A DNA stretch of 64,000 nt from Syntrophales bacterium. GTDB taxonomy: Bacteria; Desulfobacterota; Syntrophia; Syntrophales; UBA8958. Under the pieces are notes generated by a model. That model saw only the letters and a program-made list of their open reading frames with translations, ran no database searches and was not told where the DNA came from. The number at the start of each line of letters is the position of its first letter. Positions within the stretch are counted from its first letter, which is position 1. The DNA is taken from assembly GCA_035448805.1 (NCBI GenBank), contig DAOTJR010000004.1, forward strand, positions 35,848 through 99,847. The letters run 5' to 3'. The position numbers were made by a program, and so were the translations under genes. Below, in pieces: positions 1 to 64,000 of this stretch.

Positions 1-672
1 TGGTGCGTCCGCAACGGCATCCGCTTCATCTACGCCAGCTCCGCCGCCACCTACGGCGACGGCGCCCGGGGTTTCTCCGACGACGACACCGTGACGCCCA
101 CCCTCAGGCCCATCAACATGTACGGCTACTCCAAGCAGGTCTTCGACCTCTGGGTCCGGAAACGGGGGCTGGAAAAGTCCGTCACGGGGCTGAAATTCTT
201 CAATGTCTTCGGCCCCAACGAGTACCACAAGGGGGAGATGCGCAGCGTGGTCCACAAGGCCTTCGGCCAGATCCGGGAGGCGGGGCGGGTGGGGCTCTTC
301 AAGTCTTATCGCCCCGATTATCCCGACGGCGGTCAACGGCGGGATTTCGTTTATGTAAAGGACTGCGTGGAGGTCCTGTGGTGGCTCCTCCGGAACGGGG
401 ACGTCAACGGCATCTTCAACGTGGGCACCGGGAAGTCCCGGACCTGGAACGATCTGATGCGGGCCGTTTTCCAGGCCCTGGCGCTGCCGGTGCGGATCGA
501 CTACATCGACATGCCCCCCGGCCTGGAGGAACAGTATCAATATTTTACCGAGGCGAAGATGGACAAGCTGGCGGCCGCCGGTTGTCCCGTGGTCTTCCGC
601 CCCCTGGAGGAGGCCGTCGGGGATTACGTAACCGGCCACCTCCTGCAGAGCGATCCCTATTTATGTCCCTGA
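1..672 (+). CDS. hldD: ADP-L-glycero-D-manno-heptose 6-epimerase, C-terminal ~223 aa (5' end outside the window)
   Basis: Frame 1 is open from base 1 (WCVRNGIRFIYASSAATYGD...MYGYSKQVFD...FNVFGPNEYHKGEMRSVV). It shows the extended-SDR YxxxK motif and an HldD/RfaD-like C-terminus. Stop at 670-672. Confidence 0.85.
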   Translation, partial: WCVRNGIRFIYASSAATYGDGARGFSDDDTVTPTLRPINMYGYSKQVFDLWVRKRGLEKSVTGLKFFNVFGPNEYHKGEMRSVVHKAFGQIREAGRVGLFKSYRPDYPDGGQRRDFVYVKDCVEVLWWLLRNGDVNGIFNVGTGKSRTWNDLMRAVFQALALPVRIDYIDMPPGLEEQYQYFTEAKMDKLAAAGCPVVFRPLEEAVGDYVTGHLLQSDPYLCP

Positions 673-684
673 TTTCCTTTTTCA

Positions 685-713
685 TTGACAGCCGGGCCTT
701 TATTTCCTATAGA
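685..713 (+). promoter_or_regulatory. sigma70-like promoter candidate upstream of kdsB (TTGACA-17-TATAGA)
   Basis: TTGACA at 685-690 and TATAGA at 708-713, with an exact 17-nt spacer. Two 7-bp GC hairpins follow (GGGAAGC/GCTTCCC at 720-739, CGGGAAG/CTTCCCG at 745-772). Confidence 0.35.
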
Positions 714-845
714 AGCGGCGGGAAGCGAAACGGCTTCCCCGGCCCGGGAAGAACCGGGAAACGGACTTCCCGAGGATAAAAAAAATTTCCGGCGGCGGGG
801 CAGACGGAGAAAAGAGCGGCCGCCGGCGTCAAGCGATCCTGCTAA

Positions 846-1616
846 ATGGCATCAGACAACACCACCGGCAACATTATCTGTATCATTCCCTCCCGGTATG
901 AATCTTCGCGGTTTCCCGGCAAGCCCCTGGCGGACCTGTGCGGCAAACCCATGATCCGCCACGTCTATGAGCGGGTCGAAAAGTCGGCCCTCGTTTCCCT
1001 GGCGGCCGTGGCCACGGACGACCGGCGGATCTACGACGCCGTCACGGCCTTCGGCGGCCGGGCCGTTCTCACGGCGGCGGTCCACCCCTCGGGGACGGAC
1101 CGGATCCACGAGGCGGCCACCCTCCTTCGGCTCGCCGATGCGGACATCGTCGTGAACATCCAGGGGGACCAGCCCCTCTTCAACCCCCTCCAGATCGAAG
1201 AGGTGGTGCGACCCCTCCGGGACGACCCGACCATCCCCATGTCCACCCTGATCTACCGGATCGTCCGGGAGGAGGAAATCGGCCACCCCAACGCCGTCAA
1301 GACGGTCTTCGACCGGAACGGGTTTGCCCTCTATTTCTCCCGGGCCACCATCCCCTGTGTCCGGGACGGGGACAAAAGGGCGGACTACTACAAGCACCAC
1401 GGGATCTATGCCTACCGGCGCCATTTTCTCCGGACCTTCGCGGCCCTGCCGGTGGGGAAACTCGAACGTCTGGAGGCCCTGGAGCAGCTCCGGGCCCTGG
1501 AATACGGATACAGGATAAAGGTCGTCGAAACCGTTCACGATTCCGTGGAGGTGGATACGCCGGCGGAGTTGGCGCGGGTCCGCCGGCTGCTCCTGGCGGC
1601 GGGCGGGGCATCGTGA
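846..1616 (+). CDS. kdsB: 3-deoxy-manno-octulosonate cytidylyltransferase (CMP-KDO synthetase)
   Basis: The N-terminus IICIIPSRYESSRFPGKPLADLCGKPMIRHVYERV, plus HPSGTDRIHEA and VNIQGDQP blocks, are typical KdsB motifs. The 256-aa length fits. Confidence 0.9.
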   Translation: MASDNTTGNIICIIPSRYESSRFPGKPLADLCGKPMIRHVYERVEKSALVSLAAVATDDRRIYDAVTAFGGRAVLTAAVHPSGTDRIHEAATLLRLADADIVVNIQGDQPLFNPLQIEEVVRPLRDDPTIPMSTLIYRIVREEEIGHPNAVKTVFDRNGFALYFSRATIPCVRDGDKRADYYKHHGIYAYRRHFLRTFAALPVGKLERLEALEQLRALEYGYRIKVVETVHDSVEVDTPAELARVRRLLLAAGGAS

Positions 1617-1697
1617 GAACCGGCGGCGGCGGCAAACGGCGGCGTCCCGGCCCCGGAAAGGGCCGTTCCCGCCGCACCCCCAAAGAGGTTTCTGGTC

Positions 1698-2618
1698 ATG
1701 GTTGATCTCGAATATCTCAACAATATCAAACTGGTGAAGATTCCCCAGGTGCAGCGGTTCCTTGGTGTCGTCATGCTGGGACCCAATTACAACCTCTTCC
1801 AGAAGGTGGATATCGTCCTGGAGAATCCGGAGCGTATCCCCCCGGGGGAAAATGTCATCTTTGCCATGAATCACACGGACCGCTTCAACTACTGGCCCTT
1901 CCAGTACAAGCTGTGGCGGCTGAAAAAATATCCCTGGACGACCGTCTGGGTAAAGGGGAAGTACTACCGGAACAAGTGGCTCGGCAAGGGGCTCGACCTG
2001 TGCAATCTCATCCCCGTGCCCTCCCTGGGCTATCTCATCGAAGAGTACTACACCCAAAAGTTCGGCGGCCGGATCACCCGGGAGCTTTATCGCCGGGTCC
2101 GGGACGCCGTGGACGGCAAGGAAGACGGGACGGAGGTCCATGCCGCCAACATCGCCGAAACCGCCCGGCTCTTCGGGGACGACTTCATCGAATTCATGCG
2201 GGATTTCTACGAGCGGATCATGGCGAAGGTGGCGGAATTGACCCGTTTCGCCCTCTTCGATCAGGGTCTGAGCCTCATCATCTTCCCCGAGGGGACCCGG
2301 GGCAGCCAACTGGGGGAGGGGAAAACGGGCATCGCCCAGGTGGCCCTCCACACGGGAAAAGTAGTCGTTCCCGTGGGTTGCAACAACTCCGATCAGGTCT
2401 ATCCCGACAGTCTCCCCTTCGCCCGCACCGGCCGCATCGTCTATCGCATCGGCAAACCGATGTCCGTGGCGGACCGCCTCCGGCCTTTCCGGATCGATAC
2501 CCCCTTCAAGCTCCTGTCCCGGGAATCACAGCAGCAGTACAAGGAAAATTTCGCGGGCGCCACCGGGGTCATCATGGAGAGCATCAATGAGTTGCTCGAC
2601 CCCGCCTACCGGCGCTGA
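1698..2618 (+). CDS. Lysophospholipid/PlsC-family acyltransferase (possibly LPS- or lipid-related by context)
   Basis: Acyltransferase blocks are present: FAMNHTDRFNYWP (H-box variant) and LIIFPEGTRG. It follows hldD and kdsB on the same strand. Confidence 0.7.
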   Translation: MVDLEYLNNIKLVKIPQVQRFLGVVMLGPNYNLFQKVDIVLENPERIPPGENVIFAMNHTDRFNYWPFQYKLWRLKKYPWTTVWVKGKYYRNKWLGKGLDLCNLIPVPSLGYLIEEYYTQKFGGRITRELYRRVRDAVDGKEDGTEVHAANIAETARLFGDDFIEFMRDFYERIMAKVAELTRFALFDQGLSLIIFPEGTRGSQLGEGKTGIAQVALHTGKVVVPVGCNNSDQVYPDSLPFARTGRIVYRIGKPMSVADRLRPFRIDTPFKLLSRESQQQYKENFAGATGVIMESINELLDPAYRR

Positions 2619-3465
2619 TCACAACGGTACCACCCGGCAGGGCGACGCCGCCCCGTCACCACGCGGCGACGGCGGCGGCGGGACGGCCGGCCGTGGCCTG
2701 TCTCCCCGGGGAAACGCAATCCCGGTGCCGGGGAACGGCGGGGGCACCGGCCCGCCGTCCGTCCCTGCCCTGTCCCCCCCGGGGCTGCTTCGGGCCGGCG
2801 CCGGGGAGCTGGGCATTGCGCTCACGGACGGGCAACTCCGCCTCTTTGCCCTGTACGAGGAGGAGCTGCGGAAATGGAACCGTTTCGTAAGTCTCGTGGC
2901 GATCAAGGATCCCCGCGACATCACCGTCAAGCATTTCCTCGATTCCCTCGCCCTGCTTTCCTTTCTGCCGCAGAAGGGAGGTCTGCGCCTTCTGGACGTC
3001 GCCACCGGGGGGGGCTTTCCCGGACTGCCGGTAAAGATCGCCCGTCCGGATATCGATCTGTATCTCCTGGAATCGGCCCGGAAAAAGGTATCTTTTCTCC
3101 GGGAGGTCATCCGCCGGCTCGACCTCACCGGGGTCGCCGTCATCCACGAGCGGGTGGAAAAGGCCGTGGCGGCAGGGCTGCTGACGGCATCCTGCGATGT
3201 GGTGGTGTCCCGGGCCTCCTTTCCGACGCCGGCGCTCCTGACTATGGGCAGCCATTTTCTCCGTCCCGAAGGCTCGCTGCTGGTGATGCGGGGTCCCCGG
3301 CAGGAGGAAGCGGCGGCGGCCATCGCGTCCGCCTGCCTCGCGACGGGCTTTCACCGGGAAGAAAAAACGGCCTTTTCCCTGCCCCACGGCGGTGACCGCC
3401 GGATAATCATCCGCTACCGGAAGGCCGGGGGCCCCGCAAAAGTAACGTTCCGGTCCGGTCAATAA
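2587..3465 (+). CDS. rsmG: 16S rRNA (guanine527-N7)-methyltransferase RsmG/GidB; start uncertain
   Basis: Core blocks: LTDGQLRLFALYEEELRKWNRFVSLVAIKDPRDITVKHFLDSL and LLDVATGGGFPGLPVKIARPD. The first ~65 codons of the ORF are a Gly/Pro-rich stretch overlapping the upstream gene. The true start may be internal, for example GTG at 2725. Confidence 0.85.
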   Translation: MSCSTPPTGADHNGTTRQGDAAPSPRGDGGGGTAGRGLSPRGNAIPVPGNGGGTGPPSVPALSPPGLLRAGAGELGIALTDGQLRLFALYEEELRKWNRFVSLVAIKDPRDITVKHFLDSLALLSFLPQKGGLRLLDVATGGGFPGLPVKIARPDIDLYLLESARKKVSFLREVIRRLDLTGVAVIHERVEKAVAAGLLTASCDVVVSRASFPTPALLTMGSHFLRPEGSLLVMRGPRQEEAAAAIASACLATGFHREEKTAFSLPHGGDRRIIIRYRKAGGPAKVTFRSGQ

Positions 3466-3594
3466 TTTTATCAATAATTACGAGATATTAGTTTAAAGAT
3501 TTTTCTAAAAAAGACCTTTTAAAAAAGATCTTTTTGTGGTAGTCTCCACCGCAATAACTCAAGATGTAAGTCCTGGAAAAAACTGAATAAAATC

Positions 3595-4365
3595 ATGCGT
3601 AAAATCATCGGCATCGCCAATCAGAAAGGCGGCGTGGGCAAGACCACCACGGCCATCAATCTGGCCGCTTCTCTGGCGGCGGCGGAAAAACGTACCCTCC
3701 TGGTCGATTGCGATTCCCAGGGAAACGCCTCCACCGGGGTCGGCATGGACCGGGCGGAGATCCGGGAACGTAACATCTACCACGGTCTGGTCGGCCAGTG
3801 TTCCCTGGCGGAGATCATCCGTAAGACGGCACTGCCTTTTCTCGATGTGGCACCGGCGGATCAGAATCTCATCGGGGTGGAAATAGAGTTCGTGTCGATG
3901 GTGAACCGGGAAAAGAGACTGCGTCTTCTCCTTAAAGATTTAAACGAGGATTATCAATATGTTATAATTGATTGCCCTCCTTCTTTGGGCTTTTTGACTA
4001 TCAACGCCCTGGCGGCGGCGGACAGTCTTATCGTCCCCCTGCAATGTGAGTATTTCGCCATGGAAGGTCTCGGCAATCTCCTCAACACCGTCCGCCTGGT
4101 CCGGCAGAGTTTCAATCCGGACCTGACCCTCGGGGGGATTCTGCTGACGATGTTCGATGCCCGGAACCTCCTGTCCCACCGGGTCAGTGAGGATGTTAGG
4201 CAGCATTTCGGCCGCCGGGTTTTCGATACGGTCATCCCCAGGAATGTGCGTCTGTCCGAGTGCCCGAGTCACGGGCTCCCCATTATCCTCTACGACATCA
4301 AGTCCCGCGGCGCCGCAGCCTATATGGAACTGGCCCGGGAGATCCTACAAAACGGGAGGTTGTAA
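3595..4365 (+). CDS. parA: Chromosome partitioning ATPase ParA/Soj
   Basis: Deviant Walker A motif in MRKIIGIANQKGGVGKTTTAINLAASLA, followed by LLVDCDSQGNAS. 256 aa, immediately upstream of parB. Confidence 0.92.
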   Translation: MRKIIGIANQKGGVGKTTTAINLAASLAAAEKRTLLVDCDSQGNASTGVGMDRAEIRERNIYHGLVGQCSLAEIIRKTALPFLDVAPADQNLIGVEIEFVSMVNREKRLRLLLKDLNEDYQYVIIDCPPSLGFLTINALAAADSLIVPLQCEYFAMEGLGNLLNTVRLVRQSFNPDLTLGGILLTMFDARNLLSHRVSEDVRQHFGRRVFDTVIPRNVRLSECPSHGLPIILYDIKSRGAAAYMELAREILQNGRL

Positions 4366-5228
4366 TGTCGGCAAAACCATCCCTCGGTAAGGGCTTGGGG
4401 GCGATGTTCCCCGATCTCCTCACCGACCTGGACAACAGAGCCGCCTTCATCATGTGCGGCATCGAGGAGTTGACCCCAAACCGTTTCCAGCCCCGTAAGA
4501 GCTTTTCCGAAAAGGAGCAGCGAGAGCTGGTCGAATCTATTAAAAAAAGCGGTATCATCCAGCCGATCGTCGCCCGGAAAAAGGAACGGGGATATGAGAT
4601 CATCGTGGGCGAACGACGGTGGCGGGCCGCGCAGCAGGCCGGCCTCAAGGAGGTGCCGGTCATCGTCCGCGGTGCGGAAGATCAGGAAATTGCGGAGCTT
4701 TCTCTAATCGAGAATCTTCAGCGGGAGTCCCTGAACCCGATCGAAGAGGCGGAGGCATACCAGATCCTGACCCGGCAATTCGGTATGCTCCAGGAAGAGA
4801 TTGCCGCCCGGATCGGTAAGGACCGCTCGACCGTGGCCAACACCCTCCGGCTGTTGAAGCTCCCCGGGGAGGTGAAAAAAGCGCTGGCGGCAAAAACGAT
4901 CACCAGCGGCCATGCCCGGGCCCTGCTGTCCCTGGATGAACCGGCGGAACAACTACAGGCGCTGCAGTTGATCACCGCCAGGGAACTCAACGTCCGGGAG
5001 GCGGAACGGCTGGTCGCCCATATCAAGAAGGCGGCCGCGAAAACACCGAAAAAAGGTATGAAAAAGAGTGTTTATATCCTCGATATGGAACGAAGATTGA
5101 CGGAGCGACTTATGGCGGCGGTACGAATCAGGCCGGGCAACCGTGCGGGAACGATCGAGATTCGCTTCTCTTCCGGTGACGATCTGAACCGTCTTTTTAA
5201 ATTGTTGAACGACATCGGTAATTTGTAA
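4365..5228 (+). CDS. parB: Chromosome partitioning protein ParB/Spo0J
   Basis: The ATG at 4365 overlaps the parA stop by 1 nt (TAATG). Blocks: MSAKPSLGKGLGAMF, the ParB box GERRWRAAQQAGL, and the HTH region QEEIAARIGKDRSTVANTLRLLKLP. Confidence 0.9.
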   Translation: MSAKPSLGKGLGAMFPDLLTDLDNRAAFIMCGIEELTPNRFQPRKSFSEKEQRELVESIKKSGIIQPIVARKKERGYEIIVGERRWRAAQQAGLKEVPVIVRGAEDQEIAELSLIENLQRESLNPIEEAEAYQILTRQFGMLQEEIAARIGKDRSTVANTLRLLKLPGEVKKALAAKTITSGHARALLSLDEPAEQLQALQLITARELNVREAERLVAHIKKAAAKTPKKGMKKSVYILDMERRLTERLMAAVRIRPGNRAGTIEIRFSSGDDLNRLFKLLNDIGNL

Positions 5229-5243
5229 TCTTGACGGTTTTCG

Positions 5244-5252
5244 TGTGGATCA
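5244..5252. promoter_or_regulatory. DnaA-box-like 9-mer (TGTGGATCA; 1 mismatch to TGTGGATAA)
   Basis: Seen in the parB-dnaA spacer, about 90 nt upstream of the likely dnaA start. This is the classic position for dnaA autoregulation. Confidence 0.35.
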
Positions 5253-5309
5253 ACTTAAGCAGGGACGGGTCGAAATCGGCAAATTAAATTCAACAAAATC
5301 ATCAACATG

Positions 5310-5318
5310 TGTTGATAA
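5310..5318. promoter_or_regulatory. DnaA-box-like 9-mer (TGTTGATAA; 1 mismatch to TGTGGATAA)
   Basis: Lies about 25 nt upstream of the TTG 5342 start of dnaA. It is the second box-like site in the same spacer. Confidence 0.3.
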
Positions 5319-5341
5319 AGGTGTTTACAAGGGGTTGTGAA

Positions 5342-6703
5342 TTGGACCAAAAATGGAAGGAAATATTTAATATCATTAAAGAAAATGTCGATGAGCATAA
5401 TTTCGATACCTGGATAAAGCCCCTCAAGATTATGTCCATGGACGAGCAGACCGTCCGCTTTTCCGTACCCAACCGCTTCTTTCGCGACTGGCTGGAGGAA
5501 AACCACCTGCGGGTGATCGCCGATTCCTTCCGGGCCGCCACGGGCCGCACTTATCAAATCGATTTCGTCATCACCCAGGAAAAGAAGGCTCCGGAGAAGG
5601 CATCCCCCGCCGCCCTGCCGGACCGGGAAGTCCGCACGGCCAGGAAAAGCAGCGCCGCCAGACAGTCGACGACGCTGAACCCCAAATACTCCTTCGCGCG
5701 CTTCGTCATCGGTGCCTCGAATCAATTCGCCCATGCCGCGGCTATGGCCGTGGCGGAACAGGCCGAACAGACCACCAAAAGCTACAACCCCCTGTTCATC
5801 TATGGGGGGGTAGGGCTGGGAAAGACCCATTTGCTCAATGCCATCGGGCTGAAGGTCCTGGACCTCCACCCGCACATGAACGTCGTTTACGTCTCCGCGG
5901 AATCCTTCATGAATGAATTGATCAACTGCATCCGCTTCGACAAGATGCCCGGCTTCCGGGACAAGTATCGCAACATCGACTGTCTGCTCATGGACGACAT
6001 TCAGTTCATCGCCGGCAAGGAGAGGACGCAGGAGGAATTTTTTCACACCTTCAACACCCTCCACGACGCGGGCAAGCAAATCGTCGTCACCAGCGATAAA
6101 TTCCCCAAGGAAATCCCCAATCTGGAAAGCAGGATCCGCAACCGTTTCGAGTGGGGACTGATCGCCGATATCCAGCCGCCCGACATCGAGACCAAAGTGG
6201 CGATTGTCGAAAAAAAGGCCAATGAAAACAACATCGATCTGCCGGCGAACGTCTCCTACTACATCGCCACAAACGCCGAGTCCAACATCCGGGAGCTGGA
6301 GGGTTTTCTGTTGCGGATCGTCGCCTATTCCTCCCTAAAGCACCGGGAAATCGACATCGACCTGGTCCGGGATGTCCTCAAACACATGATCCGCACCAAC
6401 TCCAGACAGGAGCTGTCCATCGACGACATCATCAAGGTTGTCGGGTCCAAATACGGGGTCAAGGCCGCCGATGTAAAATCTCACAAGAAAAACAAGAATA
6501 TCGTCGCCGCCCGCCAGATGTGCATGTATCTGGCGAGAAAATTCACCAACGCCTCGTTCCCCGACATCGGGGAACGGATCGGCGGACGCGATCACTCGAC
6601 CGTCATCTATGCCTGCAAGAAATTGACCGGCATGATGGAAAACGACAGAAAGCTTAAGAACCTCTGTGAAGAGCTCGAAGAGGCATTGAACAACATCAGT
6701 TAA
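5342..6703 (+). CDS. dnaA: Chromosomal replication initiator DnaA
   Basis: Blocks: FDTWIKPL at the N-terminus, AAA+ Walker A in NPLFIYGGVGLGKTHLL, the Walker B region LLMDDIQF, and the C-terminal DNA-binding block GGRDHSTVIYA. TTG 5342 has an AAGGGG Shine-Dalgarno 7 nt upstream. The ORF track opens at GTG 5309, which is an alternative start. Confidence 0.95.
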   Translation: MDQKWKEIFNIIKENVDEHNFDTWIKPLKIMSMDEQTVRFSVPNRFFRDWLEENHLRVIADSFRAATGRTYQIDFVITQEKKAPEKASPAALPDREVRTARKSSAARQSTTLNPKYSFARFVIGASNQFAHAAAMAVAEQAEQTTKSYNPLFIYGGVGLGKTHLLNAIGLKVLDLHPHMNVVYVSAESFMNELINCIRFDKMPGFRDKYRNIDCLLMDDIQFIAGKERTQEEFFHTFNTLHDAGKQIVVTSDKFPKEIPNLESRIRNRFEWGLIADIQPPDIETKVAIVEKKANENNIDLPANVSYYIATNAESNIRELEGFLLRIVAYSSLKHREIDIDLVRDVLKHMIRTNSRQELSIDDIIKVVGSKYGVKAADVKSHKKNKNIVAARQMCMYLARKFTNASFPDIGERIGGRDHSTVIYACKKLTGMMENDRKLKNLCEELEEALNNIS

Positions 6704-6808
6704 CCGGGACGCCAAGAGGTTATAAACAGCGCCTCAGCGAAGATAACGGATGTAGATCGGTAAGTTGTGGGTTATAAACCGTAGTGAACAGCCCTTACTA
6801 CTGGTTCT

Positions 6809-6845
6809 GTATTTTTTATTTAAATAAAAAAAATAAAAAAGAGGA
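6809..6845. other. AT-rich tract in the dnaA-dnaN spacer (candidate DNA-unwinding element / oriC component)
   Basis: The ~37-nt run TGTATTTTTTATTTAAATAAAAAAAATAAAAAAGAGG is almost pure A/T in an otherwise GC-rich genome. It is flanked upstream by two GGTTATAAAC repeats (6717-6726, 6767-6776). Confidence 0.35.
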
Positions 6846-6857
6846 AAGGAGTAAAGA

Positions 6858-7973
6858 ATGGAATTTCACATCGACAGGAATACCTTCCTGGAGGGAATTC
6901 AAAAGACCCTGGGGATCGTGGAACGTAAAACGACCATTCCTATTCTGAACAATATTCTCCTGCGTACCGAAGACAATCAGATCAAGATTGTCGCCACGGA
7001 CCGGGAGATCAGCCTGATCTCCCGATATGACGCCCGGATCGCCGTCCCGGGAGACATCACCCTTTCGGTGAAAAAACTTCATGAAATGATTCGGGAAACT
7101 CAGGGAGAAACGATCTATTTTTCGAAGAACGATCAGCATCAGGTGACCATGACCTGCAACAAGGCGATTTACCGCATCCCGGGGATGCCGGCGGATGAGT
7201 ATCCCCAGGTGGTGGAGGTGGAGGACATCCCTCTGTATCGGGTGTCCGGAGCGGTGTTGACGGACCTGATCCGCAAGACCTCCTTTGCCGTTTCCACCGA
7301 CGAGATCCGGATGAACCTGAACGGCATTTTTATGGAGACCGTCGGCCTCGGAGACAGTTCCCGCCTGCAGATGGTGGCGACCGACGGGCACCGCCTGGCC
7401 ATGGCGCGGGGACCGGCCGGTTCCGCCGGCGGACTGGAATTGGAAAAAGGGGTCATCATTCCCCGCAAGGGACTGTGGGAAGTGAGGAAAATAGCGGAAA
7501 ACGAAGCGGAGGTGGCGATCGGTTTCGATCATGGCATGTTCATCATGAAGACGAAGAACATCACCGTCAAAGTCAGTATGATCGATGCGGAATATCCGGA
7601 CTACCGGCGGGTGATCCCGGTGGAAAAGGGGACGGCGCTGCAATTCGGACGGGACAAGGTCCTCCATGCCCTGCGGCGGATGAGCGTTATCTCCAGCGAC
7701 CGTTACAGTGGCGTGATCATTACCCTCGGCAACAAGCTGATGGTCCTGAATTCCAACAACCCCGACGTCGGGGAAGCCAATGAAGAAATCGATGTCGATT
7801 ACGCGGGGGAAGAAATGGTCGTCAGTTACAACGTCAATTATCTGATCGACGCCATCGCGGCGGTGGATGAGGAAGAGGTGTCCTTCGAGATCAACCTCGG
7901 GATGAAACCGGGGGTGGTCCGGGGAATGGGTAATGAGGATTATCTGTGCATCGTCATGCCCTTGAAGTTATAA
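6858..7973 (+). CDS. dnaN: DNA polymerase III beta sliding clamp
   Basis: 371 aa. Blocks: MEFHIDRNTFLEGIQKTLGIVERKTTIPILNNILL and ATDGHRLA. It sits in the canonical position after dnaA. Confidence 0.95.
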   Translation: MEFHIDRNTFLEGIQKTLGIVERKTTIPILNNILLRTEDNQIKIVATDREISLISRYDARIAVPGDITLSVKKLHEMIRETQGETIYFSKNDQHQVTMTCNKAIYRIPGMPADEYPQVVEVEDIPLYRVSGAVLTDLIRKTSFAVSTDEIRMNLNGIFMETVGLGDSSRLQMVATDGHRLAMARGPAGSAGGLELEKGVIIPRKGLWEVRKIAENEAEVAIGFDHGMFIMKTKNITVKVSMIDAEYPDYRRVIPVEKGTALQFGRDKVLHALRRMSVISSDRYSGVIITLGNKLMVLNSNNPDVGEANEEIDVDYAGEEMVVSYNVNYLIDAIAAVDEEEVSFEINLGMKPGVVRGMGNEDYLCIVMPLKL

Positions 7974-10430
<2,457 letters not shown>

Positions 10431-10501
10431 AACGGGGACTAAATGGGGACGGTTGCCTTTTTCTCCGGTTGGCGCGGTTGCAAAAGAAACACAACCATCC
10501 T

Positions 10502-10583
10502 CGCGGAGAGCACCCGCCCGGTGTTCTCTCCGCGGGGGCATGACTTGCCGCGAAAATACCACTTTCATGCTTCGCGGTGCTCT
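10502..10583 (+). other. Structured segment of the gyrB-gyrA spacer (alternative helices)
   Basis: Hairpin CGCGGAGAGCACC / GGTGTTCTCTCCGCG at 10502-10534. Second hairpin GCCGCGAA / TTCGCGGT at 10547-10578. GGTGCTCT (10576-10583) is perfectly complementary to AGAGCACC (10507-10514), which gives a mutually exclusive pairing. Confidence 0.4.
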
Positions 10584-10641
10584 ACGGGTCATGATGGTTT
10601 TTGATCAGGGAATCAACATTTAACAGGAGCTGCAAAAAAAC

Positions 10642-13158
10642 ATGGATGATCTCTTTCAGAAGAACCTGCCTGTCAATATCGAAGACGAGATGAAGAAGTC
10701 CTACATGGACTACGCCATGAGCGTCATCATCGGCCGGGCCATCCCCGATGTCCGGGACGGCCTGAAGCCGGTCCACCGCCGCGTCCTTTTCGCCATGCAC
10801 GAGATGGGCAACCGCTGGAACCGCCCCTACAAGAAATCGGCCCGCATCGTCGGCGACATCATCGGTAAGTACCACCCCCACGGTGATCAGGCGGCCTACG
10901 ACACCATCGTCCGCATGGCCCAGGACTTCAGCATGCGCTACCTCCTCGTGGACGGACAGGGAAACTTCGGTTCCCTCGACGGGGACCCCCCGGCGGCGAT
11001 GCGTTACACGGAGATCCGCATGGCCAGGATAGCGGAGGAAATTCTCGCCGATCTCGAGAAGGATACGGTGGATTTCATACCCAATTACGACGAATCCCTC
11101 ACGGAACCGGTGGTCATGCCGGCGAAGATCCCCACGATCCTGCTCAACGGCACCGCCGGCATCGCCGTCGGCGTGGCGACGAACATCCCCCCCCACAATC
11201 TCCGGGAGGTCATCGACGGCACCATCGCCCTGATCAAGAATCCCGAGCTCACCATCGACGAACTGATCGGCTACATCCCCGGTCCGGATTTTCCCACGGC
11301 GGGGTTCATCAACGGCCGGGAAGGCATCCTGGCCGCCTACCGCACCGGCCGGGGCAGCATCCGGATCCGCGCCCGGGCCATGATCGAACGCAACGCCCGG
11401 AACGACCGGGAGAGCATCGTCGTGACGGAGCTTCCCTATCAGGTCAACAAGGCCAATCTTATCGAGAAGATATCGGAACTGGTCAAGGAGAGGAAGATCG
11501 AGGGTATCGCCGATCTCCGGGACGAATCGGACCGGGACGGGATCCGCATCGTCCTGGACCTGAAGCGGGACGAGGTCTCCGGGGTGATCCTCAACCAGCT
11601 CTACAAGCACACCCAGATGGAATCTTCCTTCGGTGTCATCATGCTCGCCATCGACAACAAGCAGCCCCGGATCTTCAATCTCAAGGAAATCCTCCAGAGT
11701 TTTATAGATTTCCGCAAACAGATCGTCGTCCGGCGGACCCGCTTCGAGCTGGCGAAGGCCACGGAACGGGCCCATATCCTGGCGGGGCTGATCATCGCCC
11801 TGAACAACATCGACGCCGTGGTGGCGGTGATCAAGGCCGCCGCCAACCCCCAGGAGGCCGCCACCGCCTTGGGGAACCGCTTCGGCCTTACGGAGCCCCA
11901 GGCCCGGGCGATCCTCGAGATGCGCCTCCAGCGCCTCACGGGGCTGGAACGGGAGAAGATCGACGCCGAACATGCAGAATTAGTTAAGCAAATCGCCTAC
12001 CTGAAGGACATTCTCGACAACCCGCACCGGGTGCTTGAGGTCATTGTCGCGGAACTGGAAGACATCCGGGCGCGCTACGGCGACGAGCGGCGGACGGAGA
12101 TCGTCGTCAGCTCCGACGACATCGACATCGAGGACCTCATCGTCGAGGAGGACATGGTGGTCACCGTTTCCCATTCCGGCTATATCAAGCGCAATCCCGT
12201 GAGCCTCTACCGGAGCCAGCGGCGGGGCGGCCGCGGCAAGGTGGGGATGGGAACCAAGGAGGAGGACTTCGTGGAGAAGATCTTCGTGGCCTCCACCCAT
12301 CAGTACATCCTCATCTTTTCCAGCTTCGGCAAGGTTTACTGGCTGAAGGTCTATCAGATCCCCCAGGCCGGCCGGGCGGCGAAGGGCAAGGCCATCGTCA
12401 ACCTCATCAGCCTGGCGGCCGGCGAACGGGTGGCCGCCATCCTGCCGGTGAAGGAGTTCGCCGCGGACCGCAACGTCGTCATGGTCACCCGGCAGGGGGT
12501 GATCAAGAAGACCAACCTGGCGGCCTTCTCCAATCCCCGGAGCACGGGGATCATCGCCATCGGCATCGATGCAGGGGACGAACTCATGGACGTCCAGTTG
12601 ACCCTGGGCAATCAGGACATCTTCCTCGGTACCCGCCAGGGCATGGCGATCCGCTTCCACGAGGAGGATGTGCGGGAGATGGGCCGGGGCGCCCGGGGCG
12701 TCCGGGGGATCATGCTGGCGGAGGGGGATGCGGTGGTGGGCATGGAGATCCCCTCCGAGGGCAGCGCCATGGCCACGATCACGGAAAAGGGTTACGGAAA
12801 ACGGACCGCCGTGAGCGAATACCGCCTCCAGAGCCGGGGCGGCAAGGGGACGATCAATCTCCGCACCACCCCCCGGGTGGGCAACGTCACGGGCATCTGC
12901 CAGGTGACGGGCGATGAAGATCTGATGCTCATCAGCGATGCGGGGAAGATCATCCGGGTCCGGGTCGAGGAGGTCTCCCTGATCCACCGGAGCACCCAGG
13001 GGGTGAAGCTTATCGATCTCGACGAAAACGAGCGTCTCGTGGGCATCGCCCGGGTGGAGCGGGAGGAGGAAACGGAGGAAATCCCGGAAAACGGCGGCGC
13101 GGAGGCGGACGACGCCGGCGGCCTCCGGGAAGGCGACCTCTTCAACGAAGAAACCTAA
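10642..13158 (+). CDS. gyrA: DNA gyrase subunit A
   Basis: 838 aa. Blocks: [33 protein letters not shown] and the active-site region AAMRYTE, plus a C-terminal beta-pinwheel region with an acidic tail. Confidence 0.97.
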
Positions 13159-13229
13159 GACGACCTCTTCGATGAAGAAACATCATGATATCTTTTTTCC
13201 TCCCCGGCAAGGGGAGGAGCCAGGTGGGG

Positions 13230-13844
13230 ATGGGCTATCGCATTCTCGATCATACCGCCGACATCGGCGTCGAGGTGGACGGTGCAACCCTGAGGGATCT
13301 CTTCCGGGAAGGGGCGGCGGCGCTCTTCACCCTCCTCACGGACCGCACCGCCGTCAATCCCGCCAGGGTCAAGGTTATCCGCATTGACGGCGCGGACCTG
13401 ACGGACCTCTGGATCAATTATCTCCGGGAAATCCTTTATCTTTTCAATGGGGAGGGTTTTCTGGTCCGGGAAGTGGGGGAACTGACCTTTTCCCGGTTGT
13501 CCGGCGGCACCGGACGGGCCGGCGAAACCGACCGGTCTCTGGTTTTACCGGAACCTTTTGCCGCAACGTCCCTGAATGGAAGCGGCAGGACGCTTGCAGC
13601 GGGGGGATTCGTTACCGCCGGAAAAGTGCCGGCCGCAGCACCGGCGGCGGAGGATGGATTGGCGGGTGGGGATGAGAGTGCCGGCGGCACCGCCGGTTTC
13701 CTGTTGACCGCCTGCTGCCTCGGCGAGGATTACGACCCCGCCCGTCAGGTGATCAAGACGGAAATCAAGGCCGTTACCTATCACCACGCCGCGGTTCGGG
13801 AAACATCCGCCGGTTGGCAGGGGGTCTTTATCGTCGATGTGTGA
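13230..13844 (+). CDS. Archease (RtcB activator/chaperone) with an internal low-complexity insertion
   Basis: The N-terminus MGYRILDHTADIGVEV and the C-terminus IKAVTYHHAAV...VFIVDV are archease hallmarks. About 70 Gly/Ala/Pro-rich residues (13491-13698) interrupt the fold. Alternative start ATG 13185. Confidence 0.75.
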   Translation: MGYRILDHTADIGVEVDGATLRDLFREGAAALFTLLTDRTAVNPARVKVIRIDGADLTDLWINYLREILYLFNGEGFLVREVGELTFSRLSGGTGRAGETDRSLVLPEPFAATSLNGSGRTLAAGGFVTAGKVPAAAPAAEDGLAGGDESAGGTAGFLLTACCLGEDYDPARQVIKTEIKAVTYHHAAVRETSAGWQGVFIVDV

Positions 13845-13861
13845 ACCCGTCGCGGCTTGAG

Positions 13862-13893
13862 GGAAGAACCGCAAGTGATTCCGGAGGGATAAA
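13862..13893 (+). repeat. 32-nt motif GGAAGAACCGCAAGTGATTCCGGAGGGATAAA (copy 1), immediately 5' of the rtcB ATG
   Basis: 29/32 identical to 18530-18561. It contains the GGAGGG Shine-Dalgarno of rtcB. Confidence 0.75.
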
Positions 13894-13894
13894 G

Positions 13895-15325
<1,431 letters not shown>

Positions 15326-15368
15326 GCCCCGGATGGTGCCCACCGGCGGGGCGGCCCGGCGCCTCCCG

Positions 15369-16367
15369 TCAAAACGAGAAGCTGACGGACAGACCACCGT
15401 ATAGATAGGTGCTGTCCCGTTCTGCGGCCGTTGCCGTTCCTTTCAGACCCGAGCCTTTCATCTCATTCCTTGCCTCGTCGGAAAGGGGAAACACATACGT
15501 GATCGTCGGGGTGACCGTAAGATATTTTGCGGCCTTGACGGGCAGGCTGACCGTCACCGTTCCGTCGTGGAAGTTGCTGAATTTGTCGTCCGTGGCCTGC
15601 GCGTTGCCGTTGAATTTGGGATAACCGCCGTAACCCGCCCCGGCGTTGAAGAGATTGGCGTCGGCGTAAGTGCTCAAAAGATAACTCGCCGTTGCCGCGA
15701 TCTTCAGGGATACCGTCCGGTTGAATTCCCAAGCCTGGGAGATTCCCAGGAGAAAATACCAGTTGCGGTAGTGGTCGATTTCCTTGTAGGCCGTCAGGGT
15801 GGGCGCCAAAATGGTATTCAGACTCACCGTGGCAAAGATCTCCTGGGCATCGGCCCGGTCCGGGGCGTCCTTGTTGAGGGCGCCCAGGGCGTAGTAGATA
15901 TAACCGCCCCCGAGGCTTACCAGGCCCAGGTCATGGGTGTATGACAAAGTAAAATCCGTTTCGTTCCAGGCACTTGCATAGTTTATATCGTCGGTTCCCC
16001 CGTAGTAGGGCCGGGTATCCAGGTTTCCCCAAAGCCCGACGCTGAACCCTTTGCAGCCGAGCGTCATCGCCGGCTGGACGACCATACCGTTCCGGCTCAG
16101 TTCATAGCCTCTCCAGATATACTGGCTCAAGGCCGCCACGGTGAAATCGCCGGTGGGCCTTTCCTCCCGGGGGGCGGGATTGCCGGCGGCGGTCCCGGGG
16201 GCGGGCACCGCCGCCGCTCCTGCCGGTTCCCCCGCCCCGGAACCGGAAGCTGTCGGGACGGCCCTGTCCGTGTCCGGTAGCGCTTCCCCGGGGGTGACGG
16301 ACAGAAAAACGAAAAGGATCAATACCGACAACAACACCCTTGTTACCGCTTGCTTCTTGGTCAACAT
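15369..16367 (-). CDS. Outer-membrane beta-barrel porin-like protein (TorF/Gcw_chp-like), third gene of the amtB-glnK operon
   Basis: ATG 16367 follows GGAGGA. There is a signal peptide (MLTKKQAVTRVLLSVLILFVFLSV), a Gly/Ala/Pro-rich linker, then alternating aromatic/Gly strands ending ...YGGLSVSFSF with the terminal Phe typical of OMPs. The family call is from memory of similar amtB-linked porins. Confidence 0.6.
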   Translation of the reverse strand: MLTKKQAVTRVLLSVLILFVFLSVTPGEALPDTDRAVPTASGSGAGEPAGAAAVPAPGTAAGNPAPREERPTGDFTVAALSQYIWRGYELSRNGMVVQPAMTLGCKGFSVGLWGNLDTRPYYGGTDDINYASAWNETDFTLSYTHDLGLVSLGGGYIYYALGALNKDAPDRADAQEIFATVSLNTILAPTLTAYKEIDHYRNWYFLLGISQAWEFNRTVSLKIAATASYLLSTYADANLFNAGAGYGGYPKFNGNAQATDDKFSNFHDGTVTVSLPVKAAKYLTVTPTITYVFPLSDEARNEMKGSGLKGTATAAERDSTYLYGGLSVSFSF

Positions 16368-16398
16368 GCTCTTTTCCTCCTGTACACGATTTCTTTCC

Positions 16399-16740
16399 TT
16401 AACCGATGGCGATGCCGCCCCGTTCCCCCGTCCTGATCCGCAGCACCTCGTGGAGATCGAGGATGAAGATCTTACCGTCGCCCACCTCACCGGTGCGGGC
16501 CCCCGCCGTGATGGCCTCCAGGGCCGGGGCGACGAAATCCTCGTTGACGGCGATTTCCAGTTTCACCTTCTTCAGCAGGCTTCCCGCCTCCACGTTTCCC
16601 CGGTAGATCTCCGTGACGCCTTTCTGCCGGCCCCGCCCCAGGACATTGGACACCGTCACCAGGGGGATCTCCACGTTTTCCAGAGCGACCATCACCTCAT
16701 TTAGCTTGTGGGGTTGAATAATGGCGATAATGTATTTCAT
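16399..16740 (-). CDS. glnK: Nitrogen regulatory protein P-II
   Basis: 112 aa. Blocks: MKYIIAIIQPHKL, the T-loop region GRGRQKGVTEIYRG, and TGEVGDGKIFI. It is directly downstream of amtB. Confidence 0.9.
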   Translation of the reverse strand: MKYIIAIIQPHKLNEVMVALENVEIPLVTVSNVLGRGRQKGVTEIYRGNVEAGSLLKKVKLEIAVNEDFVAPALEAITAGARTGEVGDGKIFILDLHEVLRIRTGERGGIAIG

Positions 16741-16823
16741 GGCACGCTTCCTCTCTGTTTAAAAGTCGGCAACTATTGTAATTTATTAACCTTTCTTTGC
16801 CGCTGACCTGCCGCTGCGGGAGG

Positions 16824-18059
16824 TCATTCGATAATGGTGTAAGCCGCTTCGCTCTGCTGGGTCAGATCGAGGCCGATGTGTTCGTCCTTTTCCCCTACCC
16901 GAACACACATCAGGGCATCGACGAGCTTGAAGATGGCAAAGGTCATCACCCCGGCGAAGAGGGGGGCGACAGCCGCCATGACGAGCTGCGGCCCGAGCTG
17001 GGCGCCGCCGAAGAACAGGCCGTCGGCCCCGGCGGCGTTGACGGCCTTCTCGGCGAACAGACCCACGGCGATGGTTCCCCAGATGCCGCCCACCCCGTGG
17101 ACCCCGAAGGCATCCAGGGCGTCGTCGTAACCGAGACGGGCCTTGATCGCCGTGACGGCGAGATAGCAGACCAAGGCGGCGATGATCCCGATAAAGACGG
17201 CGTTGATGGGGTTCACGAAACCGCAGGCCGGGGTGACGGCCACCAATCCCGCCACAGCCCCCGTGACGGTTCCCAGGATCGTGGGCTTGCCGTGCTGCTG
17301 CCACTCGCAGAGGGCCCAGGCCAGGCCCGCCGCCGCCGTGGCCAGATGGGTGGTGACGAAGGCATGGGCGGCGAGTTCGTTGGCCCCCAGGGCGGAGCCG
17401 GCGTTGAAACCGAACCAGCCGAACCACAGCAGGGCGCCTCCCAGGACGGTAAAGGGCAGGTTATGGGGCCGGAAGGGGATCCTTTGGTAGCCCAGGCGCT
17501 TGCCCAGCAGGAGGCACAAGACCAGGGCCGACACCCCCGAACTGGCGTGCACGACGATGCCGCCGGCGAAATCAAGACCGCCGAGGGTGCGCATCCAGCC
17601 CCCGGTGCCCCAGACCCAGTGGGCCAGGGGATCATAGACCAGAGTCGCCCAGAGGACGGTGAAGACCAGGAAGGCGGAGAACTTCATCCGCTCCGCGAAG
17701 GCGCCGATCATCAGGGCCGGGGTGATCACGGCGAACATGCACTGAAAGATCATGAAGACGCTATGGGGAATCGTCGCGGCGTAATCGCCGTTGGGCTGCC
17801 CCCCCACATACTGCAGCCCCGCCCATTTGAGGCTGCCGATGATCCCCAACCCCCCGGCATCGGGACCGAAAGAGAGGGAGTAGCCGAAAAGCGCCCACTG
17901 GAGCGAAATGACGCACATGATGATGAAGCATTGCATGAGGATGGAAAGGACGTTTTTCCGCCGGACCAGCCCCCCGTAAAAGAAGGCCAGCCCGGGGATG
18001 GTCATGGCAAAGACCAGGACGGTCGAAATAAGTACCCACGCGGTGTCGCCGGTGTTCAT
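16824..18059 (-). CDS. amtB: Ammonium transporter AmtB
   Basis: ATG 18059 follows AGGAGG. Blocks: MNTGDTAWVLISTVLVFAMTIPGLAFFYGG, DFAGGIVVHASSG and FGVHGVGGIWG. The ORF-track start at 18236 is an extension. Confidence 0.93.
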   Translation of the reverse strand: MNTGDTAWVLISTVLVFAMTIPGLAFFYGGLVRRKNVLSILMQCFIIMCVISLQWALFGYSLSFGPDAGGLGIIGSLKWAGLQYVGGQPNGDYAATIPHSVFMIFQCMFAVITPALMIGAFAERMKFSAFLVFTVLWATLVYDPLAHWVWGTGGWMRTLGGLDFAGGIVVHASSGVSALVLCLLLGKRLGYQRIPFRPHNLPFTVLGGALLWFGWFGFNAGSALGANELAAHAFVTTHLATAAAGLAWALCEWQQHGKPTILGTVTGAVAGLVAVTPACGFVNPINAVFIGIIAALVCYLAVTAIKARLGYDDALDAFGVHGVGGIWGTIAVGLFAEKAVNAAGADGLFFGGAQLGPQLVMAAVAPLFAGVMTFAIFKLVDALMCVRVGEKDEHIGLDLTQQSEAAYTIIE

Positions 18060-18107
18060 GATGATCCTCCTGAAAAGAGATTTCCCGCAGCCGGGATAAG
18101 CAGGAAA

Positions 18108-18124
18108 GATCAAAGATTGTGCCA
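18108..18124 (-). promoter_or_regulatory. sigma54-type promoter candidate for amtB-glnK-porin (TGGCAC-AATCT-TTGAT)
   Basis: The minus strand reads cTGGCACAATCTTTGATc, about 48 nt upstream of the amtB ATG. The -24 element is perfect; the -12 element has GA instead of GC. An AT-rich tract (18140-18165) lies upstream where an IHF bend would be expected. Confidence 0.45.
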
Positions 18125-18487
18125 GGGAGCCCTTGAGGCAATAACTTGTTGTATATATAGAGTTTATGTCTGAAAACGGCGCCAAGCCCCGCGTGGAAAT
18201 CGGACAGGAATGTTCAAACAGGAACGATATTGACAAATATGTAGCGACGACTGTCTCCGGGCCGACGGGAAATCGGCTGTCGACAACTCCTCCCCGCGTT
18301 GAGACTTGCGAACGTCCGCCGCTCCGCTCCTGTCCCGCGGATGGTCTTCACGATGAATTGTCATGTTGGTCCAACACCCGCAAACTTTGAAAATAACTTA
18401 AGGAGGCCACCCCGGTGTGTTTTCATACCAACAGGAAAGCGGACAATTCTATTTGCTCTTCACACCCGGGGCAGGATGTTGTGTCAG

Positions 18488-18523
18488 GATGTTGTTGACA
18501 ACATCACGAATAACGTGTGTAAT
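18488..18523 (+). promoter_or_regulatory. Perfect 8-bp inverted repeat (GATGTTGT-TG-ACAACATC) overlapping a TTGACA-17-TGTAAT promoter upstream of the hybrid kinase
   Basis: Palindrome at 18488-18505. It is preceded by a direct half-site copy CAGGATGTTGT (18472-18482). TTGACA is at 18495-18500 and TGTAAT at 18518-18523. Confidence 0.45.
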
Positions 18524-18529
18524 ACAAGC

Positions 18530-18561
18530 GGAAGAACCGCAAGCGATTTAGGAGGGATAAA
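18530..18561 (+). repeat. 32-nt motif GGAAGAACCGCAAGCGATTTAGGAGGGATAAA (copy 2), at the predicted 5' end of the hybrid-kinase leader
   Basis: 29/32 identical to 13862-13893. It starts about 7 nt after the TGTAAT -10 box and lies about 100 nt upstream of the kinase ATG. Confidence 0.75.
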
Positions 18562-18658
18562 AGGCGGCCGCCCGCTCACGACAACCCCGTCTTTGCCCCT
18601 TGACCCCGCCGGCGGGGGAGATAGCAAAGACCGTAAAAATCTAAAAAAATCAGCAGTT

Positions 18659-20809
18659 ATGACGACGGAACCGATCCTGATCGTAGAAGACAGCCAGACG
18701 CAAGCCGCCTATCTCAGATACCTGCTGGCGGGCGAGGGCTACCGGGTCGTCGTGGCCCGGGACGGTTATGAAGGTCTGGCGGCCACCCGCCGCGACCGCC
18801 CCGCCCTGGTGATCAGCGATATCATCATGCCGGGCATGGACGGCTACGAGCTCTGCCGGGCCATCAAGACGGACAGGGAACTCCAGGGGACCCCCGTCAT
18901 CCTTCTCACCGCCCTTTCCGATCCCGAAGACATCATCCGGGCCCTGGCCTGCGGCGCCGATCACTTCATCTCCAAGCCCTACAATCCGGAATATCTCTTC
19001 GCCCGCCTCGCCTATCTCCTGCGGAACCGGTACGTCACCGGCCCGGTGGAGCCGCCGGTCAACATCAACGTCGTCCACGGCCGGAAGCAATTCGCGTTTA
19101 CCGCCCGCCCGCAGCAGATCTTCGATCTCGTCCTTTCCACCTACGAGGCCGCCATAGAGAAAAACAGGCAACTGCTCCAGGCCCAGACGGAGCTGCAGCA
19201 ACTCAACGATCAGCTCGTTGCGGCCCGGCGGCAGGCCGATGCGGCCAACCAGGCGAAATCGGATTTCCTGGCCAACATGAGTCACGAGATCCGGACCCCC
19301 ATGAACGCCGTCATCGGCATGGGCGAGTTGCTGCTGGAAACGCCCCTTTCCGAGGAGCAGGGAAAATACGTGGGCATCCTCAAGAACGCCGCGGAAAATC
19401 TCCTGGGGCTCATCAACGACATTCTCGATATCTCCAAGATCGAGGCGGGTCATATCGAGCTGGAGACAATCCCCTTCGATTTACGGGATTTGGTCGAAAA
19501 GACGATGGAACTCATGGCCGTCAAGGCCGCCGCCAAAAAGATCGCCCTCCCGTGCCGCATCATGCCCGGCGTCCCCACCCGGTTGCTCGGGGATCCCACC
19601 CGGCTCCGGCAGATCCTCATCAACCTCATCGGCAACGGCATCAAGTTCACCGAAGCGGGGGAGGTCTACCTCGAGGTGGCCACGATGCCCGGCGGTGACG
19701 AAGAGAACGTCTGCCTGAAATTCACCGTCATGGACACGGGCATCGGGATTCCGCGGGAGAAACAGGACCGGCTCTTCGAGAAGTTCACCCAGGCCGAAGC
19801 GGACACCACCCGGAAATACGGCGGGACGGGACTGGGGCTGACCATCTCCCGGTATCTGGTGGAACTCATGCACGGCCGGATCTGGATCGACAGCGCGCCG
19901 GGCGCGGGCAGCAGTTTTTATTTCACCGCCCGGTTCGGGAGACAACCGGAGGCCGGCGAAGAATACCCGGAAACGGCGTCGCCCCTGGCCGGCGTCCGCA
20001 TCATGATCATGGATCCGAACGTCCATAACTGCCAGATCATCAAGGAGTTCGTCGAGGGCTGGGGGGCGGAGGCCGCGACGGTGAACGACCCGGCGGCCTG
20101 TCTGGAGGAACTGACGCGCGCCGCCGCCGCCGGCCGTCCCTACCGGGTGATCCTCCTGGATCACGATGCCGACGGGATGGACGGTTTCGCCATCGCGGCC
20201 CGGATCGAAAGGGAATACCGGCAGGCCATCATCCCCATTTACATGATGACCGCCGATACCGCCATCGGCCGCCGGGTTAGCTTCCGGGAGGCCAACATCG
20301 CCGGTTCCATCGTCAAGCCGGTCAAAAAGAAGGAATTGCTCGAGATTCTCACGGCCAGCCTGCACAGGGACCGACCGGGGCGGCAGGAGCAGGCCGCCGC
20401 GGCGAAGGCCCCCGATGACCGGGAGGCGACGCCCCTGAACATCCTCCTGGTGGATGACTCGGAAGACAACCTGCTCCTCATCCGGTCCTTCCTGAAAAGA
20501 TATCCCTACCGGATCGAGACGGCGCGCAACGGCGAGGAGGCGGTGGCGCGCTTTCAGCAGGGAGCCTATGACCTGGTGCTCATGGATGTGCAGATGCCCG
20601 TGATGGACGGTTACACCGCGACCCGGGCCATCCGGGCCTGGGAGGAGGCCCGGCGGCGCCCCCGGACCCCGATCGTCGCCCTGACGGCCCACGCCCTGAA
20701 GGAGGATGAAGAGAAAAGCCTGAACGCCGGCTGCTCGGCCCATCTGACGAAACCGATCAGCAAGGCGCGGTTGCTGCAGGTGATCGAAAATCTCCGGAAC
20801 CTGGGCTGA
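18659..20809 (+). CDS. Hybrid sensor histidine kinase/response regulator (REC - coiled coil - HisKA - HATPase - REC-like - REC)
   Basis: N-terminal REC ([10 protein letters not shown]...[15 protein letters not shown]...KP), H-box [20 protein letters not shown] boxes ([24 protein letters not shown]), and C-terminal REC ([10 protein letters not shown]...[12 protein letters not shown]...TKP). The ORF-track start at 18299 is an untranslated-leader artefact. Confidence 0.88.
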
Positions 20810-20838
20810 TCTCGCCGCCCGGGGCGGGGCGACGGCCC

Positions 20839-21330
20839 TCAGTCCTCAGCTTCCCGTGCCGCCCCTTTTTGCCGTTTCCCGTCGAGCAGGAGAAAGGTGG
20901 CGGAGACCCGGCAGATATCCCGGCCCCGCTCGTCGGTGATCAGGCAGTCGCCGATGATCAGGCTGCGGCCCCGTTTGAAGACGCTTGCCGTGGCGGTGAT
21001 CTCGCCTGTACTTACCGCCGCCAGGAAGTTGCTCTTCAGCTCGATGGTGGTCAGGCCTTCCCAGGGGTTCAAGGTGGTGACCATGGCATGGGCGATGGCT
21101 TCATCGGCCAGGGCCACCATCAGGCCGCCCTGCATCCTGCCCGCCCCCTGCAGATATTCCGGCCGGACCGGCATGCGAAACCGGGCGTACCCGTCCCTTA
21201 TTTCCACCGGCTCGATGCCGATGAAATCCATAAAGGGGTTGAGCCCCTTCTGACCGGCCTGGATCTTTTCCAGGTATTTCTTGAAGTCCGGAATGGCAAA
21301 CCTCCCGCCTTCGCCGTTTTCCGCCGTCAC
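20839..21330 (-). CDS. PaaI-family hotdog-fold thioesterase
   Basis: Blocks: NPFMDFIGIEPVEIRDGYARFRMPV and GRMQGGLMVALADEAIAHA, the typical PaaI/DUF4442-type core. 163 aa. Confidence 0.75.
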   Translation of the reverse strand: MTAENGEGGRFAIPDFKKYLEKIQAGQKGLNPFMDFIGIEPVEIRDGYARFRMPVRPEYLQGAGRMQGGLMVALADEAIAHAMVTTLNPWEGLTTIELKSNFLAAVSTGEITATASVFKRGRSLIIGDCLITDERGRDICRVSATFLLLDGKRQKGAAREAED

Positions 21331-21490
21331 AACCGGCAGTATTTCCCCGCTTCCCGGGTGGTCAATAATCCGCCTGCGGGCAGGAAGTCAACAGGTTTCT
21401 TAAGGCTCCGAAAGTAGAGAGGTAAGGAAGGTTTTTGTTGAATTTTGCGGACGGGCATGTATAGTTGGCGGAAATAAAAGAGAAATATCT

Positions 21491-22681
21491 GTGGAAAAAC
21501 GGGAAGGTAACAATACCGCCAGGGTGCAGGGGGAAGCTCCGAAGCTGGCATACGGCGCCCTGATCAAAACGGGGATGCTGATGGGGGTACGGAAGGGCTG
21601 GAGCGGCTTCATCTGGATGATGAAGATCGTCCTGCCCGTCTCCCTGTTGACGGCGCTTCTGGAGTGGAGCGGCTGGCTCCGGCAGCTCGATTTCCTCCTC
21701 ACGCCGGCCATGGGCCTCCTGCACCTCCCGGCGGCGGCCGCCCTGCCTCTGCTCATCGGGATGCTGGCCAATATCTACGGCGGGATCGCCGCCATGGTCG
21801 TCCTGCCCTTGACGGAAGGTCAGATGACCCTCATCGGCGTCTTTCTCCTCATGGCCCACAACCTCATCCAGGAGGGGATCATTCAGGGCCAGTCGGGGAT
21901 TCACCCCCTGAAGGCCACGCTGTTCCGCATCGTCACCGCCGCTGTCACCGTCATGATTATCGGCCCCTGGGTGGTCGGCGCCCCCCCCGGGGCGCCGGCG
22001 GCCGGCAACGCCTCCGTGGCCGCCGCCCCCGCTGCCGCCCCGCCGGCGGCGACCGGCAAGGCGGTGCCGCCGCCGTCCGTCCGCGACGGACAGAAAAAGG
22101 CGCTCGCTGCCGACCGTATCGCCCTCAACCATTCCCCGGGCGACGGAGTTCCGGCCGCCCCGGGGACAAGCGCCGGTGCCGCCGAGACCGCTCCCTCCCC
22201 GGGGGCGGCACTTGGGATGACCGCCGCGAGCCCGCCCGTCGCCTTGCCGGACATGCTGGGGCAGTGGCTCGCAACGACGCTCCTGCTCTGCAGCAAGATC
22301 TTTCTCATCATCATGGGGATCATGACGCTCCTGGAAACGATGAAGTTTCTCGACTGGATCAAGTATATCGTCCGCATCTTTTCCCCGCTCCTCCGGGTGA
22401 TGGGGCTGGACGCCCAGATGGGGCTCCTGTGGATGACGGCCATCGTCTTCGGCCTGGCTTACGGCGGGGCGGTGATCGTCGAGGAGGCCAAGGCGGAACA
22501 CCTTTCGAAAAATGAGTTGGAAATCCTGCATCTTTCCATCGGCATCAACCATTCCATGGTGGAGGACCCGCCGCTGTTCATCTCCCTGGGGCTGAGCCCC
22601 GCCTGGCTTTACCTTCCCCGTCTGGTCGTCGCGGTGGTCACGGTGCACCTTATCCGGCTGTGGCGGCGGGCCCGGCACTGA
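21491..22681 (+). CDS. Membrane protein with two nucleoside-recognition (FeoB Gate-type) domains split by an Ala/Pro-rich linker; start uncertain
   Basis: Hydrophobic Gate-like halves (IVLPVSLLTALLEWSGWL...LLIGMLANIYGGIAAM and FLIIMGIMTLLETMKFLDWIKYIV...LLWMTAIVFGLAYGG) are separated by ~95 low-complexity residues (21971-22256). GTG 21491 or ATG 21575 could be the start. Confidence 0.6.
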   Translation: MEKREGNNTARVQGEAPKLAYGALIKTGMLMGVRKGWSGFIWMMKIVLPVSLLTALLEWSGWLRQLDFLLTPAMGLLHLPAAAALPLLIGMLANIYGGIAAMVVLPLTEGQMTLIGVFLLMAHNLIQEGIIQGQSGIHPLKATLFRIVTAAVTVMIIGPWVVGAPPGAPAAGNASVAAAPAAAPPAATGKAVPPPSVRDGQKKALAADRIALNHSPGDGVPAAPGTSAGAAETAPSPGAALGMTAASPPVALPDMLGQWLATTLLLCSKIFLIIMGIMTLLETMKFLDWIKYIVRIFSPLLRVMGLDAQMGLLWMTAIVFGLAYGGAVIVEEAKAEHLSKNELEILHLSIGINHSMVEDPPLFISLGLSPAWLYLPRLVVAVVTVHLIRLWRRARH

Positions 22682-22963
22682 GACGCCCATCTTTTCCGAG
22701 GGAGGTGCTGTCCATGATGGTTGCCCCGCAAGCGGTCACCGTTTGCTCATTGATTAATATATGTCGACACCGTAAAAAGTCCCTATGCACCGTCGCCCTT
22801 CATCCTTCATCACGGCGATGTCCACACAAGTGCTCCTCATTCCTCAGGATTTACCCGCCTTGCCTCGGGAGGTTTTTGCTTCGTCGTCTCCGTGACGACA
22901 TTTTGCTGGCTCCTCAATATATTATTTGACAAAATAATACTTTTTGTTCATATCAAATCACCT

Positions 22964-24115
22964 ATGATTATCAAACAGCATCAGTGGAAAAGAACGACCG
23001 GTTGGCATCCGGCCCTCACTGCGGGCGGGCGGCCGGAGGCACAGCTCGTCTTAGTTTTCGGGGCCGCGGGGGTTATTGAAGATGCGCGGCTGCTCGGTGA
23101 GATAAGGGCGTCGTATCCGGAGGCCGTCCTCTGCGGCGCATCCACGGCCGGCGAGATTTGCTGTGCCGAGGTTTGCGACGATACCCTGACGGTTACGGCG
23201 ATTCATTGGGAGCACACCCGTGTACGGGTTGCGGGCGAATGTATCGGGCATGCCGCCGACAGTCTTGCCGTGGGCAGGAGGCTTGCCGAACATCTCGACG
23301 AAAAAGACCTGCGCCATGTGTTTGTCCTTTCCGACGGCCTGCATGTCAACGGCAGCGATCTCGCCCGGGGACTGATGTGCGGCTTGTCATCCCAGGTTTC
23401 CATAACCGGCGGTCTGGCCGGAGACGGTGCGCGCTTCCGGAAAACATCCGTCTTATGGCAGGACGGTTGGCTAAGCGACTGCGTCACCGCGGTCGGCTTC
23501 TACGGCGACCGCTTGCAGGTCGGCTATGGATCGTATGGGGGCTGGGATCCTTTCGGACCGGAACGGCTGGTAACCCGTTCCCGGGGAAACGTCCTTTACG
23601 AAATGGACGGCAAGTCGGCGTTGGAGCTCTACAAGACATATCTGGGAAAACACGCCCGGGAACTGCCGGCCTCGGGCCTGCTCTTTCCTCTCTCCCTTCG
23701 CGCCGGGGACCGCACCGGGCCTTTGGTCCGAACCCTTCTGGCCATCGACGAGCAGGACCAGAGCATGACCTTTGCCGGCGATATCCCGGAAGGGAGTTAC
23801 GCCCGCCTGATGAAGGCCAACTACGACCGTCTGATCGACGGTGCCGTCACCGCGGCCCGTACCGGCCGGGACATCCTCGGTCCCGGGCGGCCGGAACTGG
23901 TGATTCTGATCAGTTGCGTCGGCCGTAAGCTGATCCTTAAACAGCGTGTCGAGGAGGAGGTGGAAGGGGTCCAGGAGGTCCTGGGGCGGGACGCCATCTA
24001 TACGGGCTTCTACTCTTACGGAGAGATCGCCCCGACCGCCGCCGCCGGCCGTTGTGAGCTCCACAACCAGACCATGACCATCACCGTCTTTGCCGAGAAA
24101 GAGACGCATGCATAA
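22964..24115 (+). CDS. FIST-domain signal-transduction protein (FIST_N + FIST_C)
   Basis: ATG 22964 lies after an AT-rich promoter-like region. Blocks: GASTAGEI, ITGGLAGDG and GFYSYGEIAP are FIST hallmarks. It overlaps the downstream kinase start by 8 nt. Confidence 0.8.
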   Translation: MIIKQHQWKRTTGWHPALTAGGRPEAQLVLVFGAAGVIEDARLLGEIRASYPEAVLCGASTAGEICCAEVCDDTLTVTAIHWEHTRVRVAGECIGHAADSLAVGRRLAEHLDEKDLRHVFVLSDGLHVNGSDLARGLMCGLSSQVSITGGLAGDGARFRKTSVLWQDGWLSDCVTAVGFYGDRLQVGYGSYGGWDPFGPERLVTRSRGNVLYEMDGKSALELYKTYLGKHARELPASGLLFPLSLRAGDRTGPLVRTLLAIDEQDQSMTFAGDIPEGSYARLMKANYDRLIDGAVTAARTGRDILGPGRPELVILISCVGRKLILKQRVEEEVEGVQEVLGRDAIYTGFYSYGEIAPTAAAGRCELHNQTMTITVFAEKETHA

Positions 24116-26144
24116 CCTCCTGGTCCGGCAACTGAAAAAGGCGTTCGGACGTGTCGATGGTTTCGAACCGGTTTGGCAGGATTTTCTCCACAGCGTGGAT
24201 GAAGCCTACCGGCAAAGCGACACCGACCGGCAGATGCTCGAGCGGGCCCTGGATTTGAGCTCCGATGAGCTGTTGCAGGCCAACTCGGAGTTGCGGGCCA
24301 TCTTCCAGACGCTTCCCGATGTCTATCTGCGCCTGGCTGCGGACGGCAGGATCCTCGATTTCAAAGGTGGGGCGGAGGAGACCGGTCTGTTCACGATCCC
24401 GAATCCCGTAGGCAGGGTCATTGCCACCGTCATCAACCCCGAACTGAGCGCCGGGTGCGAGGAATTTCTCGCCCGGGTGCTGGTGGGGCGCCAAGCAGGC
24501 GCCCACGAATGCTCACGGCGCACCGACGAAGGGGTTTGCGATTACGAAGTCCGCGGCGTTCCTTTTCTTGCCGATCAGGCGATCGTCGTCGTGCGCGACA
24601 TCACCGCCCGCAAACAGGCGGAGCGGGAACTGCAAAGAGAGGCGCGGGAGAAGGCCGTCATCCTCGACAGCATGTCGGAAATCGTCGTTTACATCGACGG
24701 CCGGTATAATGTCGTCTGGGCCAACAAGGCCATGTACGATGCCTTTTCCTTCTCCCCGTCCGCCTATGTGGGGACGAAGTGCTTCCACATTCACAAGCGC
24801 CGGCAGCCCTGCTCCTTCTGCCCGGCCGTCAAGGCCATGGAGACGGGGCAACCCCAGATTCACGAGCGCCTGTTTTCCTATGGGAAGCACTGGATCCTCC
24901 GGGGGTTTCCGGTCCGGAACGAACAGGGGGAGATCATCGGCGCCGTGGAGATCGTCACGGACGTCACGGAGAGCCGCAACGCCGAAGAAGCCCTGAGACA
25001 ATCCGAGGAGCGCTACCGGCTCCTGGTGGAAAACGCCAGTCTGAGCATCGTCATCGTGCAGGACATGGTGATCAAATACGCCAATCCGCGCACCAGCGAG
25101 GCCATCGGGTACAGCAACGAGGAATTGCTGAACAGCCCCGTTATAAAATTTGTCCACCCCGAAGATTTGCCCATGATTTACGACATCAGCCAGCGGCGGC
25201 TGCGGGGCGAGGCGGTGCCGCCGAGCTATGTCGTCCGCCTGGTCAAGAAAGACGGGGAGGTCATCTGGGCGGAATTTTCCGGGGTTTCCCTGGCATGGCA
25301 GGGAAAGCCGGCAACCATGAGTTTCATCAGGGACGTCACCGATCGGAAGAACCTCGAGGAAAGGCTGCTGCAGATCCGGAACCTCGAGACCATCGGGACC
25401 CTGGCGGGCGGCATCGCCCATGATTTCAACAACCTCCTCATGGGGATCCAGGGATACACCTCCCTGATGCTGCTCCATACACCCCCCGGGCATCCCCACT
25501 ATCAGAAGCTCAAAAGCATCGAAAAGCAGGTGCAAAGCGGGGCCGAACTCACCCGGCAGCTCCTCGGATTCGCCCGGGGTGGAAAATACGAGGTCCAGGC
25601 CACCGATCTCAACGAGTTCATCGCTTCCAATTCCGAGCTTTTTGGGAGGACAAAGAAGGAGATCACGATCCACAGGTCGTTCGCGGTGGATCTCTGGCCC
25701 GTGATGATCGACCGGGGCCAGTTCGAGCAGGTCTTCCTCAACCTCTACGTCAACGCCTGGCAGGCCAGGCCCGGACAGGGTGATCTCTATCTGGAGACGC
25801 AAAACGTCACCATCGGCGAGCGGGAGGTCCGTGCCGATGAAGTTCCGCCGGGGCGTTATGTCCAGGTTTCCGTTAGGGATACGGGGATGGGTATGGATGA
25901 AAAGACCCGCCGGAGGATCTTCGATCCCTTTTTCACGACCAAGGGCATGAAACACGGATCCGGTCTGGGCCTGGCCTCCGCCTACGGCATCATCGCCAAT
26001 CACGGCGGGTTCATCACCGTGGAGAGTGAGCGGGGGAAGGGGGCCACGTTCCGCATTTTACTGCCCGCGGCGGAAAAGGCCCCGCCGGCGTTGAAAGGCG
26101 ACCCGGACGCAGTGATGCCTGACAGCCCGGAAAACCGGTCTTGA
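24108..26144 (+). CDS. Multi-PAS sensor histidine kinase (cytoplasmic)
   Basis: N-terminal coiled coil, PAS/PAC repeats (for example TESRNAEEALRQSEERYRLLVENA), the H-box GIAHDFNNLLMGIQGY, and an ATPase region NLYVNAWQA...DTGMGMD...GSGLGLA. Confidence 0.88.
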   Translation: MHNLLVRQLKKAFGRVDGFEPVWQDFLHSVDEAYRQSDTDRQMLERALDLSSDELLQANSELRAIFQTLPDVYLRLAADGRILDFKGGAEETGLFTIPNPVGRVIATVINPELSAGCEEFLARVLVGRQAGAHECSRRTDEGVCDYEVRGVPFLADQAIVVVRDITARKQAERELQREAREKAVILDSMSEIVVYIDGRYNVVWANKAMYDAFSFSPSAYVGTKCFHIHKRRQPCSFCPAVKAMETGQPQIHERLFSYGKHWILRGFPVRNEQGEIIGAVEIVTDVTESRNAEEALRQSEERYRLLVENASLSIVIVQDMVIKYANPRTSEAIGYSNEELLNSPVIKFVHPEDLPMIYDISQRRLRGEAVPPSYVVRLVKKDGEVIWAEFSGVSLAWQGKPATMSFIRDVTDRKNLEERLLQIRNLETIGTLAGGIAHDFNNLLMGIQGYTSLMLLHTPPGHPHYQKLKSIEKQVQSGAELTRQLLGFARGGKYEVQATDLNEFIASNSELFGRTKKEITIHRSFAVDLWPVMIDRGQFEQVFLNLYVNAWQARPGQGDLYLETQNVTIGEREVRADEVPPGRYVQVSVRDTGMGMDEKTRRRIFDPFFTTKGMKHGSGLGLASAYGIIANHGGFITVESERGKGATFRILLPAAEKAPPALKGDPDAVMPDSPENRS

Positions 26145-26253
26145 TGGGGCAAGGATATATGTGTTACCGGCGGCGGGGAGATGAAACACGGCCGGGGCCA
26201 CCCGGATTTTGGCGGGGGGCGGCCGCCGCCGCGGCGGTGCGGCGCGATTGCCG

Positions 26254-26949
26254 ATGACGGTGCCCCCCTCTCTCCACGTTGAACTTTTGACCCGGCTGCG
26301 CGATGCACGTCTCGTCTGGGACGTCATGGGGCCCATTTACAACCGCCACATCTACACGGCCATCGCCGCACTCTACGAAGACATCGCCGCCGCGCTGAAG
26401 ATGCCGGGCCCGGTAAGCATCCTCGATGTGGGCGCCGGCCGGGGCTATATGTCCCTCCGGCTGGCGGCGGAAAATCCGGAGGCCCGGATCGTGGGCATCG
26501 ATTACTCCCCCCTGCAGGTCCGGGCGGCGGAACGCTACCGCCGTCGGCAAAAGATCACCAACGGTGCGTTCCTCCGGGGCAACGCCATGGACATCAGGTT
26601 TGCCGAGGCGACCTTCGACGCGGCGGTAAGCGTCGGTTCGATCAAGCACTGGCCCGACCCGGACCGGGGACTGAGGGAGATCCGGCGGGTCCTCAAGCCG
26701 GGGGGCTGTCTGGTCGTTTCCGAAACCGATCGGGAGGCGACGGACGACGAGCTAAGGGATTTCATCAACCGTTTCCGGATCTTATATATTCCCGATTTCC
26801 TGCTCTTCTGGGGCTTGCGCCAGGTCGTCTTCGGGCAGAGCTTCTCGGAGGCGGGGCTTGCCGCTGCGGTAAACCGGGCGGGATTTCGCGATCTCGAACG
26901 GCGGCGCACCCGGGGCTGCCCTTACGTGACCGTGAAGGCGTGGAAATAA
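26254..26949 (+). CDS. Class I SAM-dependent methyltransferase
   Basis: Motif I ILDVGAGRGYMSL, an acidic loop in IVGIDYS, and a post-I/II region IKHWPDPDRGLREIRRVLKPGGCLVVSE. ATG 26254 is preferred over the TTG 26209 ORF-track start. Confidence 0.75.
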   Translation: MTVPPSLHVELLTRLRDARLVWDVMGPIYNRHIYTAIAALYEDIAAALKMPGPVSILDVGAGRGYMSLRLAAENPEARIVGIDYSPLQVRAAERYRRRQKITNGAFLRGNAMDIRFAEATFDAAVSVGSIKHWPDPDRGLREIRRVLKPGGCLVVSETDREATDDELRDFINRFRILYIPDFLLFWGLRQVVFGQSFSEAGLAAAVNRAGFRDLERRRTRGCPYVTVKAWK

Positions 26950-27051
26950 AACGGGGACGTTTCTCTTTTTCAGCGCCGCCGATTGCCCCTTGCCGGGGGC
27001 GGCTTCTTTTGTTATATAATCATAAACAATGACACAGGGGAGGTTGGACCC

Positions 27052-28359
27052 ATGATTTACAACGAGGAATTCGAAACGCTGCCCCGGGAGGCCCTGGAGG
27101 CCCTGCAGCGCAAGCGCCTGCAGCAGGTGGTGCAGCGGGTTTATCATACCGTGGGCTTCTACCGGCGCACCTTCGATGCGGCGGGGGTGACGCCGGACGA
27201 CATCCGCACGCTTGCCGATCTGCCGCGCCTTCCCTTCACCACCAAACAGGATCTCCGGGACAACTATCCCTTCGGGCTCTTTGCCGTTCCCCTGAGCAGC
27301 GTCGTGCGCCTCCACGCCTCTTCGGGCACCACGGGACGCTCCACCGTCGTGGGCTACACCCACCGGGACATCGAGACCTGGTCGGAGCTCATGGCGCGGT
27401 GTTTCGTGGCGGCGGGGCTGACCAAAAACGACATCATTCATAATGCTTACGGTTACGGACTGTTCACCGGCGGCCTCGGGGCCCATTACGGGGCGGAAAA
27501 GCTGGGGGCCAGCGTCATCCCCATGTCCGGGGGCAATACGAAGCGGCAGCTCATGATCCTCCAGGATTTCGGTCCCACCGCCATCTGCTGCACCCCTTCC
27601 TATGCCCTGAATCTGGCCGAACAGGGGCGGGCCATGGGGGTGGACATGCGGTCCCTGAAGCTCCGGGTGGGCATCTTCGGCGCCGAACCCTGGAGCGACA
27701 AGATGCGGGACGAGATCGAGAACGTCCTGGATATCACGGCCCTGAATATCTACGGGCTCTCCGAGATCATGGGGCCCGGCGTGGCCATGGAATGTCTGGA
27801 AGGCCGGGAAGGGATGCACGTTTTTGAAGATCACTTCCTCGTGGAGACGATCGACCCCGAGACCGGCGCGGTGCTGCCGCCGGGCGAGCGGGGCGAGCTG
27901 GTCTTCACCACCCTGACCAAGGAGGCCTTTCCCCTGATCCGTTACCGCACCCGGGACATCTCCCGGATCATCACCGCGCCGTGCCGGTGCGGGCGGACCC
28001 ATCACCGGATGGACCGGGTGACGGGGCGTAGCGACGACATGCTCATCATCCGGGGGGTCAATGTCTTCCCCTCCCAGATCGAGGCGGTGCTGGTGGGCAT
28101 CCAGGGTGTCGAACCCCATTACCAGCTCATCGTGGACCGGGAAGGCACCCTGGATACCCTGGAGGTGCAGGTGGAGGTGAGCGAGGCCCTCTTCTCCAAC
28201 GCCGACGAGGTCCGGGTCCTCCAGAAGGTGGAAAGGCGCATCGCCAAGGATTTGAAGGACTTTCTCGGCATCACGGCCAAAATCAAGCTCGTGGAACCCA
28301 AATCGCTCCAGCGGTTCGAAGGCAAGGCCAGCCGGGTCATGGACAAACGACAGATCTGA
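27052..28359 (+). CDS. paaK: Phenylacetate-CoA ligase family adenylate-forming enzyme (PaaK-like)
   Basis: Blocks: [51 protein letters not shown], and [22 protein letters not shown] 27052 follows GGGGAGG. Confidence 0.88.
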
Positions 28360-28378
28360 CGACAGGGAGGTCACACCC

Positions 28379-28810
28379 ATGAAAGTTGAACAGGTATCGG
28401 TATTTCTGGAAAACAAGCCGGGATCCCTGGAAGAGGTGACCCGGATCCTCAAGGAGGCCCAGGTGAATATCCGCACCCTGTCCCTGGCGGATACGACGGA
28501 TTTCGGGATCCTCCGCCTGATCGTGAACGATGTGGATAAGACGAGCAGGGCCCTCCGGGAGAAAGGTTTCCGGGTCAGCCGGACCACCGTGGTCGCCGTG
28601 GAGGTCCCCGACCGGCCCGGCGGTCTGCACGGTATCCTGGAGGTACTGAAAAAAGACAACATCATGGTGGAGTATCTCTACGCCTTTGTAGAGAAAAGCG
28701 GGGAAAACGCCGTCATCATCTTCCGGTTCAACGATTCCGACGCCGCCATCGAGATCCTCCGGAGAAACAACTTCAACGTCATCGCGGGCGACAAGCTGTA
28801 CAGCTTCTGA
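28379..28810 (+). CDS. ACT-domain protein (tandem ACT), commonly paired with PaaK-like ligases
   Basis: 143 aa. Blocks: [37 protein letters not shown] and a second repeat [20 protein letters not shown]. It begins 20 nt after paaK. Confidence 0.75.
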
Positions 28811-28992
28811 TCGCTGCGGCCGGACCGGCGAGAGGAAGACGGAAATATCCGCTCCCGGTGGTCTGGACGCCTTGCCGCCCGAAGATGTACGTCTCTGGGG
28901 GGGGCCGCCCGGGGAGACGAGGGTTGGGATGCCGGGGGGGCGGTTTTGATGAAGATAGCCGAAATTATAGATAATAAAGGAGGATCGCGTCT

Positions 28993-29670
28993 ATGAGAGG
29001 AAAGTCGATACGTTCGGCGGAAGCGCTGGTGGAGGAACAACTGGGGAAGTGGCGTCTGGCCGGGACGGAGAGAAAGAAGGAAAAGACCCCGCCGGGGCCG
29101 GTCATCACCCTTTCCCGGGAATCGGGGTGCGGGGGCACGAAGATCGCCCAGAAGCTGGCCAAGGAACTGGGCTTCGATCTCATGGGGGGGAAGATCATCC
29201 AGATGGTGGCGGAAAGCGTCGAGATGAGCGAGAAGGTCATCTGCTCCCTCGACGAGAAGGAGGTCACCAAACGGGACGACTGGCTCACCTCCCTTTTCGA
29301 AACCCGCCACCTTTGGCCGGATCAGTATCTGCACCACCTCACCAAGGTCATCGGCACCATCGGCCGGCACGGCAGCGCCGTCATCCTGGGCCGGGGGGCC
29401 AACTACATCCTCCCCCAGGAAAACACCTTCCGGGTGCGCATCATCGCCCCCTTCGAGCTGCGGGTCAAGAACGCCACCCGGACCACGGAGGATGAGGCCC
29501 GGCGCTACCTCATCAAGGTGGACGCGGACCGGGAGGCCTTCATCCGGAAGTACTTCAACGCCGACGTCAAGGACCCCGCCCATTACGATCTCGTGATCAA
29601 TATGCGGGTGGTCTCCATCGACGGCGCCGTGCAGGCCGTCATCGCCGCCTTCAACTCCTGGAAACGCTGA
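28993..29670 (+). CDS. Cytidylate-kinase-like family P-loop protein (function unknown)
   Basis: VITLSRESGCGGTKIAQKLAKELGF resembles the Cytidylate_kin2-type P-loop (SREYGSGG-like). 225 aa, 30 nt upstream of the HAMP-GGDDF gene. Confidence 0.7.
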   Translation: MRGKSIRSAEALVEEQLGKWRLAGTERKKEKTPPGPVITLSRESGCGGTKIAQKLAKELGFDLMGGKIIQMVAESVEMSEKVICSLDEKEVTKRDDWLTSLFETRHLWPDQYLHHLTKVIGTIGRHGSAVILGRGANYILPQENTFRVRIIAPFELRVKNATRTTEDEARRYLIKVDADREAFIRKYFNADVKDPAHYDLVINMRVVSIDGAVQAVIAAFNSWKR

Positions 29671-29699
29671 GTTGACCTGCCGGTGATGCGCAGACCGCC

Positions 29700-31121
29700 A
29701 TGATCCTCAATATCCGCCGCAAGCTGCTCCTCAGTTACCTGGTCATGGCATTTCTCACCGTGGTGGCCAGCGCACATGCGGTGTGGCATCTGCGCACCCT
29801 CAACAGTCTGGCCGAGACGGTGGTCCAGCAGGATTCCCGTCTCCTCGACATCGAGAAAAAGATGATGGATACCATCTTGGCCTGGGAAGGGGTGGAGAAA
29901 AAATATCTGATCCTCAGAGACCCCTCCCTGGCGGATATCTTCTGGTCCCGGGGTCGGGATTTTCATACCCAGGCCGAAAAGCTGCAGCAGGAAGCGCCGC
30001 CGGAGCAGGCCCGGGCCGTTGCCGAATTGATCGGCCTGGGCCGGCGGTATGAGGAGATTTTCAAGCAGGAGACGCTGCTGGTGGGGGAGGACCGCAGCGA
30101 AGAGGCCCTGGCCCTTTCGTCCCATGAGGGCCGCCGGGTGGTGGAGAGGATGGGGATTGCCTTACGGGCCCTCCAGCTCCAGTCGGAAAAGAATATCGAT
30201 GCCCGCATGAACGCCATCAATGTCAAGGCCCTGGCGGCGACCAGATTGACCATTTTTTTGGCGGCGGCCAGTCTCCTCATCGGCCTGGCCCTGGCGGCGG
30301 CCATTACCTTCAATATTTCCCGACCGTTGCGCAGGCTCGAGAAGGCGACGGGCGATGTGGCCGAAGGGCGGTTCGACGGGGAGATCGAGATCCGGGGGGA
30401 TGATGAGATCGGCAGCCTCGCCCGGGCCTTCAATGCCATGACCAAGCGCCTGAAGGTCCTGGAGGCCATGCACATCGATGCCAGCCCCCTCACGGGGCTG
30501 CCGGGAAATCTGGCGATCGAGCAGGAGATCGGGCGCCGCCTGGGGCAAAGGCGGCCTTTTTGCCTCTGCCACCTCGATCTGGACAATTTCAAGCCCTTCG
30601 CCGATCATTACGGCTATGCCTGGGGAAGCGAGGTCATCAAGGAGGTGGCGGTAATCCTCACCGAATGCCGGCAGCATCTGGGCGTCGCGGAGGACTTCAT
30701 CGGCCATATCGGGGGTGACGATTTCATCCTCATCACGGAACCGGTGCGGTCGGAGGAGATGTGCCGGTTCATCGTCCAGGCCTTCGATGCGCGGGTCCTG
30801 AGGTTCTACAGCGAGGAGGACCGGCGGCGGGGGTTCATCCGGGCCAAGGACCGTCAGGGCCGGGTGCAGGAATTTCCCCTGATTACGATTACCATCTCCA
30901 TCGTCGGCGATGACGGTTCGCAGTATCAGAACCCTCTGGAAATGGCCAAGATGGCGGCGGAGGTGAAAAACTACGGGAAGACCCTGCCCGGCAGCAATTA
31001 TATCCGCAAAGAGGATATGACGGGCGGAACGGGAAACGTTGTGCCCGCGCCGGGCATGGGGGGTTGTAATGATTCGTTGCGGGATGTATTTTCTGACCAA
31101 GGAAAGACCCCTTCCCGATAA
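29700..31121 (+). CDS. Membrane sensor: two TM segments, a periplasmic helical domain, HAMP, and a GGDEF-like nucleotide cyclase domain with a GGDDF motif
   Basis: TM1 is LLLSYLVMAFLTVVASAHAV and TM2 is LTIFLAAASLLIGLALAAAITF. HAMP region: ISRPLRRLEKATGDVAEGRF...IGSLARAFNAMTKRL. Palm domain: LTGLPGN...CHLDLDNFKPFADHYGYAWGSEVIK...FIGHIGGDDFILI. Confidence 0.8.
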   Translation: MILNIRRKLLLSYLVMAFLTVVASAHAVWHLRTLNSLAETVVQQDSRLLDIEKKMMDTILAWEGVEKKYLILRDPSLADIFWSRGRDFHTQAEKLQQEAPPEQARAVAELIGLGRRYEEIFKQETLLVGEDRSEEALALSSHEGRRVVERMGIALRALQLQSEKNIDARMNAINVKALAATRLTIFLAAASLLIGLALAAAITFNISRPLRRLEKATGDVAEGRFDGEIEIRGDDEIGSLARAFNAMTKRLKVLEAMHIDASPLTGLPGNLAIEQEIGRRLGQRRPFCLCHLDLDNFKPFADHYGYAWGSEVIKEVAVILTECRQHLGVAEDFIGHIGGDDFILITEPVRSEEMCRFIVQAFDARVLRFYSEEDRRRGFIRAKDRQGRVQEFPLITITISIVGDDGSQYQNPLEMAKMAAEVKNYGKTLPGSNYIRKEDMTGGTGNVVPAPGMGGCNDSLRDVFSDQGKTPSR

Positions 31122-31379
31122 ATCAATCCTTCACGAGCGCATTGTCCGGTGAAATCCACTTGGAGACACGCCGGTATGTTCCAAGCACAAAAAAAGGGAG
31201 GCCGCGGGTTTTCAGCGGCTAAAGAAGGGCAACCGTTTATACGCAGCGGCGGAATTATTTGCGCATGAATATGACGTCGCCGATTCTAAAGAACCTTCAA
31301 CATGCGCATTTATTGATGTCGTTGTGTATAGGAAGCGCAGCTATGTCCGTTTTTATCCATAAAGCGGGGGGAATAAGCG

Positions 31380-31946
31380 ATGGGTGGTCATGAATTAACC
31401 GGGTGCCGGCTGCGGTTCTGCCTGCGGTTGGGGCTGCCGGTCATGGTCGTGATCTTCCTCTTGGCGGCCTGCGCCGCCCCGGGGCCGCCGCCCCCGCCGG
31501 GTAGCCTGGCGGCCCGTTTTCAGAGTGATACCGCCCTGTTCCGGGAAGGGTACGAGCGTCTCCGGGGGGTGGAGAAACCGCGGGATTACGAGGTGGCGCG
31601 GCAGACCTTCCTCCTCATCCTGGAAAAGTATCCCAAAAGCAAATGGCGGGACTACGCCGCAGTGTATCTCCGGCTTCTTAACGAACAACAGGCCCTCCGG
31701 AAAGAGGCGGAGGACCTCCGGAATCAAGGGCAGGCGGATCGCCGGGCCGCCGTGTCCCGGCAGGCGGAGTTGGAAAAGGAACTGCGTGAGCAGGGGTTGC
31801 TTATGGAGAAAGGGCGTTCGGAAACGGTCCGCCTGCTCCAGGAAAATCAGGCCCTCCGTCTCGAAAACGAACGGCTCACAAACAAACTCGATTCGCTGAA
31901 GCGCCTGGAGATCGAGTTGGAGCGACGGGACAAGCTCTACCGCTGA
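31380..31946 (+). CDS. Putative lipoprotein with a C-terminal coiled coil (hypothetical)
   Basis: Lipobox-like FLLAAC after an Arg-rich N-region. There is a helical N-domain and then a heptad-rich tail (NEQQALRKEAEDLRNQ...LRLENERLTNKLDSLKRLEIELERRDK). Confidence 0.5.
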   Translation: MGGHELTGCRLRFCLRLGLPVMVVIFLLAACAAPGPPPPPGSLAARFQSDTALFREGYERLRGVEKPRDYEVARQTFLLILEKYPKSKWRDYAAVYLRLLNEQQALRKEAEDLRNQGQADRRAAVSRQAELEKELREQGLLMEKGRSETVRLLQENQALRLENERLTNKLDSLKRLEIELERRDKLYR

Positions 31947-32437
31947 AGGGCGAGGGTGAGTCCCAGGGCCGTTTTGACGTCCCGGATGGCGCCGTCGGCC
32001 AGCATCCGTCGGACTTCCGCCGGCGAAACCGCGACCACGGCGATATCTTCGTCGGCGTCGGGAGGGAGAGGCGCCGCCGTCAGCTCCTCGGCGAGATAGA
32101 AGTGCATGTATTCATTACCGTAGCCGGGCAGGAGAAAACCCGCGAAGAGTTTGGTGATCCGGCCGGCACGAAAACCCGTTTCCTCCCGCAGTTCCCGCTG
32201 GACGCAGTCTTCCGGCGTTTCCCCCCCGTCGACACTGCCCGCCGGTATCTCCAGTAGATAATCTCCCGTGGCGTGGCGGTACTGGCGGATGAGCAGAAAA
32301 TTTCCCTTCCCGTCCCGGGGCACCACGGCGATGCAGGGCTGATGGTCGATCCAGCTCAGCCGGGTCCGATGGCCGTTGGGCAGGGCTACCTCCTCTTCCA
32401 GGACCTTGAAGATACGGCAGGTGTAAACGACGGGCAT
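31937..32437 (-). CDS. NUDIX hydrolase (ADP-ribose pyrophosphatase-like)
   Basis: Nudix box GGETPEDCVQRELREETGF within 166 aa. The N-terminus is similar to NudF-type enzymes. Confidence 0.85.
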   Translation of the reverse strand: MPVVYTCRIFKVLEEEVALPNGHRTRLSWIDHQPCIAVVPRDGKGNFLLIRQYRHATGDYLLEIPAGSVDGGETPEDCVQRELREETGFRAGRITKLFAGFLLPGYGNEYMHFYLAEELTAAPLPPDADEDIAVVAVSPAEVRRMLADGAIRDVKTALGLTLALQR

Positions 32438-32456
32438 GGCTGTTTCCTTTCGGTGC

Positions 32457-33023
32457 TCAGTTGGTTTTCATGACGGCCAGGAGGCGGCGTTCGATCTCGT
32501 CCCTGGGCAGGGCGCCGACGGCGCGGCTGAGGAGCTTCCCTTCCCGGAAGAAGAGCAGGGTGGGGATATTGCGGATGTCGTACTGCGCGGCGGTGACGGG
32601 GTTTTCATCCACGTTCAGTTTGGCGATCCTGACCCCGCCGGCGTATTTTGCCGCCAGTTCCTCGAGGATGGGGGCCACCATCCGGCAGGGGGCGCACCAG
32701 GGGGCCCAGCAATCGACGATAACGGTTCCCGCCGCCGTGAGCACTTCCCGGGCGAAGGCGGCGTCGGTAATGTCGAAGGGCTTGCCGGTATCGCCGCTGA
32801 CCACCAGGGGGGCCCCGCAGCGGCCGCAGCGGGGCCGCTCGTTGAGGCGCGTCTCCGGCATGCGGTTTTTTGTCCCGCAGCTCAGGCAGCGGATGATCAT
32901 ATCGTCCAGGGAGGCCCCGCACCGGCCGCAGCTTGGCCGGTCCTGCATCCTCTCCCGGGGGATGCGGTTTTTTGTCCCGCAGTTCAGACAGCGGACGATG
33001 ATTTGTTCTTCCGGTCCGGACAT
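32457..33023 (-). CDS. trxC: Thioredoxin with two tandem N-terminal CxxC...CxxC zinc-ribbon modules (Trx2/TrxC-like)
   Basis: ATG 33023. Two ~31-aa repeats: IIVRCLNCGTKNRIPRERMQDRPSCGRCGASL and MIIRCLSCGTKNRMPETRLNERPRCGRCGAPL. A thioredoxin fold with WAPWCAPCR follows. The ORF-track start at 33569 runs through the upstream gene in another frame. Confidence 0.85.
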   Translation of the reverse strand: MSGPEEQIIVRCLNCGTKNRIPRERMQDRPSCGRCGASLDDMIIRCLSCGTKNRMPETRLNERPRCGRCGAPLVVSGDTGKPFDITDAAFAREVLTAAGTVIVDCWAPWCAPCRMVAPILEELAAKYAGGVRIAKLNVDENPVTAAQYDIRNIPTLLFFREGKLLSRAVGALPRDEIERRLLAVMKTN

Positions 33024-33031
33024 GGTTGACC

Positions 33032-33520
33032 TCACTTCGTGGTTGCTGCCTCCACCGGGATCGGGTGCAGGATGCGCTCCAGTTCCCGGGGGTTCATTTC
33101 CGCCAGGATCCCCCGGTGGCCGGCATTGATGAGGATCAGCGGCAGGGTGAGAATCGTCGCCTCGATGTAAACCGGCAGACGTTTCCTGGTGCCGAAGGGG
33201 GACGTACCCCCGACCTTGTAACCGGTATGCCGCTCTGCGACCCGGGGATCGCAGGGCCTGACCGCCTTGACGCCGAGGGTGCGGGCGAGGGATTTCGTCG
33301 ATACGTCCCGGTCGCCGTGCATGAGGATGATCAGGGGGCGGCCGTTTTCGTCTTCCATGACCAGGGTCTTGATCACTATATGCTCGTCCACGCCCAGCTC
33401 CCGGGCCGAGACCTTCGTGCCGCCCCGTTCCACGTACTTGTAGGCCCGGAGCTGGAAGGCGGCGTCGTGACTTTTCAGCTCCCGCATGGCCGGCGTCATG
33501 GGAAATTTCTCTTTGGACAT
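33032..33520 (-). CDS. ybaK: Cys-tRNA(Pro)/Cys-tRNA(Cys) deacylase YbaK/EbsC family
   Basis: 162 aa. Blocks: TPAMRELKSHDAAF, VIKTLVMEDENGRPLIILMHGDRDVSTKSLAR, and YKVGGTSPFG. Confidence 0.85.
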   Translation of the reverse strand: MSKEKFPMTPAMRELKSHDAAFQLRAYKYVERGGTKVSARELGVDEHIVIKTLVMEDENGRPLIILMHGDRDVSTKSLARTLGVKAVRPCDPRVAERHTGYKVGGTSPFGTRKRLPVYIEATILTLPLILINAGHRGILAEMNPRELERILHPIPVEAATTK

Positions 33521-33673
33521 GAGTACCTCTGCCGGCGGCTAAAATAGCCATTTCCGACCGGGGAGTCAATAGGAAGCGAAGGCAGCATACCTGAAAAATC
33601 GCGACAAGTAAAGACTGGGACTTTTTCGCGGCTTTGTTGTATAATCGACGCCGCTCAACGAGGAGGGAACGGC

Positions 33674-35032
33674 ATGCGGGTCATTATTATCGGCGCCGGT
33701 GAGGTCGGTTATCACATCGCCAAGAAACTTTCCGAAGAAAACCAGGAGGTGGTGCTCATCGACAAGGATCCCGCCAAGATCCGGAGGATCGGTGAGAATC
33801 TGGACGTCCAGGCCTATCTGGGCTCCGGAACGAGCCCTCAGGCCCTCCGCTCCGTGGGTGTCGAGGAGGCGGAACTGCTGGTGGCCGCCACGGACAGCGA
33901 CGAAGCCAACCTGATTGCCTGCCTGCTGGCGAGAAATCTCAACCGCCACATGGTCAAGGTGGCCCGGGTCCGCAACGAGGAGTACCTCCGGGAGGAAAGG
34001 CTGTTCAGCAAAGATCTCCTCGGGGTCGATCTGCTCATCAATACCAGGGCGATGATGGTGGAGACGATCCTGGGCCTCATGGAAGTCCCCGGGGCGTCGG
34101 AGGTCATAGATTTCGTCGGCGGCAAGGTGAAGATGGTGAGCTTCCTCATTTCCGCGGATTCGCCGCTGGCGGGAAAAAGATTAAGCGACTTGAAGGCTTA
34201 TGAGGGGAATCTCCTGGTCGGGGCCATCGTCCGGGGCCACCGGATTCTCATCCCCAGCGGCCGGGACATCATCCAGCCCCAGGATCTGGTCTATTTCGTC
34301 CTCAAGAAATCCGAACTGACCGCCACCCTGACCCAGTTCGGCATGGTGACCAGACCGATGAAAAACATCATCATTGTCGGGGCGGGGGAGACGGGGATGG
34401 CCGTCGCCAGGGCGCTGGACGAACGGCGGCTGAACGTCAAGATCATCGATCAGGACGGGGATCGCTGCAAGAAACTGGCCGGCATCCTGAACCGGGTGAT
34501 CGTGATCCGGGGGGACGGTGCCGACCGGGACCTCCTCCGGGAAGAAAATGCCGGGGAGATGGACCTGATCATCGCTTTGACGGGGGATGAGGAGAGCAAT
34601 GTCCTCATCTCTTTGCTGGCCCGGGAGCTGGGGGCCCGGCGTACCATCACCCGGGTGAGCAAGCTGAGCTACATGTCCATCGTGTCCGCCGTCGGACTGG
34701 ACACGGTGATCAACCCCCGCATGGCGGCGGTGCGGGCGATCCTCCAGTACATCCGCCGGGGCCGGATCCTGTCCGTGGCGCCCCTGCGGGAGGAGCAGGC
34801 CGAAGCCATCGAAGCGGAGGCCCTGGAGACATCGGATATCGTCAATACCCCCCTGGCCAAGGTGAACTTCCCCCCGGGGGCCATCCTGGGCGCCATCGTC
34901 CGGGGGGAAGAGATCATCATTCCCCAGGGGGATACCATTGTCCTGCCCCATGACCGGATCATCATCTTCGCCCTCCAGCAGGTTCTGCCCAGACTGGAGG
35001 AACTGCTGACCGTGAAGCTGGAGTATTTCTGA
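33674..35032 (+). CDS. trkA: Trk potassium uptake system NAD-binding subunit TrkA (two RCK modules)
   Basis: Two Rossmann starts: MRVIIIGAGEVGYHIA and NIIIVGAGETGMAVA. 452 aa. The stop overlaps the trkH ATG (TGATG). Confidence 0.9.
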   Translation: MRVIIIGAGEVGYHIAKKLSEENQEVVLIDKDPAKIRRIGENLDVQAYLGSGTSPQALRSVGVEEAELLVAATDSDEANLIACLLARNLNRHMVKVARVRNEEYLREERLFSKDLLGVDLLINTRAMMVETILGLMEVPGASEVIDFVGGKVKMVSFLISADSPLAGKRLSDLKAYEGNLLVGAIVRGHRILIPSGRDIIQPQDLVYFVLKKSELTATLTQFGMVTRPMKNIIIVGAGETGMAVARALDERRLNVKIIDQDGDRCKKLAGILNRVIVIRGDGADRDLLREENAGEMDLIIALTGDEESNVLISLLARELGARRTITRVSKLSYMSIVSAVGLDTVINPRMAAVRAILQYIRRGRILSVAPLREEQAEAIEAEALETSDIVNTPLAKVNFPPGAILGAIVRGEEIIIPQGDTIVLPHDRIIIFALQQVLPRLEELLTVKLEYF

Positions 35033-36480
35033 TGAATCTCCGCCTGATCACCTATCTGGTGGCGGTGCTGGTCTTTGCCATCGGTATCTCCATGATCGTG
35101 CCGCTGGGGGTGGCATGGTACTACCGCGACGGCAGCGCCTCGGCATTCCTGCTTTCCCTCTTGGCGAACTGCGGTCTTGGCGGTGTCGTCCTCCTCGGGA
35201 CGCGGCGCGACCAAAGCTTCCACCTGAGTCACCGGGACGGGGTGGCCATCGTCACCCTGGGCTGGCTGGTCGCAGGGCTGGCGGCGACGCTGCCCTATCT
35301 GTTTTCCGGGGCGATTCCCGCGTTCACCGACGCCTATTTCGAGAGCATCTCCGGATTTACGACCACCGGATCGAGCATCCTTGCGGACATCGAACGCCTG
35401 CCCCCGGGGGTCCTCTTCTGGCGTTCCCAGACCCAGTGGCTGGGCGGGATGGGGATCATCGTTCTGTCCATCGCCATCCTCCCTTTTCTCGGTGTCGGCG
35501 GCATGCAGCTCTACAAGGCCGAGACGCCCAGTCCCGTGGTGGACAAGCTGACCCCGCGGATCTCCGACACCGCCCAGGCCCTCTGGAAGATCTACATCGT
35601 CCTCACCATCGCCCAGATCTTCCTGCTCATGACCGGGGGGATGAACTGGTTCGATGCGATCTGCCACAGTTTCACCACCATGCCCACCGGCGGCTTCTCC
35701 CCCAAAAACGCCAGCGTTGGCCACTACCGGAGCCTCTATATCGACCTGATCATTATCCTGTTCATGTTTGTGGCGGGGATAAATTTCTCTTTGCATTACA
35801 AGCTCTTGACGGGCAGGGCCCGGCAGTTCTTCCGGGATCCGGAATTCCGCTCCTATCTTTTCATCACCGTTGCGGTCGTTGTGGTCATCACCGTGGATAT
35901 CTACGGGACGGTCTATACCCGGCTGGGCGAGGCCCTCCGTTACGCCGCCTTCCAGGTGGTGTCCGTCATGACGACCACCGGTTTCGTCACGGCGGATTTT
36001 GAAAGGTGGCCCGTGTTGTCCCAGCAGCTCCTCTTGATCTGCATGTTCCTGGGGAGCATGGCCGGCTCCACCGGGGGGGGGATCAAGATCATGCGCATCG
36101 TTCTGCTGGCGAAGCACTGCTATCTGGAGATCTTCCGGATCATCCATCCCCACGCCACCACCGTGGTCAAGCTGGGGGAAACCCCGGTCCCCCAGACGAT
36201 CATGAGAAGCATCTGGGGCTTTTTTCTCCTCTATGTGGGGATTTACATCATGGCGACGGTGGCGATGGCGGCCCTGGGGCTGGATATGATCTCTTCGCTT
36301 TCCGCCGTGGCCACCTGTCTGGGTAACGTGGGTCCCGGCCTGGGGAGTGTGGGACCTATGGATAATTTCTCCGGCGTGCCCTTGCCGGGCAAGTGGCTCC
36401 TCATCTTCTGCATGCTCCTGGGCCGCCTGGAGATCTACACGATCATCGTCCTTATCATGCCGGCCTTCTGGCGGAAATGA
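35032..36480 (+). CDS. trkH: Trk potassium uptake system membrane subunit TrkH
   Basis: 482 aa and polytopic. Selectivity-filter-like TTTGF/TTGGF motifs (ISGFTTTGSS, TTMPTGGFS, MTTTGFVT, GSTGGGIK). Confidence 0.9.
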   Translation: MNLRLITYLVAVLVFAIGISMIVPLGVAWYYRDGSASAFLLSLLANCGLGGVVLLGTRRDQSFHLSHRDGVAIVTLGWLVAGLAATLPYLFSGAIPAFTDAYFESISGFTTTGSSILADIERLPPGVLFWRSQTQWLGGMGIIVLSIAILPFLGVGGMQLYKAETPSPVVDKLTPRISDTAQALWKIYIVLTIAQIFLLMTGGMNWFDAICHSFTTMPTGGFSPKNASVGHYRSLYIDLIIILFMFVAGINFSLHYKLLTGRARQFFRDPEFRSYLFITVAVVVVITVDIYGTVYTRLGEALRYAAFQVVSVMTTTGFVTADFERWPVLSQQLLLICMFLGSMAGSTGGGIKIMRIVLLAKHCYLEIFRIIHPHATTVVKLGETPVPQTIMRSIWGFFLLYVGIYIMATVAMAALGLDMISSLSAVATCLGNVGPGLGSVGPMDNFSGVPLPGKWLLIFCMLLGRLEIYTIIVLIMPAFWRK

Positions 36481-36713
36481 GGGCGGTGACCGGGCGTTTT
36501 ATCGACGAGTAATTATTCGAGTTACGCAACGGCTTCCCGGTCCGCCGCCGGCGGGCCTTGACAAGAAAGCAGCCGGTCCTGACCGGGTCGATTTGCCCGG
36601 CAGGACGACAATGAATCCGCGTGATTTACCGGAAACCGTTTTGAGCGTGCGGAGGAGCTGCCTGAATATGACCGTAAAAAAGAATATCGCGATGATCGGA
36701 GGCGTCAAAACTT

Positions 36714-37148
36714 ATGCATGAAAAAATAGCGGCATTGATCACCACCAACGATGTCTGTGTCCTGGCCACGGCGTCCGGGATGACGCCGCACTGTTCCCTC
36801 ATGTCTTATGCCGTCACGGACGACGGCCGGGAGATCTGGCTGGCTACCCATAAAAACACCAAGAAATACAAAAATATGGAGGAAAATCCCCGGGTGAGCA
36901 TCCTTATCGATTCCCGGGAGCGGGACCGGGAAGACCGGCGCTCCCGGGCCAAGGCCCTCACCATCTCCGGGGTTATGGAAACGGCGCGGGAAAGGGATAA
37001 AATAGCGGCGATCCGGAGCCGCCTCCTGGCCCGCCATCCCCATCTCGCGGCGTTTCTGGACCACCCCGACGCGGTGTTCCTGGTTTTCCGGGCGGAAAGA
37101 TACCAGTTGCTGGAGGGGGTCGACGCGGCCTATTACGAGGAGGCCTGA
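36714..37148 (+). CDS. Pyridoxamine 5'-phosphate oxidase-family (FMN-binding split barrel) protein
   Basis: 144 aa. Blocks VCVLATASGMTPHCSLMSYAV...IWLATHKNTKKYKNMEENPRVSILID resemble PNPOx-like proteins. Confidence 0.7.
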   Translation: MHEKIAALITTNDVCVLATASGMTPHCSLMSYAVTDDGREIWLATHKNTKKYKNMEENPRVSILIDSRERDREDRRSRAKALTISGVMETARERDKIAAIRSRLLARHPHLAAFLDHPDAVFLVFRAERYQLLEGVDAAYYEEA

Positions 37149-37364
37149 CGCCGCCGGTCCGGGGGCCGGTGGCGATACGGTTAGGAAACCCCGGGTTCGT
37201 AAGGGGCGCACCGGCGGATGTACGGCTCGTGACGGTGTCCCGTCGCAACTCACTCTTCATCCCGAGGCGGCACCGGTGAAAGGTGAAAATGACATAAAGA
37301 AACCGACGGGATACATGCTGATCAAAACCGCCCCGCAGGGAGGGGAGAGGGGAAAGGAGGGCTT

Positions 37365-38276
37365 ATGAAGGTATTTATGACCGGAGGAACCGGTTTCGTC
37401 GGGGCCACCCTGACCAGGAGCCTTTTGGAAGACGGTCATGAGGTCCGGATTCTCACCCGGCCGGGAGAATCCCGCCGGACCATCCCCGCCGGGGCGGAAG
37501 TGGTCGTCGGCGATCCCGTCGTGCGCGGCCTCTGGCAGGACCGGGTCTCCGACCACGATGTCATCATCAATCTGGCCGGGGCTTCCATCTTCAGCCGCTG
37601 GAACGACACGGTGAAGAAGCAGTTGCGCTCCAGCCGCATCCTCACCACCCGCCATCTGGTCGAGGCCCTGGGACGTAACGACGGCGGGGGAAAGCATCTC
37701 TTGAGCGCCTCCGCCGTAGGTTATTACGGGTTCCATGACGAAGAAATCCTCACGGAGGACGAGCCGCCGGGGAAGGATTTCCTGGCCGCCCTGGCCGCCG
37801 ACTGGGAGCGGGAGGCGCTGGCGGCGCAGGGGCTGGGCGTCCGGACCGTGACCTGCCGTTTCGGGATCGTCCTGGGACGTAACGGCGGGGCCCTGGGACA
37901 GATGCTCCCCCTGTTCAAATTTTGGGCGGGAAGCCCCCTGGGGTCGGGGAAGCAGTGGTTTTCCTGGATTCATGAGCGGGATCTGGCGGAGATCTTTCTC
38001 TTTCTCATCCGACACACGGAGATCGCCGGGCCCGTCAATTGCACCGCCCCGGAGGCGGTCACCAATGAAGTCTTTACCAGGGTCCTGGGGGAGGTTCTGC
38101 AGGTCCCGACCTTCCTCCCCGCCGTGCCGGGTTTCATGATGAAGCTGGTGCTGGGGGAGTTCGGTGATGTCCTCCTCCAGGGGCAGCGGGTGTTCCCGCA
38201 GAAACTGCAGGCGGCCGGTTACTCCTTCCTTTTTCCAACGCTGCGGGAGGCCCTGACGGAGCTGCTGTCGAACTGA
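37365..38276 (+). CDS. TIGR01777/YfcH-family NAD-dependent epimerase (SDR with DUF1731 C-terminus)
   Basis: Blocks: MKVFMTGGTGFVG, GKQWFSWIHERDL, and the C-terminus RVFPQKLQAAGYSFLFPTLREAL. Confidence 0.8.
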   Translation: MKVFMTGGTGFVGATLTRSLLEDGHEVRILTRPGESRRTIPAGAEVVVGDPVVRGLWQDRVSDHDVIINLAGASIFSRWNDTVKKQLRSSRILTTRHLVEALGRNDGGGKHLLSASAVGYYGFHDEEILTEDEPPGKDFLAALAADWEREALAAQGLGVRTVTCRFGIVLGRNGGALGQMLPLFKFWAGSPLGSGKQWFSWIHERDLAEIFLFLIRHTEIAGPVNCTAPEAVTNEVFTRVLGEVLQVPTFLPAVPGFMMKLVLGEFGDVLLQGQRVFPQKLQAAGYSFLFPTLREALTELLSN

Positions 38277-38386
38277 CGAGCGGCGGGGGGCTCTCCCCCC
38301 CGGCTCCGGAAGGTACCGGGGGGACGGAAGAGGATGTCTGCGGAGACGCCGGATGCCTTTTGATGGTTGGCACAGGAGACCTTTTC

Positions 38387-38842
38387 ATGACCAGAATCTT
38401 GATCGTCTATCACACCCAGACGGGGAATACGGAAAAGATGGCCCGGGCCGTGGCGGACGGCGCCCGGGCCATCGGGGATACGGAGGTGATCTGCAGGCGG
38501 GCCGCCGAGGCCACCCTGGAGGATCTGCTCGCCGCCGACGGTCTGGCGGTGGGCACTCCGGAGAACTTCGGCTATATGTCGGGAATGCTGAAAGACTTCT
38601 TCGACCGGACCTATTATCCCGCCCAGGACAGGGTCTTTCGAAAACCCTATGTGATCTTCATCAGCGCCGGCAACGACGGCACCGGGGCCCTCCGGGCCAT
38701 TGAAAGGATCGCCCTGGGTTACAAGTTCAAGCCCGTTTACGACCCCGTCATCTCCCGGGGGGCGGTCACCCCGGAGATCCTGGAGAAATGCCGGGAACTG
38801 GGCGGGGTCCTCGCCGGAGGCTGTCAGGCGGGGATCTATTAG
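38387..38842 (+). CDS. Flavodoxin-like fold FMN protein (WrbA/flavodoxin-type)
   Basis: MTRILIVYHTQTGNTEKMARAV is an FMN phosphate-binding loop; GTPENFGYMSGMLKDFFD follows. The ORF-track start at 38360 is 9 codons upstream. Confidence 0.75.
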   Translation: MTRILIVYHTQTGNTEKMARAVADGARAIGDTEVICRRAAEATLEDLLAADGLAVGTPENFGYMSGMLKDFFDRTYYPAQDRVFRKPYVIFISAGNDGTGALRAIERIALGYKFKPVYDPVISRGAVTPEILEKCRELGGVLAGGCQAGIY

Positions 38843-39008
38843 CGACCCGCGCCGCCGGGACGGCGCTTTGTCACGGGGATACGGGGGCGCCGCCGGCGGC
38901 GGCGGTTTTATCTGCCGGCGCCGCCTTTTGCCGGTCCCCGGCCGCCCGGGTAAAGGCACCCGGAACAGGCAACCCGCTCGCCGGGGGTCGGGAAACCGGC
39001 GTCATCCT

Positions 39009-40265
39009 TCAGGGGACCACCGTTTTCCAGAACAGCTCCCGGCAGGACGTCTCGATTTGCTGCAGACGGGCGAAGGCCGCCTGGAAGTCGTCCGGCGCGG
39101 CGGTGAAGATCCCGTGCCCGTGAACTATGGCGGCACCGGCCTTCCGGACGGCGGGGGGCACGGTTCGGTCCAGTCCGTAAGGACCGGCGCCGGCCTCGCC
39201 GGAGACGACGGGAACGCCGGCGATCTCCCGCGTCCGGGGGCAGAAGCGGTGACACTCCCCCCGGTGCGGGCAAGCGCCTTCCCGGCAGTCCAGGGAAAGG
39301 ATCACGATAAATTGCGGATGACCGTGGAGAACGGCCCGGCAAGGGGTTTCCAGGACAATGCGCCGGTGGGTGGGCAGTTCGATCGAGGCCGCGGCGTCCG
39401 CAGCCGACGGCCCCGGCAGGGGGACGGCGACGATGCGGCCGTCCAGGTCGTCCAGGGCGCTCCCCCGGCGGGTGATGAAGAGCTCGTCGCCGCGGCGATA
39501 GGAGATGTTCCCGAAGTTGGCATTCACCAGGCCGGCCGTCACGGTTGTCCGGCCGGCCGCCGCCATGGCCCGGAGGATCGCCGCCTCGTCCGTGAAGGGA
39601 CCGCGGCTCAGGCGCGGCGCGGCTATGGGCCCGCCCCCGCCGGGGGCCCGATAAGCACGGATATAGTCCAGGATCTCACCGGCGGCCCGGTCCCGCGCCG
39701 GTCCCGGTCCTGACGCCGACGGCAGCAGATCGGCGCAGAATTTGACGAAAACGGCGAAACAGGCGGCGCTGTATATGACGAAGGCCCTTTCCAGATCCCC
39801 CTTGGCCGTGGCGATGATCGTTCCGTCCGGGGTGACGGCGCCCCGGCGTTTCTTCAGCGCCGCCGCCAGGTCCTCTTCCCGGCCGGTTTTCCATACCGGC
39901 AGGTCGGTGAGAAAGACCCGGGTTTCAAAGTCCTGGGGCCGGATGACACCCCCGGGGGCGGCGGCGAGATGGCGGACGATCATCCCGTAGGGGTCCGGCG
40001 GCCGGGCGGCGAGGACGGCCCGCCGTTCCCACCGGCGGGCGGCTCTTTCCAGGGGCGCCCGTAACGGATCGTCACGGTTCCAGACGAATGTTGCCGTTCC
40101 GCCGGCGGCAGGGGCAGCGGCGGCGGCCGGCGCGCGCGCCGGTTGCCGGGGGCCGGTGTTGTTCCCGTCGCGCGCCGCTTCCGCCAGTCCCAGGAGCGGC
40201 GTTCCCGCCACGGCCAGATCCGCCCGGATCAGTTTCTCGGTATAGAGGGAAAAAAGGTTTTGCAT
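39009..40265 (-). CDS. Two-domain class II aldolase/adducin-like protein with a Cys-rich insertion
   Basis: The C-terminal half has FucA/MtnB-type blocks (NANFGNISYRRGDELFITRRG, VLHGHPQF, AIVHGHGIF) and an insert CREGACPHRGECHRFC. The N-terminal half is a degenerate copy. ATG 40265 is preferred over 40388. Confidence 0.6.
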   Translation of the reverse strand: MQNLFSLYTEKLIRADLAVAGTPLLGLAEAARDGNNTGPRQPARAPAAAAAPAAGGTATFVWNRDDPLRAPLERAARRWERRAVLAARPPDPYGMIVRHLAAAPGGVIRPQDFETRVFLTDLPVWKTGREEDLAAALKKRRGAVTPDGTIIATAKGDLERAFVIYSAACFAVFVKFCADLLPSASGPGPARDRAAGEILDYIRAYRAPGGGGPIAAPRLSRGPFTDEAAILRAMAAAGRTTVTAGLVNANFGNISYRRGDELFITRRGSALDDLDGRIVAVPLPGPSAADAAASIELPTHRRIVLETPCRAVLHGHPQFIVILSLDCREGACPHRGECHRFCPRTREIAGVPVVSGEAGAGPYGLDRTVPPAVRKAGAAIVHGHGIFTAAPDDFQAAFARLQQIETSCRELFWKTVVP

Positions 40266-40445
40266 GGCCAAAGGTACTATAAACTCGCTGGGGGCATGCC
40301 GCCGCCGGCGCGTGGACAAACAGCGTCCATACGGGGATGTGGATGGTACACCCCGGCGCCCGGCGTGTCTCGCTTTGCGGGGCGGCATATCTTCCCGTCC
40401 CCTCCGCCCGGCCGGGGCGGGGGGGATATGGGGGTCGAAAAGGCC

Positions 40446-41471
40446 TCAGCCGTGGGGGAGAAGGATCACCTTCAAGGCGTCCTTGCCCGCCGCGACGAGC
40501 TGAAATCCCCGCTGGGCCTCGGTCAGGGGCAGCCGGTGGGTGATCATCCGCTCCACGGGCACGCGGCCCAGGCTGATCAGTTCGATGGCCGCCACGGCAT
40601 CCAGGGGACTGTTGCCGTAAGAGGGCATGAGCTTGATCTCGTTGCGCCAGAATTCATTGAGCGGCACGGACAGATGCACCCCCGGTTCCGTCGTGGCGAA
40701 ACAGAGGATCGTCCCGCCGCGGTCCACGGTATGCAGGGCCTGCTCGAAAGCCGCCGGGGCGCCGGCGCAGACGATGACCAGATCGGCAAGACGCCCGTCA
40801 TTGACCTCCCGGACCCAGGCCGGGATATCCCCCCGGGCGTCGGCCACGGCGTCGGCGCCGAAGACACCGGCCTGCCGGCGGCGGTAGGGACTGATGTCCG
40901 TGGCCATGATCCGGCCCGCGCCGGTGGCCCGGGCCAGCATGATGTGGAGAATCCCGGCGATGCCGCTGCCCAGGACCAGGACGGATTGACCGGGCCGGAG
41001 CCGGGCCAGGCGCTGACCCCGGATGACGCAGGCCAGGGGTTCGATCATCGCCCCGGCGGCAAAGGAGACGGCGGCGGGAAGGATAAAGACCCCCCGATCG
41101 ACGTTGAGACGGGGCACCCGCAGATATTCCGCGAAACCGCCGGGGTCGTAGTTGGTGCTGTGGAGGGTTTCGCAGGCCGTGTGACTGCCCTGGAGACAGT
41201 AGCGGCAGGTGTTGCAGGGGATGTGATGGGAGACGAAGACGCGGTCCCCCTCCCGGTAGGCGTCTACGTCGGCGCCGGTCCCGACGACGATGCCGGCGAT
41301 TTCATGACCCAGTACCAGGGGGGCCTTCTTGATCCGGTACCATTCCATGATGTCGCTGCCGCAGATCCCGCTGGCCATGACCTTGACCAGCAGTTCACCG
41401 GGGCCGATGTCCGGAACGGGGAGCTCCACGATCCGGACGTCGGCGTTGCGGTGGTACATGGCGGCGCGCAT
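40446..41471 (-). CDS. Zn-dependent medium-chain alcohol/polyol dehydrogenase (sorbitol/threonine DH-like)
   Basis: Blocks: SGICGSDIMEW, GHEIAGIVV, structural-Zn cysteines in CNTCRYCLQGSHTAC, and the Rossmann motif VLVLGSGIAG. The start is MRAAMYH at 41471. Alternative: ATG 41531, which abuts the upstream stop. Confidence 0.8.
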   Translation of the reverse strand: MRAAMYHRNADVRIVELPVPDIGPGELLVKVMASGICGSDIMEWYRIKKAPLVLGHEIAGIVVGTGADVDAYREGDRVFVSHHIPCNTCRYCLQGSHTACETLHSTNYDPGGFAEYLRVPRLNVDRGVFILPAAVSFAAGAMIEPLACVIRGQRLARLRPGQSVLVLGSGIAGILHIMLARATGAGRIMATDISPYRRRQAGVFGADAVADARGDIPAWVREVNDGRLADLVIVCAGAPAAFEQALHTVDRGGTILCFATTEPGVHLSVPLNEFWRNEIKLMPSYGNSPLDAVAAIELISLGRVPVERMITHRLPLTEAQRGFQLVAAGKDALKVILLPHG

Positions 41472-41527
41472 GGTCCGGATCTTGTCGGGTTCGTTGCCGT
41501 CCCGGCGGTAACCGCTGCCCCGGCGGC

Positions 41528-42358
41528 TCATTTCTTCTTTTTCCCGCCGCTCCGGGCCGGCCGCCGCCTGTCCGCCGCCTTGAGGTCGTTGAAGAGTTCC
41601 CAGGCCTCCTGAGCGGTGAGGTCTTCATGGATGATGGCGTGCAAGGCCCGCATCATCGCCACGGGGTGGGGGTGCTGCCAAACGTTGCGGCCCAGATTGA
41701 GACCCACGGCCCCGTTTTGCATCCCGTCGTAAACGAAATCCAGCACTTCCTTTTCCGTCTCACACTTGGGTCCCCCCGCCATGACCACGGGGACGGGGCA
41801 GCCGCCGGTAACCTTGTCGAAATCCCGGCACCAGTAAGTTTTCACCACCCGCGCCCCAAGCTCCGCGGCGATGCGGGAGGCCAGGGCGAGATAGCGGGCG
41901 TCCCGCTTTTCCAGCTCCTTGCCCACGGCGGTCACGGCCATGACAGGAATGCCGAAATCCTCGCATTGATTGACTATTTCCGCCAGATTCATCAGGGACT
42001 CCCGTTCGTAGTCGCTCCCCACGAAGATCGAAATCCCCACGGCGGCGGCATTGAGGCGCAGGATTTCCTCGATGGAGGTGGTCAGGGATTCGTTGGCCAG
42101 ATCCGCTCCCAGAACGCTGGTTCCTCCGGACACCCGGAGGATGATGGGTTTGCTGCCCACGGGATCGACGGCGGCCCGCAGGACCCCCCGGGTGACGAAA
42201 AGGGCGTCGCAGTATGGCAGCAGCGGTCTGATGGTTTCCCCGGGTTTCTCGAGGCATGATGTCGGTCCCTGAAAGTAACCGTGATCGATCGGTAAAAAAA
42301 AGCAGTGGCCGTCAGCCTGAAGCAGCTGCGACATTCGGTTTTTCATTCCCCAGTCCAT
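41528..42358 (-). CDS. DhnA-type class I aldolase, LsrF-like (3-hydroxy-5-phosphonooxypentane-2,4-dione thiolase family)
   Basis: MDWGMKNRMSQL...LPIDHGYFQGPTSCLEKP, VVKTYW and LGRNVWQHPHPVAMMRALHAIIHED track E. coli LsrF blocks as I recall them (LDWGMQSRLSRI...FDHGYFQGPTTGLERI...MGRNIFQSDHPVAMMKAV). Confidence 0.8.
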   Translation of the reverse strand: MDWGMKNRMSQLLQADGHCFFLPIDHGYFQGPTSCLEKPGETIRPLLPYCDALFVTRGVLRAAVDPVGSKPIILRVSGGTSVLGADLANESLTTSIEEILRLNAAAVGISIFVGSDYERESLMNLAEIVNQCEDFGIPVMAVTAVGKELEKRDARYLALASRIAAELGARVVKTYWCRDFDKVTGGCPVPVVMAGGPKCETEKEVLDFVYDGMQNGAVGLNLGRNVWQHPHPVAMMRALHAIIHEDLTAQEAWELFNDLKAADRRRPARSGGKKKK

Positions 42359-42489
42359 AGTTCCCCTCCGTGCCGAATCGATTTTCTAACGCCAGTTTAT
42401 CACATTCCCGTCCGCAAGGATAGGGTGAATCGTTTCCCGCCGACTTTTCCGGGACTGCCGATACCGCTCCGATTCATACTGGTGCCGGG

Positions 42490-42535
42490 CGGGAAAATCA
42501 TATATAAAGACACTGATTTTCCCGGTCTCCGGAGA
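42490..42535. promoter_or_regulatory. Operator-like inverted repeats in the divergent aldolase / flavin-reductase-rubredoxin promoter region
   Basis: An 11-bp perfect inverted repeat CGGGAAAATCA (42490-42500) / TGATTTTCCCG (42514-42524) flanks TATATAAAGACAC. A 10-bp palindrome TCTCCGGAGA (42526-42535) follows. Confidence 0.4.
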
Positions 42536-42554
42536 TTTTCCCCGGGACAAACAT

Positions 42555-43265
42555 ATGGAGGAGCATGGAATCATGAATAGAGAAGCCTTTCGGAAGATAA
42601 GTTACGGTCTTTATGTCGTCAGCTCCGTGAAGAACGGCAAATTCAACGGCCAAATCGCCAACAGCATGTTCCAGGTGACCTCGGAGCCCTCCACCATCGC
42701 CGTGAGCATCAACAAAGAAAATCTTACCCATGCCTATATCAGCTCCAGCCGGGTGTTTTCCGTTTCCATCCTGGCCGAGGAGACGCCGATGACGTTTATC
42801 GGCCGGTTCGGCTTTAAGTCGGGGCGGGATACGGATAAATTCGGGAATGTCAAACACAAGACCGGCCAGACCGGCGCCCCCGTGGTGCTGGACCATGCCG
42901 TGGCCTATCTGGAGGTCAGGGTGATCCAAGAACTGGAGTGCGGCTCCCATACCATCTTTGTCGGCGAGGTGGTCGATTACGACAGCCTCGGTAACGATCC
43001 CCCTATGACCTACGCCTATTACCATACCGTCCGGAAGGGGAAATCCCCGCAAACGGCGCCGACTTATCAGCAAGAGGACCACCAGCCCCCCGGGCCGGCA
43101 AAGGACTCCCGGTATGTCTGTTCGATCTGCGGTTATGTGTATGATCCCGCGGCGGGGGACCCGGAACATGGCGCCCCGGCGGGGACATCTTTTCAGGAGC
43201 TGCCGGCGGAATGGACCTGTCCTGTCTGTGGGGCCGGCAAGGACCAATTCACACGGGAAGGATGA
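42555..43265 (+). CDS. Flavin reductase domain fused to rubredoxin (high-molecular-weight rubredoxin, Hrb-like)
   Basis: The N-terminal region is flavin-reductase-like ([13 protein letters not shown]...[16 protein letters not shown]). The C-terminal region is rubredoxin ([12 protein letters not shown]...[13 protein letters not shown]). Alternative start ATG 42573. Confidence 0.82.
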
Positions 43266-43284
43266 ACCTTAAATAGGGGAGGCA

Positions 43285-43851
43285 TTGGTTTCCTTCATCG
43301 TCTTGTTGTCGCTGCTCGGCCTGACGGTCCTTGTCGTCGTCCGGAAGGGGACGACCCTGACGCCCCGGCAGGCGGTGGCCAATTATCTGGAGGCCCGCCG
43401 GCGCGGCCGCACGGAAGAGGCCTATGGCTACCTCACGGCGGGCAGCCGCGCGCGCGTGACCCCGGGGGATTATCATGCCGCCAACTCCCTGGGCAGCGGT
43501 CTTGTGGCGGAAGTGCTGGGCCGCCGGGTATCCTTCGTGGTGCAGGAGGTGGAGGAACACGGGGATCAGGCCGAGGCGGCGGTGTTCATGACCGCCCCCG
43601 ATTTCCGGCTGATCCTCGCGGAGCTATTCACGGTGCTGGATCCGGAGGCCCTCCCGGAAGAAACACTGGCGGCCCTGACCTTCCTCTGCCGCCGGACAAG
43701 CGATTTACTTGACAGATATCGACAGGATAGCTTGCCGATGCGGACGACCGGGGAGATTTTTACTCTCCGCCGGGAGAAGGGTAAATGGAAAATCGCCGCC
43801 CCTCCCGAGGGAAAATCCCCTGCCGCCGGTAAGGACGCCGGGATGACATAG
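43285..43851 (+). CDS. Hypothetical membrane-anchored protein
   Basis: The TTG start follows GGGGAGG. There is an N-terminal TM/signal anchor (VSFIVLLSLLGLTVLVVV) and then a ~160-aa soluble domain. No family is recognised with confidence. Confidence 0.5.
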   Translation: MVSFIVLLSLLGLTVLVVVRKGTTLTPRQAVANYLEARRRGRTEEAYGYLTAGSRARVTPGDYHAANSLGSGLVAEVLGRRVSFVVQEVEEHGDQAEAAVFMTAPDFRLILAELFTVLDPEALPEETLAALTFLCRRTSDLLDRYRQDSLPMRTTGEIFTLRREKGKWKIAAPPEGKSPAAGKDAGMT

Positions 43852-43968
43852 CGGGGGCCGGGTTCTCCCGGCCGCGGTGTCGTCAGGCAGGCGGTTTTCT
43901 CCCCACCGGGGATATTTACCGCTGCAAGCCGGCGGGGATTGCCGGGGCTGTGGATGCGGCGGCGGGCC

Positions 43969-46275
43969 TTACCCGGCGTCTCGGCAGCGACGCCACACCC
44001 GCCGCAGGCGCAGGGAGTTCCCCACGACGGAAACGGAACTCAGGGCCATGGCGGCGGCGGCAAATTCGGGGTTGAGCAGGATGCCGCCCCAGGGGTAGAG
44101 CACCCCGGCGGCGACGGGGATGCCGATGATGTTGTAGATGAAGGCCCAGAAGAGATTCTGGCGGATCACCCGCATCGTGGCCCGGGACAGGCGGATGGCG
44201 GCCGGCACGGCCTGGAGGTCATCCCGCATGAGGATCATGTCCCCGGCTTCTATGGCCACGTCGGTACCGCCGCCGACGGCGATGCCGATATCGGCCGCCG
44301 CCAGGGCCGGGGCGTCGTTGATGCCGTCCCCCACCATGGCCACGATCGCGCCGGTTTCCTGCAACCTTTTGATTTCCATGGCCTTGTCTCCCGGCAGGAC
44401 CTCCGCGAGGACGGTGTCGATATGGAGGGCCGCCCCGACCGCCCGGGCGGTCCATTGGTTGTCGCCGGTGATCATGGCGACCTTCAGACCCATCTTCTTC
44501 AGACCGGCTACGGCCGCACCGGCGTCATCCCTGGGGACGTCCGCCAGACCGATGAGACCGACGATCTCCTGATCACGGGCGACGTATACCCCGGTTTTGC
44601 CGGCTTCGGCCAGGCGCGTCTCCTTTTCCGCCCAGGGGGCGACGATCAGGCCGGCCGCTTCCAGATAACGGCGGTTGCCCAGCAGGCACGTCCGGCCGGC
44701 GATGCGCGCCCGGGCCCCCATTCCGGCTGTTGCCGCAAAGGATTCCGCCGTCGCGGCGGCAAGACCCCGGGCGCGGCCTTCCTGCACGATGGCGGCGCCG
44801 AGGGGGTGCTCGGAGGCCGCCTCGATGGTCATGGCGATCTTAAGAACATCGTCGGCACCGGTCCCCGGTGCCGGCAAAACGTCCGTGACCCGGGGCTCCC
44901 CCCGGGTGAGGGTTCCCGTCTTGTCGAAGACCACCATCGTCAAGCGATAGGCCTTTTCCAGGGCTTCGCCCCCTTTGATCAGGATGCCCTGCTCCGCCCC
45001 GAGACCCGTCCCCACCATGACGGCCGTGGGGGTGGCCAGGCCGAGGGCGCAGGGACAGGCGATCACCAGCACGGAGACGAAATTCAGCAGCGCCATGCTG
45101 AAACTGCCGTCGGGAACAAAGAAATACCAGACGCTGAAGGTGATGAAGCCGATGGCGAAAACTACGGGCACGAAGACCGCCGCCACCCGGTCGGCGACGC
45201 GTTGAATAGGGGCCTTGGAACCCTGGGCCTGCTCCACGAGGCTGATGATCCGGGCCAGAGCGGTTTCCGAGCCGATTTTCGTGGCCGTGAAGGTGAAGGC
45301 CCCGCTTTTGTTGATCGTGGCGGCATAAACCGCCGCGCCGGGTCCCTTGGGGACGGGCATGCTCTCCCCGGTGAGCATGGATTCGTCGATACTCGACGAT
45401 CCGGAGACAATGATGCCGTCGGTGGGAACCTTCTCCCCGGGACGGACGATGAGGAGCTCTCCCCGGAGGATGGCCTCGATGGGGATATCCCGCTCCTCCC
45501 CGTTCCGGATGACCCGGGCGGTCTTGGGCCGGAGCGCCATGAGCCTCTGGATGGCCGCCGAGGTTTTGCCCTTGGCATGCGCCTCCAAGAGGCGGCCCAG
45601 GATGATGAGGGTGACGATCATGGCGGCGCCGTCGTAATAGACATGAGGCATGACCCCCGCGGCGGTGAAGATGTCGGGGAGGAAGGTGGCCAGGGAGGAA
45701 TAGGCGTAGGCGGCGAAGGCCCCCACGGCGACCAGGGTGTTCATGTCCGTGGTCCTCTGCCGGGCGGCTTTGATGGCGCCGGTGAAGAAGCGACTTCCCA
45801 CCCAGAAGACAACGGGGGTGGTGAAGATGAACATGGCGATGCGCAGCGGTGTTTGGGGCAGGGTGTCCAGAACGGGAAACCAGTGCGGCATGGAACCGAA
45901 AAAGATCACGACGCTCAGGACCATGCCGACGGTGAACCGGAGCCGCAGATCCCGGATCTCCGCGTCCCGGGCCGCGGCGATGGGGTCGGCGCGGAATTCG
46001 TCGGGGACGCCCAGGTAATCGTAACCCGTTTCCGTGATGACCTTTCCCGCTTCCTCCAGTCCGGCCCAGTCGGGCCGGTGACGGAGAGTCGCCCGGCCGG
46101 TGGCGAGATTGACCGCCGCCTCCTCCACACCGGGGAGAGACTGCAGGGCCCGCTCGACGCGACGCACGCAGGCCGCGCAGGTCATGCCCCCCACGGCGAT
46201 CGTAGTGTCCGTCCGGGCTTCTTCCCCGGCGTTCGGCGTCGGCCCCCGGGAGTCATGGCGGGGAATGTTGGACAT
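43969..46275 (-). CDS. copA: Copper-translocating P1B-type ATPase
   Basis: One N-terminal HMA domain ([15 protein letters not shown]), the CPC motif ([11 protein letters not shown]), DKTGTLT, TGES, and [13 protein letters not shown] 46275 is preferred over the ORF-track 46347. Confidence 0.93.
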
Positions 46276-46421
46276 CTTTACCGGATTCCGTTCGTTTTTC
46301 GGTAATTGCCCCCGGCCCGGCGTTAAGAAACATACCGGCACACGCACCGGGAGAAGTCAAAATGCTCGGTCTGGTCGTCGCGGTCATGGCGTCACCGCCG
46401 TCGGTAACCGGGCCGGGCCTG

Positions 46422-46622
46422 TTACGGTGTCTCGTATCCGGCCCGGCGAACCGCCTCCCGGAGCAGTTCCCGGGAGACGGGCGTTTCCTCGTCGAAGGTC
46501 GCCGCGCCCTGCTCCAGGCTCACGCGGACGTTCTTCACGCCCGGTATGCCCGCCAGCGCTTTGGTTACAGCCGCCACACAGTGTCCGCAGGACATCCCCC
46601 TAATCTCGATGGTCGTTGCCAA
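46422..46622 (-). CDS. copZ: Copper chaperone CopZ (HMA domain)
   Basis: 66 aa, with MSCGHCVAAVTKAL. The TTG start has a strong AAGGAGGGG Shine-Dalgarno. It is directly upstream of copA. Confidence 0.85.
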   Translation of the reverse strand: MATTIEIRGMSCGHCVAAVTKALAGIPGVKNVRVSLEQGAATFDEETPVSRELLREAVRRAGYETP

Positions 46623-46860
46623 CTTGACCCCTCCTTTCTTGATGAAGGCGCATGTTTATACCGGTGGCGGAAGATCGTCGCGAGCGTGGCATATAAAAAT
46701 GCCTTCCCGCGCTATTGAACCCCCCGCCGGCCCCTGCCCGCCGGGCGGCGACCATGCTTCCCGGATCCGCGCCGGGTCCTAATATACGCATGAATTATCC
46801 CTTGACAAGAGCCTGTCAGGACGCTTATAAAAAAATATCGACAGGTGAAAAGGATTTTCT

Positions 46861-47694
46861 ATGATCATCCGCTGTTGGGGGGCCCGGGGGTCCATTCCCG
46901 TCTCTGGTCCGGAGTACCTGAAATACGGTGGCGACACCACCTGCCTCGAGATCCGGACCAATAAGGACGACATCATTATCGTGGATGCCGGATCGGGGAT
47001 CAGACGCCTCGGCGGCGCCCTGCTTGCGGAGGGGCGGCGCGACTACAACATGTTCTTCACCCACGCCCACTGGGATCACCTCCTGGGATTCCCCTTCTTC
47101 AAACCCATCTATCTCCCGGGCACCCAGATCAGTGTTTACGGCTGTCCCTTTGCCCAGATCTCCGTCCAGGAGCTGATCTCCCAGGTCATGGCGGCGCCCC
47201 ATTTCCCGATCGAATATCAGGACATCCGCTGTGAAATTTCCTACCACCAGACCTGCGGGGATCACTTTACCGTCAATTCCATGAACGTGACCTCCTTTCC
47301 CCTGAGCCATCCCAATGAAGGGATGGGCTACCGTTTCGAGGAGGACGGAAAAGCCTTCGTCTTTCTCACGGACAACGAGCTGTCCCATGTACATCCCGGC
47401 GGTATGGGCTTCGACGATTACGCCGGCTTCGCCGCCGGCGCCGATCTCCTCATCCACGACGCCGAATTTCGGGATGACGACTACAAGCGGACCTGGGGAC
47501 ATTCCACCTATACCGATGCGGTACGCCTCGCCCTGGCGGCGGGAGTGAAGACCCTGGGGCTGTTTCACCACAATCAGGAACGGACCGACGCCTCTGTGGA
47601 CGATATCCTGGAACGGAGTATCGCCCTCGCCCGGGAGTCGGGGAAGGCGTTGCAATGCTGCGCCGTTTATCGGGACATGCAGATCGTCCTTTGA
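46861..47694 (+). CDS. MBL-fold metallo-hydrolase
   Basis: Metal motif HAHWDHLLG, with D and H residues downstream (FLTDNE, IHDAEF, GHST). 277 aa. Confidence 0.8.
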   Translation: MIIRCWGARGSIPVSGPEYLKYGGDTTCLEIRTNKDDIIIVDAGSGIRRLGGALLAEGRRDYNMFFTHAHWDHLLGFPFFKPIYLPGTQISVYGCPFAQISVQELISQVMAAPHFPIEYQDIRCEISYHQTCGDHFTVNSMNVTSFPLSHPNEGMGYRFEEDGKAFVFLTDNELSHVHPGGMGFDDYAGFAAGADLLIHDAEFRDDDYKRTWGHSTYTDAVRLALAAGVKTLGLFHHNQERTDASVDDILERSIALARESGKALQCCAVYRDMQIVL

Positions 47695-47709
47695 GGTCCG
47701 GCCCCCCTT

Positions 47710-48051
47710 TCAGACCCTGCCGAAGTCATCCGCGATTCTTTCGATGTCGTCTTCTCCGAAGTAATCCCCGGTCTGCACCTCGATGAAGACCACATTTTCG
47801 GAGCCCCGGTTGGCGAGGCGGTGGCTGGCGCCGGCGGGAATATCCACCGCCCGGCCCGGGAGCAGGGGTATTTCCTGATCGTCCAGGGTTGTCAGGGCCT
47901 GTCCCCGGATCAGGTACCAGTGTTCGGAACGGTGTCGGTGGCGCTGCAGACTCAGGCGCCGGCCAGGATAGACGGTGATGCGCTTGACCTTGTGATCGGC
48001 GGCGTCGGTCAGGACCTCGTAGTACCCCCAGGGGCGATGATCGGTTGGCAT
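47710..48051 (-). CDS. Stand-alone cupin, mannose-6-phosphate isomerase type II C-terminal-domain-like
   Basis: RPWGYYEVL...KVKRITVYPGRRLSLQRHRHRSEHWYLIRG...IEVQTGDYFGEDDIERIADDFGR matches the ManC C-terminal cupin pattern. ATG 48051; the ORF-track start at 48390 is an extension. Confidence 0.78.
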   Translation of the reverse strand: MPTDHRPWGYYEVLTDAADHKVKRITVYPGRRLSLQRHRHRSEHWYLIRGQALTTLDDQEIPLLPGRAVDIPAGASHRLANRGSENVVFIEVQTGDYFGEDDIERIADDFGRV

Positions 48052-48323
48052 GGTGTTTTTCTCCTCCCCGGCTGCAATAGAATTTCTCCACCCGGCACCG
48101 GGCGGCTTGTCGCCGCCTTTCGGTTCGCCGGACCCCCCTTCTGATCGGCGGCGGCAAGTTTTCCCGGTAGGACGGGACCACCCGCGTCCGGCGGCAGGGA
48201 CGGAAATTCCACATACCACAGGGGGCGGGGTTTGCATAGCCATGGTGAGGGCCCGGGAGGGTTGTTTTACCGCCGGGGAAAGTTTTCCCCGCCGCCGGTC
48301 TTTTTGCTGAGAGCTGTTACATG

Positions 48324-48404
48324 AGCATGAAAATACACCGGGGTGATTTCCAGAAACCATTTTCATCGTTCCCGGGTGCCGCCCCGGCATGAAAATTTAT
48401 ATGT
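48324..48404 (+). repeat. 81-nt structured repeat, copy A (74/81 identical to 57080-57160)
   Basis: Contains ATGAAAAT (48327), its complement ATTTTCAT (48359) and ATGAAAAT again (48389). It also has a 16-bp near-palindrome TGATTTCCAGAAACCA (48344-48359), a GC hairpin CCGGG-TGCCG-CCCGG, and ends in AAAATTTATATGT. Confidence 0.85.
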
Positions 48405-48444
48405 GTCTTGACGGCGTCGCCAAAACTCAATATGCTCCCCCGTC

Positions 48445-49125
48445 ATGGACCTGACCTACGAGCTGATCCGGAGCGCCAAACGCCGCAAGACCATGTCCCT
48501 GGTCGTCATGCCGGGGGGGGTGATCGTCATCCGGGCGCCCCGCCATGTCCCCTCCGGGGAGGTGGACGGATTTTTCCGCCGCAAACGGCCCTGGATCGAG
48601 AAGAAACTGGCGGACCTCGAAGGGCGCCGCGCAACCTGGGGAACGGACGGCCGGGGCGGGGGCAGGGTCCTTTTTCTTGGGGTCTCCTATCCGGTGGTGG
48701 TCAGGGACGTTGACGGTCCGGCCGGCGGCCTGTCCTTCGACGGCATACGGTTCCTCCTGGCCCCGGGGGCCGGCGACGGGAGACGGGAGATGCTGCAGGC
48801 CTGGTATTGCGGACAGGCGGCTTCTTTCCTTCCCGGCCGGGTCAAATATTTCGAGGAACTATGGGGCTGCCGGTCCCGTTCGGTGCGGATCAGCAAAGCG
48901 CGGTCGCGATGGGGCTCGTGTTCCGCCGACAATCGCCTGGCCTTTTCCTGGCGGCTCATGATGGCCCCGCCCGCCGTGATCGATTATGTGGTCGTCCATG
49001 AACTGGCCCATCTGCGGGAGAAGAACCATTCGCCGCGCTTCTGGGCCCTCGTGGGAGAGATGTGTCCCGATTACCGGCAGTTGCGGCGCCGGCTGAATAC
49101 ATTGGGGACGGGGGCCTTGTTATGA
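48445..49125 (+). CDS. M48-family/YgjP-like (DUF45) zinc metallopeptidase
   Basis: N-terminus YELIRSAKRRKTMSLVV. HExxH lies in VVHELAHLREKNHSPRFWALV. 226 aa. Confidence 0.8.
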   Translation: MDLTYELIRSAKRRKTMSLVVMPGGVIVIRAPRHVPSGEVDGFFRRKRPWIEKKLADLEGRRATWGTDGRGGGRVLFLGVSYPVVVRDVDGPAGGLSFDGIRFLLAPGAGDGRREMLQAWYCGQAASFLPGRVKYFEELWGCRSRSVRISKARSRWGSCSADNRLAFSWRLMMAPPAVIDYVVVHELAHLREKNHSPRFWALVGEMCPDYRQLRRRLNTLGTGALL

Positions 49126-49180
49126 CGGCCGGCTCCCGTCCGACAAACATCCGTGCCGCCCGGGGTGAGTACGGAGAAAG

Positions 49181-49214
49181 GTGATAATATCCATGCACTT
49201 GCGGCCATTATCAC
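49181..49214. promoter_or_regulatory. Fur-box-like inverted repeat upstream of feoAB (GTGATAAT-18 nt-ATTATCAC)
   Basis: Perfect 8-bp arms at 49181-49188 and 49207-49214 contain the GATAAT/ATTATC hexamers of the Fur consensus. The site is about 45 nt upstream of the feoA ATG. The spacing is not the canonical contiguous 19-mer. Confidence 0.35.
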
Positions 49215-49258
49215 TTCAAACTGAGGCGGGAAAGCAACAGCAATGAGGCTGAACACTT

Positions 49259-51529
49259 ATGCCGGATAACGACAAAACGATACTCCCTCCGGTCGCCCTG
49301 CCCCTGAGCGAGCTGCCCGAGGGCGCAGAGGGCGTCGTCGCCTCCCTGGCCGGCGGCCGGGAACTGGCGGGCCGCCTGGCGGGGATGGGGATCTCCCTGA
49401 ACGCCCGTATCCGGATGCTCCGCAACAGCAGCGGCCTGATCATGGTTCAGGTCGGGGAAACGCGGATCGCCCTGGGTCATGGGGAGGCGGAGAAGATCGT
49501 TGTTCACCGGAGCGAACCGTCTCCGGAAGCGGAACCGTCTCCGGCGGCGCCGCGGCGTATCCTCGTAGCTTTGGCCGGCCAGCCCAATGTGGGCAAATCG
49601 ACGGTGTTCAATATCCTGACCGGCCTCTCCCAGCATGTGGGCAACTGGCCGGGCAAGACGGTGGAAAAAAAGGAAGGGGCCTACGTCTGCCGGGAGGGGG
49701 ACCTTTGCATCGTCGATCTCCCCGGCACCTACAGTCTCACGGCCTTTTCCGAGGAGGAGCGGGTCGCCCGGGACTTCATCCTCGACGAAAAACCCGATGT
49801 CATCGTCCTGCTGGCCAATGCCGCCGCCCTGGACCGGAGCCTGTACCTGCTTACGGAACTGCTTCTCCTCGGTCCGCCGGTGATCGTCGCCGTGAATATG
49901 ATCGACGTGGCGGAAACCCAGGGGATCCGGATCGACATCCCCGCCCTGGAGCGGGCCCTCGGGTTGCCCGTGGTGGGGATGATCGCCAAGAAGAACCAGG
50001 GGATCCGGGAGCTCATCAACCTGATCATCTCCCTCCGGCGGGGCGATATTTCCTATCAGCCGCGGCTTCCCGACATCGCCGCCGATCACCGGGACATATA
50101 CGAGGAGATCAAAGGGGTCATGGCGACGTACCTCCCGGAGCACCCCCGGCACAACTGGCTGGCGACGAAATTCATGGAGGGGGATGCGGAGGTGTCGAGG
50201 AAGATCGCCGCGGCGCTTCCCCCGGAAATCTGGACGCGCCTCCAGGGGATTCTGGTCAAGCACGAGGACTCCCTCCATGCCGTCGTGGGCGGCCGCTACG
50301 ACTGGATCGAGGCCGCCACCCGTTCCGCCGTCTCCCGGTTCAAGATGGGGCAGGTGGTCATGACGGACCGCCTCGACCACATCCTGACCCGTCCCGTTTA
50401 TGGTATCCCCATCCTTTTGGCCGTCTTTGCCGGGGTCTTCCTGATCACCTATAAGGTGGGATACCCCCTGCAAAAGGGACTGGAATGGCTGGTAAGGGCC
50501 CTGGCCCGGCAGGCGGCGCCCTGCCTTGCCTCCTTTGACCCCTGGGTAAGGGGGCTGCTCATCGACGGCGTCATCGGCGGCGCCGGTTCCGTCCTGACCT
50601 TCCTGCCGATCCTGGTGATCTTCTTCGCCGTCCTGGCGCTTCTGGAAGACGTGGGCTACATGGCCCGGGCGGCCTTCGTCATGGACCGGTTCATGCATCT
50701 CATCGGTCTGCACGGCAAGAGCGTCATCCCCATGTGTCTGGGGTTCGGCTGCAACGTGCCGGCGGTCCTCGGCGCCCGGATCGTCGAGTCGAAAAGGGAG
50801 CGGCTCCTGACGATCTTCCTGTCCCCCTTCATCCCCTGCACCGCCCGGCTGGCGGTCCTGACCTTCGTCACCGCCGCCGTTTTCACCTCCCAGGCCGCCG
50901 TGGTCTCCTGGTCCCTCCTGGCGGGCAACATCCTCCTCCTGGGCCTGACGGGCATGACCGTCAACCGGTTCCTCCTCAAGGACGAACCCCTCCCTTTCAT
51001 CATGGAGTTGCCCCTGTACCACAAGCCGGACCCGCGGACCATCGCCACGGTCATCTGGATCAGGACCCGGGAATTTGTCAGGCGGGCGGGAACGGTCATC
51101 CTCGGGGTTTCGGTCCTGGTCTGGGCGTTGTCCTACTTCCCCCATGGCCGTGTGGAAGACAGCCTGCTGGCGGCGTGCGGTCATTTTATCGAGCCTCTGG
51201 GGCGGCCCCTCGGACTCGACTGGCGCATGATGACCGCCCTGGTGACGAGTGTCGTGGCCAAGGAAAACGCCGTCGCCACCCTGGGCGTTCTTTACGGTGT
51301 CGGGGACGAGGGGCTGGTGCGGGTCCTGCCCACCGTCATGACCCCGGCCTCGGCCCTGTCCTTTCTCGTCGTGCTGATGCTGTTCATCCCCTGCGCGGCG
51401 ACGGTGACGGTGATGAAGCAGGAACTGGGAAGCCGGCGATGGTTCGGCGCCTCTTTCGCCCTGATGCTGGGTCTGGCCTTTCTCCTGGGTTTCGCCGCCT
51501 ACCGGCTGGCCCTGGGACTCGGCCTGTAG
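49259..51529 (+). CDS. feoB: Ferrous iron transporter, FeoA-FeoB fusion
   Basis: The N-terminal region is FeoA SH3-like (LSELPEGAEGVVASL...IRMLRNSSGLIMVQVGETRIALGHGEAEKI). Then the FeoB G-domain (VALAGQPNVGKSTVFN, VDLPGTYSL) and a polytopic Gate-domain C-terminus. Confidence 0.9.
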   Translation: MPDNDKTILPPVALPLSELPEGAEGVVASLAGGRELAGRLAGMGISLNARIRMLRNSSGLIMVQVGETRIALGHGEAEKIVVHRSEPSPEAEPSPAAPRRILVALAGQPNVGKSTVFNILTGLSQHVGNWPGKTVEKKEGAYVCREGDLCIVDLPGTYSLTAFSEEERVARDFILDEKPDVIVLLANAAALDRSLYLLTELLLLGPPVIVAVNMIDVAETQGIRIDIPALERALGLPVVGMIAKKNQGIRELINLIISLRRGDISYQPRLPDIAADHRDIYEEIKGVMATYLPEHPRHNWLATKFMEGDAEVSRKIAAALPPEIWTRLQGILVKHEDSLHAVVGGRYDWIEAATRSAVSRFKMGQVVMTDRLDHILTRPVYGIPILLAVFAGVFLITYKVGYPLQKGLEWLVRALARQAAPCLASFDPWVRGLLIDGVIGGAGSVLTFLPILVIFFAVLALLEDVGYMARAAFVMDRFMHLIGLHGKSVIPMCLGFGCNVPAVLGARIVESKRERLLTIFLSPFIPCTARLAVLTFVTAAVFTSQAAVVSWSLLAGNILLLGLTGMTVNRFLLKDEPLPFIMELPLYHKPDPRTIATVIWIRTREFVRRAGTVILGVSVLVWALSYFPHGRVEDSLLAACGHFIEPLGRPLGLDWRMMTALVTSVVAKENAVATLGVLYGVGDEGLVRVLPTVMTPASALSFLVVLMLFIPCAATVTVMKQELGSRRWFGASFALMLGLAFLLGFAAYRLALGLGL

Positions 51530-51599
51530 AGGAATAACGATCGCGGCGGCACCTGCCGCCGCGGCAGGGGCGGTCGCCGCCGGGGACGGAAAAAATATG

Positions 51600-51627
51600 T
51601 TGACTTTCAATGGGGATATTCTTTAAT
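51600..51627 (+). promoter_or_regulatory. sigma70-like promoter candidate for the four-lipoprotein operon (TTGACT-16-TTTAAT)
   Basis: TTGACT at 51600-51605 and TTTAAT at 51622-51627. It is preceded by a 9-bp GC inverted repeat GCGGCGGCA/TGCCGCCGC (51543-51562) just after the feoB stop. Confidence 0.3.
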
Positions 51628-51722
51628 TTCCCGGAGAATCGCCGGGAACCGGGGAGCTTTCTTTGCCCCGGCTTGAAATCCCGGGTGGTTGAAGACCGAA
51701 AATATGCTCGCGAGGTGAACCG

Positions 51723-52712
51723 ATGAAAAAGGGGACCATTTGGTGCCTTTTCCTGTCCCTGTTGTGGCTTCTCAACGGCTGCGCCACTATCGACAAGCCG
51801 GAGGTAAAGGCGATCGACAACAAGCCGCAGGTCAGTCCGGCGCCCCTTCAGCAGAACCTGTCCGCCAAAAAAGGGTTGAAAAGGAAAGTCGCCATCGCCC
51901 GTTTCACCAATGAGACAAAATACGGGCAGAGCTTCTTTCTCGATGAGCAGAAAGACCGGATCGGCAAGCAGGCGGTGGATATTCTGACCAACAAGCTCAT
52001 GCAGACGGACAAATTCATTATGCTGGAACGGGCGGATCTGGACAAGCTGCAGAAGGAGCTGGCGCTGGGAAACGCGGCGCCGCTGAGAAACATGGCCGAT
52101 TACCTCATCGTCGGCTCCATCTCGGAATTCGGCCGCAAAGACACCGGCGAAGTCGGCATCTTCAGCCGGACGAAAAGGCAGACCGCCTTCGCCAAGGTTC
52201 ATATCCGGATGATCGATATCTATACCGGTCAGGTCATTTATTCGGAAGACGGCGAGGGGTCGGCCTTTTCGGAGGCGGGGACCGTGTTCGGTGTGGGCGG
52301 CCGCGCGGGCTATGATTCGACTTTGAACGACAAGGCCCTGGAGGCCGCCATAACCAATCTGGCCTCGAATATCATCGAAAGGCTTCTCGACAAGCCCTGG
52401 CGGGGTTATATCCTGGGACAGGAGGACAATCAGTTGATCATCTCCGGCGGCAAATCCCAGAACATCAATGCCGGTGACGTCTTCACCGTGTATCAGGAGG
52501 GGAAAAAGGTCAAGAACCCCCAGACGAACATGGAAATGACCCTGCCGGCCAAGAAAATCGCGAAGATACAGGTTACGGCGACGCTCGGAGAAACGGCGGA
52601 AAAGGAAGTGTCCCTCTGCAAGGTCATCGAGGGAGAAAGGAACCTGGCCGATTACCAGGCAAAGAACGATTACAGCCGTCTGTTCATCGGCGAGGCGAAG
52701 GAGGGGCTTTGA
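51723..52712 (+). CDS. CsgG-family outer-membrane lipoprotein with a ~90-aa C-terminal extension
   Basis: Lipobox LLNGC. CsgG-like blocks: KVAIARFTNETKYG, FIMLERADLDKLQKE, YLIVGSISEFG, VHIRMIDIYTGQVIY. There is an extra C-terminal beta-rich domain (LIISGGKSQNINAGDVFTVYQEG...). Confidence 0.8.
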   Translation: MKKGTIWCLFLSLLWLLNGCATIDKPEVKAIDNKPQVSPAPLQQNLSAKKGLKRKVAIARFTNETKYGQSFFLDEQKDRIGKQAVDILTNKLMQTDKFIMLERADLDKLQKELALGNAAPLRNMADYLIVGSISEFGRKDTGEVGIFSRTKRQTAFAKVHIRMIDIYTGQVIYSEDGEGSAFSEAGTVFGVGGRAGYDSTLNDKALEAAITNLASNIIERLLDKPWRGYILGQEDNQLIISGGKSQNINAGDVFTVYQEGKKVKNPQTNMEMTLPAKKIAKIQVTATLGETAEKEVSLCKVIEGERNLADYQAKNDYSRLFIGEAKEGL

Positions 52713-52714
52713 TC

Positions 52715-53035
52715 ATGACCAAGAAATGGTTGGTCTTGGTACTGGCATTGTGGACCCTGGCGGGATGCGGTTACTATGAGGGCGTCGTCCAGCCGACGCC
52801 CCAAAGCTACCTGTCTTTCCTGGGCGATACGGACGGCGCCGTTGCGGTCATCGACGACCGGATCACCCTGAATCTCGGTCAGGAAATGCGGGGGGCGGAA
52901 AATGAAAAGAAGACCGTCCTCTTTCAATTGTCGCCGGGCAGGCACAAGGTGGTCGTGACGAAGAGGGGGCGGGAAGTCGTCAACAGGATCGTCATCGTCG
53001 GCGACGGGGCGACGAAGGAAATCCAGGTGCCATGA
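52715..53035 (+). CDS. Small lipoprotein, PEGA-like beta-sandwich (hypothetical)
   Basis: ATG 52715 follows GAAGGAGGGG. Lipobox TLAGC. LSPGRHKVVVTKRGREVVNRIVIV resembles the PEGA motif. The ORF-track TTG 52709 start is too close to the Shine-Dalgarno. Confidence 0.55.
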   Translation: MTKKWLVLVLALWTLAGCGYYEGVVQPTPQSYLSFLGDTDGAVAVIDDRITLNLGQEMRGAENEKKTVLFQLSPGRHKVVVTKRGREVVNRIVIVGDGATKEIQVP

Positions 53036-53505
53036 ATGTCCCTTTGGTAATCGTTTCCGCCGGGCTGATTCTCTTTCTCTCCGGTTGTGCGGGCGGTCAG
53101 AAAATGTACTACTGGGGCGACTATTCGGATACCCTTTATAAGTACAAGAAAAATCCCTCCGAGCAGTCCCTCCTCGATCACCGGCAGTCCCTGGAAAGGA
53201 TCCTGGAAGAGTCGGCGAAAAACAACCTGCGGGTCCCCCCCGGTGTATATGCGGAGCTGGGCTATATCTATTTCCGGCAGAACAAGAAAGATCTGGCTAT
53301 CCAAAACTTTCAGCGGGAGAAGGCCTTATATCCGGAAGCGACCCTGTTGATGGACAGATTGGAAAAGGCGGCCGTCCTGGCGGATAAACCTAAAGACGAC
53401 CGTGGGCGCACCAAGGAGCCGCCGCCTCCGGACAAAACGGATCGTCATGCCGAAGGGTCGCCGCCGGCTGCCGGCCCCGGCGGGGATAAAAAGGTGGCGC
53501 CATGA
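53032..53505 (+). CDS. DUF4810-like lipoprotein
   Basis: ATGA overlap with the upstream stop. Lipobox FLSGC. MYYWGDYSDTLYKY and a TPR-like helical segment (GVYAELGYIYFRQNKKDLAIQNFQREKALYPEA), then a Pro/Lys-rich tail. The family is named from memory. Confidence 0.65.
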   Translation: MNVPLVIVSAGLILFLSGCAGGQKMYYWGDYSDTLYKYKKNPSEQSLLDHRQSLERILEESAKNNLRVPPGVYAELGYIYFRQNKKDLAIQNFQREKALYPEATLLMDRLEKAAVLADKPKDDRGRTKEPPPPDKTDRHAEGSPPAAGPGGDKKVAP

Positions 53506-54218
53506 AAACCAAGCTCTCCGCCCGGAGGAATCTTCATAAAGCCCTGCTGTTGTTTATCATGCTGATCTGTATCAACCTGAGTGCCTGCGGGCCCAAGATG
53601 ATCACGAAGGGCGACAAATACCCCTTGCTGTATGAGGAACAGCCCGTTTCCATCCTGATTCTTCCCCCCATCAATGAGTCGACGGCGGCGGAGGCGAAAG
53701 ACTATTATGCCACGACGATTCAGGAGCCCCTTTCGTTTTGGGGTTACTACGTTTTCCCTTACGAGATTACGACGGAAATCCTCAAGATGGAGGGCATTTA
53801 TGATACCGAACTCCTGAAGAGTCTGCCGCTGCAAAAGTTCCGGGAATATTTCGGTGCCGATGCCGTCCTGTTTACCACCATAAAAAAGTGGGATCTCTCT
53901 TACCTGGTGATTGCCTCCAACCTGACTGTCTCCGTGGATTGCGAGTTGAAATCGACGCAGTCCAACGCCACCCTCTGGAAGTATAACGGCACCGTCACCG
54001 TGGATCTGTCCGGCGGCAATACCGGCGGCGGCCTGGTGGGGCTCGTCGTCAAAACGGTGGTGACGGCGGTCAGTTCCGCCATGGCGGACTACGTTCCCCA
54101 TGCCCGCACCGCCAATTACCGGGCCCTGCAATCCCTGCCCTACGGTAAGTACCATGCGCTGTACGGCAAGGACCGGACGCAACAATTCATGGATCAACCC
54201 CCGTTGAGCGACAGGTGA
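53502..54218 (+). CDS. DUF799 / GNA1162-like lipoprotein
   Basis: ATGA overlap with the upstream stop. Lipobox NLSAC. SILILPPINES, GYYVFPYEI, FGADAVLFTTIKKW and GGLVGLVVKTVVTAV parallel the N. meningitidis GNA1162 sequence as I recall it. Confidence 0.75.
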   Translation: MKTKLSARRNLHKALLLFIMLICINLSACGPKMITKGDKYPLLYEEQPVSILILPPINESTAAEAKDYYATTIQEPLSFWGYYVFPYEITTEILKMEGIYDTELLKSLPLQKFREYFGADAVLFTTIKKWDLSYLVIASNLTVSVDCELKSTQSNATLWKYNGTVTVDLSGGNTGGGLVGLVVKTVVTAVSSAMADYVPHARTANYRALQSLPYGKYHALYGKDRTQQFMDQPPLSDR

Positions 54219-54412
54219 GACCGGGGGCGGTGCCGCGCCGGCACAACCGCCGGACCTCCCGGCCGTTCCGGATCCCTGTTTCATCCTGACCGTATCTCTC
54301 CGTTGACCGTCATGTCCTGATGACGGCAGGGCGCACGATAAAGATTACCGGCAGGCGGCGGATGTTTTCATATCCGGCCCGGTAGGCGGGATGCCGCCGG
54401 GCCGGGCCGGGA

Positions 54413-55222
54413 TCAAAGATAGGCGTCGATGCCTACCCCTTGCAGGTTGGCGAGTTTGTCGATCAGGAAGGCGATATCGCTTTTCCCCGCGATGATCCCC
54501 CCGTGCTGGGGGGCGATGAGCTCAATGTCCAGGGGGCGGATCTGCTCCATGGCGTATTTCAGCGCCTTCCCGGAGGGCATGATCTTCTGGTGAAACTTGA
54601 TGATATCCGGCAGGGGGCAGTAGGGCCGCCCGATCGGGCAGCTTTTGTAGCCCCGGCAGGTATAGCAGTCCTCCCCCAGGCGGGTATAGAGCTCCCAGGT
54701 CTTCGAGAAGCTGCCGAAGAGATCGCTGCTGAAGAGTGTTTTCGTTTTGGCGTCGTAGGTCACGAAGTTGCCGGCATTGTGGCAGAACGGCGTCCTGAGG
54801 AACCGGAGCTTCCGGCCGTTGAACACGTAACCCCGGTCGGTGAAATTGACGGTCTTCAGCAGGGAGTGGTTTTCCTTGCCCAAGTAATAGGTCAGAAAGA
54901 TCCGGTCCAGGGGATCGGATAAGATCTGCAACGATGGATTGTCGATGATGTCGACAAGGTTGGCCATCGAACCGCACAGGTCGGGATCGTAGTGATGATA
55001 GATGAGCGCCGTGATCTGCCCCGGCTGGAGACCGGCCTGGAGGATCTTCATCATCACCACGGCGAAGTCGGGGCGGCTGCCGCCGTCGATGAGCACGGCC
55101 TGATCCCCTTCCACGATCAGATAGGGGTTGCAGTGGAGATTGGTCTTTTCTTCATAGAAACCCACCCAGGAGATACCGTCGGCGATGGGAATGGGCCGGT
55201 CGTACTCATGCACGCTGTTCAT
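54413..55222 (-). CDS. MBL-fold protein resembling the di-iron domain of flavodiiron proteins / ODP oxygen-binding di-iron sensors
   Basis: ISWVGFYEEKTNLHCNPYLIVEGDQAVLIDGG and IYHHYDPDLCG align with the FprA N-domain pattern (WVG...NAYLI...ALIDT...NHxExDHSG). It has a Cys-rich insert CYTCRGYKSCPIGRPYCP. The ATG overlaps the cyclase stop (ATGA). Confidence 0.7.
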   Translation of the reverse strand: MNSVHEYDRPIPIADGISWVGFYEEKTNLHCNPYLIVEGDQAVLIDGGSRPDFAVVMMKILQAGLQPGQITALIYHHYDPDLCGSMANLVDIIDNPSLQILSDPLDRIFLTYYLGKENHSLLKTVNFTDRGYVFNGRKLRFLRTPFCHNAGNFVTYDAKTKTLFSSDLFGSFSKTWELYTRLGEDCYTCRGYKSCPIGRPYCPLPDIIKFHQKIMPSGKALKYAMEQIRPLDIELIAPQHGGIIAGKSDIAFLIDKLANLQGVGIDAYL

Positions 55223-56040
55223 GATTCAGCTCCTTTCTTGGCGGCGGCGAAATACGCCGGCATGTCGGCCTTGTTTTTCAGGGCGATTTTTCCCCGGGGC
55301 TCGAAGTCGAAGCGGTCTCGTGCCGCCAGATAGGTGGTTTGGGAGACGTTCACCCGCCCGGTGAGGCCCGCGGCCTCGAACCGGGCGGCGATGTTGACGT
55401 CATCTCCGAAGACGTCGAACTGCATCCGTTCCCGGCCGACGACCCCGGCCATGACCCGGCCGGTATGGATTCCCGCCCGCATCTGCACGTCCTGCCGATG
55501 ATTCTTGTTGAAGGCGCCAAGAAATTCAAGAATTTCCAGGGCCGCCTGAATCCCCTGGACGGCATGGTCGGGATAGACCTCCGGAGCGCCGAAGACCACC
55601 ATATAGGCGTCGCCGATGGTCTTGATCTTGGTGCCCCGGCAGCGGGTGATAAGATCGTCGAAGCCGCTGAAGAGCTCATTGATGAGGTCGATCAGGGCCT
55701 CGCCCGTCATCCTTTCGGCCAGCCGGGTGAACCCGGCGATGTCGAGAAAGAGGATGGTGCAGTGGAAGGGCCGGGGGGCATAGTGCCCCCGGTATTTGAT
55801 CTCCTCCGCTACCGGTCCGGGCAGGGTGTTGCGGAGAAGATCCGTAACCCGCCGCTCCAGGGAAACGTACTTTTCGATCAGTTGCTTAAGAAGACGCCGC
55901 TGGAGGCGGGAATCCCCCAGGGCCGCCTGGGAGTCGAGAAAATGCCAGGTCAGCAGCTCGGAATCGGCCCCGTTCCGGTCGGCAAGCCGACAGATATTGC
56001 TGAGATTTTCCTTTTGCAAGGCTCCTGTCCTCCGGGCCAT
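55219..56040 (-). CDS. Class III adenylate/guanylate cyclase (short coiled-coil N-terminus, no sensor domain)
   Basis: Blocks: TILFLDIAGFTRLAE, KTIGDAYMVVFG, GIHTGRVMAGVVG and FDVFGDDVNIAARFE. ATG 56040. The 459-aa ORF-track version runs over the upstream gene in another frame. Confidence 0.87.
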   Translation of the reverse strand: MARRTGALQKENLSNICRLADRNGADSELLTWHFLDSQAALGDSRLQRRLLKQLIEKYVSLERRVTDLLRNTLPGPVAEEIKYRGHYAPRPFHCTILFLDIAGFTRLAERMTGEALIDLINELFSGFDDLITRCRGTKIKTIGDAYMVVFGAPEVYPDHAVQGIQAALEILEFLGAFNKNHRQDVQMRAGIHTGRVMAGVVGRERMQFDVFGDDVNIAARFEAAGLTGRVNVSQTTYLAARDRFDFEPRGKIALKNKADMPAYFAAAKKGAES

Positions 56041-56066
56041 GAATCGGGTTTGCCGGATATGCCGGG

Positions 56067-56594
56067 TCAAAATTCCATTGCCGTCAGCCGCCAGGTCAGG
56101 CCGTGGCGACGCATAATGAACCGCACCGTTCCCTCCGGTCCTTCCGGGACGACGATGGTGAATTCGGCGGGACCGGTATAGGAGAACTCGGTATTCCTCA
56201 GGAAGGCCGCCAACAGGGACCAGGCCCCCGGGGGGCCGGAGTCGCCCGCCGCCGCCGTCATCCTTTCTTTCATGAAAGCCGCCATACCTTCCGGGGTAAC
56301 CAGATCGTCCACCGCCCGGTCCACGAGCCGCCGGACCAGAGAATCGCGGAGATCCTTCCCCGCCGCCGGTGGCTGCTCCCCGGGGACGTTCAGGATCTTG
56401 GCGGTGAGGAAGCGTTTGAGATGCTCCCGCAACCGGTCGAAATCGATGAGCTCCGAGAGCTTCGCCATGTCCTGGGTCTCGAAGGCCGCCATGATTCTGT
56501 AGAGCGCCAGGTAGGGCAGGCTGTAAAAGACGCCCGCGCCCAGGGAGACCAGCAGGCAGCCGGCGATGAGGACGGCCCGTTTCTTCACGGTCAA
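56067..56594 (-). CDS. DUF2939-like membrane-anchored protein
   Basis: N-terminal TM (AVLIAGCLLVSLGAGVFY), then LPYLALYRIMAAFETQDMAKLSELIDFDRLREHLKRFL. The family is named from memory. The ATG overlaps the upstream stop by 4 nt. Confidence 0.6.
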   Translation of the reverse strand: MTVKKRAVLIAGCLLVSLGAGVFYSLPYLALYRIMAAFETQDMAKLSELIDFDRLREHLKRFLTAKILNVPGEQPPAAGKDLRDSLVRRLVDRAVDDLVTPEGMAAFMKERMTAAAGDSGPPGAWSLLAAFLRNTEFSYTGPAEFTIVVPEGPEGTVRFIMRRHGLTWRLTAMEF

Positions 56595-57001
56595 TCACCC
56601 CAGCCGATAACTTCGTAGCCCTTTGTACTCAGGCAGCGGTTTACGAAGGATTTATACAGCGGACTCGGTTCGGAGGCCTTGATGACCCCGGAAACCAGGC
56701 CGGCGGCCGCTCCGGCCGCCGCCCCCACCCCCAGGTCCGACCCGAAGCTTCCCCGCACCGCCCCGACGGCCCCGCCGACCACGGCCCCGCCGGCCCCGCC
56801 GATGACCGTATCCTTGGCGACGGTCTTGGCGGCGTCGGATTTAACATAGGCCTCCGCCTGTTGCCGGCAGTCCGCGATATCCCGATCCGCCTGCTCCTGC
56901 CCTACCGTCTTCAGGTAGGCGTTGGGATAGAGCACGGGACCGGAGGCGCAACCGCCCAGGAACATGATCAGGGCAATGGTGAGACAAAAAAGCCTTTTCA
57001 T
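56591..57001 (-). CDS. Glycine-zipper lipoprotein
   Basis: Lipobox FLGGC. The Gly-zipper segment is VIGGAGGAVVGGAVGAVRGSFGSDLGVGAAAGAAAGLVSGV. 136 aa. It is the first gene of the minus-strand operon. Confidence 0.65.
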   Translation of the reverse strand: MKRLFCLTIALIMFLGGCASGPVLYPNAYLKTVGQEQADRDIADCRQQAEAYVKSDAAKTVAKDTVIGGAGGAVVGGAVGAVRGSFGSDLGVGAAAGAAAGLVSGVIKASEPSPLYKSFVNRCLSTKGYEVIGWGD

Positions 57002-57079
57002 CGCTGACTCCTTTTATCGACCCCCGCCGGGGGGGGACTTTCTGAAGAGGGAAAACCGCCTTTCCCTCACAAATGCGTT

Positions 57080-57160
57080 AGTATGAAAAGACACCGGGGT
57101 GATTTCCATAAATCATTTTCATCGCTCGCCGGTGCCGCCCCGGCATGAAAATTTATATGT
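57080..57160 (+). repeat. 81-nt structured repeat, copy B (74/81 identical to 48324-48404)
   Basis: It has the same three ATGAAAA(T/G)/ATTTTCAT modules. The internal palindrome is perfect here (TGATTTCCATAAATCA, 57100-57115). It lies between the rsmB stop (57374) and the lipoprotein-operon start (57001). Confidence 0.85.
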
Positions 57161-57373
57161 CATTGATCTGCAACGGTTTATCATTAGCGGGGCCGCTGCG
57201 GGCACGGTGGAGCGCGTCCCGCCGTTTTCATCCTGCTTGGTGACGGCGTCCCGTCATGAGGGTTTCATTCGCAGACGTTTCCCGTAAATTTTCATGTCCG
57301 GGCGGTACCCGGTCACGATGCAAATCTCCTGGTCGAGCCGTCTATGTGAGGTACAAGATGAACCCGTAAAACG

Positions 57374-58753
57374 TCATCTCCCGCCCTCACCCGGGGCTGC
57401 TTTTACCAGCACCGCCCCGAAGAAGCCGTCGGTGCCGTGGCGATGGGGCAGGGTGCGGAAATATCCCCGCTCATCGACAAGGTCCGCCGCCATATCTTCC
57501 GGAACCGCGAGGCGGAATTCCGGCCGGCGGGCGAGAAACGCGGCGACGACCGTCTCGTTCTCCTCCGGCATGATGCTGCAGGTGCTGTATATGAGGCGCC
57601 CGCCCGGCTTTACGTAGTCTCCGGCCCGGTCCAGGAGGCGTTGCTGCCGGGTGGTGTGTCTTGGCAACTGCCCGGGTGTGAGGCGCCACTTGATCTCGGG
57701 ACACCGCCGCAGCGTTCCCAGCCCCGAGCAGGGGACATCCACGAGGACCCGGTCGCAGGATGCCGCCGCCACCCCCGCCAGGGGCCGGGTGGCATCCGCG
57801 GCGACGGCGGTGATGATGGTGATGCCCAGGCGGTCCGCAAGTTTTGCCATCTCCTTTATTTTGCCGGCCCGCAACTCCACGGCGATGATCCGGCCCCGGT
57901 TGTCCATGAGTTCCGCCATCTGGGTCGCCTTCCCGCCGATGCCGGCGCAAAGATCCAGGACCGTGTCGCCGGCGGCGGGATTGACCAGCCGGGCGACGAG
58001 CTGCGAAGCCTCGTCCTGAATCTGGATGCTTCCCCGCCGGTAGGGGACGGTATCCCGAAGGCGTTTCCCGGCGGTCCGGACCACTAGACCCGCCTCGGAA
58101 TATCCGGTTTTTTCCGCCGTGATCCCCTCCCGGGCCAGTTCCTCTATAACCTTTTCCCGGGTGGTTTGCAACCGGTTTACCCGCAGGACCGGGGCCGGGA
58201 TGGTGTTGTTGGCTTGGCAGAGGGCCAGGGTTTCCTCGGGACCCCATTGCCGGAGCCAGCGTGCGATGAGCCAGGGGGGGTGGGAGTGGACGACGGCCAG
58301 ATAAGAAGGCAGATCGTCCTGAGGCCCCGGATAGGGCAGGTCGTCCCGATGGCGCAGGACGTTTCTGAGCAGGGCGTTGACCAGCCCGTCCCGTCCGGGG
58401 CAGAGGGTTTTGGCCAGCGCCACGGCCTCATGGACGGCCGCCCGGGGCGGTATCCGCTCCGTGTAGAAGACCTGATAGAGGGCGGTGCGGAGGATGTTCC
58501 GGAGGACCGTTGCCCCCGTCGGCAGTTCCTTTTGGAGCATCCGGGTCAGGATCCAGTCCAGGAATCCCCGCATCCGGAGGGTTCCATAAACCAGCTCCGT
58601 GAGCAGCGCCCGGTCCCGGGGGTCGCCGTCCGGCCGGCGGGAAAGACAACGGTCGAGAAGGGGTTCGGCGAAGGCCCCGCCCCTGTCGATGCGGTTCAGG
58701 ATTTCGACGGCGAGCAAACGGGGGTTGAACTGTATCTTGTTGATTTCCATCAT
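57374..58753 (-). CDS. rsmB: 16S rRNA (cytosine967-C5)-methyltransferase RsmB/Sun
   Basis: NusB-like N-terminus (NPRLLAVEILNRIDRGGAFAE). SAM motif VLDLCAGIGGKATQ, catalytic DVPCSGLGTLRR, and IYSTCS. Confidence 0.9.
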   Translation of the reverse strand: MMEINKIQFNPRLLAVEILNRIDRGGAFAEPLLDRCLSRRPDGDPRDRALLTELVYGTLRMRGFLDWILTRMLQKELPTGATVLRNILRTALYQVFYTERIPPRAAVHEAVALAKTLCPGRDGLVNALLRNVLRHRDDLPYPGPQDDLPSYLAVVHSHPPWLIARWLRQWGPEETLALCQANNTIPAPVLRVNRLQTTREKVIEELAREGITAEKTGYSEAGLVVRTAGKRLRDTVPYRRGSIQIQDEASQLVARLVNPAAGDTVLDLCAGIGGKATQMAELMDNRGRIIAVELRAGKIKEMAKLADRLGITIITAVAADATRPLAGVAAASCDRVLVDVPCSGLGTLRRCPEIKWRLTPGQLPRHTTRQQRLLDRAGDYVKPGGRLIYSTCSIMPEENETVVAAFLARRPEFRLAVPEDMAADLVDERGYFRTLPHRHGTDGFFGAVLVKAAPGEGGR

Positions 58754-58924
58754 CCTTTGTCACAACCGGGCAGTCGCCGGGCTACGCTGCCGGGGCGGGG
58801 TCGCCGGGAAGCGTCACCGCCCCGGCAGCAGACCGGTTCCGGTCGCCGGGCGGTAGGCGCCGCCCTCGCCGCGGCGCCCCGGGACGGTGGTCGCCCCCGG
58901 GCGGGTGAAGCTCCCGGATGGTCT

Positions 58925-59863
58925 TCAGCGACAGCGGGCCGGGGCGGAGAACCGATAGCCGCGCAGGAAGTCGTGGATGGCCATGCGGTTCTTACCCTCC
59001 AGTTGCACGTCCTGGAGATACACGCGGCCGTTGCCCGCGGCCACGGGGAGGCCCTGCGGCGTCACCGCGCCTATGGTTCCCGGTTCCTCCCCCGCTGTCC
59101 CCGGTTCTCCCACGGCGAGAAAGATCTTCAGGATCTTTCCGTTCCAAGAGGTATAGGCCCCGGGTTTCGAGGAGAGGCCGCGGATCAGATTCACGATGGC
59201 GCCGGCGTCTTGCTTCCAGTCGATGCGGCCGTCCTCTTTCTTCAGCCGGGGGGCGTAAGTCGCCGCCTCGTGTCGTTGGGGCGTCCGGGTCGCCGCTCCC
59301 GCCGCCACCTGGGCGACGGCTTCCCGGAGCAGCTCCGCCCCCAGCACGGCCAGACGGTCGTGGAGAAGATCCCAGGTTTCACCCGCCGCGATCGGTACCT
59401 CGCGCTGCAGGAGGATGTCGCCGGTATCGACGCCGGCGTCCATCATCATGATCGTCACGCCGGTGGTCTTTTCCCCCCGGATCAGGGTCCAGTTGATGGG
59501 GGCGGCCCCCCGGTATTTGGGGAGCAGGGAGGGGTGGACGTTCAGACAGCCCAGCGGCGGGCGTGCGAGGATTTCCGGCGGCAGGATCTGGCCGAAGGCG
59601 GCCACGGCCACCAGGTCCGGGTTGAGCCCCCGGAAAAGCTGGAGAAATGATTCGTCGCGGACCCGCTCGGGCTGCAGAACCAGCAGGCCGTAGCTTGCCG
59701 CCAGTTCCTTAACCGGTGGTGATTGCAGGCGTTTTCCTCTACCCTGGGGTTTGTCGGGTTGCGTGACCACGCCGACGATGGGGTAGCCGGCCTCGACCAG
59801 CGACTTGAGGGACGGAACGGCAAATTCCGGGGTCCCCATAAAAAGCAAACGGGGCTTGGACAT
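58925..59863 (-). CDS. fmt: Methionyl-tRNA formyltransferase
   Basis: Blocks: RLLFMGTPEFAVPSL, TQPDKPQGRGK, NVHPSLLPKYRGAAPI. 312 aa. Confidence 0.93.
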   Translation of the reverse strand: MSKPRLLFMGTPEFAVPSLKSLVEAGYPIVGVVTQPDKPQGRGKRLQSPPVKELAASYGLLVLQPERVRDESFLQLFRGLNPDLVAVAAFGQILPPEILARPPLGCLNVHPSLLPKYRGAAPINWTLIRGEKTTGVTIMMMDAGVDTGDILLQREVPIAAGETWDLLHDRLAVLGAELLREAVAQVAAGAATRTPQRHEAATYAPRLKKEDGRIDWKQDAGAIVNLIRGLSSKPGAYTSWNGKILKIFLAVGEPGTAGEEPGTIGAVTPQGLPVAAGNGRVYLQDVQLEGKNRMAIHDFLRGYRFSAPARCR

Positions 59864-59935
59864 GGTCGGTACACCTCCTTTTATACCAGCATTATAGAAA
59901 ATCCCCGGAAAGGGAAAGCAAAATTTTGCGGTCGG

Positions 59936-62140
59936 TTACATGAAATAGACCGGATCGACGTCCGCCTTGATCTGTACCCCCGGGGCACGAAACCGGGACA
60001 GCAGTTCCCGGGCGAGCTCCCGCACCGAGCGGCTGTCTTGCCCCTTCAACAGCAACTGCCAGCGGTAACGACCCCGCAGGCGGGCGATGGGTGCGGGCGC
60101 CGGCCCTGCCAGTGCCGTGGCCGCCCCTTTCCCGCCGGATTTGGTGAGGAGCTCCCGGGCCAGGTCGGCGAGGGCATGGGCGGCCCGTTCCCCTTTTTCC
60201 TCGTGAAGACAGGAGATGTTGAACTGGACCAGCCGGGCGAAGGGCGGATAGAGGAGGCTCCGGCGCAGGGCGATCTCCTCTTGGTAGAACCCTTCGTAAT
60301 CGTGATCTTTTGCCCGCTGAAGGGCATAGTGGCCGGGATTGAAGGTCTGGATGATCACCTCCCCCGGATACTCGCCCCGGCCGCCCCGCCCGGATACCTG
60401 GGTGAGGAGTTGAAACGTCCGTTCGGAGGCGCGAAAATCGGGCAGATTGAGAGATGTGTCCGCCAGGACGACGCCCACGAGGGTGACGTGGGGGAAATCG
60501 TGTCCTTTTGAAATCATCTGGGTGCCCACGAGGATGTCGATCTCGTCCCGGCCGAGGGCGTGGAGGAGCTCTTCGTATGCCCCGGGCCTTTCCATCGTGT
60601 CGCTGTCCATGCGCCGGACCCGGGCGGCGGGGAAACGGGTCCGGATTTCGTCTTCCAGCCGTTCCGTACCCACGCCGTAGGTGCCGATCCGCGGGCTTCG
60701 GCAGTGGGAACAGACGGATTGTCCGGCGAGTGAATAATCGCAATAGTGGCATTTCCAGACATTGTCACCGGCGTGGTGTATAAGGGATACCTCGCAATTA
60801 CGACATCTTATGGGATGCCCGCAATCGCGGCAGACCAGGAAGGTATGATAACCCCGCCGGTTGAGGAGCAGGAGGGCCTGCCGCTTCCGGCTCAGAGTCG
60901 CGGCGAGGGCCTCCTGGAGCCGCCGGGACAGGAAGGTCGCCGCCCCCTCCTCCCGGAGGGCCCGTTCCATTTTCATGTCCACGATCTCCACGGCGGGCAG
61001 CGGCCGGTCGGCGATGCGTTGCGGCATGGTCAGCCGGTCAACCTTGCCGTTGCCGGTATTGAAGTAGGTCTGGACCGCCGGCGTGGCCGAACCGAGGAGC
61101 ACCGTCGCCCCCGCCAGGCGTCCTCTGACGATGGCCATATCCCGGGCGTGGTAGGGAAGGCGTTCGTCCTGCTTGTAGGAGGGGTCGTGTTCCTCGTCCA
61201 CGACGATCAGTTTCAAGTTGCGGACCGGGGCGAAGAGGGCGGAGCGGGCCCCCACGGCGATCCGCAGTTTTCCTGTCCCCAGGAGCCGCCACTGATCATG
61301 CCGGACGGCCCGGGAGACCCCGCTGTGGAGAACGGCGATTTCGGCGCCGCCGAATCTTTCCCGGACCCGGGAGATGAGCTGGGGGGTCAGGGAGATTTCC
61401 GGGACCAGATAGATCGCCCCGCCGCCGAGGCGGCGGACTTCTTCCATGGCCCGGAGATATACCTCCGTTTTCCCGCTTCCCGTGACGCCGTGGAGGAGGA
61501 AGGTTTTCGGTCGCCCGGCATGGAGTGTCGCTACGATCTCCCGGAGGGCAGCCTCCTGTCCGGGGCTGGGTTGGGGAATCTCCGGCCTCGTCCCCCCTTC
61601 CCGGCCCAGTGGCAGGGAGCGGAAGATTTCCCGGTCCGTGACCTCCACCAGGCCCTTTTTCACCAGGGCGTCCAGGACGGACCGGATGTCGCCCAACCGC
61701 CGGGTCAGCTCGGCCCGGGAGACCCCGGACTCCCGGCGGACGGCAGCGAGGGCGAGACGCTGTCGTTCCGTCAGCGTCGTCACGGCCGTGGTTGGGCATG
61801 CCGTCAGTATCTTTTCCGTTTTGGTCCGGACATTTCCTCCCCCCGGCAGGATTTCCTGAAGGGCCTTGCCCAGAGGATAGAGATAATAATCGGCCACCCA
61901 ACGATAAAAGTCGAGTTCCCGAAGGCCGAACAACGGTTCCGGATCAACGATATCGATAATATCTTTGGGGTTTTCCACTTCCGCCGTTGCCGAGACGGCG
62001 ATGACGTAGCCGGTCTGCACCTTGTTGCCGAACGGCGCCCGGACCCGCTTCCCCACGGCGACGGCGGTTGTTTGCGCGGCGGGAACCCCGTAGTCGAAGG
62101 TTTGCTCGGTGGGGATGGGAAAGGCGACTTTCACGAACAT
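59936..62140 (-). CDS. priA: Primosomal replication-restart helicase PriA
   Basis: MFVKVAFPIPTEQTFDYGVP, Walker A in LLHGVTGSGKTEVY, DEEH, and the Cys-rich Zn-binding insert (CRDCGHPIRCRNCEVSLIHH...CHYCDY...CSHC). ATG 62140 is preferred over the ORF-track 62338. Confidence 0.92.
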   Translation of the reverse strand: MFVKVAFPIPTEQTFDYGVPAAQTTAVAVGKRVRAPFGNKVQTGYVIAVSATAEVENPKDIIDIVDPEPLFGLRELDFYRWVADYYLYPLGKALQEILPGGGNVRTKTEKILTACPTTAVTTLTERQRLALAAVRRESGVSRAELTRRLGDIRSVLDALVKKGLVEVTDREIFRSLPLGREGGTRPEIPQPSPGQEAALREIVATLHAGRPKTFLLHGVTGSGKTEVYLRAMEEVRRLGGGAIYLVPEISLTPQLISRVRERFGGAEIAVLHSGVSRAVRHDQWRLLGTGKLRIAVGARSALFAPVRNLKLIVVDEEHDPSYKQDERLPYHARDMAIVRGRLAGATVLLGSATPAVQTYFNTGNGKVDRLTMPQRIADRPLPAVEIVDMKMERALREEGAATFLSRRLQEALAATLSRKRQALLLLNRRGYHTFLVCRDCGHPIRCRNCEVSLIHHAGDNVWKCHYCDYSLAGQSVCSHCRSPRIGTYGVGTERLEDEIRTRFPAARVRRMDSDTMERPGAYEELLHALGRDEIDILVGTQMISKGHDFPHVTLVGVVLADTSLNLPDFRASERTFQLLTQVSGRGGRGEYPGEVIIQTFNPGHYALQRAKDHDYEGFYQEEIALRRSLLYPPFARLVQFNISCLHEEKGERAAHALADLARELLTKSGGKGAATALAGPAPAPIARLRGRYRWQLLLKGQDSRSVRELARELLSRFRAPGVQIKADVDPVYFM

Positions 62141-62541
62141 GATTAAATCCCCGGGCCGGCCGCCGGTGAAGGGGGAACGTGACGGCCTACCGTGGCCGCC
62201 GTCGGTACGGACGGCGAAGAACGACGATGAAGACCGGCGGCGGTCAGGAGCATCGCCGGGCCGTGACCTTCTTCCCGGATGCTTCTTTCCGGATTCCCGG
62301 TACCTGGATCCCTGTCCACAGCCATGGGCAGCTCGCAAATCCTTCCTGTCGGAGGACGATGCTGGCGGGTGTCCACGGGCAGGAAAATTTATGTGAAAAT
62401 GTCGGCAAGAGTGCGAATATTTTTACCTTTTGTTTTACGCCCGCCCGGGACTGGGGGGGTTGACGGCAACGCGGGGACCCGACAGGGCCCGGAAACAATG
62501 CCTCGGCCGCGGCGGGGACGATAATGAGGGAAGGAAGGGGT

Positions 62542-62910
62542 CTATTCGCCCTTCATCTTTTCAAGTTTTTCCTGCTTGGTCTTGCAGTCGATGCACAGGG
62601 TGGTTACCGGCCTGGCGATCAGTCTCTTTTCGGAGATATCGCAGCCGCAGGAGGTGCAGATCCCGTATCCGCCTTCGTCTATCCGCTGGATGGCCTCCCG
62701 CATCTTGGCGATCAGTTTCCTTTCCCGATCCCGGATGCGCAACTCGAAGTTGCGGTCCGATTCCAGGGACGCCCGGTCGTTGGGATCGGGATAGTTTTCC
62801 TTGCCGGTCGTCATTTCCGAGACGGTCTTCTCTGCGTCCGACAGCAGCTCGCTGATCTTTTGATTCAACATGAAGCGGAAAAACTGCAGCTTATCAGGCG
62901 TCAACGGCAT
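62542..62910 (-). CDS. DksA/TraR-family C4 zinc-finger protein
   Basis: Coiled-coil region with DPNDRASLESDRNFELRIRDRERKLI, and a zinc finger CTSCGCDISEKRLIARPVTTLCIDC. ATG 62910 follows AGGTGA. The ORF-track TTG 62940 is an alternative start. Confidence 0.8.
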   Translation of the reverse strand: MPLTPDKLQFFRFMLNQKISELLSDAEKTVSEMTTGKENYPDPNDRASLESDRNFELRIRDRERKLIAKMREAIQRIDEGGYGICTSCGCDISEKRLIARPVTTLCIDCKTKQEKLEKMKGE

Positions 62911-63141
62911 CACATCACCTAATCTGTCGTAATCGATCAAAATTCACGCGCCCGCAGCCGGGCTCGACGAAAGATAAAACATCCGCTTAGTTGCGGACGA
63001 TTTCATGTCCACGCATTCGGGTCAGAGGACATACACGATCCCAGGGTGTTTGTAAAGAAAAAATTTCAGGCGGAAGACGGGGACGGGAAAGGGAACCGGA
63101 ATCGCGGCGGGGAAACAGGTGGCTCGCCGCGGATGGTTCTT

Positions 63142-64000
63142 TCAGGCCGGTCCCGGCGGGGGAGCAGCGGCTTTGTTCCCGGTGATCTTCCGTATTTCCT
63201 CGTAGAGAGGTTTGAGACGCCGGTACATCTGGAGGTAAACCCGGCGGTAGAGCTGTTCGTAGATCTCCCGGCAGCGGGGATCCGGTTCGAAGACCCGCCC
63301 CAGGCGTGTCATGGCGGCGATGGCGCTCTCGAAATCGGGATGCAGTTTCAGTCCCACCGCGGCGTCGATGGCGGCGCCCAGTCCGGAGGCCTCGTAAACA
63401 TGGGGCCGGGCGGCGGGCAGGCCGAAGATGTCCGCCGTCAACTGCAGGGCGGCGTCGCTCTGGGAGCCGCCGCCGGCGACCCGCAGTTCCGTGATCGGAA
63501 CGCCGCTACTTCTTTCCGAGCGCTCCTTCCCCTCCCGCAGGGCATAGGCCAGACCCTCCAGAATGGCCCGGTAGAGATGGGCCCGATTGTGGACATCGCT
63601 GAAGCCGATGACGGCCCCCCGGGCTTCCGGCCCGGGGATCTTCACCCCGGGTGACCAGTAGGGCTGGAGGATCAGGCCCGCCGACCCCGGGGGGACCTCC
63701 CGGACGAGATCATCGAAAAGGGCTTCGGGATCCACACCCCGCTCCCGGGCGATCTTTTCCTCATGCCGGGCGAACTCCCGCTTGAACCAGCTTACCAGCC
63801 AGTAACCCCGGTAGATCATGATTTCCAGACTATAGGCCCCGGGGACGGCGGCGGGGTAGGGGGGGATCAGCGGGACGGCCTCCAGGTAGCGCCGGTGGGT
63901 GGTGTTGATGGTGGCGGTCGTGCCGTAACTCAAACAGCCGATATGGGGGGCGAGACATCCGGCGCCGATAACCTCGCAGGCCTTGTCCGCCGCCGCGGCG
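63142..64000 (-). CDS. FGGY-family carbohydrate kinase, C-terminal part (5' end outside the window)
   Basis: The ORF is open to the window edge. Blocks: GLILQPYWSP, HLYRAILEGLAYALRE, and LRVAGGGSQSDAALQLTADIFGLP are FGGY C-domain blocks (xylulokinase/glycerol-kinase-like). Confidence 0.8.
   Translation of the reverse strand, partial: AAAADKACEVIGAGCLAPHIGCLSYGTTATINTTHRRYLEAVPLIPPYPAAVPGAYSLEIMIYRGYWLVSWFKREFARHEEKIARERGVDPEALFDDLVREVPPGSAGLILQPYWSPGVKIPGPEARGAVIGFSDVHNRAHLYRAILEGLAYALREGKERSERSSGVPITELRVAGGGSQSDAALQLTADIFGLPAARPHVYEASGLGAAIDAAVGLKLHPDFESAIAAMTRLGRVFEPDPRCREIYEQLYRRVYLQMYRRLKPLYEEIRKITGNKAAAPPPGPA

Follow-up and report, generated by a model that had tools for sequence, protein, structure and literature searches.

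A dispersed 78-nt repeat in a Syntrophales genome is probably a MITE-like miniature derivative of an IS110-family insertion sequence

Introduction

What kind of element is an 81-nt sequence that occurs twice between genes, in nearly identical form, with one copy lying close against the promoter of an iron-uptake operon? The question is raised by a 64-kb window of Syntrophales DNA (the whole stretch analysed here, to which positions refer unless another locus is named). The original prediction offered a dispersed regulatory or non-coding RNA element, an activator-binding cassette or a tiny peptide gene. We describe the copies of the repeat in the window, its relatives in other assemblies (loci designated L005, L012 and so on), and the full-length elements whose ends it shares. 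The repeat is ordinary selfish DNA, and not a new RNA, a peptide gene or a regulatory cassette; it is probably a MITE-like, non-autonomous and gene-less miniature derivative of an insertion sequence (IS) of the IS110 family.

Results

Copies of the repeat in the window

The two copies first recognised, at 48324-48404 (copy A) and 57080-57160 (copy B), align without gaps and are identical at 74 of 81 positions (91%). Their similarity ends at both edges, in agreement with the earlier description of the flanks as unrelated. When the window was searched with each half of the unit, allowing up to three mismatches, only copies A and B matched, and 100 shuffles gave no matches. The repeat boxes described earlier are present in copy A as ATGAAAAT / ATTTTCAT / ATGAAAAT, although the first box of copy B reads ATGAAAAG. 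There are eight occurrences of ATGAAAAT in the window against 1.5 expected, and six of the eight lie within or beside copies A and B.

Comparison across the family (see below) gives a unit length of 78 nt, and the copies are listed with these boundaries in Table 1. The window contains three full-length and three partial copies, more than had been seen originally, and every one is intergenic. Copy D was detected in a profile search at 18353-18402(-) (E=1.4e-4), and BLAST extends this match to full length; the family profile places copy E at 37256-37293(-) (E=3.5e-6). The partial copy reported at 62377 is real, albeit decayed; its E-value is weak alone, and it is supported by the second module, 'ext', that adjoins it. 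No link of this type of fragment to priA or dksA was seen at other loci.

Table 1. Copies of the repeat and neighbouring features in the 64-kb window. For the copies, strand is the orientation of the recombinase gene of the parent IS.
Feature	Position	Strand	Description
Copy A	48322..48399	(-)	78 nt, TGAG..TTTA on the + strand
Copy B	57078..57155	(-)	78 nt, TTAG..TTTA
Copy C	57285..57325	(+)	partial, left-end half only; profile E=6.6e-7
Copy D	~18354..18431	(+), i.e. window - strand	full length, diverged, 73% to consensus
Copy E	37256..37302	(+)	decayed partial left-end half, intergenic spacer; 76.6% over 47 nt
Decayed left-end-half fragment (originally a 'third copy')	62363..62394	(-)	nhmmer E=0.07
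'ext' module	62394..62462	(-)	72.5% over 69 nt to L016, E=6.6e-7
Host promoter TTGACG-17-TATGCT and ygjP ATG	48408..48447	(+)	outside the element, which ends 8 nt before the -35 box

Copy A lies in a spacer of 393 nt that separates two divergent genes, one for a small cupin (47710-48051, -) and the other ygjP (48445, +), which is followed by a feoA-feoB fusion. The YgjP protein of this organism is present in 59 assembly blocks. Over 48 nt it is 93.8% identical to the left end of the IS in L035. Its left terminus is mutated, reading TGAGC and not TTAGT, with the core changed from TAA to TCA in the IS orientation, and given this terminus copy A is probably immobile. Copy B is found in the gap separating a Gly-zipper lipoprotein gene, which starts at 57001 (-), from the stop codon of rsmB (57374, -), and the same locus is present in a metagenome (L029). 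Copy C is inverted relative to copy B, 129 nt away; the complementary pairs I1 and I3 stand at 85% and 78%. Directly to the right of copy B, at 57161-57270, is a separate dispersed repeat of ~108 nt, so the right flank of copy B is not unique DNA. Other copies of the ~108-nt repeat, 80-93% identical, occur in both orientations in L039 (three), L022 (two), L012/L030 and L016/L032.

Some further features of the window were observed. The cupin-ygjP spacer has a bulged G+C hairpin followed by a T-run at 48268-48308 (+) (ACCGCCGGGGAAAGTTTTCCCCGCCGCCGGTCTTTTTGCTG), with no + strand gene upstream; it was missed by the terminator scan. The motif TTGCATAG.C.TGG..AGGG is present upstream of the cupin gene in two species (window 48233-48255; L040 2794-2816), lying about 180 nt from the start codon in the window and about 30 nt from it in L040. 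At 32804-33002 there is a tandem direct repeat of 97 nt (78% identity, 102-nt spacing) whose - strand reads MIIRCLSCGTKNRMPE..RCGRCG and resembles two adjacent zinc-ribbon N-termini. A 32-nt repeat with 91% identity, ending GGAGGGATAAA, is shared by 13862-13893 and 18530-18561 and is probably a ribosome-binding region common to two genes.

A family of dispersed units in related assemblies

Sequence collections were scanned with a gapped pattern (one genome per species) and with an exact 22-mer (metagenome contigs), and these requirements bias which copies were seen. Four contigs matched the gapped pattern, all of them from Syntrophaceae/Syntrophus metagenome-assembled genomes, and three of these matches lie ~55 nt from a contig end, as is expected of multi-copy repeats. 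The 22-mer identified 28 loci in metagenome contigs, often near contig ends, and had no match in viral contigs. A unit of 78-79 nt, running from TTAG to TTTA, is present at 10 unrelated loci in Syntrophales/Syntrophaceae-type assemblies (the 79-nt variants are L012 and L018). The neighbours of the 78-nt unit are unrelated genes, in both orientations, and these uniform, dispersed copies with unrelated flanks have the distribution of a MITE-like derivative. Longer forms of 81, 100 and ~135 nt have both termini in common with the 78-nt unit but differ in their centres, and codons of a recombinase C-terminus are kept in two forms, the 100-nt form and a composite in L027.

A clean filled/empty pair between close strains was not obtained, and two candidate comparisons were rejected. 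The difference between L016 and L027 is a separate ~75-nt dispersed repeat, mod75, which abuts the element on different sides, and the pair thus gives no boundary information. The difference between L028 and L027 is not an event of the element, being the insertion of an ISL3-like IS.

Both of these additional sequences have features of their own. Mod75 is also present in the window at 31238-31312 (TATAC.CAGCG.CGGAATTATTTGCGCATGAATATG.CGTCGCC.ATTCTAAAGAACCTTCAACATGCG.ATTT); its copies in L016/L021, L027/L028 and L039 are 94.7% identical, and elsewhere it abuts 81-mer copies on either side. The ISL3-like IS (L028, oriented, 4217-5586) encodes a 425-aa transposase, has 25-bp perfect terminal inverted repeats (GGGTCATTCGTGTTTAAGTTGAAAG), and sits in the last bases of an 81-mer copy with an 8-bp duplication (AAAATTTA); the L027 locus is otherwise identical, without this IS.

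The full-length relative is an IS110-family insertion sequence

In an all-against-all comparison of the loci, L015 and L035 proved to share 1492 nt at 100% identity, a stretch ending 2 nt past the 22-mer, with unrelated flanks; L023 is 86.7% identical to this unit over the same span. The 1.49-kb unit encodes a 412-aa protein on the opposite strand with Pfam domains PF01548 (DEDD_Tnp_IS110, 1e-28) and PF02371 (Transposase_20, 5e-24), and its score of 306 bits for NCBIfam NF033542 ('IS110 family RNA-guided transposase') exceeds the cut-off of 140. A recombinase with both a DEDD RuvC-like and a Tnp domain identifies the unit as an IS110-family IS, here called IS-A. In recombinase orientation IS-A begins with TAAATTTTCATGCCGGGGCGGCACCC, has a non-coding left end of 235 nt before the ATG, and continues for only 16 nt beyond the stop codon (..TTTATTTTCTGACTAA). 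This arrangement, long on the left and short on the right, is the one described for the IS110 group, in which the left end encodes a bridge RNA (PMC11208160).

A search for recombinase homologues listed about 8000, and four further IS relatives were added, with 72-80% recombinase identity (80% for L044). A search of the 64-kb window for an IS110 recombinase gene found none, and Rfam 15 gave only chance matches on the full IS and did not recognise its left-end RNA. Readings of the repeat as attC, as dif, or as an IS200/IS605 or omega-RNA element were dropped, the linked gene being an IS110-family recombinase.

The 78-nt unit probably consists of two IS termini

At 90-94% identity, the last ~47-50 nt of copies A and B correspond to the opening ~50 nt of the IS left end, and the first ~15 nt of the unit, TTAGTATGAAAATA, match the reverse complement of the IS right end, which reads TTAGTCAGAAAATA in L035 and TTAGTATGAAAATG in L044. 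The left terminus TTAGTATGAAAAT matches the right end of the IS in L044/L046, and the corresponding sequence in L035 is TTAGTCAGAAAAT. Both termini are thus held in common with autonomous IS elements, although their exact variants do not occur together in any one of those sampled: none of the sampled full-length IS joins an L035-type left-end start (TAAATTTTCATGCC..) to an L044/L046-type right terminus (ATAC/ATGC-TAA; ..TTTTCAT(A/G)C-TAA), so the exact parent of copies A and B is missing from the sample.

Read in the recombinase orientation, which is the window - strand for copies A and B, the unit would consist of the outermost ~47-50 nt of the IS left end (TAAATTTTCATGCCGGGGCGGCACCC..GATGAAAATGGTTTAT), a 16-nt centre (GGAAATCACCCCGGTG in IS orientation), and a right-end terminus of ~15 nt (TATTTTCATAC-TAA). 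The centre has no match in the sampled IS, and the unit is therefore not a simple one-step deletion of L035. At 78 nt and with no ORF bearing a coding signature, the unit is short and has no transposase gene; it lacks both the recombinase gene and the structured non-coding RNA of the parent left end, and is a derivative of an IS110-family IS rather than such an IS in its own right. The ATGAAAAT/ATTTTCAT boxes, like the GCCG-CCC-CGGC hairpin, belong to IS ends and not to a host regulatory RNA.

Classical terminal inverted repeats and a target-site duplication are not found; neither terminus is an inverted repeat of the other, and only the trinucleotide TTA/TAA recurs at both unit edges. IS110-family elements do not have terminal inverted repeats. 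Their absence here is what would be expected for this family, and we accordingly use the label 'MITE-like'. That the repeat might match a REP or MITE family had been recognised at the outset, and in substance it does so, as the unit is two IS110-family IS termini.

Left-end RNA segments track both IS termini

The left ends of six IS relatives share a common fold, with three compensatory pairs, in which an outer stem surrounds two stem-loop domains. The second domain contains a quartet, GCACGC-[NNNN]-TAA, that tracks the right-end terminus ATTTTC-[NNNN]-TAA in four classes: the left-end and right-end quartets are CGAC and TGAC in L035/L023, ATGC and ATAC in L044/L046, CATG and TATG in L045, and CACG and TACG in L047. 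This is the behaviour of a left donor guide in the published model (PMC11208160). The first domain varies with the left-end start: TTATAAATTGG goes with TATAAATTTT, and TAATGAATTGG with TAATGAATTG. In full, this domain reads AAAGCCCG-TTATAAAT-TGG in L035 versus -TAATGAAT-TGG in L044, with starts TA|TAAATTTT versus TAATGAATTG. Since the left-end RNA tracks both outer termini, both of the outer sequences lie inside the IS and the boundaries of the element are fixed. From this pattern we infer that the left end of IS-A encodes a bridge RNA.

The quartet ATGC of L044/L046 is carried by the miniature copies L012 and A, apart from the mutated core of the latter. Copy D has the left-end start TGAATTGTCATGT, and GTTGG-A-CCAAC replaces GCCG-CCC-CGGC in its small hairpin. 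The TGAATTGTCATGT start is also found in L044, L046 has ..CCAACACCC, and the terminus variants of copy D are those of the L044/L046 subfamily; as judged from these variants, copy D belongs to a sister subfamily, as do the IS relatives L044/L046.

A second IS at the ends of the units

A second IS110-family element, IS-B, directly follows IS-A in L017 (114-1700), L035 and L005, and is itself followed by another IS-A. Its recombinase is 440 aa long and 41% identical to that of IS-A, and its layout, in which ~70 nt precede the start codon and ~200 nt follow the stop, is IS1111-like (long right end, short left end). The 'ext' module is a ~75-nt unit of two IS-B ends that directly follows the 81-mer in L012, L014, L016 and L038, and outside the window it may also come straight after an IS-A terminus; by sequence the copy at 62394-62462 is a miniature derivative of IS-B. 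IS-B or its miniature form lies precisely at the end of 81-mer/IS-A units at no fewer than eight loci, a placement which suggests that IS-B targets the end of another IS.

The promoter beside copy A

The promoter predicted at 48408-48436, TTGACG-17-TATGCT, was recovered by the promoter scan; 8 nt separate its end from the ATG at 48445, a near-leaderless arrangement. Synteny is kept at the orthologous loci of two related species, L040 and L042, whose promoters (span 2955-3003 in both; window span 48405-48447) keep TGTCTTGACGG..(A/C)TATGCT with the ATG 8-9 nt further on. The promoter and its near-leaderless layout are therefore conserved host features, and the conserved 8-9-nt gap between -10 box and ATG in three species would imply a leaderless or near-leaderless ygjP-feoAB transcript. 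Both orthologous promoters are without the element: homology stops at the right edge of the element, and the spacers are otherwise unalignable, with YgjP 66-68% identical. Insertion of copy A would have replaced G+C-rich DNA, as in the orthologues, with the A+T-rich sequence GAAAATTTATATG, 8 nt upstream of the -35 box. It is a matter of speculation whether the element might influence this promoter.

Alternative readings of the repeat

The position of copy A raises the alternative that the element serves, originally or by later co-option, as a host regulatory module, either a promoter-proximal A+T-rich or protein-binding cassette or an sRNA, that controls for example ygjP-feoAB. Its end lies just upstream of a conserved promoter of an iron-uptake operon, it brings A+T-rich DNA to a place where the orthologues are G+C-rich, its TGAAAAT boxes have a sequence that we take to resemble a half-site of delta-proteobacterial Fur boxes, and the small hairpin has two compensatory pairs in copy D. 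Against this, two orthologous ygjP-feoAB promoters keep -35 box, -10 box and ATG in the absence of the element, which also tells against the proposed activator-binding cassette, and the 78-nt unit occurs beside unrelated genes in either orientation. The Fur-box reading, prompted by feoAB downstream, was rejected: the boxes are never in a 7-1-7 arrangement by direct reading of copies A and B, they are absent from the orthologues, and they are part of IS ends. No convincing sigma-54, sigma-32, sigma-E or sigma-70 promoter was seen by eye on either strand of the element, and the scan found only the flanking host promoter; neither strand has a U-run after the hairpin, as an intrinsic or bidirectional terminator would. 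An RNA fares no better. Rfam has no match to the element, with no match at gathering score in the window and only chance-level matches (E<=1) around both copies. Copies A and B fold differently, and only the - strand of copy A folds beyond shuffles (z = -3.2, against z = -1.0 for copy B). Only copy A has the near-palindrome TGATTTCCAGAAACCA, where the family consensus reads TGATTTCCATAAACCA, and the family does not conserve the GC hairpin CCGGG/CCCGG (pairing in 72.6% of cells, the outer pair in 2 of 19 sequences). The smaller GCCG-CCC-CGGC hairpin is conserved across copies, but among the 19 copies the 8-bp arms are almost invariant and hence uninformative, and compensatory change in the small hairpin is confined to one sequence, copy D. 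As the same hairpin variant is found in the full-length IS L046, these two pairs are a trait of an IS-end subfamily and not evidence for a host RNA. Neither an Rfam match nor covariation thus marks the element as a structured RNA family, and we consider a host regulatory module very unlikely. A micro-peptide, in the 22-codon GTG frame or the ATG frame, is less likely still, to the point of being hardly credible. The GTG frame is open in all seven near-identical 78-nt copies, yet the constraint suggested for it disappears in these copies, whose variable columns fall 1:4:5 on codon positions 1:2:3 and whose peptide is altered in five of the seven. Neither third-position bias nor a conserved frame is present: the 79-nt variants L012 and L018 shift the GTG frame, there is an indel in diverged copies, and neither the IS-linked forms nor those of 81, 100 and 135 nt contain the start region of the peptide. 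In copies A and B the GTG and ATG starts lack an upstream Shine-Dalgarno sequence, and the ATG frame closes inside the element, while a downstream ATG at 48389 opens peptides with only MKIY in common.

A different alternative accepts the IS but reverses its relationship to the repeat, which would be a REP-like palindromic landing pad into which IS110-family elements insert, the apparent termini being target halves that flank the IS. IS110 elements are known to target repeated palindromes (PMC11208160), and the flank of such an insertion, if conserved, can be mistaken for an end of the IS. IS621, ISPpu9 and ISPpu10 insert preferentially into REP sequences. The alternative inner boundaries in L035 are bordered by an 8-nt direct repeat, TAGTTTAT. 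The 81-mer units are moreover clearly targets of another IS, as seen from IS-B and its miniature form, and one copy carries the inserted ISL3-like IS. However, the centre-less palindrome that such a pad calls for (TTAGT.AGAAAAT..ATTTTCATCG..TTTA, with nothing between the arms) is found in none of 21 distinct copies. The 16-nt centre seen in the 78-nt form is missing from IS-bearing copies, which rules out a conservative insertion of the IS into such a unit, and the inner direct repeat is absent in L023. Further, the left-end RNA quartet tracks the outer terminus (NNNN-TAA) and not the stop-codon region of the recombinase, and another left-end RNA segment tracks the outer left-end start. A landing pad is in our view improbable.

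Discussion

We favour the reading of the repeat as a miniature derivative of an IS110-family IS. It draws on the termini shared with the IS, the uniform length at unrelated loci, the IS110-family recombinase in the long form, and a guide-like covariation that fixes the element boundaries. A DEDD recombinase of this family, together with a bridge-type RNA, would recognise, at both termini, a few bases to the left and right of the TAA core; supplied in trans from a full-length element, in the same genome or in the community, it could have excised and inserted the miniature element. An excision circle would join the outer termini as ..TTTTCATAC-TAA-ATTTTCATGCC.. (also ..ATAC-TAA to ATTTTCATGCC..). 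By eye, no convincing -35/-10 pair is reconstituted across a circle junction under either boundary model. Trans-mobilisation, and any current activity of the miniature element, are inferred.

A more ambitious version would hold that the 78-nt units are live, cargo-less donors for bridge-RNA-guided recombinases, with a left-end start and a right-end terminus derived from different IS subfamilies, and that the copy A insertion may change iron-uptake expression. We regard this as unlikely. Were it true, donor recognition would be modular in nature, miniature elements could be moved by mixed or reprogrammed guides, and a single insertion would have brought an A+T-rich arm right up to the -35 box of ygjP-feoAB, whose promoter is leaderless.

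What had been seen at this locus as a dispersed repeat with internal inverted repeats, a further fragment at 62377 and a copy abutting a promoter has stood; the functions proposed for it have found no support. The apparent oddity is cleared up: the 'structured repeat' is two IS ends and no new RNA or peptide. Miniature derivatives of IS110-family (bridge-RNA) elements are barely documented, and our literature search found one ISfinder entry, MITEPpu9. The Syntrophales lineage offers several size classes, two nested IS types, and a natural covariation of a left-end RNA segment with the terminus that could help define the minimal donor requirements of bridge recombinases. The units also explain contig breaks in Syntrophales metagenome-assembled genomes, and should be masked before searches for sRNAs or promoters.

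The nearest described case, and a precedent for a MITE-like IS110 derivative, is MITEPpu9 of ISPpu9 in Pseudomonas putida, which occurs beside the IS and also alone elsewhere in the chromosome, and has been proposed to be mobile with transposase supplied in trans (PMC12288879). MITEPpu9 differs in containing an expressed sRNA gene, ssr9, and in its location within REP sequences (PMC12288879); the present element is much shorter (78 nt), gives no sign of an RNA gene, is unrelated to it in sequence, and belongs to a Syntrophales lineage. The parent IS resembles the IS621/IS110 group (PMC11208160, PMC11208158) in its DEDD/Tnp recombinase, its long left and short right ends, and a conserved two-domain left-end RNA in which a segment of the second domain matches the right-end terminus and core, as a left donor guide does. 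It has no sequence similarity to IS621, its core is apparently TA(A) and not CT, and its bridge RNA is deduced from six sequences; the 78-nt unit, unlike IS621-type elements, has neither recombinase nor RNA. IS-B and 'ext' are reminiscent of IS4321/IS5075 (IS1111 group), which, as cited in PMC11208160, target the terminal repeats of Tn21-family transposons: they too sit exactly at the terminus of another mobile element at many independent loci, although the apparent target, as judged from positions, is an IS110-type element end or its miniature form and not a Tn3-family inverted repeat.

The 78-nt unit is also like REP/REPIN sequences and classical MITEs (Correia, ERIC, RUP) in being short, intergenic, imperfectly palindromic and multi-copy, in breaking assemblies, and in lying sometimes beside promoters. 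Hallmarks of REP/REPIN sequences are an association with RAYT (Y1 transposase) and inverted doublets of a 20-40-nt palindrome. The unit differs from these classes in that it has no long terminal inverted repeats and no evident multi-base target duplication, and in that its termini are those of an IS with a DEDD recombinase, which moves by site-specific recombination.

Follow-up and report, generated by a model that had tools for sequence, protein, structure and literature searches.

The window, by which is meant the whole 64,000-nt stretch of DNA from a Syntrophales bacterium that was analyzed, carries four genes in series on its minus strand: those for a lipoprotein (57001-56591, 136 aa), a DUF2939 protein (56594-56067, 175 aa), a class III cyclase (56040-55219, 273 aa) and an MBL-fold protein that we assign to the ODP family (55222-54413, 269 aa). 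All four open reading frames were recovered where the initial annotation had placed them, as were the ATGA overlap and the 26-nt gap between the DUF2939 and cyclase genes. The overlap joins the stop codon of the cyclase gene to the start codon of the ODP gene (55222-55219, minus strand) and, together with the Shine-Dalgarno sequence AAGGAG of the ODP gene (55235-55230, minus strand), both read from the sequence, indicates translational coupling of the two genes. The 4-nt overlap of the lipoprotein and DUF2939 genes requires a TTG start, a GTG 2 nt past the lipoprotein stop codon being equally possible, and the cyclase has an alternative TTG start at 56070 that overlaps the DUF2939 stop codon as TTGA.

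The two upstream genes are lineage-specific and lie outside the conserved core. The small Gly/Ala-rich lipoprotein shows the lipobox FLGGC in translation, in agreement with its earlier description; however, the glycine zipper also ascribed to it is a sub-threshold match, the Pfam score for Gly-zipper_YMGG (24.6 bits) falling under the 28.9-bit cut-off. The DUF2939 protein of the window has an N-terminal TM helix and matches its Pfam model with E = 2.7e-19 (69.7 bits versus a cut-off of 24.8). Both genes stand beside the cyclase and ODP genes in 8 of 102 loci, only within a clade of ∼80% identity, and they therefore make no general case for the membrane localization that had been proposed from the two envelope proteins. 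The conserved unit is a two-gene cyclase-ODP signaling cassette and not the four-gene row. A cAMP receptor was found neither in the 64,000-nt window nor in the examined loci.

The cyclase gene lies immediately upstream of the ODP gene in 94 of the 96 testable loci, and because the arrangement is repeated to this extent their adjacency is far beyond chance. Look-ups started from the cyclase gave the same picture, with an ODP gene directly downstream in 6/6 cases and unrelated flanks, and conservation of the pair in relatives was thereby found from both sides. The junction measures 9 nt or less in 66 of the 94 pairs, and 37 of them show precisely the 4-nt overlap of the window. One locus (L054) holds an ODP of the same clade without an adjacent partner. 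The pair was found in anaerobic Desulfobacterota. Over 1,000 proteins of the family are present in databases, and most of them belong to Syntrophales, Desulfobacterales and other Thermodesulfobacteriota.

The cyclase matches the Pfam model Guanylate_cyc with E = 1.4e-54 (185 bits, residues 93-264), and its best matches in the PDB are the C1 domains of tmAC and the soluble domain of Cya/Rv1625c with its helical domain, with sGC also close. Pfam, conservation, AF2 and PDB alignments place the catalytic domain at residues 90-266 (55243..55773, minus strand). The metal-binding residues D100 and D144, the phosphate-binding R188 and the transition-state residues N216 and R220 are invariant in 102 cyclase homologues. 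A Lys/Asp substrate pair selects ATP, and Glu with Cys or Ser selects GTP; inspection of these positions gave the adenine-specifying residues K140 (within GTKIKTIGD) and D209 (within QFDVFGDDVN), which are likewise invariant, D209 lying seven residues ahead of N216, as D1018 does with respect to N1025 in AC2. The protein is assigned to class IIIa, the Lys/Asp pair marking it as an adenylate-type cyclase, and synthesis of cAMP is predicted.

Upstream of the catalytic domain, a transducer element or helical domain occupies residues 67-84 (DLLRNTLPGPVAEEIKYR; 55789..55842, minus strand) and can be aligned with the helical domain present in the Cya construct of 5o5k/5o5l, as can the conserved transducer stretch LLRNTLPGPVAEEIK, which precedes the catalytic domain; residues L68, L69, N71, L73, P74 and V77 are invariant among the cyclase homologues. 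AF2 and Pfam gave no globular or sensor domain in the N-terminus, which is all-helical in the model, and the original picture of a cyclase with full catalytic blocks and no input domain was thus upheld. Other class IIIa cyclases, such as Rv1625c/Cya (5o5k/5o5l), mammalian tmAC and the sGC coiled coil, share with the present protein the catalytic residues and the LLxNxLPxxVA transducer helix. However, the present cyclase lacks a membrane anchor and any input domain such as HAMP or H-NOX/PAS; instead it has a helix-turn-helix of ∼45 aa, which appears to be specific to ODP-partnered proteins and to replace the input domain of the other cyclases.

The MBL protein covers the complete Pfam ODP model PF19583 (E = 1.4e-51, profile positions 1-194 of 194), and its matches to beta-lactamase models in Pfam and NCBIfam are weak and sub-threshold. 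A phmmer search of PDB sequences returned 6qrq/6qwo as the best match (E = 2.5e-20), followed by 6qnm/6r9n (6e-11), entries titled 'Oxygen-binding diiron protein'. With the AF2 model (pLDDT 91), the top seven Foldseek matches were ODP chains (6qwo, 6qrq, 6r9n and 6qnm), ranked above FDP cores, and the T. maritima and T. denticola ODPs are the best structural matches. Motif 2 (H77-Y-D79-P-D81-L82; 54977..54994, minus strand) has the ODP form HxDxD[L/V] and not the FDP form, HHYDPDL aligning with HxExDH of FDPs and with HQDPDV of ODPs. Among 117 ODP homologues, H77, D81 and L82 never vary and D79 is kept in at least 90%; also invariant are H148 (motif 3) and D167 (motif 4), which align to ODP and FDP ligands, and Q239, H240 and G241. 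The Gln of motif 5 (Q239-H240; 54503..54508, minus strand) is the ODP-specific ligand that replaces the third motif-2 His, which is absent (PMC7785958).

On the basis of these alignments and of the model, the MBL protein is assigned as a true, single-domain member of the ODP family in which every predicted di-iron ligand is kept, and it is a candidate trans-acting sensor. As such a member it is predicted to bind two Fe and to give a stable peroxo species with O2. The ligands H77, D79, D81, H148, D167, Q239 and H240 are conserved in the 117 homologues, and the di-iron domain resembling that of flavodiiron proteins, with HHYDPD at the place of HxExDH, is as had been annotated. The flavodoxin domain is also absent as claimed: the protein of 269 aa stops after the MBL domain, and alignments to FDPs end at the core. 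Flavodiiron proteins (FprA/ROO/flavorubredoxin) have an MBL-fold di-iron domain of similar structure (TM-score ∼0.7) in which the remaining ligand positions align, but they carry a flavodoxin domain and HxExDH, whereas the present protein has HxDxDL and the motif-5 Gln ligand. The lack of a C-terminal flavodoxin (FMN) domain and the altered motif 2 rule out its identity as a flavodiiron protein.

The cysteine insert noticed in the initial annotation is real. It has the form C186-x2-C189-x5-C195-x6-C202(-P203) (54617..54667, minus strand), with a pLDDT of 74-84 in the AF2 model, and may bind an Fe-S cluster or Zn. The four Cys residues are invariant in the 117 ODP homologues, occur in 82/82 unique ODPs of the loci with small spacing variants, and are also present in ODPs paired with GGDEF, histidine-kinase and PP2C proteins; by alignment, the solved ODPs are without this insert. 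The spacing C-x2-C-x5-C equals that of Cys20/23/29 in FNR (PMC4672761), and a fourth Cys is present. The likeness to FNR/Wbl-type [4Fe-4S] sensors is one of spacing only, the Cys residues here being located within an insert of the MBL domain and any bound cofactor being putative. The insert suggests a second redox-active site, and a structural Zn site is equally possible.

The helix-turn-helix module of the cyclase spans residues ∼25-66 (55843..55968, minus strand), with AF2 helices at 25-41 and 44-72, an invariant D43 and conserved A39 and L54, and is proposed to be an ODP-docking adaptor. PAS-GGDEF genes overlap four-Cys ODP genes in 5/5 loci, those ODPs being ∼50% identical. Comparison of the cyclase with the N-termini of these GGDEF partners using hhalign gave P values of 3.6e-5 to 7e-5 over 53-55 columns, and none of 400 shuffles (200 column and 200 block shuffles) attained the real score. 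In a joint MAFFT alignment the cyclase and GGDEF modules are gapless across the conserved core, with D43 invariant. The similarity is post hoc because it was first noticed by eye, and helical segments are liable to spurious similarity. The cyclase module is, on these profile comparisons, taken to be homologous to the N-termini of the ODP-adjacent PAS-GGDEF proteins.

A search of 1.84 billion representatives with the module profile matched 48 proteins only. The matches include proteins that combine the module with HisKA/HATPase (histidine kinase) and with SpoIIE (PP2C), with borderline library-wide E-values of about 6e-4 for both. In a blind look-up (n = 2), the histidine-kinase gene and the PP2C gene each proved to follow a four-Cys ODP gene at a distance of 1 nt. 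Gene order depends on the partner, the cyclase preceding the ODP and the ODP preceding the GGDEF, histidine-kinase or PP2C protein. What is new here is an adaptor module that, as judged from sequence comparison, is common to the cyclase, GGDEF, histidine-kinase and PP2C partners of one ODP subfamily.

Related pairs offer a precedent. ODP-chemoreceptor pairs have reportedly been described by Muok et al. in PNAS in 2019 for Treponema denticola (TDE2498/TDE2496) and Thermotoga maritima, with PDB entries 6qnm, 6r9n, 6qrq and 6qwo. As in the present system, these ODPs are stand-alone, single-domain di-iron MBL proteins with the ligands HxDxD, H, D and QH, and the ODP gene adjoins that of a signaling protein without a sensor, on which it presumably acts in trans. 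However, the output there is chemoreceptor/CheA and here a predicted class III adenylate cyclase (cAMP); furthermore, the solved ODPs are only ∼25% identical to the ODP of the window and do not contain the four-Cys insert, and the partners of the present subfamily share a specific N-terminal adaptor module. A second parallel is found in stand-alone bacterial H-NOX sensors, the genes of which adjoin those of histidine kinases or GGDEF/EAL proteins. There too a small gas-binding metalloprotein serves a sensor-less enzyme in trans, and one sensor family supplies several outputs, but H-NOX is a haem protein, whereas the present candidate has a non-haem di-iron MBL fold and its partners a recognizable shared adaptor segment.

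In published work, the ODP assists receptors that have no sensor of their own, acting as an auxiliary sensing subunit (PMC6978683; PMC7666581), and a TREND case study found it in operons with several signal-transduction genes (PMC7319448). The neighborhood classes given there are Pkinase, MCP, GGDEF/EAL, START and HD, along with fusions of ODP to signaling domains; recruitment of the ODP to several signaling pathways is common to that study and the present data, and the ODP-GGDEF pairs fit. The list in PMC7319448 includes no class III cyclase (Guanylate_cyc), HisKA/HATPase, SpoIIE, common partner module or Cys4 insert, and the neighborhood analysis of the original ODP paper may mention cyclases; as far as this list goes, it agrees with the statement that the cyclase pairing was not known to be described.

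Since the pair recurs and the helical tag of the cyclase marks other ODP-adjacent signaling enzymes, the ODP probably supplies the missing oxygen, iron or redox input of the cyclase. The proposal that the MBL protein is a trans-acting sensor for the cyclase has in part been borne out, independent comparative support coming from the presence of the module on GGDEF, histidine-kinase and PP2C proteins whose genes adjoin those of this ODP subfamily; physical docking, the type of signal and the direction of regulation are what we infer. We give a probability of roughly 65% to the reading that the ODP is a trans-acting O2, iron or redox sensor that docks on the common adaptor helix of its partner enzymes. 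The cyclase would act as a homodimer in which the module is followed by the transducer element and the catalytic domain. The ODP would bind Fe(II) and react with O2 at the di-iron site; alternatively, oxidants or NO may react at this site, at the Cys4 site or at both. A shift in the conformation or oligomeric state of the ODP would be read by the N-terminal module of the cyclase, on which the ODP would dock, and the signal would reach the catalytic dimer via the coiled-coil transducer element, altering the synthesis of cAMP. In other lineages, this ODP subfamily would act through the same adaptor module on diguanylate cyclases, on a histidine kinase and on a PP2C phosphatase. The working logic would be that of the stand-alone ODP-chemoreceptor pairs or of H-NOX and its partners in bacteria, the output in the present case being cAMP.

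The sensor reading has to be weighed against four others. The ODP-like protein could be a flavodoxin-less enzyme that scavenges O2, NO or H2O2, with the four Cys residues as a rubredoxin-like or Fe-S electron entry, and merely be co-expressed with a regulator gene. Its nearest non-ODP relatives are indeed flavodiiron O2/NO reductases, a Cys4 metal site could stand in for the absent redox partner domain, and the neighboring ferritin/symerythrin-like genes (55/102 loci) and hemerythrin genes (9/102) suggest oxidative-stress surroundings. However, there is no FMN domain, motif 2 is of the ODP and not the FDP form, the characterized role of the solved ODPs is sensing, and translational coupling to four signaling outputs with a dedicated common module would be hard to explain, which makes a scavenging enzyme unlikely. 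Reversal of the direction, with the ODP as a regulated target or a metal- or cofactor-handling accessory of the signaling proteins, is very unlikely: the comparative data give linkage without direction and the gene order varies, but the partners have no other input domain, the metal site of the ODP is ligand-reactive, a single unvarying ODP is paired with four different outputs, as expected of a shared input, and the solved ODPs serve as sensors.

Class II cNMP phosphodiesterases, like many other phosphodiesterases, have the MBL fold, and the MBL protein adjoins nucleotide cyclases of both the adenylate and GGDEF types; it could accordingly be a hydrolase of the cyclase product, such as a cAMP phosphodiesterase, and the pair a module for synthesis and degradation. 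Against this, HxHxDH is absent (HHYDPDL is found instead, with the ODP ligand set), no hydrolase family of NCBIfam or Pfam is matched beyond weak background, and the histidine-kinase and PP2C partners produce no cyclic nucleotide, so that we consider the chance of a hydrolase to be slim. A Pycsar-like anti-phage system of cyclase and effector is scarcely credible: despite weak matches of the cyclase to PycC (60.5 bits at best, E = 3.8e-17), the match of the upstream DUF2939 protein to the PADLOC candidate PDC-S55 (E = 7.6e-27) and an autonomous two-gene unit with variable flanks, the PycC score lies far under the 185 bits of Guanylate_cyc and is accounted for by the homology of class III cyclases in general, the Lys/Asp pair is of the purine type and does not vary, the ODP has no PADLOC match, the neighbors are housekeeping or O2-related genes, and DUF2939 is missing from most loci.

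A broader extension of the sensor reading is possible, although we regard it as doubtful. In it, the four-Cys ODP would sense with two cofactors, the di-iron site and an Fe-S cluster that is labile to O2 and NO and is bound by the Cys residues with FNR spacing. This ODP may be the unvarying input subunit of a modular trans-sensor system not recognized before, in which an N-terminal adaptor of ∼45 aa would allow one sensor to serve adenylate and diguanylate cyclases as well as histidine kinases and PP2C phosphatases, with cAMP as an oxygen or redox alarm in strictly anaerobic syntrophs.

The regulation of bacterial class III cyclases without a recognizable input domain, of which many exist, is an old open question. 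The cassette offers a concrete, testable answer for one large family, namely that their sensor would be a di-iron protein made as a subunit of its own and docked on a short adaptor helix. Known as a sensor for chemotaxis and c-di-GMP, the ODP would thereby gain cAMP as an output and, via the module, histidine kinases and PP2C phosphatases, and the module may be used as a sequence signature to predict ODP partners genome-wide. If true, the sensor reading would provide a first handle on the role of cAMP in obligate anaerobes and syntrophs. One host of the pair is cultured, Desulfatirhabdium butyrativorans (assembly GCA_000429925.1), from which the proteins should be obtainable and assayable.

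All four minus-strand open reading frames described in the initial annotation between 54413 and 57001 were recovered. In series they encode a 136-aa lipoprotein (57001-56591) with the lipobox FLGGC and a glycine-zipper match below the Pfam threshold, a 175-aa DUF2939 protein (56594-56067; Pfam DUF2939, E 2.7e-19), a 273-aa cyclase (56040-55219; Pfam Guanylate_cyc, E 1.4e-54) and a 269-aa MBL-fold protein (55222-54413; Pfam ODP, E 1.4e-51). The stop codon of the cyclase and the start codon of the MBL protein have ATGA in common, and the latter is preceded, at a distance of 7 nt, by a strong AAGGAG. The start of the DUF2939 gene is ambiguous (TTG or GTG), and an alternative cyclase start, TTG at 56070, would give a second TTGA overlap and a cyclase that is 10 aa longer (MTRHIRQTRF-). 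Such overlaps, with a TTG start on the preceding TGA stop, are possible at both upstream junctions (56067-56070 and 56591-56594); if both TTG starts are genuine, translational coupling would extend to all four genes. Neither is kept in L001 or L002, two of the compared loci. The DUF2939 protein (56067-56594, minus strand) also hits PDC-S55, a candidate family for phage defence in PADLOC (E 7.6e-27), and its gene adjoins that of a small Gly/Ala-rich lipoprotein.

The MBL protein had been read as a di-iron-type protein with a Cys insert and no flavodoxin domain. This reading was borne out by Pfam, PDB and AF2 comparisons, which place it with the oxygen-binding di-iron proteins (ODPs). In a PDB sequence search the two solved ODPs were the top matches (E 2.5e-20 and 6e-11), followed by flavodiiron proteins (FDPs) at ∼1e-7. 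The closest structural neighbours of its AF2 model (pLDDT 91) were the ODP chains of T. maritima and T. denticola, and then FDP cores. When the metal ligands were scored by alignment, H77-x-D79-x-D81-L82 fell on the ODP motif HQDPDV and the FDP motif HxExDH, and H148, D167 and H240 on the remaining ligands. Across 117 homologues H77, D81, H148, D167, Q239 and H240 are invariant and D79 is kept in at least 90%. A Gln preceding the last His has been described as an ODP-specific stand-in for the absent motif-2 His (PMC7785958). Since the 269 residues include no flavodoxin domain, the protein belongs to the ODPs and not to the FDPs.

An insert of about 15 residues, C186-x2-C189-x5-C195-x6-C202-P, sets this protein apart from the solved ODPs. 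The four Cys residues are invariant in the 117 homologues, and the 82 unique ODP sequences from the loci vary only slightly in Cys spacing. The C-x2-C-x5-C spacing equals that of Cys20/23/29 of FNR (PMC4672761), and the insert is a candidate Fe–S, Fe or Zn site.

The cyclase had been described as lacking a recognizable input domain. Its AF2 model (pLDDT 89) contains a disordered tip (residues 1-11), helices 12-20, 25-41 and 44-72, a transducer-element helix (75-84) and the catalytic domain (90-266), with only helices and no globular input domain before the latter; the description was therefore correct. The metal-binding residues D100 and D144, the adenine-specifying Lys/Asp pair K140 and D209, and R188, N216 and R220 are invariant in 102 homologues. 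Because all of the class III catalytic residues are retained, the enzyme is predicted to act as a homodimeric adenylate cyclase. In structure and sequence it comes closest to the C1 domains of mammalian tmAC, the soluble domain of Cya/Rv1625c with its helical domain, and sGC, and it is accordingly placed by homology in class IIIa.

Conservation of the pair was analyzed in 102 loci with ODP homologues that show 51-83% identity (19 species-representative genomes, 80 metagenome contigs and three from cyclase look-ups). A tblastn search located a cyclase homologue immediately 5' of the ODP gene in 93 loci, to which L035, with a 1-nt overlap, is added. The order cyclase-then-ODP is thus found in 94 of 96 testable loci, six contig-edge loci being left out and two being true exceptions. 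The look-up from the cyclase side gave an ODP gene directly downstream in 6/6 homologues, with unrelated flanking genes. Of the 94 pairs, 37 overlap by exactly 4 nt, and in 66 the junction measures at most 9 nt. Named hosts are Syntrophus, Syntrophaceae, Smithellaceae, Syntrophorhabdaceae, Desulfobacteraceae and Thermodesulfobacteriota, with one cultured host, Desulfatirhabdium butyrativorans, whose pair occupies L020 6001-7630 (AUCU01000013.1). The lipoprotein and DUF2939 genes, in contrast, lie beside the pair in only 8/102 loci, all in a ∼80%-identical clade; they are part of the local operon and outside the conserved system. The suggestion that these envelope proteins point to membrane localization is consequently not supported, as genes confined to one clade say little about where the system resides.

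Three of the compared loci may be mentioned here. At L054 (3965-4813) a four-Cys ODP of the sampled clade is found by itself next to mraZ/rsmH; neither a cyclase nor any other module-bearing partner was found nearby, and the partner may have been lost or may lie at another site. Cassettes typical of Desulfobacterota also occur in MAGs labelled Methanomicrobiales archaeon (L018, JBAXMF010000467.1) and Thermoleophilia (L022, JBTSKV010000024.1), and these odd labels likely reflect mis-binning or horizontal transfer.

One of the exceptions, L017 (Spirochaetales), in which a four-Cys ODP gene overlaps the start of a PAS-GGDEF gene, led to a second class of partner and to a shared module. A four-Cys ODP precedes 4/4 full-length homologues of this GGDEF protein, and these ODPs are ∼50% identical to that of the window. 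The first ∼55 residues of the GGDEF partners resemble the cyclase N-terminus, as was first noticed by eye. When the HMM of the cyclase N-terminus was run by hmmsearch against a background of 2,637 ORFs, the one L017 GGDEF protein gave E 0.43, which taken alone is not significant, so the claim rests on profile–profile comparison, shuffles and two blind look-ups. Comparison of the cyclase and GGDEF N-terminal alignments, across 53-55 columns, yielded P values between 3.6e-5 and 7e-5. Its score of 26.7 exceeded those of all 200 column shuffles (mean 9.1, s.d. 2.0) and all 200 heptad-block shuffles (mean 12.5, s.d. 3.0, maximum 22.3), and the reversed profile scored 8.4. The two sets were aligned by MAFFT without gaps in the conserved core, with D43 invariant and A39 and L54 at least 90% conserved; in the AF2 model D43 occupies the turn that joins helix 25-41 to helix 44-72.

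A search of 1.84 billion representative proteins with the joint module profile (A4) found only 48 proteins, and hence the module is not just any coiled coil. Apart from fragments of cyclases and GGDEF proteins, there were matches with the module at the N-terminus of three other architectures: a histidine kinase of the HisKA-HATPase type (P0405), a SpoIIE/PP2C phosphatase (P0404) and a GGDEF protein without PAS (P0403). The genomic context of P0405 and P0404 was then looked up without prior knowledge of their neighbours. The kinase gene begins 1 nt past the stop of an ORF corresponding to the C-terminal portion of an ODP with the Cys insert (SSDLFG...C..C...C...C...FHRRIM...APQHG...GIDG). In a complete genome of 6.84 Mb, the PP2C gene begins 1 nt past a 287-aa ODP with C-x2-C-x5-C-x6-C. 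As an ODP was the neighbour in both cases, the module is linked to partnership with an ODP in four types of output. Apparent module–ODP fusions (P0388 and P0398), in which the first ∼115 cyclase residues are joined to the middle or C-terminal half of an ODP, and P0400, in which the same stretch is joined to a PLD domain, were rejected as Rosetta-stone evidence. P0406 has the same make-up, with the first ∼115 cassette-cyclase residues joined in frame to an ODP C-terminal half or PLD. All four probably arose by chimeric assembly or by internal deletion; if real, they would be decayed cassettes.

The ODP subfamily is thus constant, as is the N-terminal module on otherwise sensor-less partners, and the two genes are tightly coupled in translation. 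The comparative evidence lends good support to the proposal in the initial annotation that the MBL protein is a trans-acting sensor for the cyclase, and the adaptor module makes this proposal more precise. The ODP would dock onto the N-terminal module of its partner, and the state of its di-iron site (apo, Fe(II) or peroxo-Fe(III)), possibly with that of the Cys4 site, would be relayed by way of the helix-turn-helix and the transducer element, a coiled coil, to the catalytic dimer, altering cAMP synthesis. A precedent for ODP input to a sensor-less partner is the ODP that serves as an auxiliary O2/Fe sensor of a sensor-less chemoreceptor (PMC6978683; PMC7666581). That the ODP is instead a detoxifying enzyme, in agreement with FDP ancestry, is unlikely, because the shared partner module and the four kinds of signalling partner would be left unexplained. 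The reverse direction, in which the ODP is the target and not the input, is considered quite improbable. The view that it is a phosphodiesterase degrading the cyclase product is very unlikely: the HxHxDH motif is missing, and the histidine-kinase and PP2C partners speak against it. A Pycsar-like defence role, suggested by weak PycC homology of the cyclase and by the PDC-S55 match, is highly unlikely, as Guanylate_cyc scores 185 bits against 60 bits for PycC and the PDC-S55 match sits on the non-conserved DUF2939 gene.

Recruitment of ODPs into several signal-transduction pathways has been published; the TREND case study lists neighbourhoods and fusions with Pkinase, MCP, GGDEF/EAL, START and HD (PMC7319448). 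In the ODP literature covered, short of its primary paper, no mention was found of a class III cyclase partner, of histidine-kinase or PP2C partners, of a four-Cys subfamily or of a module common to ODP partners, some of which may already be known. The sensor reading would account, in a testable way, for the input to one large family of sensor-less cyclases, in a system with a cultured host.

A ∼155-aa all-helical protein adjoins the pair in 55/102 loci, on either side and either strand (L006:4070-4561, L007:6817-7296, L020:7732-8190 and 52 other loci). It has invariant E17, E45-x2-H48, E108 and H141, and weakly matches symerythrin/rubrerythrin (PDB E 0.003; Pfam Rubrerythrin in 2/8 members). 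In many lineages it may add to the cassette a third component, a ferritin-like di-iron protein; it is absent from the window and was therefore left out of the feature. Genes for hemerythrin, an O2-binding di-iron protein (Pfam E 2e-15), adjoin the cassette in 9/102 loci (among them L009:1166-1594, L010:2164-2640, L016, L018 and L020:8844-9251). Both kinds of neighbour are compatible with an oxygen-related role, without constituting proof.

Around the cassette, rsmB and fmt lie upstream on the same strand beyond a 372-nt gap. A convergent cluster of CsgG-like, small lipoprotein, DUF4810 and GNA1162-like lipoprotein genes (51723-54218, plus strand; Pfam E 2e-28, 6e-28 and 6e-36) lies downstream of the ODP gene and appears to be unrelated. 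A promoter/terminator scan of 54100-57500 gave nothing on the minus strand above shuffle expectation, an Rfam search of 54000-57600 gave no match, and a search of the window and loci for a CRP-like cAMP receptor with E. coli CRP gave nothing significant. A long antisense ORF at 49211-51610 was discarded as a high-GC artefact. A 756-aa ORF at 49259-51529 (plus strand), ∼3 kb from the gene for the putatively Fe(II)-binding ODP, looks by eye like a FeoA–FeoB ferrous-iron transporter fusion, with the G-domain motif GQPNVGKST.
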